Translations under genes and position numbers: made by a program
Assembly (NCBI GenBank): GCA_047635075.1
Contig: JBLIIN010000001.1
Location: 1 to 28,813, forward strand
DNA from: Methylophagaceae bacterium
GTDB lineage: Bacteria; Pseudomonadota; Gammaproteobacteria; Nitrosococcales; Methylophagaceae
DNA length: 28,813 nucleotides
Direction: 5' to 3'
Notes under the pieces: generated by a model
Told to the model about the DNA's origin: nothing
Seen by the model: only the letters and a program-made list of their open reading frames with translations
The model's database searches: none
Shown: positions 1 through 28,813 of the stretch, piece after piece
Layout of the letters: the number at the start of each line of letters is the position of its first letter
Position numbering within the stretch: position 1 is the stretch's first letter

Positions 1-288
1 TTTGAAGAAATGTTAGCGGCCGGAGTGGTATTGACAGGGGGAAGTTCAAAAATGGAAGGAGTAATTGAATTGGCTGAAGAGGTCTTTCATTTACCAGTTC
101 GTTTAGGGCTTCCACAACATGTTGGTGGTTTAGTCGAAGCCGTGAGAAACCCGATACATGCGACGGGTGTTGGACTCTTGTTGTTTGGTTACGAAATGGA
201 GACAACAGGTAAAACAGAGACCAAATCAGGCGGAGGAATTACAGACATGTTGGTGCGGATGAAAAGCTGGTTCCAAGGTAACTTTTAA
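1..288 (+). CDS. ftsA: Cell division protein FtsA, C-terminal part (5' truncated by window edge)
   Basis: Frame is open from base 1 (FEEMLAAGVVLTGGSSKMEG...). VLTGG, VRLG.P and 'NPIHATGVGLL' match the FtsA C-terminus. Lies directly upstream of ftsZ. Confidence 0.95.
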   Translation, partial: FEEMLAAGVVLTGGSSKMEGVIELAEEVFHLPVRLGLPQHVGGLVEAVRNPIHATGVGLLLFGYEMETTGKTETKSGGGITDMLVRMKSWFQGNF

Positions 289-341
289 ACAATTTTAGCA
301 AGACATAATTTATTAAACATTAAACTCTGGGGAGAGAAAAA

Positions 342-1499
342 ATGACATTCGAACTGATTGATACATATACGCAAAGTGCAGTCATCAAAGTAATTGGTGT
401 TGGCGGTGGTGGTGGTAATGCATTGGAACATATGGTGTCAAACCAAATTGAAGGTGTTGACTTCATATGTGCCAATACTGATGCACAAGCTCTGCGGAAA
501 AGTTCAGCGACAACGAAATTGCAATTGGGTACAGACATAACAAAAGGCTTGGGTGCGGGTGCTAATCCTGACATTGGCCGCCAAGCTGCTTTAGAAGACA
601 GAGAGCGCATAACAGAGGTACTTTCTGGTGCAGATATGATCTTTATCACCGCGGGGATGGGAGGCGGTACGGGAACGGGTGCAGCGCCAATCGTTGCACA
701 AGTGGCAAAGGAAATGGGAATACTAACTGTCGCTGTGGTTACAAAACCATTTCCATTTGAGGGTGCAAAACGTTTGAATGTAGCTAATGCTGGTTTAGAT
801 GAATTAAGTCAGTTTGTCGATTCATTAATCACAATTCCAAATGAAAAACTATTAGCTGTCTTAGGTAAAGACATGAGTTTATTGAATGCTTTCAAAGCAG
901 CTAATGATGTTCTGTTGGGTGCGGTGCAAGGAATCGCTGAATTAATTACCCGCGAAGGTATGATCAACGTGGATTTTGCCGACGTACGAACAGTAATGTC
1001 AGAAATGGGGATGGCAATGATGGGGACAGGGCAAGCATCAGGCCCAAACCGTGCAATTGAAGCAGCAAAACTTGCGGTGTCTAGTCCGTTATTGGAAGAT
1101 GTTGACCTAGCGGGCGCTCGTGGTGTTTTAGTTAACATTACGGCAGGTCTTGATATGACGATTGGTGAGTTTGAAGATGTAGGAAACACGGTTAAAGACT
1201 TTGCATCTGATGATGCTACCGTGGTGGTGGGAACTGTTATAGATCCTGAGATGACAGATGAACTTCGTGTCACTGTGGTTGCAACGGGGTTAGGTGCTGA
1301 AAAAGTGGCTGCGGTAGCTCTAGCAACTGAATTAGAACTGCCACAAATGGAAATTGTTAAAAGACCAGTGGACATCGATTATGATAAGCCGACTGTTTTA
1401 CGTAACGAAGAACAAGCCCAACAAAAACAAGTGGCAAATAGCGACGTCAATATGGACTATCTAGACATTCCCGCTTTTTTACGTCGTCAAGCAGATTAA
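342..1499 (+). CDS. ftsZ: Cell division protein FtsZ (385 aa)
   Basis: [13 protein letters not shown], tubulin signature [20 protein letters not shown] and C-terminal peptide [18 protein letters not shown]-type RBS upstream. Confidence 0.99.
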
Positions 1500-1538
1500 G
1501 AGACAAAAAATAGCAATGGATAGCATAAATGACAGTTA

Positions 1539-1547
1539 TGTTACAAT
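1539..1547 (+). promoter_or_regulatory. Possible extended -10 promoter (TGnTACAAT) for lpxC
   Basis: TGTTACAAT at 1539-1547 in the ftsZ-lpxC gap. No convincing -35. Motif match only. Confidence 0.35.
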
Positions 1548-1583
1548 GCTCGGTCGAAATTTGGGTTTAAAGAGGTGTGCAGC

Positions 1584-2501
1584 GTGATAAAGCAACGAAC
1601 ATTGAAAAATGTAATTCGTGCCACCGGTGTTGGTTTACACAGCGGGGACACTGTTTATTTGACCTTACGTCCAGCTGCACCCAATACCGGCATCATATTT
1701 CGACGAGTGGATCTTGAACCCATTGTTGAAATTAGTGCCAAAGCCAAGAATGTAGGGGAGACAGCATTATCAACCACATTGGTTGAGCATGGCCAGAAAG
1801 TCTCAACAGTAGAACATTTACTGTCCGCTTTTGCGGGTCTGGGGATTGATAACGCCTATATCGATCTCAATGCGGCAGAAGTCCCCATCATGGATGGTAG
1901 TGCAGGCCCTTTCGTTTTTCTTATTCAATCTGCAGGTATAGAAGAACAAGATGCAGCAAAACAATTTATCCGTATCAAAAAGCCAATTATTCTAGAAGAT
2001 GGTGACAAATGGGCGAAGTTTGAACCGTTTGAAGGTTTTAAAGTGAGCTTTACGATAGATTTTCAACACCCAGTATTTACAGGCCGACCACAAAAAGTAG
2101 AAGTCGATTTCTCCTCAACGTCTTTTGTTCGTGAAGTGAGTCGTGCTCGTACCTTTGGGTTTATGAAAGACATCGAAAAGTTACGTGAAAATAATTTGGC
2201 GCTCGGTGGCAGTATGGATAATGCTATCGTCGTCGATGATTACCGTGTCGTCAATGAAGATGGTTTACGCTATGAAGATGAGTTTGTACGCCACAAGGTT
2301 TTGGATGCTATTGGTGATCTATATCTACTGGGATATAGTTTGATTGGTGCTTTCAGTGGATATAAATCGGGGCATGAAGTCAACAATATGCTATTACGAA
2401 AGTTATTAGAAGATGATGACGCTTGGGAGCTAGTCACTTTCGAGAACGATGAAAAAGCACCTATTGTGTTTAGTAGACCCGCTGCCTCTATTATGGGTTA
2501 A
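1584..2501 (+). CDS. lpxC: UDP-3-O-acyl-N-acetylglucosamine deacetylase LpxC (305 aa)
   Basis: KQRTLK N-terminus, [26 protein letters not shown] and KSGH motifs. Start moved to GTG 1584 because AGAGG at 1571-1575 is 8 nt upstream and this gives the canonical MIKQRTL start. Confidence 0.98.
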
Positions 2502-2938
2502 GGTTTCTGCCGTTTAGCGAGCCTTTCAAGTGCCGCCTTTAAAGAACCATCTTCCATTGTTTCGGCAGTTTGGGTGAGTGCTTTTGAAGCAGAAGCGGGT
2601 AGAGAAATTGGAGTTGACGACGGGTTCTCAAAAGGAGTGTGATTGGGTCTGACTTTGACTTCAATAGTGTTAATCTCTAAAGAAAGTTCTTGAGATAATG
2701 TTCGGCATAATGCGGGAGCTTGAAAACGTATTAAACTGCTGTATGACGCGTTATCAGTATGAATGATGAGCGTAGTACCATTAATATTAGCTAATTTACA
2801 GTGTGCTGAAAACTGCGCAGGTAAACTTTGTTGAAAGGCATGATTTAAGCGTTCTAACAGATGTGCACGATGCGTTAGTTTACGTAGCCCAGGGTGAGTG
2901 TGACAGACGTCGTTGATTTTTGTGGGTCGTTTTGCCAT
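2498..2938 (-). CDS. dciA: DUF721/DciA family protein (replicative helicase loader)
   Basis: '[28 protein letters not shown]' resembles DciA/DUF721. Position between lpxC and the M23 gene on the opposite strand is the usual gammaproteobacterial arrangement. Confidence 0.8.
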
Positions 2939-2963
2939 GAAGTCTTAATCGAGAAGGATAAGT

Positions 2964-3875
2964 ATGCAGGTTATCATTATTTCGCCGAACAATACGACAC
3001 ATCAACACTGGCATTTATCGCCATTGATGTTACGTATCGTCGCCATGATTACTCTTATCATCTTGCTATCAGTCTCATATACAGCTTATAAAATAATAGT
3101 AGACAATCCTGAGCAACTAAGCAGCGCAATCGCAGAAGAAATGCTCATATCAGAACGAAAACAAGCGGTTGCCAAACTGATTGAGGCTAAGCAAGCACAA
3201 ATGCAAGCGTATTACGCTAAACGACTAGGAACGTTACAAGCCGAAGCGCTTCGCTTAAAAGCATTAGCCGATAAATTAGCTGAATTAAGTGGCTTAAATA
3301 TCAAAGCGGAGGGCCTAGATAAGCCGGCTGGACAAGGAGGTTTAGCTCAGTATCATGCCACGCCCTTTTCAGAAGATGAGTTTGAATCTTTCTTTTCACA
3401 ATTAGAGAGTAATTTTGATACTCAAGCGCTCGGCTTAATAGAGCTGCAAGATTATCTCATTACTGAAGATAATATTAAATCAGCTATACCCGCCGGCAGG
3501 CCTATTAAAAAAGGTTGGATTTCGTCTTACTATGGATACCGTGTTGATCCCTTCAATGGTAACAAAGTTTTTCATCACGGCTTAGACTTTGCGGGTGCGT
3601 CAGGGAGTGAAATCTTAGCTGTGGCTGATGGTATTGTGAGTTGGCAAGGTTCTCGAGGTGGTTATGGTGAAATGATTGAAATTGATCATGGTAACGGTTA
3701 CCAATCTCGCTATGCCCACAATAAAAAATTAGTCGTCAAACTAGGTGACAGAATAAAAAAGGGGCAAGCGATCGCCCTAATGGGATCAACTGGACGTTCA
3801 ACGGGTCCACACGTTCATTTCGAAATTCTAAGGGATGGTCGAACTGTCAACCCAGCTAATTTTGTTAGACGATAA
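2964..3875 (+). CDS. M23 family metallopeptidase with N-terminal TM anchor and coiled coil
   Basis: HHGLDFA (HxxxD), YAH, GSTGRSTGPHVHFE (HxH) motifs. Hydrophobic segment near residues 22-40. Upstream of secA. Confidence 0.93.
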   Translation: MQVIIISPNNTTHQHWHLSPLMLRIVAMITLIILLSVSYTAYKIIVDNPEQLSSAIAEEMLISERKQAVAKLIEAKQAQMQAYYAKRLGTLQAEALRLKALADKLAELSGLNIKAEGLDKPAGQGGLAQYHATPFSEDEFESFFSQLESNFDTQALGLIELQDYLITEDNIKSAIPAGRPIKKGWISSYYGYRVDPFNGNKVFHHGLDFAGASGSEILAVADGIVSWQGSRGGYGEMIEIDHGNGYQSRYAHNKKLVVKLGDRIKKGQAIALMGSTGRSTGPHVHFEILRDGRTVNPANFVRR

Positions 3876-3918
3876 ACCTTGTATTCCCTTCATTCTGACA
3901 CCATATGAAAGGTCAGCT

Positions 3919-3947
3919 TAGACCTGACGGTGTCTACGCGCTATAAT
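3919..3947 (+). promoter_or_regulatory. Putative sigma70 promoter for secA
   Basis: TAGACC (3919-3924), 17-nt spacer, perfect TATAAT (3942-3947), 66 nt upstream of the secA ATG. Confidence 0.5.
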
Positions 3948-4013
3948 TAGGCACTTAAACATCAATTTTGTTTCCGAGAATAATGTCGGATTAGCACAAG
4001 GTAGTAAAACGGT

Positions 4014-6731
4014 ATGGTAAGTAAGTTTTTCGGTAAAGTCTTTGGCAGTCGAAACGAGCGTGTTCTTAAAAAGTTGAGCAAAGTAGTTATTCAAGTTAAT
4101 GACTTTGAATCGAGTGTCGGAAAGCTCACAGATACCGAGCTGCAAGCTAAAACAATCGAATTCCGCCAACAATTAGTTGATGGAAAGACATTAGACGACA
4201 TTTTGCCCGAAGCCTTTGCTGTGGTTAGAGAAGCAGGCAAACGAGTATTGAACATGCGCCATTTTGATGTTCAGCTAATCGGTGGTTATGTCCTCAATGA
4301 GGGTAAGATTGCAGAAATGCGAACAGGTGAGGGTAAAACCTTAGTCGCCACTTTAGTTGTCTATCTGAATGCACTTGAAGGTGAAGGTGTGCATGTTGTA
4401 ACAGTAAACGATTATTTAGCACAGCGAGATGCGGGCTGGATGAGTCAACTGTATAGTTTTCTTGGCCTGACAACGGGTGTGATTATCGGTGGCTTATCAC
4501 CTGACAAACGTCGTGAAGCCTATCATTCAGACATTACTTACGGTACCAACAACGAATTTGGCTTTGATTACTTACGCGATAACATGGTGTTTAGTATCGA
4601 AGAAAAGGTACAAAGAAAATTACACTTTGCGGTCATAGATGAAGTCGATTCAATTTTAATCGATGAAGCACGAACACCGCTGATTATTTCTGGTCCTGCT
4701 GAGGATAGTTCAGAACTCTATCAAAGTATTAATCAACTGATTCCAAACCTCAACAAGCAAATTGGTGAAGGTGAAGAAGTTGAAACACGGGGTGATTACA
4801 CTGTTGATGAAAAAGCCAAACAAATTCATTTCACGGAAGATGGCCATGAAAAAATTGAAGGCCTTTTAACCGATGCAGCTATTTTAGCGTCTGACGCAAG
4901 TTTATATGACGCAGCTAACATTGGCTTAATGCATCATGTGTCTGCAGCACTCCGCGCCCATGTTTTATTCCAACGTGACGTTGATTATATTGTTCAAGAT
5001 AATGAAGTTATTATTGTTGATGAATTTACCGGTCGTACGATGCCTGGTCGTCGTTGGTCTGAAGGCTTACACCAAGCAATAGAGGCTAAAGAAGATGTCA
5101 AAATTCAAAATGAAAACCAGACACTAGCATCGATTACTTTTCAAAACTTTTTCCGGTTATATGACAAGTTATCAGGCATGACGGGTACCGCTGATACAGA
5201 AGCATTCGAGTTACAATCTATTTATAGCCTTGAGGTGATTGTCATTCCGACGCACCGTGAGATGCAAAGAATGGATGGGGCGGATCAAATCTACCTAACA
5301 ACAACAGAAAAATACGCAGCAATAGCCGAAGAAATTAAGCGATGTGTTGAAAAACAGCAACCTGTTTTAGTCGGCACATCCTCAATTGAAAGCTCGGAAT
5401 ACTTACATGACTTGTTGGAAAAAGCCAAAATAAAGCATGAAGTCCTCAATGCCAAGTTTCACGAAAAAGAAGCCTATATTATTGCTCAAGCAGGACAGCC
5501 AGGTGCTGTCACCATCGCGACAAATATGGCTGGGCGTGGTACCGATATTGTACTAGGTGGAAGTTTAGACGCTGAGTTGGCCGAGCTCGGTGATGACGCA
5601 TCGCAGTCTGACAAAACAGCAATTGAACAAGCTTGGCAGCAACGCCATGATCAAGTCTTGGCGGCTGGCGGATTACATATTGTTGGCTCTGAACGTCATG
5701 AGTCACGCCGTGTTGACAACCAATTGCGCGGTCGTTCAGGCCGTCAAGGTGATGCAGGTTCAAGCCGGTTTTATTTGTCGCTAGAAGATAATCTGATGCG
5801 TATTTTTGCATCCGAGAAAATGTCAGGCATGATGAAAAAACTAGGAATGGAAGATGGAGAAGCCATTGAACACCCATGGGTTTCTCGTGCCATTGAAAAC
5901 GCCCAGAAGAAAGTGGAAGGTCACAACTTTGATATTCGTAAACAAGTTCTAGAATATGATGATGTGGCTAATGATCAACGAAAAGTAGTGTACGAACAAC
6001 GTAATGAATTAATGGCCACAGAAGATGTGTCCAGCACAATCACATCCATGCGCGACACCGTCGTCAATGAAGTGATTAATCAATACATCGCACCTAATAG
6101 TATCGATGAGCAGTGGGAAGTTGACGGGTTAATGCTCGCTTTACGCGATGAGTTTGGCCTGGAAGTCGATATTGCACAATGGTTGCGAGATGATGAAGAG
6201 CTACACGAAGAAACATTACGTCAAAAGATCATCGCTGAAGTGCAAACACAATCTGAGGCCAAAGAGAGCATAACCGGTTCTGAATTAATGCGTCATTTCG
6301 AAAAAGCAATAACCTTGCAAACATTAGATTCACAATGGAAAGAACATTTAGCTCAAATGGATTATCTACGTCAAGGGATTAACTTGCGTAGTTATGCACA
6401 AAAAGATCCAAAGCAAGAATACAAACGTGAAGCATATCAAATGTTCACCGTTATGCTAGAACGTATTAAACACGATGTCGTATCATTGATTTCACGTGTT
6501 GAATTACGCGCAAAAGAGGATGTTGAAGCGATTGAAGACCAACGCAGACAATCAGGCGACATCGAAATGCAACACGACCAAGTCGATGGTATGACCGGTG
6601 AAGCAGAACAAACTGATATTGAGCAACAAGCGCAACCCATCACGCGTGATGGCCGTAAAGTAGGCCGCAATGAACCTTGTCCTTGTGGTTCAGGTAAAAA
6701 ATTTAAGCAATGTCATGGTGCTTTATCTTAA
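4014..6731 (+). CDS. secA: Preprotein translocase ATPase SecA (905 aa)
   Basis: MRTGEGKT Walker [42 protein letters not shown] and C-terminal Zn-binding [13 protein letters not shown]. Confidence 0.99.
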
Positions 6732-7957
6732 TGGCAGTTAACTTGCCAGTACTACAAGCAGGACAGTTACTCGCCATTGATGGTATTCGCTTAGCGACTG
6801 CTAGCGCAGGGATTAAAAACAACGACAGAACCGACCTCGTTTTAATTGAAATAGCAAAAGGCAGCAGTGTGTCCGCTGTCTATACGCAAAATGCCTTTTG
6901 TGCTGCGCCAGTGACGATTGCAAAACAACACCAGAAAGTGACAGGGCCTCGTTATTGTTTAATTAATTCAGGTAATGCTAACGCTGGTACAGGTCGTCAA
7001 GGTGACGAAGCTGCCACAAATTGTTGTCGTCTCCTTGCAGAGCAATTAAACGTTGTGACTGAATGTGTTTTACCCTTTTCAACGGGTGTTATAGGTCAAC
7101 AATTACCCGTCGAAAAAATCCAAGCAGCATTGCCTGATTTAATATCAACTTTAACAAGCGATAATTGGTTTAATGCTGCTCATGGCATAATGACAACCGA
7201 TACCTTAGCCAAAGCTATTTCCCAAAAAGTGATGGTCGATGGTGTCAGTATCACGATCACCGGAATGGCAAAAGGGTCAGGTATGATCCGACCTGATATG
7301 GCGACGATGTTGTCTTATATTGCGACCGATGCCAATGTATCGCAAGGTCTATTAGATAAAATGTTGAAACAGGCGGCGGCGCAATCGTTCAACCGTATTT
7401 CGGTTGATGGTGACACCTCAACCAATGACGCCTGTGTACTGATAGCCACAGGCCAAGCAGATAATGCAGCGTTAACAGATTTCGATTCCGAGGCCGCGCA
7501 GAAGTTATATAAAGCCATTGCTAAGGTAAGCCAATACCTGGCACATGCGATTGTTCGTGATGGTGAAGGGGCAACTAAGTTTATTGAAGTGACGGTTGAA
7601 CAAGGCCAAAATACAGCCGAATGTCGTCAGGTGGCTTACACTATCGCCCATTCCCCCTTAGTAAAAACAGCTTTTTTCGCATCTGATCCGAACTGGGGAC
7701 GCATCCTTGCTGCGGTTGGGCGAAGTGGCTTACAAGATTTTGATTTAAGTAAAGTGGCCATTTATCTTGATGATATCTGCATTATCAGAGCAGGTGAACC
7801 TGCGGCTGAATATACTGAGCCAAAAGGTCAGGACGTGATGGACAACGCTGAAATTACCATCAGGGTGATGCTTGAACGCGGCGAAGCGATCGAGTCAGTC
7901 TGGACTTGTGATTTTTCTTATGATTACGTCAAAATCAACGCGGAATATCGTAGTTAA
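6731..7957 (+). CDS. argJ: Glutamate N-acetyltransferase / amino-acid acetyltransferase ArgJ (408 aa)
   Basis: NSGNANAGTG, STGVIG, KGSGMIRPDMATML (autocleavage Thr), DGDTSTND, DGEGATK, DPNWGR and YVKINAEYRS. The true ATG at 6731 overlaps the secA stop (TAATG). Confidence 0.97.
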   Translation: MAVNLPVLQAGQLLAIDGIRLATASAGIKNNDRTDLVLIEIAKGSSVSAVYTQNAFCAAPVTIAKQHQKVTGPRYCLINSGNANAGTGRQGDEAATNCCRLLAEQLNVVTECVLPFSTGVIGQQLPVEKIQAALPDLISTLTSDNWFNAAHGIMTTDTLAKAISQKVMVDGVSITITGMAKGSGMIRPDMATMLSYIATDANVSQGLLDKMLKQAAAQSFNRISVDGDTSTNDACVLIATGQADNAALTDFDSEAAQKLYKAIAKVSQYLAHAIVRDGEGATKFIEVTVEQGQNTAECRQVAYTIAHSPLVKTAFFASDPNWGRILAAVGRSGLQDFDLSKVAIYLDDICIIRAGEPAAEYTEPKGQDVMDNAEITIRVMLERGEAIESVWTCDFSYDYVKINAEYRS

Positions 7958-7963
7958 GAGACC

Positions 7964-9025
7964 GTGGCAAACCCTAAAATCACCACCTTAAGTGAATTTT
8001 TGCAACATAGCGGCGCGCGTTACCGTGTTTTTGATATGGCACGTCGCGTTGTGAAAGTGAGCAATGAAGACTTTACTGAGATTGAAAAAACAAATCAGCC
8101 CTATCCCTACCCATTGCAAAAAAAAGCGCATTTTGGCGTTCTTTTTTGGAATTCAGAGTTAACTGATAAGCACTATGTTTGGTTTCTAAAGTTTCCCTTA
8201 GACGAACAAGGCTTAATCATTCAAGCTGCTCGTGATGAATTTCTTGTGATGTTGTTAGAGCGCGTGGGTGAATGCATGCTGGCGGCCAACGACGGCGATA
8301 AAATTGAAGGTGCCTTGAAAGATAGCCCCTATAGTTTTAAGCCGCGTGAAGATAAAATGGCAGCATTTAACGCACAAGCCAGTGATAGTTTAGCCGTTCA
8401 GCCCTCTCGGTATTATCAACCAGCCTTAGCTTACTTTACAGGCCAAACGCCAGCAGAAAATTGGCAAGCGCTGGCCATGCAAGGCGTGGCCGATGTCGGA
8501 GTTCGCTTATCAGATAAAGGGGATATCTCAGCACTGGCGAAAAATTTAGCCAACTTACCTACAAAGCCCTTTATAAGCCTATGTACATTTTTAGAACAAT
8601 CCGAGCCGACGGTTACTTTAGTTGAAAGCTTTTCTGCTAAATTAACAAACCTTTTAGAAATGGAGACAGTTAACAATTCGCTGGTAGCAGCCTGCTTAAG
8701 GGCTGTGTCAAATAGTCCTGCAACAGGTTTGGTCGATAAAATGGTCGAACAAGTGTTAAACCATCGAATAGGGCTAGACATTGAAATTCTGGCGACCCTT
8801 TCTGGTCGGCTTTGGCGAATTATTAAACAAGCACAATTATGTCAGCTTTTTGTTGAGCGACTGGCTGAAAACAATGCGGGCTATTCTGGCTTTAGCCAAG
8901 TATTGGCCGACGCGATGTTTCTACCAGGATTACGCGAACCCATTATGAGGGCATTACGATCTCCTGATCGATCGCAAGCATTGTCATTAAGAGTCGGCGA
9001 GCTATTTGGTCAACCCTCTGTCTGA
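7964..9025 (+). CDS. DUF3549 family protein, function unknown (353 aa)
   Basis: N-terminus 'TLSEFL...YRVFDMARRV...PYPYP...WFLKFPLDEQGL..QAARDEF' matches my recollection of DUF3549. GTG start 6 nt after the argJ stop. Confidence 0.75.
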   Translation: MANPKITTLSEFLQHSGARYRVFDMARRVVKVSNEDFTEIEKTNQPYPYPLQKKAHFGVLFWNSELTDKHYVWFLKFPLDEQGLIIQAARDEFLVMLLERVGECMLAANDGDKIEGALKDSPYSFKPREDKMAAFNAQASDSLAVQPSRYYQPALAYFTGQTPAENWQALAMQGVADVGVRLSDKGDISALAKNLANLPTKPFISLCTFLEQSEPTVTLVESFSAKLTNLLEMETVNNSLVAACLRAVSNSPATGLVDKMVEQVLNHRIGLDIEILATLSGRLWRIIKQAQLCQLFVERLAENNAGYSGFSQVLADAMFLPGLREPIMRALRSPDRSQALSLRVGELFGQPSV

Positions 9026-9543
9026 TTAATGTGCCTTTGTTGCCATTGTTGCTCTGTCATTAAATCTAAATTATTTTCAACACGGTCGGTAAATAATTTA
9101 CCGTGTAGATGATCGGCTTCATGTTGAAAAATACGGGCAATAAAACCATCATATTCTGTTTCAATAATCTCACCATTGCTGGTTTCGTAGCGCACTTGAA
9201 TCTGATTTGACCTTGGCACAAAGCCACGCAGGCCAGGCACACTCAAACAGCCCTCCCAACCCTTTTCTTGTTGACTAGAAGAAGCTGTGATCACAGGATT
9301 TATCACCACAGTTTGGGCCATGTGCGGTGCTGAGGGATAACGCGAGTTAGGCTTAGACGACATAATAAATAATTGCAGGGGAATATCGACCTGAGGGGCA
9401 GCAATGCCCATACCACCAACGTCTTCGACAAACTGTAACAAGTCGGTGATTAACTGCTGAATGGCAGGGGCTTGAACATCATCAATGAGTTTAGCCTGTA
9501 ACCGTAAATGAGGATGACCTAACTGTAGTAATTTAAAAGACAT
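9010..9543 (-). CDS. def: Peptide deformylase
   Basis: All three PDF motifs present: GMGIAAPQ, EGCLSVP and QHEADHL. GAGG RBS upstream. Confidence 0.95.
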   Translation of the reverse strand: MSFKLLQLGHPHLRLQAKLIDDVQAPAIQQLITDLLQFVEDVGGMGIAAPQVDIPLQLFIMSSKPNSRYPSAPHMAQTVVINPVITASSSQQEKGWEGCLSVPGLRGFVPRSNQIQVRYETSNGEIIETEYDGFIARIFQHEADHLHGKLFTDRVENNLDLMTEQQWQQRHINQTEG

Positions 9544-9553
9544 CGCTTAACCT

Positions 9554-10168
9554 CTATAGAACAGTATCAGTCCGAAACCAGCCGGCAATACTATAACGAT
9601 CACGCATGGCGGCTAACACTTCATGGGGAAACTGTTCGCTCAAGAACAACACCAAAGTCCCCATCTTAGGCTCCACGGCTTGTAATTTCACCCCAGTATT
9701 GGGTTGATAGAGAATAAAATGTCCCTGATCTAGGCTAGACCACTCAGGATTCAAGTAAAACACACTGGATATAATTCGGTTTGATTGACCTTTAAAGGCA
9801 TCGATATGACGTTGGTAAAAATGCCCCGGTGGATAATGAGAAAAGTGCGCTTCATAATCCCTTAAGCCAAGGAATAATTTTCGATTTAATTGGGTTTTCA
9901 GCGTGTCCATTGCATTTAAATAAGCTTGCTCAATCGGGTGAGCATTAGACAGCCATCGTGTTTTATCATTCCTGACCGTATCAAGTTGTTGAACAGATTG
10001 TAGTCGGCCCACTTTGGCCGTGTTGAAAGCAGATTCTGGCAATGTGCTGACATGCTGATAAAGTTGTTGCGTTAGAGTAGGTTTGATAAATTCAGTCAGG
10101 ATAATATAACCCTGCTCGGATAAGGTCTCAGCGATAACATCGACATCAATACCCATTGATTTAAGCAA
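9554..10168 (-). CDS. 2OG-Fe(II) oxygenase, prolyl-4-hydroxylase/SM-20-like
   Basis: YEAHFSHYPPGHFYQRHID (HxD), SSVFYLN, LVLFLSEQFPHEV (distal His) and RYSIAGWFR (2OG-binding Arg). Start is either TTG 10168 or ATG 10156. Confidence 0.9.
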   Translation of the reverse strand: MLKSMGIDVDVIAETLSEQGYIILTEFIKPTLTQQLYQHVSTLPESAFNTAKVGRLQSVQQLDTVRNDKTRWLSNAHPIEQAYLNAMDTLKTQLNRKLFLGLRDYEAHFSHYPPGHFYQRHIDAFKGQSNRIISSVFYLNPEWSSLDQGHFILYQPNTGVKLQAVEPKMGTLVLFLSEQFPHEVLAAMRDRYSIAGWFRTDTVL

Positions 10169-11390
10169 AGAACCAATAAGTCACCCCGATGGCGGCAACA
10201 ATACCCGCAAAATCAGCAGCTAAACCACAAGCCGCTGCATGGCGTATTTTTTTAATACCAACTGATCCAAAATAAACTGCGAGCACATAAAAAGTCGTTT
10301 CGGTGCTGCCTTGCACAATGGACGATAAGCGACCGGCAAAAGAATCGGCACCATGAACTTGCATAGTATCGATCATCATTGCCCTAGCACCACTTCCACT
10401 AAACGGTTTCATTAATGCGGTGGGAAGGGCATCTATAAAGCGATCATCTAGCCCAAAAGATAAAATCACTCCACGTAAGGCATCAGCCATTAAGTCCAAA
10501 GCACCACTGGCGCGAAAGACGCCAATGGCCACCAACATAGCGACAAGGTAGGGAATGATTGTTATTGCGGTCTCAAAGCCTTCTTTGGCACCGTCAATAA
10601 AAGCTTCATAAGCATTTACTTTTTTAATCACCGCCCCAGAGATAAACAACATGACCAGTGAAAATAAAAACACATTACTAATTAAAGCAGATTGCTCCAA
10701 CATCACACTCTGAGACAAGCTAGAGAAATAAGCCAATAAGCCAAAAACAAACACAGAAAAACCAACTAGATAAGCCAATATGACTCTATCTAACAGATTA
10801 ATTTTCTGAACAGCTGAGACGGTGAGTAAACCAATTAACGTCGAGGCATAGGTTGCAATGAGAATGGGAATGAAGACATCAGTTGGATTCGCCGCACCCA
10901 TTTGAGCACGATAGGTGAAAATAGTGACTGGAAATAATGTGACTGCCGACGTATTGATGACCAAAAATAAAATTTGAGCATTACTAGCGGTATCTTTGAG
11001 CGGGTTAAGCTTTTGCAATTCTTGCATCGCCTTAATGCCTAATGGCGTCGCTGCATTATCTAGGCCCAAAGCATTGGCCGACATATTCATCACCATCGCG
11101 CCGAGCGCGGGATGATTTATAGGGACTTCAGGCATTAAGCGCTCAAATAAAGGGCTCAGCCAAGTTGTCAACACGCGAATAAAGCCACTGCGCTCGCCAA
11201 TTTTCATAATGCCCAGCCACAAAGCCAATATCCCCGTCAGACCCAAAGCAATTTCAAACGCGGTTTTAGACAAACTAAACATTGCTGTCATCATTTGACC
11301 GAATATGGCCGTATCGCCAAAAGCCAATAGCTTGATTAACGCCACCACAAAGGCCGCAGCAAAAAAGAAGATCCAGATGAAATTTAGCAT
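10161..11390 (-). CDS. SpmA-SpmB fusion / nucleoside recognition (Gate) domain membrane protein
   Basis: SpmA-like 'NMSANALGLDNAATPLGIKAMQEL' and 'INTSAVTLFP', plus SpmB-like 'KPFSGSGA...GSTETTFYVLAVYFGSVG'. Polytopic. Confidence 0.88.
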   Translation of the reverse strand: MLNFIWIFFFAAAFVVALIKLLAFGDTAIFGQMMTAMFSLSKTAFEIALGLTGILALWLGIMKIGERSGFIRVLTTWLSPLFERLMPEVPINHPALGAMVMNMSANALGLDNAATPLGIKAMQELQKLNPLKDTASNAQILFLVINTSAVTLFPVTIFTYRAQMGAANPTDVFIPILIATYASTLIGLLTVSAVQKINLLDRVILAYLVGFSVFVFGLLAYFSSLSQSVMLEQSALISNVFLFSLVMLFISGAVIKKVNAYEAFIDGAKEGFETAITIIPYLVAMLVAIGVFRASGALDLMADALRGVILSFGLDDRFIDALPTALMKPFSGSGARAMMIDTMQVHGADSFAGRLSSIVQGSTETTFYVLAVYFGSVGIKKIRHAAACGLAADFAGIVAAIGVTYWFFA

Positions 11391-11579
11391 AGTGTCATTC
11401 TACAGGGTGACTTCGTAAGGTGAAGCGTTATATGAGGCGATATAAACGAGAGGTGAAATATTTACTTTTTATATGTCGATAGTTTTATGTTATTCCTTAC
11501 GATACTATTTGGAAACATATGATAAAGAATATTAACCTCTTTTTTTCACCATTAAAGAAGTCATATGCACAATAAACTG

Positions 11580-11627
11580 ATGGAATAATTGTGACAAAAC
11601 AGAAAATAAATCTGTCCCCTTTTACTG
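11580..11627 (+). repeat. 48-nt imperfect direct repeat, copy 1
   Basis: ATGGAATAATT-N13-AAATAAATCTGTCCCCTTTTACTG. Ungapped 38/48 match to 13248-13295 (counted by hand). Bases 11604-11622 are an 18/19 inverted match to 13186-13204. Confidence 0.8.
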
Positions 11628-11686
11628 GTGGGGCTACTTCCGAAAGCCAAGGGGGTGTGCGTTAAATTTACAGGTAGAACTAAGCA

Positions 11687-12280
11687 ATGATTAGTCCGAT
11701 CGAAATATTCAGAGAATATTGGGAACAAGCTAGATCCCTTGGAGATGCAAGCGCGGCCTATTGCACACTGGCGACTGTTTCAGAAGATGGACAAGTTTCA
11801 ACTCGGACTTTGGTATTGAGGGAAGTAACCGATGATTCATTTGTAATCTTTATTAACAACACCTCTCCCAAGTGGAAACAACTCGACCACTCCAACCACA
11901 TAGAGGTATTGGTTTTTTGGCCTAGCTTGATGCAGCAGTATCGAATACGAGGTCAATTGGAGAGCATACCAAAGGAAAAAATGAGACTGCATTGGGCCAA
12001 TAAACCCTATGACGCAAAGATAATCGATAACTACTATAAGGACTATCAACCAGAATCAAGTGTGCTGGATTCCAAAGATACACTTCTAGCAGGTATCAAT
12101 AATCTTAAAAATAGTTACCCAAAGGACGCTGATGTTCCTTTCCCCTCAAATGTTGGAGGTGTGAGAATTAAAGCAAATTATATCGAAAGCTGGCAAGGAT
12201 CAAACGCGGACCGATTACATGAAAGACATCTATACGAGCTATCGGGCAATCAATGGGAAAGAACTACTCTGGTTCCATGA
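11687..12280 (+). CDS. Pyridoxamine 5'-phosphate oxidase-like FMN-binding protein
   Basis: CTLATV..DGQVSTRTLVLR, SPKWKQL, VFWPSLMQQYRIRG and IESWQG...RLHER resemble the PdxH/PNPOx fold. Not claimed to be the true pdxH. Confidence 0.8.
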   Translation: MISPIEIFREYWEQARSLGDASAAYCTLATVSEDGQVSTRTLVLREVTDDSFVIFINNTSPKWKQLDHSNHIEVLVFWPSLMQQYRIRGQLESIPKEKMRLHWANKPYDAKIIDNYYKDYQPESSVLDSKDTLLAGINNLKNSYPKDADVPFPSNVGGVRIKANYIESWQGSNADRLHERHLYELSGNQWERTTLVP

Positions 12281-12289
12281 ATAGGAAAA

Positions 12290-12350
12290 ACCTAACAATC
12301 ACAGCAAGTAGGAACTCGCAGATGCTGGTTCGCTGCAATGGGCGTTAGGC
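12290..12350 (+). mobile_element. Degenerate integron attC-like recombination site (61 nt)
   Basis: Starts ACCTAAC (RYYYAAC) 9 nt after the stop codon and ends GTTAGGC (GTTRRRY). Inner pairs CAGC/GCTG and GAAC/GTTC. The L-box register is non-canonical with a 6-nt bulge. Confidence 0.5.
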
Positions 12351-12497
12351 TGCCTGCGACACACCAAAAAATGGCTAACCCTATAGCTGAGATTCACTAG
12401 GGTCGGTGTAGATTGATTTATATTAAACTTAAACAGCTATCGGGCCATTTAATAGTTTGCAATGCAGCATTAAAATGTAGCCTATGGAACGACTTTG

Positions 12498-12863
12498 TTA
12501 AGTCCCACTCTGCCTAGCTCGGCGAGCTGCAATAAAGCTTTTAATATACACCACTAGGGCAAACAGACTGACAGCCATCATAACGCCCACTCGAAACACG
12601 GCATCCATATCATCGCGGCCGATGGAGCTTGTCAGCGGCATGATTAGCGCTATCGAAAGTAGTAGGGTCAATCCAACAACGATGTGAGCAACAACTTTAT
12701 TTTCCTTTTTAAAAGGCAGAGCCAACAAGGCCAGAACAACGCCAAAAATCACTGGGATCAATATCGTGATAGAGCGGGACTCTGCAGCTACATTCAGATA
12801 AGCCCATAGGCCAAATACGATTAAAACGGCGGCGTTAAGAATAGTTGCTTGATATGGCTTCAT
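12498..12863 (-). CDS. Small four-TM hypothetical membrane protein (121 aa)
   Basis: Four hydrophobic segments and a GAGAG RBS. 'KENKVVAHIVV' and 'SFIAARR' look like a conserved uncharacterised family. Confidence 0.75.
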   Translation of the reverse strand: MKPYQATILNAAVLIVFGLWAYLNVAAESRSITILIPVIFGVVLALLALPFKKENKVVAHIVVGLTLLLSIALIMPLTSSIGRDDMDAVFRVGVMMAVSLFALVVYIKSFIAARRARQSGT

Positions 12864-12908
12864 TTGTCTCTCTCAGTTTCTCAGCGAAAAATATAGTGTC
12901 GGAATCGA

Positions 12909-13112
12909 TTAAAAGTCTACTTGCGAGCACAGCGCATACGCAGTATGAGTTCTACTGTTTGACGTAAAACCAAGAAGGCGTGAAATGTCTTTGTTAGCTA
13001 TCATGTCATCATAACGCAATAGTATCATTAAGCGATTCTTTTTCGAGCACTGAAACAGTGTAAATTGCATTGTTAATGCTGACAGAGATTGAACCTCAGG
13101 TAGAAAAATCAA
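12909..13112 (-). pseudogene. Possible relic of an ECF sigma factor region 4
   Basis: 'RLMILLRYDDMIANKDISRLLG' resembles the region-4 pattern. A shifted frame continues 'TVELILRMRCARK*'. Weak resemblance only. Confidence 0.2.
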
Positions 13113-13185
13113 GACTGAAAATCAAGGGGCCAGCTAGCTTTATTTCGATTAATAACCCAAAAATTCCGACTCCTTATTAGGCAAG

Positions 13186-13290
13186 AAAGGGGACAGAATT
13201 ATTTAATTAAGCATTCGATAAACCATGTTGGAAACTTAACGGAAATAATGGAATAATTCACACGAATTACAAAATAAATCGGTCACTTTT
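13186..13290. repeat. 105-bp element with imperfect 19-bp terminal inverted repeats (MITE/REPIN-like)
   Basis: Left end AAAGGGGACAGAATTATTT (13186-13204) and right end AAATAAATCGGTCACTTTT (13272-13290), 15/19 complementary. No target-site duplication seen. Confidence 0.6.
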
Positions 13291-13295
13291 TACTG
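13248..13295 (+). repeat. 48-nt imperfect direct repeat, copy 2
   Basis: ATGGAATAATT-N13-AAATAAATCGGTCACTTTTTACTG, with the same spacing as 11580-11627. Ends 9 nt before the MOSC ATG. Confidence 0.8.
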
Positions 13296-13304
13296 AGAAT
13301 AAAA

Positions 13305-14162
13305 ATGACAAAGATTGGAGAAGTAAAAGAAATTTGGCGCTACCCAGTCAAAGGGATGGCGGGTGAGCAACCGGAGAAATGCGCCATTGGACCGTTAGGG
13401 CTAGAAGGTGACTGAATCTGGGCAGTGCGTGATGTAGCGCGAAGTGAAATACATAGTTGCAAGTTCCGTCCCGAGTTGTTGACGTGCAAAGCCAGTAGCC
13501 ATAGTGACCAAGCTAGACGCGATGTTGAAGTCACCTTCTCGGATGACACTTCTCTGAATAGCAACGAACCTGCTATCGATCAACGGCTATCTGAACTTGT
13601 TGGATATCAATCGACATTAGAGCCGCTAAAACCATTAACGGAACTGGACTTTTATCGTCGTCACAAACGTGATGCTGATAGTTGATTGGAAGAATTAAAA
13701 GAGACTTTTACCCGCGAATCGGGCGAGCCTTATCCTGATTTCAGCTCGCTACCCCAACAAGCCAAAGATTTTGTTACCGTGCCGGGCACTTTTTTTCTAG
13801 TGACACCTTTTCATCTGCTGTCTACACCAACAATAAATTACCTTAAGAATCAGCTCCCAGAGGCTGACTGGGATGTTCGGCGTTTTCGGCCGAATATCGT
13901 TATTGATACCGGCAGCAGGGATCTTGGACTAGTCGAGCAGGACTGGATTGGTAAACAAATAGCGATTGGTAGTCCATTAATTGACTGTACTGCCACAGCA
14001 CCACGTTGTGGGGCTGTCACGCGCGAACAAAATGGACTTGGTTTTGATAAGTCTATGATCCGGACCATCATAAAAAAAGCCGATCAAAACTTAGGGAGCT
14101 ACGGCAGTGTCAAGCAACAGGGCCAACTCTGCGTTGGGGAGTCGATTTATATTAGCGATTAG
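13305..14162 (+). pseudogene. MOSC domain protein pseudogene (two in-frame TGA stops)
   Basis: One frame from ATG 13305: IWRYPVKGM...GD*IWAV (TGA 13413-13415) ...DADS*LEEL (TGA 13683-13685) ...RRFRPNIVI...PRCGAVT (conserved MOSC Cys). Joins ORFs 13425-13685 and 13686-14162. Confidence 0.9.
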
Positions 14163-14337
14163 AAATAGCCTAGTTAAGATTAGAGCCTTGATGTTGATTC
14201 CAAGTATACTTCGTTATGAATAAAGTCCCTCTTCGTAGACATTGACAGTAAGCCGTTAACCAAGGTGGATTGAGTGTGTTTTGTCTGACTTGGATGGCGT
14301 ATTAATAATATTGAGCTTAGTTAAAAGTGACTAAATC

Positions 14338-15474
14338 ATGACACGTATTTTTGAAGTATTTTATCGGTTTCTCATCTTAGGCTGTATCAGCTTTGGCGGA
14401 CCTGCTGCACATATAGGTTATTTCCAGAACGCATTTGTACAAAAGCTCAAATGGTTGGATGAAGATGCCTATGGAAAATTAGTGGCACTCAGTCAGTTTT
14501 TGCCTGGGCCAGGCTCAAGTCAAGTTGGTTTTGCAATTGGACTTCGCAGGGCTGGATTAGCCGGTGGTATTGCAGCATTTATTGGGTTCACATTACCTTC
14601 ATTTGTATTATTATATTTTCTGGCAACTTTGGCTTTTGATGCTAATACCGGCGCAACACTGGAGGGTATGGTTCATGGGTTGAAGTTACTGGCAGTCGTC
14701 GTTGTTGCCGATGCCAGTTTGAGCATGTTCAAGTCCTTTTGCAAAGACCGATTTTCGATATCCTTGATGATTATATCCACCGTTTGTATTTTGTCGATAT
14801 CTAGCCTCTGGACCCAAATTGGGGTGTTATTGTTCTCAGCCATTACTGGGGCAATCTTCGCGTCCTCGACAGAGAAAAAGCAAAATGAGACAGGGCGCAT
14901 TGATATCAAACGTCTTCCATTGGCTATTTTCTTTATTTTATTTTTTGGTTTGCCATTCGTCGGCTCGGATCTTTTATCAAATTTTTATCAAGCAGGGAGC
15001 TTGGTGTTTGGCGGCGGACATGTTGTGCTTCCATTATTGCAACAGACTTTGGGCGACACGGTGACTAATGACCAATTCTTAACGGGTTATGCGGCGGCAC
15101 AAGCGATACCAGGACCAATGTTTACATTAGCGGCTTTCTTAGGGGCAGATTTGCTACCTGCACAGCCACTATTAGGTGCGTCATTAGCTACATTAGCTAT
15201 TTTTCTACCCGGTTTCTTATTAATCTATAGTTTGCAAGACGCTTGGGAATCGCTAACACAAAATTCAAAAGTGGCTGGCGCCGCGGCAGCAATCAACGCG
15301 TCGGTTGTAGGCTTACTTGTCTCGGCCCTATATAACCCTGTTTTTATCAGCGCGGTTATTCAACCGACTGACATGGCAGTGGCCGTTTCAGGCTTTTTTG
15401 CGTTAAGAGTGATGAAGTTGCCTATTATTGTTCTAGTACTAGCCATGTCTGTCATCGGTATTTTTCTGCTGTAG
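14338..15474 (+). CDS. chrA: Chromate efflux transporter, long-chain CHR family
   Basis: Two CHR repeats: SFGGPAAHIG...SQFLPGPGSSQ and VFGGGHVVLPLL...AQAIPGPMF. Confidence 0.93.
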   Translation: MTRIFEVFYRFLILGCISFGGPAAHIGYFQNAFVQKLKWLDEDAYGKLVALSQFLPGPGSSQVGFAIGLRRAGLAGGIAAFIGFTLPSFVLLYFLATLAFDANTGATLEGMVHGLKLLAVVVVADASLSMFKSFCKDRFSISLMIISTVCILSISSLWTQIGVLLFSAITGAIFASSTEKKQNETGRIDIKRLPLAIFFILFFGLPFVGSDLLSNFYQAGSLVFGGGHVVLPLLQQTLGDTVTNDQFLTGYAAAQAIPGPMFTLAAFLGADLLPAQPLLGASLATLAIFLPGFLLIYSLQDAWESLTQNSKVAGAAAAINASVVGLLVSALYNPVFISAVIQPTDMAVAVSGFFALRVMKLPIIVLVLAMSVIGIFLL

Positions 15475-15738
15475 CAAGTCGTTTTTTGCTTTCTTATCAG
15501 CTGCGCGAATACTACGAGCTCCCCTGTTGAGTAAAAAAAAGCTGATAAAACCTGAAACGACTGAGAGAAGTAGCGCGAGATGGGGATTTTGACAACGCGC
15601 ATACTCATGAAACAGCGAGAAATGCCCCTGACAAAATTCATTAGCTACATAAGCTGCTGAAAAATACCAAGCCAGTCCCCACAGAGCAGCAGGGAAGACA
15701 ATGAGCGACAAGATGATAAGAGTGAAGCCTTTTTTCAT
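15439..15738 (-). CDS. Hypothetical two-TM membrane protein (99 aa)
   Basis: AGGA RBS shortly upstream of the ATG. Two hydrophobic segments flank a loop with two Cys. Overlaps the chrA 3' end by 36 nt. Confidence 0.55.
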   Translation of the reverse strand: MKKGFTLIILSLIVFPAALWGLAWYFSAAYVANEFCQGHFSLFHEYARCQNPHLALLLSVVSGFISFFLLNRGARSIRAADKKAKNDLLQQKNTDDRHG

Positions 15739-15947
15739 TTTTAATCCTATAGTTTAGATCTAGTTTAGAGTGTTTAAGCACTGATAATCAAGGAATATTA
15801 TATCGAAATGAAATCGTGTTTTAATTGGAATCTTTATAAAATATAGCTGTCATAAGAATTGCAGAAGCTGTTTATCTCCTCAGTAAAATTGATAGCTCTG
15901 CAAGTTAAAGTATCTATAGCAAGCAACTTTAATATGTGCAGTATTGG

Positions 15948-15976
15948 CCTCCAGTATTTATACTGGGGGTTTTTTT
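15948..15976 (+). terminator. Rho-independent terminator with no adjacent + strand gene
   Basis: CCTCCAGTA-TTTA-TACTGGGGG stem-loop followed by 7 T. Confidence 0.7.
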
Positions 15977-16861
15977 ATAATAATGAAATGTTGGTTTTGG
16001 GATAAATAAAGCGAGTTAGTGGCTAAAAAAAACGGACTGTCAATGCAACTAGAGAAGGTTAGTTGTAAAATTCAATATAGAAACGATCTGAATTTATCGA
16101 GTGAATATAAAGCAATATTGTTGGTTCTATGACACCGTATTGTTTTGTAGATAAGGGGAATATTGCTTGCTTGGCCACTATAACGGTATAGCCAAGTCCA
16201 CCCTCTAGCTCATCGATCTGTCACCAACCTCCAACTTGGCTCTGATGCTCTTTTAATAAGCCTTTAAGTATAGTGCGTTCGGTTAGCTCGGCTGTTTTTA
16301 TTATATGCTTTGATACTTTTTGGCGAAGGCTTCATTTGCGCTCCTTACTGATTAAAGTAAACCACTCTTAACAGCACCACATTACTTTCTTTAACCAAGT
16401 CAGCAAGGATATATTGACCTATGTAATCGATTTACTGATGCTGCTCTGCACACAACATGGTTTTCAGTGAACAGCTGAGGTTAAGCCGACAGGGTTGATT
16501 GGTAGAATCGACAAGACGGGCGTTGACTAATTTTGGGACAATCTTCATCATGCGGCTTCGAAAAATATCAAAATACGTTACTATCTCTTGAATCGTTGCC
16601 GAGTGTTTCACAGGAAGTATGGCTCTAAGTAGATTAAAACTCAATGCAGTGTCAATTGCATAGATACTAATTTCACTCAATGAATAAGGATTGGTTTTGC
16701 AGTTTTCGGATGCGGAATATAAACGTGTAATGTATAGTTGTCCCGATTCATAGGGTAAGCAAACTCAAAAAAAATGGTCTAAGCAGAGGAATTATGCGTA
16801 CTATCAGACGCTATTTTGGTTTGTTTTTTATTGATTCATAAAAGCGAGTGAATGAGAAGAG

Positions 16862-17080
16862 ATGTCAGAGCAGAAAGATCCTACAATAGGCTATATTATT
16901 TGGAGCGTGCTTTGCGCTTTTTTCGGGGTTTCAAATAAAGAGAATTATGATCGCGATAGAGCTTACATTGAGAAAGTGGGCGTAAGGCCTTATCTTTATG
17001 CTGGCATCATATTAACGATGTGTTTCGCTTTATCAGTCTGGGCAGTTGTACAGATAGTATTAAGTAATGTAGCAGCTTAA
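16862..17080 (+). CDS. DUF2970 family small membrane protein
   Basis: 'SVLCAFFGV...NYDRD...PYLYAGIILT' fits the DUF2970 pattern. Followed by a strong terminator. Confidence 0.8.
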   Translation: MSEQKDPTIGYIIWSVLCAFFGVSNKENYDRDRAYIEKVGVRPYLYAGIILTMCFALSVWAVVQIVLSNVAA

Positions 17081-17100
17081 TAGCAATAAAGAATCGCTCT

Positions 17101-17130
17101 AAAAAAGCCCCTTTAAGAGGGGCTTTTTTT
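17101..17130. terminator. Bidirectional Rho-independent terminator between DUF2970 and deaD
   Basis: AAAAAAGCCCCT-TTAAG-AGGGGCTTTTTTT, a perfect 12-bp inverted repeat between convergent stops. Confidence 0.92.
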
Positions 17131-17131
17131 G

Positions 17132-18955
17132 TTAGTCTTTTTTCGTTTCGCGTCGTTGGCTTGGACGTCTCGCTTTATCACGAGCGCGAGTCCTTGGCTT
17201 ACCTGAACGTCTTGGCTTTCGTGAGGGGTCACTGTCGCCTGCTTCCTTAGATGATTCAGGGGCATTGAAGTTCATTACACTGATTTCTAACTGTTTATTA
17301 CACACCCAGACTTTACGAAGCTGCTGAAATAAATCTTTTGGCATACCTTCTGGTAAATCAATTGTACTGTAATTATCTTGTAAGCTTATTCGTCCAATAT
17401 CTTTACTGGCGATACCCGCTTCATTGGCTATAGCACCGACTAGATTTTTGACCTCTGCCCCATGCTCACGACCGACTTCAACACGGTAAGTTTGCATGCC
17501 AGCCTCAGCCTCATGAATCGCTGAGCCAATGGTACGACGAGGTGATTTACTTTCTCGTTTTCCATTGCGGTCAGAACTGTTATTTCGTTCTTCGCGATCA
17601 GGTCGAGCAGGACGCGCTTCAACATGTTTAACCGGTTTAAGAGGTCGACTCTTTTGAACTAAGTAAGCCAAAGCGGCGGCTACTTCTAAAGGATCGGCTT
17701 CATGTTCTTGCTGATAGTCATTAATGACATTTTGGAAGAAAGTTAAGTCTTGTGATTCAATTATCTCACTCAACTGTTGATTAAATTGCATAACACGACG
17801 ATCTGCAATATCTTCAGAGCTAGGAAGTTGCATTTTAGTAATGGTTTGACGTGTGGCTTTTTCAATCGCGAATAACATGCGCTTTTCGCGAGGTGAAATA
17901 AATAAAATCGCTTCACCTTTACGACCCGCACGGCCAGTACGACCAATACGATGCACATATGACTCAGTGTCATAAGGCACATCGTAGTTAACTACGTGAC
18001 TGATGCGTTCAATATCTAAACCACGGGCAGCGACATCTGTCGCAACCAAAATATCCAGTTTGCCTTTTTTCATCCGGTCAACGGCTTTTTCACGTGCAGC
18101 TTGATTCATGTCACCATTAAGAGGAGAACTTGAGTAACCTCGTGCTTCCAGTTTTTCTGCAAGTTCAGCAGTCGCATTTTTTGTCCGAACGAAAACAATC
18201 ATGGCATCAAAATTTTCGACTTCTAGAATACGCGTTAACGCATCTAATTTGTGAGTGCCGGTAACTTGCCAGTACCGTTGGTTAATGGTGTCAACAGTTG
18301 ATGTTTTGGTTTCAATACGGATTTCAATCGGGTCTTTCAAATAGCGCTTGGCTACACGATGAATAGGCCCGGGCATGGTGGCAGAAAACAAAGCCACCTG
18401 ACGCTCGTCTGGGGTTTCTTTTAGAATAGTTTCTACATCATCAATAAAACCCATGCGAAGCATTTCATCTGCTTCATCAAGGACCAATGACTGGAGCTCA
18501 CCTAATTTTAAGGTGCCACGGCGTAGATGGTCTAAAACGCGGCCAGGTGTACCAACAATAACTTGTGGATTACGTTGTAATTGGCGTAATTGAATGCCCA
18601 TGCTTTGGCCGCCATAAATTGGTAAAACATGGAGGCCTTTCAAATGGCGGGCATAGCTCTGAATAGCTTCGGCGACTTGAATAGCAAGCTCACGAGTTGG
18701 CGCAAGTACCAACATTTGTGGCATTTTTGCTTTAACGTTAATACGGCTAAGTAAAGGCAGAGCAAATGCTGCTGTTTTACCAGTACCGGTTTGAGCTTGG
18801 CCTAATAAATCGCGGCCTGCTAGTAGTGGCGCGATACTTTTTGCTTGGATAGGAGAAGGGGTTTCATAACCGGCTTCTTGGACTGCTTTTAGGATCGGTG
18901 CAGCTAGCCCTAATTCAGAAAATAGGGGCGTAGATGAGGGTTGTTCTGTTGACAT
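17132..18955 (-). CDS. deaD: DEAD-box RNA helicase DeaD/CsdA with DbpA-type RNA-binding domain
   Basis: Q motif, AQTGTGKT, PTRELA, TPGR, DEAD, SAT and HRIGRTGR. C-terminal 'YRVEVG...GAIANEAGI...IGRI...STIDLP'. Confidence 0.95.
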   Translation of the reverse strand: MSTEQPSSTPLFSELGLAAPILKAVQEAGYETPSPIQAKSIAPLLAGRDLLGQAQTGTGKTAAFALPLLSRINVKAKMPQMLVLAPTRELAIQVAEAIQSYARHLKGLHVLPIYGGQSMGIQLRQLQRNPQVIVGTPGRVLDHLRRGTLKLGELQSLVLDEADEMLRMGFIDDVETILKETPDERQVALFSATMPGPIHRVAKRYLKDPIEIRIETKTSTVDTINQRYWQVTGTHKLDALTRILEVENFDAMIVFVRTKNATAELAEKLEARGYSSSPLNGDMNQAAREKAVDRMKKGKLDILVATDVAARGLDIERISHVVNYDVPYDTESYVHRIGRTGRAGRKGEAILFISPREKRMLFAIEKATRQTITKMQLPSSEDIADRRVMQFNQQLSEIIESQDLTFFQNVINDYQQEHEADPLEVAAALAYLVQKSRPLKPVKHVEARPARPDREERNNSSDRNGKRESKSPRRTIGSAIHEAEAGMQTYRVEVGREHGAEVKNLVGAIANEAGIASKDIGRISLQDNYSTIDLPEGMPKDLFQQLRKVWVCNKQLEISVMNFNAPESSKEAGDSDPSRKPRRSGKPRTRARDKARRPSQRRETKKD

Positions 18956-19262
18956 TGATAAACCTGTGAAAGTCAGTTCTGTAGTCTAAACTGATGAAGA
19001 GAGAAAACTTGAGAGCTAATCATACGCGAGTACGTCAATAAAATATAGTTAAATCAGTCTGTTATTATCGAGTGATACGTTCTTATATTAATAGTTAGTG
19101 ACATCTACTTAGCAAGTGGCGAAGAATTAGTGTGTTTCAGGGGGGTAAACGTCAGGTTGTGCTGTTTTTTTAAAGGAATGGTTCAGAGAAAACCTTTTCC
19201 ATCAGAGTCCTTAGTAGGTATCCCAACATAAACGACGTCAGTTCGGGGTTGTGATGGCGTCG

Positions 19263-19826
19263 CTATTTAATGATTTTGGAAAATTTAGAGCCTTCAAGGG
19301 TTAAATTAACCATTAAGCCTTTGTTACTAAAGACAAAACCGACAATTGGGTCATTAATGTCAATCGTGTTTATATTTTCGCCAGTGCCCCATTCAATAAA
19401 GGCAATGGAACCATCAACTCCGACTTTCCAGCCGTCGAATCTTTGAAATTTAATAAGGGCTTCATTAGTTAAAAAAACCAGTACAATAGATCTTGATTGC
19501 GCACCCGCTTGTAGACCAATTGAGGCTGCAGCTGTATTGTAGTAAGCGCGAGTTTCACCATCGATAACGAGTGCACCCTCACCGTACTCTCCGCCAATCC
19601 AGAATCCGGCTTTTAAAACTTTGGGAAAGACTAAAACGCCTTTGGCTTCTTTCAAAAAGGCACTACCCCCTGGCACATCTTGTCGAAAACGCTTTAATGT
19701 TTCGTTAACACCAATGTTAATTTCAGTAGCAGCAGCAGCAGAGCTTATGGAGGGTAAAAAAGCCGACACAAAAGCGAGAAGACTAAATAAAATGATGAAA
19801 TATGAACGCCGACGTTGGTTTGGCAT
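19263..19826 (-). CDS. SYLF/YSC84-like lipid-binding domain protein, exported
   Basis: 'GVLVFPKVLKAGFWIGGEYGEG', 'SIGLQAGAQ' and 'WKVGVDGSIA'. N-terminal RRR followed by a hydrophobic signal (possibly Tat). Confidence 0.85.
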   Translation of the reverse strand: MPNQRRRSYFIILFSLLAFVSAFLPSISSAAAATEINIGVNETLKRFRQDVPGGSAFLKEAKGVLVFPKVLKAGFWIGGEYGEGALVIDGETRAYYNTAAASIGLQAGAQSRSIVLVFLTNEALIKFQRFDGWKVGVDGSIAFIEWGTGENINTIDINDPIVGFVFSNKGLMVNLTLEGSKFSKIIK

Positions 19827-19936
19827 ATTTACGATGACCAGATTTAGTTAATTAAAGTGTTAAAGTAACATGGAATTAAAGACGGATAAAGCGTCACAGC
19901 GGCCTTCATATGGTGGGGCATGATGATAAACACGGT

Positions 19937-21532
19937 TTAGTTGATGTTTTGACTGGTGAGGTATTCGTCATAATCTCCCCTAAAATCTACAATACCTGTT
20001 TCTGTCATATCAAAGACACGCGTTGCAAGAGATGACACAAATTCACGGTCATGACTGACAAAGAACAAAGTGCCTTCATATTGTCCTAGCGCCATATTCA
20101 ACGATTCAATCGATTCCATATCCATGTGGTTAGTGGGTTCGTCCATAATGAGGATGTTCGGTTTTTGTAGCAGTAGTTTACCGAACATCATTCTGCCTTT
20201 TTCACCACCAGAGAGCACTTTTGCTTTTTTATCAATCATGGTGCCAGAAAACAGCAAGCGGCCTAATGTGGCTCGAATTACCTGTTCATCATCTGAGGGT
20301 TTTCCCCACTGTTGCATCCATTCAAATAAGCTTAAATTATTGTCAAAGTAATGTTCATGGTCTTGAGCGTAATAACCAATACTGGCATTCTCAGACCATT
20401 TCACTTCGCCTTTGGTAGGAGCCATTTCCTTAGCTAGGGTTTTAACAAAAGTAGATTTTCCAATCCCGTTAGGGCCAATAATAGCCACACGTTCTCCCAC
20501 TTCAGCCATGAATTTAAAGCCGTCAAATAAGGCCGGTTCGTCATCGTAACCTTGACTGATACTATTCACTTCAAGTGCATTTCGGAACAATTTTTTACCT
20601 TGTTCAAACTGAATGAAAGGATTAACACGACTAGAGGGCTTAATGTCATCTAATTGGATTTTGTCTATTTGTTTGGCACGTGATGTGGCTTGTTTTGCTT
20701 TGGAAGCATTTGCTGAGAAGCGACGCACAAAGTCTTGTAGTTCAACAATCTGGGCTTTCTTTTTCGCATTATCAGAAATTTGTTGTGCCCGTGCTTGAAC
20801 GGAAGCCAACATGTATTCATCGTAAGTGCCCGGGTAAATACGTAATTCACCAAAATCCATATCAGCCATGTGAGTACAAACACTATTTAAGAAATGACGA
20901 TCATGAGAAATAATCACCATGGTGCCATTACGCTGGTTAATAATATCTTCTAGCCATCGAATCGTATTGATGTCCAGATGGTTAGTTGGCTCATCAAGTA
21001 GAAAAATGTCTGGTTCTGCAAATAACACTTGCGTGAGCAGAATACGAAGTTTCCAACCCGGGGCGATTTCGCTCATTGGGCTGTAATGTTGCTCTGTTGG
21101 AATCCCAACCCCCAACAATAATTCCCCAGCACGAGATTCAGCAGTATAGCCATTCATTTCAGCATATTGACCTTCAAGTTCAGCTACTTTTAGGCCATCT
21201 TGTTCTGACATCTCAGGCAAGTTGTAGATACGATCTCGTTCGCGGTGTACTTCCCATAATTCAGCGTTACCCATGATAACAACATCAATAACACGTTGAT
21301 CTTCATAAGCGAACTGATCTTGTTGCAAGACTGCGAAAGTTTCATTAACGTCAATGCTTACATTACCTGAAGTCGGCTCTAGCTGACCGGAGATAATTTT
21401 CATGAAAGTCGACTTGCCACACCCATTGGCCCCGATAAGGCCGTAGCGATTTCCTTCGCCAAACTTGACTGAAACGTTTTCAAATAGGGGCTTAGCACCA
21501 AATTGCATGGTGATGTTTGCAGTAGTTAGCAA
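19937..21532 (-). CDS. ybiT: ABC-F family ATP-binding protein YbiT
   Basis: N-terminus '[42 protein letters not shown]' is YbiT-like. Two NBDs ([20 protein letters not shown]) and no TM segments. TTG start with AGGA RBS. Confidence 0.92.
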
Positions 21533-21584
21533 GGCAGGTTTCCTGTGGTTGTGACGCGATTAACGCTGTCTAGGTTAACCGGTC

Positions 21585-21614
21585 ATTATACATGGTATTA
21601 CTGTTGTTTGATAA
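21585..21614 (-). promoter_or_regulatory. Putative sigma70 promoter for ybiT
   Basis: On the minus strand: TTATCA (21614-21609), 18-nt spacer, perfect TATAAT (21590-21585). Confidence 0.4.
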
Positions 21615-21861
21615 GGAGTTTTTTCGCTTTGCGAGAAAGTTTTTTAATGACTGCTTCCCGTTTGGATGCGCTGCTGCGGTCTGAGTGGGATTCTTGATAC
21701 ACCATTTTTTTTGCTGGACTGGTGTTAAAAAATCGGGCGCCAGCTTTTTTGTGTTGATGTTCTGAAAATCGTCGAACTACGTCAGTGGTGATACCTGTGT
21801 AATAGTAACCGTTTTCAGCTTCAACAATATAAACAAACCAATCACTTTCCGAACGGGTCAT
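21598..21861 (-). CDS. GIY-YIG nuclease family protein (UPF0213/YhbQ-like)
   Basis: 'WFVYIV...YYTGITTDVVRRFSEH...GARF...SASKREAVIKKL'. Confidence 0.92.
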   Translation of the reverse strand: MTRSESDWFVYIVEAENGYYYTGITTDVVRRFSEHQHKKAGARFFNTSPAKKMVYQESHSDRSSASKREAVIKKLSRKAKKLLIKQQ

Positions 21862-22257
21862 TTACGATTTTTTATCAAAATCAATCGCAGCTGAATTAAT
21901 ACAATAACGCATACCTGTCTGTGTTGGGCCATCGTTAAACAGATGCCCCAAGTGAGCATCACATTCTGGGCATCTCACTTCTACGCGTCGCATGCCATGG
22001 CTGTCGTCAAAGACTTCAGTAATGCTATTGGCAATGAGTTGATCAGAAAAGCTGGGCCAGCCGCAACCTGAGTCAAACTTAGAACTTGATGAAAAAAGGG
22101 CGTGTTGGCAACAAATGCAGCGGTAGCCTCCTTCATCATGATGGTCAACGTAAATGCCAGAAAAGGCTGGCTCGGTTCCAGATTGGCGTGTGACTCTATA
22201 TTCTTCGGCAGAGAGTTGCTCGCGCCATTGCGCATCAGTTTTTATAATTGAAGCCAT
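21862..22257 (-). CDS. msrB: Peptide-methionine (R)-S-oxide reductase MsrB
   Basis: GTEPAF, KFDSGCGWPSF, HLGHLF.DGP, catalytic RYCINS and two Zn-binding CxxC pairs. Confidence 0.97.
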   Translation of the reverse strand: MASIIKTDAQWREQLSAEEYRVTRQSGTEPAFSGIYVDHHDEGGYRCICCQHALFSSSSKFDSGCGWPSFSDQLIANSITEVFDDSHGMRRVEVRCPECDAHLGHLFNDGPTQTGMRYCINSAAIDFDKKS

Positions 22258-22340
22258 AACGTAAAACCCAATAAGATAGTGACAGCTATAGTAACGTATT
22301 TTTTAAAGATATAGCCCATAAATACCTTTCCAATGTAAGG

Positions 22341-22781
22341 TCAGTTAGGCCTGTTCAAGCTGATTTTTCTATAAACTGTTTTAGCGAGCCGTTGTCAATG
22401 CGCCAGCCGATCATATTGGTTTTTTTGGATTAAATAGTTTTTTAGATGGTTGATGTCATCACATTTATGATCAATAGAACCAATGACTAAGCGGGAATCA
22501 TCATTTGCAATATTAGCCAATTTACTATGCTGCGTTAGTGTAAATGGACAATTGCCAGTCACAGTGATTAAAGCCAATAGTGAGGTAAATGCTGTAACCC
22601 TTTAGATCTTCAATTGAGGAATAATATTAAAACCGTGCTAAGGACAACAGGGCTTGTGACAAATTTATCACGCTTCAAACCGTAGTGACTACTCCACACA
22701 TTACTGCCAAAAAAAGCCCATGAAAGCGCAAGTAATAGCAACAAAAAAAGTGATTAAGATGTTGATTGTTTTTCTACTCAT
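22341..22781 (-). pseudogene. SCO (Sco1/SenC/PrrC) family copper-chaperone-like pseudogene
   Basis: Manual re-joining from ATG 22781 through three frameshifts gives an N-terminal TM anchor, then 'EDLKGYSIYLTIGFNHC/TGNCPFTL' (CxxxCP) and 'IGSIDHKCDDINHLKNYL'. TGA at 22395-22397. The 3' end is uncertain. Confidence 0.55.
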
Positions 22782-22993
22782 AATTTATCTATTGTAGTCT
22801 TCAACGATTAAGCTATAAGAATCACTCTATACTCAAGAATAATAAGGCCACGGTAAAATACCCAACTAGCCCCGTCGGCAACATAATTGTTTGCCCTCAA
22901 CGCAAGCCATTAGATGTTAAATGTTCATGATAATAAATCTCGGGGGTTATAGTAGAGGACTGGCCAGCGTAGTTTTTTAGACAAATCACACTT

Positions 22994-23708
22994 ATGATGA
23001 CAATTGATGTGGAAAAGACGAGAAAGTTAATTAATTGTGATCTTGATGAATGTTTAGAAACTGACCCGGATGGCCAAATCATGCCATTGATTAATCAAGC
23101 GAGTATCGCCAGCGGGGGCCACGCGGGCGATAATGACAGCATGGAGAAAACAGTTAAGTTAGCTAAACAACATTGTGTCAGCATCGGCGCCCATCCAAGT
23201 TACCCTGACAAGTTAGGCTTTGGTCAGCTTAGCCACGCCTTTGGCCGCATTATTTGATAATATTTTGCTCCAAATAGATGCCTTGGAGCTGATTTGTCTG
23301 CGACATGAAGTACAAATAGAGTATATCAAGCCACATGGGGCCTTATATCACGACATGATGCAGCGCGAAGACATTGCAACATTACTATGTGATGTGATTA
23401 AAACAAGAAAGTATCAACTCACGTTAATCGTGCAAGCGGGTGTTAACACCAAAAAAATAACGGCAATTGCAAGGAGCAAAGGAGTACCTCTCCAGCTTGA
23501 AGCATTTGCCGATAGAAAATACCGCGGTATTCAATTAATACCACGCTCAGAAACGGGTTCAATATTAGCAACGCCACAACAGATTCAAACTCAGTACCAG
23601 CAGTTAAGTGAATCAAGCTCTTTTCAAGTTGACACTATTTGCTTTTATTCAGATCATTCGCCATCAGTAATAGCTCTAAAAAAGATAGCGGCAACAGGGG
23701 CGTGCTAG
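22994..23708 (+). pseudogene. pxpA: 5-oxoprolinase subunit PxpA (LamB/YcsF) pseudogene
   Basis: NCDL, GGHAGD and GAHPSYPD..GFG in one frame, then KPHGALY, EAFADR.Y and DTIC in another. Frameshift near 23222-23226. Confidence 0.9.
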
Positions 23709-24395
23709 AGATTAAAATTGCTGGTGAAAACGCCATCATTATTTACCTAAATTTACCTAAATGGCCAGGTTTCTGAGAGTTCGGTTAATGAGACCGCTTT
23801 TTTTACAGCTTTATTAAAACAAGAATTAGCTGACTACATAATAGATATAGTGCCTTCCTACACGAGCATAATGCTGACTTATCGATTGAATAAGATTGAT
23901 TATGTGAGTTTGTGCGAAGGGGTAACTACATTAATTAACACCAACACCATGATGATTAAAATGAATCAAGACAAGTTGGTTGATATCCCTGTTTTATATG
24001 ATGCTGATGTGGGCTTAGATCTGAGCGGTTACTTATACGAAAAGGCGCTGAACCTAGATGAATTGATCGAATTACACACTCAGCGTGATTATCTGGTTTA
24101 TGCCCTCGGGTTTAGCCCTGCTTTTGCTTTTTTAAGCACTGTAAATTGGCGATTAGTGACATCTCGCTTGGCAACGCCAAGAATACAAGTGCCGGCTGGT
24201 AGCGTTGGCATTGCCGACAATCAAACCGCTGTTTATCCGATCGCTTCTTCAGGTGGCTGGAAGATCATTGGGCGAACACCTTTAGATTTATCATTGGCTA
24301 ATCCGGAGAATATTAACCTATTTAAATTGGGGGACACCATCCGTTTTCGCTCGATTGAACTGGCTGAATATTTGGCCCTAGGTGGCCAGAGATGA
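23702..24395 (+). pseudogene. pxpB: 5-oxoprolinase subunit PxpB pseudogene (10-bp tandem duplication)
   Basis: GTG 23702 gives MLEIKIAGENAIIIYL. ATTTACCTAA is duplicated at 23741-23760, causing TGA at 23774-23776. Removing one copy restores the frame through VPSYTS, LGFSP, VPAGSVGIA and GGWKIIGRTP. Confidence 0.92.
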
Positions 24396-25307
24396 GTTTT
24401 AGAATTATCAAATCTGGCTTTTTGGCCACCATACAAGATGCCGGGCGTTATGGTTATGCCAAGAGTGGCTTGAGCCAGTCAGGAGTGGCTGACGAACAGG
24501 CTTATCATTGGGCCAATCATTTATTAGGTAATCATTTAATGATGTGGCAGTTGAGGTCACCCTAGGTCAATGTGAGTAGCAAGCATTAGATGATATGGAA
24601 ATGATAATAACCGGTGCTGAATTGGGTTTTTATATTGACGATCAGCGAGTAAGGCTGTGGCAAACCATGTTGATAAAAAGGGCGAGGTATTAAAGTGTCA
24701 AACGGCTGCTCAAGGGACTGGAAGTCGCTCAATCATAGCGGTTAAAGCAGGATTTCAAACCGCACTTCAATTTGGTTCACGCAGTGTTAATTTACCGGAG
24801 CAGATAGGCGAGGCATTACAAAATGGATCTGATTTAAAGACACAACCGTTGATATCGAGGATGGTGAAGCAAAAAGCGATACCTTACTATTTTAAGCTAA
24901 ATTATCAGCAACCCTTGATTTTAAGATTGATACCGAGTTATCAATATGAAGTCTTCACAAAAAGTCAAATATCGGTCTTATTAAACCAACAATATTTGAT
25001 CAACTCGGCTTCGGATCGCACCGGGTGCCGGCTTCACGGCCAAGCAATTCAACATGTACCCGCCACCATGGTATCCGAGGGAATCGCTTATGGTAGCGTC
25101 GAAGTCACAACGGATGGTCAACCGATTATTTTGTTAAAAGATCGGCCCACAATTGGCGGCTACCCCAAGCTAGGAACGGTGTTATCGCTCGACTTATCTA
25201 AATTGGCTCAGAGGCATGCAGGCCAGTCAGTTAAGTTCGAATTAACGACATTGGAACAGGCGCAATTAGAGCGCAAAAAATTTAATCGATTTTTTAATAT
25301 AAGCTGA
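24392..25307 (+). pseudogene. pxpC: 5-oxoprolinase subunit PxpC pseudogene
   Basis: ATG 24392 (ATGA overlap with pxpB) gives TIQDAGRYG...ANHLLGN. Then a -1 frameshift near 24536, TAG at 24577-24579 and a -1 frameshift near 24665. The last part has SDRTGCRL, SEGI..G.V and GQPIILLKDRPTIGGYPK. Confidence 0.92.
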
Positions 25308-26657
25308 TTAAAGTGAGGCTAAAACGGTTTTCTTAACAGTCTTACGCATATGTTGAAACTGTAATGTTACTGTTAGCCAGCTGGCGATAGCGATAGACCA
25401 CCAAATACCGAAAATATCAGTGTCCAAAAGTATCAGGGCAACGGCAATAAACAATGAAGGCAAGATGAGTTGCCTAACCAAGTTAAAGTACATCGGTACT
25501 ACGGCTTGTTTCATACCCTGTAAAACGGCACTAGAAACAAAAGATAGAACATAAGCGGGTAAGATTAAGGCTTCGACACGCAAGTACCCAACACCGATTT
25601 CAATCACATTGGAATCATCTGTAAATAAAGCAATTAATGGTCTAGCAAAGGCAAACACTAAAATTCCGCCAAAAACCATCATAATCGTGCCAATTCTAAT
25701 GGAGTCAACGGCGACTTTTTCCATCCGCTCAAACTTTTTGGCCCCAAAGTTGACACTCACCAGAGATAAAACAGCAATATTAATACCGACGGTAGGCAAC
25801 AACACTAATTGTTCAATTCTTAAGGCAATTCCTAATCCAGCAACGGCATCCTCACCAAATCGAGAGACAGCAGCAGTGACAATGATTGAACCCAAAGCAA
25901 TCAGAAACATATTAGTGCTGGCGGGTAAGGACTGATTAATTAGAGCACGGTATTGAACTAGGTTTGGTGATAGGTTATGTGAACTTAAGCAAGCAGCTAA
26001 CTGACTCTGGCTAACTTTTTTCGTTAGGTAAATAGCACTGCCTAATTGTGTTGTCGCAGTCGCCGCAGCTAAACCATAAACTCCCCAACCAAACGTAAAC
26101 ATAAATAAAGGGTCGAGTAGGATATTAGCAAAAAATGCCACAATTAAGCTATTTCGAAAGCTTGTCGTGTCGCCCAATGAATTCAAAATACCATTAGCAG
26201 CCATGGCATGAGCTGACAGAGCCAAGGTGGGTAAAATAATTGATAAGTAACTGACAGCATCATTGACATAAGCGCCTTCAGCACCCATGACCGAAAATAG
26301 GTCAGTGACAAAAAACAACACCGTTAGCCCTATCAATATTGCCGTTAACCAAGCAAAAGAAAGGGCTCTGCCAGCGATTTCTTCAGCTAAGTCTTGTCGT
26401 CCCTCACCACGCGAATTGCCGACAAGGGCATTGGTGCCTTGGCCAATACCAATCGATACAGCAATGCCCATAAAATAAATTGGTGCCGCTAATGAAAGAC
26501 CCGCTAAAGCAGTTGATGACAATAGACCAGCATAGTAGTTATCGACGATGTAATACATCGTATTAAAAAACATGCCGATACTGGCGGGTATCGCAATTTT
26601 TTTAAGTAAATGGGGGAGAGGGTCTTTCGTGAGATCCAAATTTTTAACCCATATCAC
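25308..26657 (-). CDS. MATE family efflux transporter
   Basis: About 12 TM segments. 'IAIPASIG...VD...G', 'NILLDPLFMF..GWGVYGLAAAT' and 'G.ALRIEQL' are MATE patterns. Exact start uncertain. Confidence 0.92.
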   Translation of the reverse strand: MIWVKNLDLTKDPLPHLLKKIAIPASIGMFFNTMYYIVDNYYAGLLSSTALAGLSLAAPIYFMGIAVSIGIGQGTNALVGNSRGEGRQDLAEEIAGRALSFAWLTAILIGLTVLFFVTDLFSVMGAEGAYVNDAVSYLSIILPTLALSAHAMAANGILNSLGDTTSFRNSLIVAFFANILLDPLFMFTFGWGVYGLAAATATTQLGSAIYLTKKVSQSQLAACLSSHNLSPNLVQYRALINQSLPASTNMFLIALGSIIVTAAVSRFGEDAVAGLGIALRIEQLVLLPTVGINIAVLSLVSVNFGAKKFERMEKVAVDSIRIGTIMMVFGGILVFAFARPLIALFTDDSNVIEIGVGYLRVEALILPAYVLSFVSSAVLQGMKQAVVPMYFNLVRQLILPSLFIAVALILLDTDIFGIWWSIAIASWLTVTLQFQHMRKTVKKTVLASL

Positions 26658-26889
26658 AGGAAGTCGATGACAAAGTATAACGTGGTTTTAATATTAAAAT
26701 CGGGGTGGACTGGATGAGGCAAAGAGCCGAGTTTGATTGTGTGGCGTTACCGGTGCAAAGTACGACTTGAAACGAGAAGGTAAAGTGACTAATTAAATAT
26801 TGGAAGGGCAACAAAATTTAGCGTCGTAATATAAGAAACCGTGCTCAAGCAGTGCTAGTGGATTTAGCACGGGTCTCTGAGTATTGTTC

Positions 26890-26912
26890 AAAATAAAAGG
26901 GGTAGGCCCTTT
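26890..26912 (-). terminator. Possible terminator downstream of the SOUL gene
   Basis: On the minus strand: AAAGGG-CCTAC-CCCTTT followed by TATTTT, 20 nt past the stop codon. Short stem. Confidence 0.4.
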
Positions 26913-26932
26913 GGCACACTATCAGATTCAGA

Positions 26933-27559
26933 TTACTGCGTTCGGATATCAGTAATGGGTATTAACACCTCATTACGCCTTAAAAACCAAGGTGTGAAGG
27001 GGGCGTTGTATCTGGCCCAGATAGCTTCTCCATTGATTTGATGGTTAGATTGTTGAATCCAGCTTTCTAGCTCCTGTTTATGCTTTGAATAGTTTTCTTT
27101 ACTCCAAAATCCTGAATACCGAATACTAGCGACTACTCGTTCTGGGACTTGTCGTAGTTCAACTCTGGGGTTATTGGGTTTGGGCAACGTGGCTAGAGTA
27201 TAGTAGGCAGGCATCATAAAACTGATGGCCCAGCCATTATTAGCTTTTTGTTGACTGACCGGAGCTGTCATTGCAATTTTCTCACTCGCAGCTTGTCGAG
27301 ATATGGGTGCAGTCATTGTTATATCAATCTTTGCTGTATTGTCACCTGAGATATACTCAAATAACGGCTGAAAAGCAGCATTCCCTGCATCTTCGATATT
27401 GTCGTTCACAATTGTTTCAGCCAAAACATGTGGCACATAGTGGCGAACTTCAATATTGTTTTGCTTAGAAATGACCTCATATTGGGCTTCTTCAATTGCC
27501 ACGGCTTGGCCACTTATTAGAATCGTTATTAATGCGGCGCGGATTGAGTTGTTTAGCAT
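26933..27559 (-). CDS. SOUL family heme-binding protein, exported
   Basis: 'IEEAQYEV...EVRHY', 'AFQPLFEYISG.N', repeated MTAP(I/V), 'FMMP', 'ARYNAPFTPWFLRRNEV'. N-terminal signal peptide. Confidence 0.92.
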   Translation of the reverse strand: MLNNSIRAALITILISGQAVAIEEAQYEVISKQNNIEVRHYVPHVLAETIVNDNIEDAGNAAFQPLFEYISGDNTAKIDITMTAPISRQAASEKIAMTAPVSQQKANNGWAISFMMPAYYTLATLPKPNNPRVELRQVPERVVASIRYSGFWSKENYSKHKQELESWIQQSNHQINGEAIWARYNAPFTPWFLRRNEVLIPITDIRTQ

Positions 27560-27709
27560 AATTTAAAATGACCTTGTGGTAACTGACGCGACTTGATTGT
27601 ACTATTGGACATACATCAAGCCATTAAGTTTGTCTTGTCTTAACGTAGCGTAATAAAACATTAGATGCATTAAGGAACAACGCTTTTTATTTTTTAACAC
27701 AAAGAGTGA

Positions 27710-28396
27710 ATGACTATCATGTCTTTAGAAAAGGCGCCTAGCTGGCGCGCTCACTTGAACCCAGAGTTTGAACTAGCGTATATGCGGGACTTAAAGATAT
27801 TTCTTCGGCGAGAGAAAGATCAACATAAGGTTATCTACCCGCATTCATCAGACTGGTTTCATGCCATAGAAGCAACACCGTTAGAAGAGGTCAAAGTCGT
27901 GATTTTAGGACAGGACCCTTATCACCAACCCGCTCAAGCCCATGGCCTATGTTTTTCAGTGCAAGCCGGCGTTAAAGTACCGCCATCATTGCGTAACATA
28001 TACAAAGAACTAGAAACTGACTTAGGTATCACTCACGCTAATCATGGCTATTTAGAAAGCTGGGCAACACAGGGTGTGTTATTACTCAATGCTGTGTTGA
28101 CCGTAGAAGATTCTAAAGCCAATGCCCATCAAGGAAAAGGCTGGGAACCCTTCACTGACAAAATTATCAGCGTCGTTAACGACCAATGTGACAATGTCAT
28201 TTTCATGTTGTGGGGGAGCTATGCGCAAAAGAAAGGCGCGATGATTGACGCTCAAAAACATCTTGTTTTAAAAGCACCGCATCCCTCTCCGCTATCCGCA
28301 CATCGCGGATTCTTAGGCTGCAGGCACTTTAGCCAAGCGAATAATTATTTAGCTCATAATGGCAAGGTGATAATTGATTGGGATGTATCTAAATAA
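27710..28396 (+). CDS. ung: Uracil-DNA glycosylase, family 1
   Basis: [39 protein letters not shown] and HPSPLS. Start could be 27710 or 27719. Confidence 0.98.
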
Positions 28397-28563
28397 CAGT
28401 TATGAAGTGTTAAGCAGCTGATTTAAATGATATTATAAATATATTTAAGTCAGTATGGGTATACAGATTTACGCTGTTCTAGAGTGAATGGAAATCCGGC
28501 TTAACGGGGTGCGGCTCTTAATACTTCAATTGCCATAAAATCTGCAACACATCCTTTGTCATT

Positions 28564-28812
28564 TTAATTCATCATCAGGCAATCAATATAATCTGTGAGC
28601 ATATGAAACAACAACCCAATACCTATTACATTAAAAGGTTTGCGAAAAAAAAGTGAAACCACATAAATAAACATAGCGTAATAGGTATGTAGAAAATGAA
28701 AATTTATGCTGCATCTGTCGGCCTGAAAAATGGGATCAGCTACCAAATTGTCTAGATCAACCAACATAGTCATTATCAAAATTAAATAGACTTTTCCCCA
28801 GTCTTTTTTAAA
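28564..28812 (-). CDS. DUF6122-like membrane protein (5' truncated by window edge)
   Basis: Frame is open to the window end (FKKDWGKVYLILIMTMLVDLD...). 'MLVDLD', 'RCSINFHFLHTY' and 'GLLFHMLTD..DC' match my recollection of DUF6122. Confidence 0.65.
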   Translation of the reverse strand, partial: FKKDWGKVYLILIMTMLVDLDNLVADPIFQADRCSINFHFLHTYYAMFIYVVSLFFRKPFNVIGIGLLFHMLTDYIDCLMMN

Positions 28813-28813
28813 G

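Follow-up and report, generated by a model that had tools for sequence, protein, structure and literature searches.

Probable gene-less TIRtron repeats in a species-specific gene islet between spmAB-like and chrA genes of a Methylophagaceae bacterium

The short repeats bracketing a small set of accessory genes in the window (the whole stretch of 28,813 nt of Methylophagaceae DNA analysed here, from genome G000) are probably gene-less copies of the TIRs of the TIRtron class, accumulated in a species-specific islet, and this is the best explanation of the locus as a whole. The TIRtron/TIRYT class was described by Di Nocera, De Gregorio & Rocco (2013, BMC Genomics 14:522, PMC3733652), and the repeats match it, so the suggestion of the first-pass annotation that this might be an undescribed system falls away. 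A TIRtron is a small unit in which a RAYT-like Y1 (HUH) tyrosine 'transposase' gene (TIRYT) is lodged between two inverted repeats with outer ends that read GGGGWSAS. This is the published terminal repeat consensus of the class, whose repeats are described as solitary, paired or grouped and as moderate in copy number (PMC3733652). TIRYT corresponds to TnpA-Y1 subclass 2.1 (Quentin et al. 2018, PMC6006769) and to RAYT group 1 (Bertels et al. 2017, PMC5581495), with an HuH motif and a class-2 Y---NP motif as the protein signature (PMC6006769).

Two 48-mers, at 11580-11627 and 13248-13295, agree at 38 of 48 positions without a gap, as had been reported in the first-pass annotation, and a repeat search extends the pair to 53 nt (11575-11627 and 13243-13295, 77% identity). 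Within them lies a core, AAATAAATCTGTCCCCTTT, that is exact at 11604-11622 (+ strand), recurs at 13272-13290 (+ strand, three mismatches), and is found inverted, also as previously claimed, at 13186-13204 (- strand, one mismatch). Only 0.01 core matches are expected per window by chance, and three were reached in none of 100 shuffles. Read on the opposite strand, the core gives GGGGACAG, in agreement with GGGGWSAS; this sequence is present in 11604-11622 and 13186-13204, and has decayed to GTGACCGA at 13272-13290. Each 48-mer copy sits 5' of an accessory frame on the + strand, copy 1 ending 59 nt before the ATG of a PNPOx-like gene (11687) and copy 3 ending 9 nt before that of a MOSC frame (13305).

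The repeat content of the window comprises one intact singlet, one decayed inverted dimer and one decayed copy of a second repeat type; a singlet, a dimer and a mixed group are all represented. The singlet (11575-11627, + strand; repeat search and core scan) is an F-type TIR in 'right-end' orientation. The dimer has as its left arm the copy at 13186-13204, an F-type TIR in 'left-end' orientation that reads AAAGGGGACAGAATTATTT on the + strand, and as its right arm the 'right-end' F-type copy at 13272-13290, in which the GGGG core is broken; the spacer between them (13205-13271, 67 nt) closes with 29 nt that resemble the inner flank of copy 1. This 29-nt inner flank and an outer flank, TACTG, are common to copies 1 and 3, which argues that one arose from the other when a stretch longer than the core was copied locally. 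The TACTG flank is confined to three copies of this genome. The second type, the B-type TIR ATCAAGGGGTCAGCCAGCTTGAT, is represented by a 'left-end' copy with three mismatches (13121-13143, + strand); DNA matches to its region (13105-13145) occur in G022 and G006, and it accounts for all the outside similarity found across 12864-13185. A gapped alignment of 11430-11690 against 13100-13310 revealed no convincing left partner for copy 1 beyond the 53 nt, Rfam gave no match for 11300-16900 or for two related loci, and the folds of singlet and dimer were no better than those of shuffles.

In other genomes the core forms inverted repeats around RAYT-like Y1 (HUH) genes of approximately 235 aa, an association that the first-pass annotation had proposed to look for. 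At the Pseudomonas locus L051 an intact Y1 gene (1635-2336, - strand) lies between inverted copies at 1622-1640 and 2384-2402, and the genus itself holds Y1 genes in the same layout, for example at G006:C12; the copy-to-copy spacing with the gene inside is 743 nt and 747 nt, respectively, in these units, which are the ones checked. A Y1 homologue was found within about 4 kb at 21 of 120 loci, and the 12 Y1 matches that span 150 aa or more share 51-100% identity with the L051 protein. This protein (233 aa) has Y1_Tnp as its only Pfam match (PF01797, residues 14-123, 47 bits with a cut-off of 23), and both it and the G006 protein display the HuH (NHVHL) and Y---NP (YIELNP / YVERNP) motifs. A C-terminal tail, ..RGQGRPRK, appears by eye to be conserved among the Y1 proteins. 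Among PDB sequences a search found nothing that matches the Y1 protein. Further Y1 genes of the genus are flanked in an analogous way by repeats that differ in sequence, and the B-type repeat flanks Y1 genes in G042, G006, G043 and G055. Neither PF01797 nor tblastn detected a cognate TIRYT gene in G000, an assembly that is 60.55% complete, and we count this against our preferred explanation.

As the first-pass annotation had surmised, the repeats belong to a dispersed, non-autonomous family: there are eight core copies in this 60%-complete MAG, versus none for a reversed control, and the core is present in 20 of 40 genus genomes at 1-11 copies per genome. The exact 19-mer occurs at more than 120 loci, the record titles of which name at least ten phyla, although the collection scan accepts exact matches only and the exact conservation across phyla is in part a product of that construction; the estimated chance expectation is about 9 matches in 596 Gb. 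Conservation is limited to a 21-nt block and does not include the flanks. The 19-21-nt sequence itself was not found in the text of the literature searched. Inverted dimers with spacers of 5-65 nt are the commonest arrangement, a second spacer class spans 704-866 nt, the spacing that accommodates the Y1 gene in the two units above, and the dimer spacers differ between genomes, unlike what simple copying of one miniature element would predict. The copies showed neither a target-site duplication nor a conserved cleavage motif, and beyond the T-run no motif is enriched (AC comes next in 14 of 248 copies). A TTAC-like target was considered and rejected, as it is not enriched adjoining the repeat. 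A small leader peptide (..RKINLSPF..) was likewise dropped, given that the region lies just 3' of the Y1 stop in full units and that other copies have no start codon.

All of the repeat copies in the window fall in an islet of 2.9 kb (11426-14333) that also contains three sporadic genes and has no DNA homology in 40 relatives save scattered bits. Its left flank is a conserved spmAB-like membrane gene (10161-11390, - strand; Gate domain, PF07670, 83 bits), which is 73-83% identical at the nucleotide level in 23 of 24 genus genomes, and its right flank is a conserved chrA chromate transporter gene (14338-15474, + strand; PF02417, 231 bits). Homology to the nearest relative, G013, stops at 11425 and resumes at 14334. 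We confirm that the interval varies between species: G013, G015 and G003 each have different content between the two genes, and in G013 an integron integrase gene (intI) lies directly beside spm, with the contig ending right after it. Within the species the module is real and stable, as the same arrangement was found in four independent metagenome contigs, and the islet is 99.95-100% identical over the stretches covered by three same-species metagenome contigs.

The PNPOx-like accessory gene (11687-12280, + strand, 197 aa; PF01243, PF12766 and PF10590) has one orthologue in the genus, in G049, at 86% amino acid identity, the remaining matches being 29-35% identical; in blastn, window positions 11659-12281 are 90% identical to positions 1473-2095 of the G049 PNPOx locus (L205), with an R'-like box, GTTAAAT (11661-11667, + strand), at the start of the homology. 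The membrane ORF (12498-12863, - strand, 121 aa) is an orphan within the genus, with no homologue among 39 genus genomes and only a weak, below cut-off match to EpsG. These two genes and a plausible but weak attC-like site bear out most of the content first described between the repeat copies; the 'possible truncated gene' is without support, the ORF concerned (12909-13112) having no Pfam match. The MOSC-domain gene (13305-14162, + strand; PF03473 and PF03476, matched with X placed at the stop positions) is a pseudogene, interrupted by in-frame TGA codons at 13413-13415 and 13683-13685 that correspond in the alignment to R and W in the intact homologue from G006. Both codons were overlooked in the earlier annotation. 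One metagenome contig carries a further deletion of about 61-73 nt in this frame.

Given the position of the islet, it is reasonable to ask whether the repeats are themselves integron parts, that is, a variant attC or attI or a device for capturing cassettes that belongs to a chromosomal integron now decayed, and we regard this as very unlikely. The intI gene adjoining spm in G013 (G013:C39:57460-58407) does speak for such a reading, as do the occurrence of intI (TIGR02249) above cut-off in 18 of 40 genus genomes, the GTTAAAT box at which the G049 homology begins, and the attC-like site 3' of the PNPOx-like gene (ACCTAAC ... GTTAGGC, 12290-12350, + strand, 61 nt), the R boxes of which pair in the fold and the architecture of which resembles a bona fide attC of 58 nt at L219:10926-10983. 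However, RYYYAAC/GTTRRRY boxes are lacking from the 19-mer, which does not pair with itself, whereas true attC sites of the genus are unrelated in sequence and fold at -23 to -45 kcal/mol. The one attC candidate that a crude scan yields in the window is itself of weak energy (-7.6/-8.7 kcal/mol, z 0.18/-0.93, no better than shuffles) and is not shared by the G049 PNPOx orthologue; a second match to the attC pattern falls inside a coding region, so chance may account for the site at 12290-12350. Strict-pattern and energy-filtered attC finders separated arrays from coding DNA poorly, which places the attC question beyond their reach. A search for an attI relic by blastn of 11391-11700 against intI loci was set aside, as it returned only the 19-mer family and the G049 gene. 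We agree with the first-pass annotation that the window holds no recombinase or transposase; IntI and Y1 types are also absent from the 60.55%-complete assembly. Its idea that the repeats capture or carry integron cassettes finds no backing, as no repeat lies near the 90%-identical G049 PNPOx gene or near the MOSC homologues in G006 and G001, and nor does enrichment beside integrons: 81 kb around ten genus intI genes, a sample with three 20-kb stretches of which one was checked as a cassette array, contain none of eight repeat types, and an integrase-like match accompanies only 2 of 120 motif loci across phyla. In our preferred explanation the TIR copies and the integron are neighbours, and not parts of one machine. 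A regulatory role, whether as a portable promoter or as the operator of a host transcription factor serving downstream accessory genes, seems to us most improbable as well. The three window copies and both C12 copies are all oriented towards the downstream gene, and a weak promoter-like match (TTGGAA-18-AATAAT) lies inside the dimer spacer, yet promoter-like sites are not enriched (12, where shuffles give 7.0 +/- 3.1) and the conserved core makes up none of them. Furthermore, copy 3 is too close to its gene for a promoter, with only 9 nt to the ATG; other copies follow gene ends or a tRNA or lie inside dimers, and the constant partner of the motif is a Y1 gene and not a regulator.

A different possibility is that TIRs act as integron-like, TIRYT-driven junctions for the insertion or exchange of small accessory-gene islets, with the module in the window as one such unit. 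In the uvrB-tRNA spacer one TIR is common to G000 and G013, and its GGGG outer end (C136:3240) is the exact point at which homology is lost, G013 having a further TIR and a 194-aa ORF there; similarly, C59:3205-3251 of G000 is an empty site for a 1.7-kb islet of G013 containing two F-type TIRs and a 209-aa ORF. A gene segment that is 92.7% identical between G000:C43 and G002:C205 ends beside TIR copies in both, the latter contig repeats the layout of small genes between TIR clusters, and the genes adjoining F copies in G000 are sporadic across the genus. Even so, we think this role rather unlikely. No TIR lies within about 1.5 kb of the G049 PNPOx orthologue or of the MOSC homologues, which argues that these genes do not travel with a TIR; the TIRs around islet genes are of mixed orientations and types, unlike the products of site-specific insertion; the left homology break of the window (11425) is 178 nt from the nearest TIR; and TIR copies also occur between core genes, as between parE and parC in G013. 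The pattern can be explained without any such mechanism if repeats and accessory genes both accumulate in permissive spacers. The more specific proposal, that TIRYT acting in trans inserted or swapped accessory genes at the GGGG outer end of resident TIRs, so replacing or overwriting the integron platform beside spmAB, we hold to be slightly less likely again.

Returning to the TIRtron explanation, the TIRs would be where a cognate TIRYT binds single-stranded DNA and nicks it, so spreading copies in trans, by analogy with TnpA-REP and IS200/IS605, and such copies would have built up between spmAB and chrA, in the species-specific islet with its sporadic genes. In the sister species an integron platform sits here, and the attC-like site may be what is left of that integron. 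No biochemical work on any TIRYT was found in the published descriptions of TIRtrons and TnpA-Y1 proteins. TIRtrons are a known but little-studied class, very rarely named in the literature searched, and the present work adds to it a concrete and unusually widespread repeat family. Its 21-nt site is unchanged in at least ten phyla, as judged by an exact-match scan, next to Y1 proteins whose identity has dropped to about 50-70%, which makes site and protein well suited, as substrate and enzyme, to a first biochemical test. Repeats of this kind also collect in small islets of genes particular to one species, in one case at the position of an integron, which serves as a caution that a repeat-bracketed accessory module need not mean a new cassette system. 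Were the junction idea true, it would amount to a second route to cassette-like gene shuffling.

Among known systems, a CALIN or single attC resembles this locus in being integrase-less, with one gene followed by an attC-like site, and in occupying a variable interval orthologous to the integron platform of a sister species. It differs in that there is here just one weak attC-like site, the repeats under study are not attC, genes lie on both strands, and the integron regions of the genus are without these repeats. With IS200/IS605 elements (IS608, ISDra2) the family has in common an enzyme of the HUH Y1 superfamily and, in all likelihood, a mechanism that works on single strands, whereas those elements have subterminal hairpins, no TIRs, and insertion beside a fixed tetra- or pentanucleotide, no such flank being enriched here; the L051 protein scores only 23 bits against NF033573 (cut-off 55). 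The REP/REPIN-RAYT systems (E. coli TnpA-REP with REP/BIME; Pseudomonas REPINs) are alike in their short repeats tied to a single-strand-DNA Y1 enzyme, in inverted doublets able to form a long hairpin and in non-autonomous copies. In contrast to these, the 19-mer has no GTAG or CGTC tag and is neither palindromic nor self-complementary, there are 1-11 copies per genome and not hundreds, the dimer spacers are not conserved, and the protein falls below the cut-off of the RAYT equivalog NF047646 (75.1 versus 80 bits). Compared with TIRtrons, the locus differs in that no cognate gene is assembled in the 60%-complete MAG and in that the islet holding the copies is variable and occupies a site at which a relative carries an integron integrase. 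It shares with them the inverted repeats around a RAYT-like Y1 gene (in other genomes, and not in the window), the outer motif fitting GGGGWSAS, gene-less copies that stand alone, in dimers or in groups and are moderate in number, the presence inside one genus of several types that differ in their TIRs, and a wide taxonomic spread with signs of horizontal transfer.

The two 48-nt motifs that the first-pass annotation placed at 11580 and 13248 are indeed identical at 38 of 48 positions without gaps, and a repeat finder applied to the window extends the pair to 53 nt at 77% identity. Their 19-nt core, AAATAAATCTGTCCCCTTT, is found as an exact, direct copy at 11604-11622 (copy 1), inverted with one mismatch at 13186-13204 (copy 2), and directly with three mismatches at 13272-13290 (copy 3), where chance would provide 0.01 matches per window. 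As terminal inverted repeats (TIRs) of the type we call F, they amount to an intact singlet plus a decayed dimer whose 67-nt spacer is at the top of the usual range; a decayed TIR copy of another type (B) lies at 13121-13143. The end of copy 1 is 59 nt upstream of the PNPOx-like gene (11687-12280), and that of copy 3 is 9 nt upstream of the MOSC reading frame (13305-14162). Inward of the core, copies 1 and 3 have 29 nt in common, and outward of it the sequence TACTG; another copy, on contig C136 of the same genome, has just TACTG in common with them. As TACTG was not seen beside repeat copies in other genomes, a unit slightly larger than the core has been copied within this genome.

The proposal that these elements belong to a dispersed repeat family was borne out. 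The source genome, a 1.4-Mb MAG of 60% completeness in which the window is one entire contig, contains 8 core copies versus 0 for a reversed control, and the core is present in 20 of 40 genus genomes, frequently paired and frequently at contig ends. When one genome per prokaryotic species was scanned for the exact 19-mer (one Y allowed), at least 120 stretches matched, against an estimated chance expectation of ~9; titles of records among the matches listed include Pseudomonas, Stutzerimonas, Nitrospirae, Desulfobacteraceae, Acidobacteriota, Spirochaetes, Aerophobetes, Coprothermobacterota, SAR324, Binatia and an anammox planctomycete, among others. Across 239 copies compared, the conserved part is a 21-nt block alone, and the flanks are variable.

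The copies are most commonly arranged as inverted pairs, GGGGACAGATTTATTT ... AAATAAATCTGTCCCC, separated by 5-65 nt, and a further class has spacers of 704-866 nt; in the units examined, spacing of the latter size holds a gene. The association with HUH/Y1 (RAYT-like) genes that had been suggested as a check is seen in Pseudomonas brassicacearum (L051), where two inverted copies, spaced 743 nt, precisely bracket the gene of a 233-aa protein. This protein scores 47 bits against Y1_Tnp (PF01797) and 75 bits against the RAYT equivalog NF047646, just under the cut-off of 80, and contains the HuH (NHVHL) and Y---NP (YIELNP) motifs. Units of the same kind exist within the genus, e.g. on G006:C12, with copies 747 nt apart; in this F-type unit (G006:C12:16450-17234; L022 1501-2285) the Y1 gene is seemingly frameshifted, its MPRQARI start being in a different frame from the 176-aa ORF that bears the HuH motif. 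Elsewhere in the genus, Y1 genes lie between inverted repeats that differ in sequence and share this design, an A-run followed by GGGG[AT]C and ~10 specific bases; type B, with its decayed copy in the window, is one of these. Neither the window nor the 60% of the source genome that is assembled yielded a Y1 gene. By analogy with TnpA-REP and IS200/IS605, the Y1 enzyme would bind and nick single-stranded DNA, and the repeat copies would spread in trans.

Several further sequence features accompany the TIRs. The outer half is partially echoed in tandem, as GGGGACAA repeated ~7 times ahead of a TIR and as 1-3 additional GTCCCCTTTT units following it (L148 ~680-750, L060 2911, L027 2021, L028 1739 and L039), and these echoes may have been left by the enzyme's activity. 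A second repeat of ~200 nt ('X'), with an internal hairpin GTTCGTTTTTTGG..CAAAAAATGAAC and no Rfam match, recurs in the genus (L027 1290-1460 and 1810-1960; L224 4790-4990; contigs C96, 3143-3338, and C3, 24589-24754, of the source genome), and in several cases an F-type TIR lies 40-75 nt away. In a SAR86 MAG (L070 ~1440-1546), an almost spacerless F-type dimer sits immediately 3' of a tRNA gene.

Conservation in the genus extends to the spmAB-like gene and chrA but not to the islet between them (11426-14333): as the first-pass annotation had anticipated, the content of this interval varies, with other genes in each of G015, G003 and the nearest relative, G013, and with no TIR copies there in these three. 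In G013 an integron integrase (C39:57460-58407; L170 1452-2456; 437 bits against a cut-off of 265) directly adjoins the spmAB-like gene at the islet's position, and the contig ends just past it. Such intI genes exceed the cut-off in 18 of 40 genus genomes, mostly at contig ends. The islet is variable and lies at a former or alternative integron site. Its genes are sporadic, with close copies of the PNPOx-like gene in only 2 of the 40 genomes, MOSC homologues in 3 and the membrane ORF in 1. The PNPOx copy in G049 (90% nucleotide identity) is homologous from the GTTAAAT box to the stop codon, excluding the attC-like site at 12290-12350; this site has good R boxes, resembles an authentic short attC from the genus and folds weakly, and is probably a real, perhaps decaying, attC. 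The MOSC frame is a pseudogene, because its two in-frame TGA codons (13413-13415 and 13683-13685) align to the Arg of GDR and a Trp of an intact homologue; a further deletion of ~61-73 nt around 13761-13821 is present in L237, a metagenome contig from this species. The module is not an assembly artefact, since three metagenome contigs from other samples match it at 99.95-100% identity and a fourth agrees in gene order, the only feature compared.

The annotation's interpretation was partly supported, in that the repeat family and the variable locus stand and the role assigned to the repeats is unsupported. Evidence against capture or carriage of cassettes comes from homologues of the islet genes elsewhere, which lack a nearby TIR, from the absence of all eight TIR types in 81 kb surrounding ten intI genes (three stretches of 20 kb adjoining intI included, that of G055 a confirmed cassette array), and from an integrase-like match at only 2 of 120 cross-phylum repeat loci among the matches listed. 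Promoter-like sites are not enriched, and a portable promoter is likewise unsupported.

Several loci point to a looser link between TIR copies and flexible DNA; a role of the copies as junctions we consider unlikely. The uvrB-tRNA spacer has one TIR common to the source genome and G013, and homology stops precisely at the GGGG end of this TIR, where G013 has an extra TIR and a 194-aa ORF; a 1.7-kb G013 islet with two TIRs corresponds to an empty site in the source genome; and small genes lie between TIR clusters on G002:C205. Within 842-1153 of that contig (L225) and C43:10047-10241 of the source genome is a 165-nt segment that is 92.7% identical between the two and ends beside TIRs in both, of different types in the two; the species are otherwise ~70% identical, and the segment spans the upstream region and N-terminal portion of an ORF that has 169 aa in G002. 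However, TIRs are found between core genes as well, and repeats and accessory genes may simply both gather in permissive spacers. Another variable spacer, with an ADP-ribosylglycohydrolase-like gene on one side and recC on the other, holds two F-type copies and an A-type-like copy in the source genome (C12:14214-14232 and 15248-15338), and two short ORFs of sporadic occurrence (152 and 174 aa) follow them; in G015 the recC-side homology starts 17 nt from an F-type copy.

The name TIRtron has been given to RAYT-like genes bounded by long terminal inverted repeats, and TIRYT to their proteins, with GGGGWSAS common to many TIRs, which form "Moderately abundant families" of singles, dimers or clusters (Di Nocera et al. 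2013, PMC3733652). TIRYT was later equated with TnpA-Y1 subclass 2.1, which holds 291 of 292 RAYT group 1 proteins, and the consensus was given again as GGGG[AT][CG]A[CG] (Quentin et al. 2018, PMC6006769). Group 1 is the RAYT group of widest spread (21 classes), with 12 copies on average of its flanking 16-mers and some indication of horizontal transfer (Bertels et al. 2017, PMC5581495). Given that the window core, read as GGGGACAG, agrees with the GGGGWSAS consensus of TIRtrons, and that the exact 19-mer was not found in the text of the literature searched, we assign the repeats to the TIRtron class as a new member: those in the window are relics of this known, little-studied class, and their sequence family is new and very widespread.
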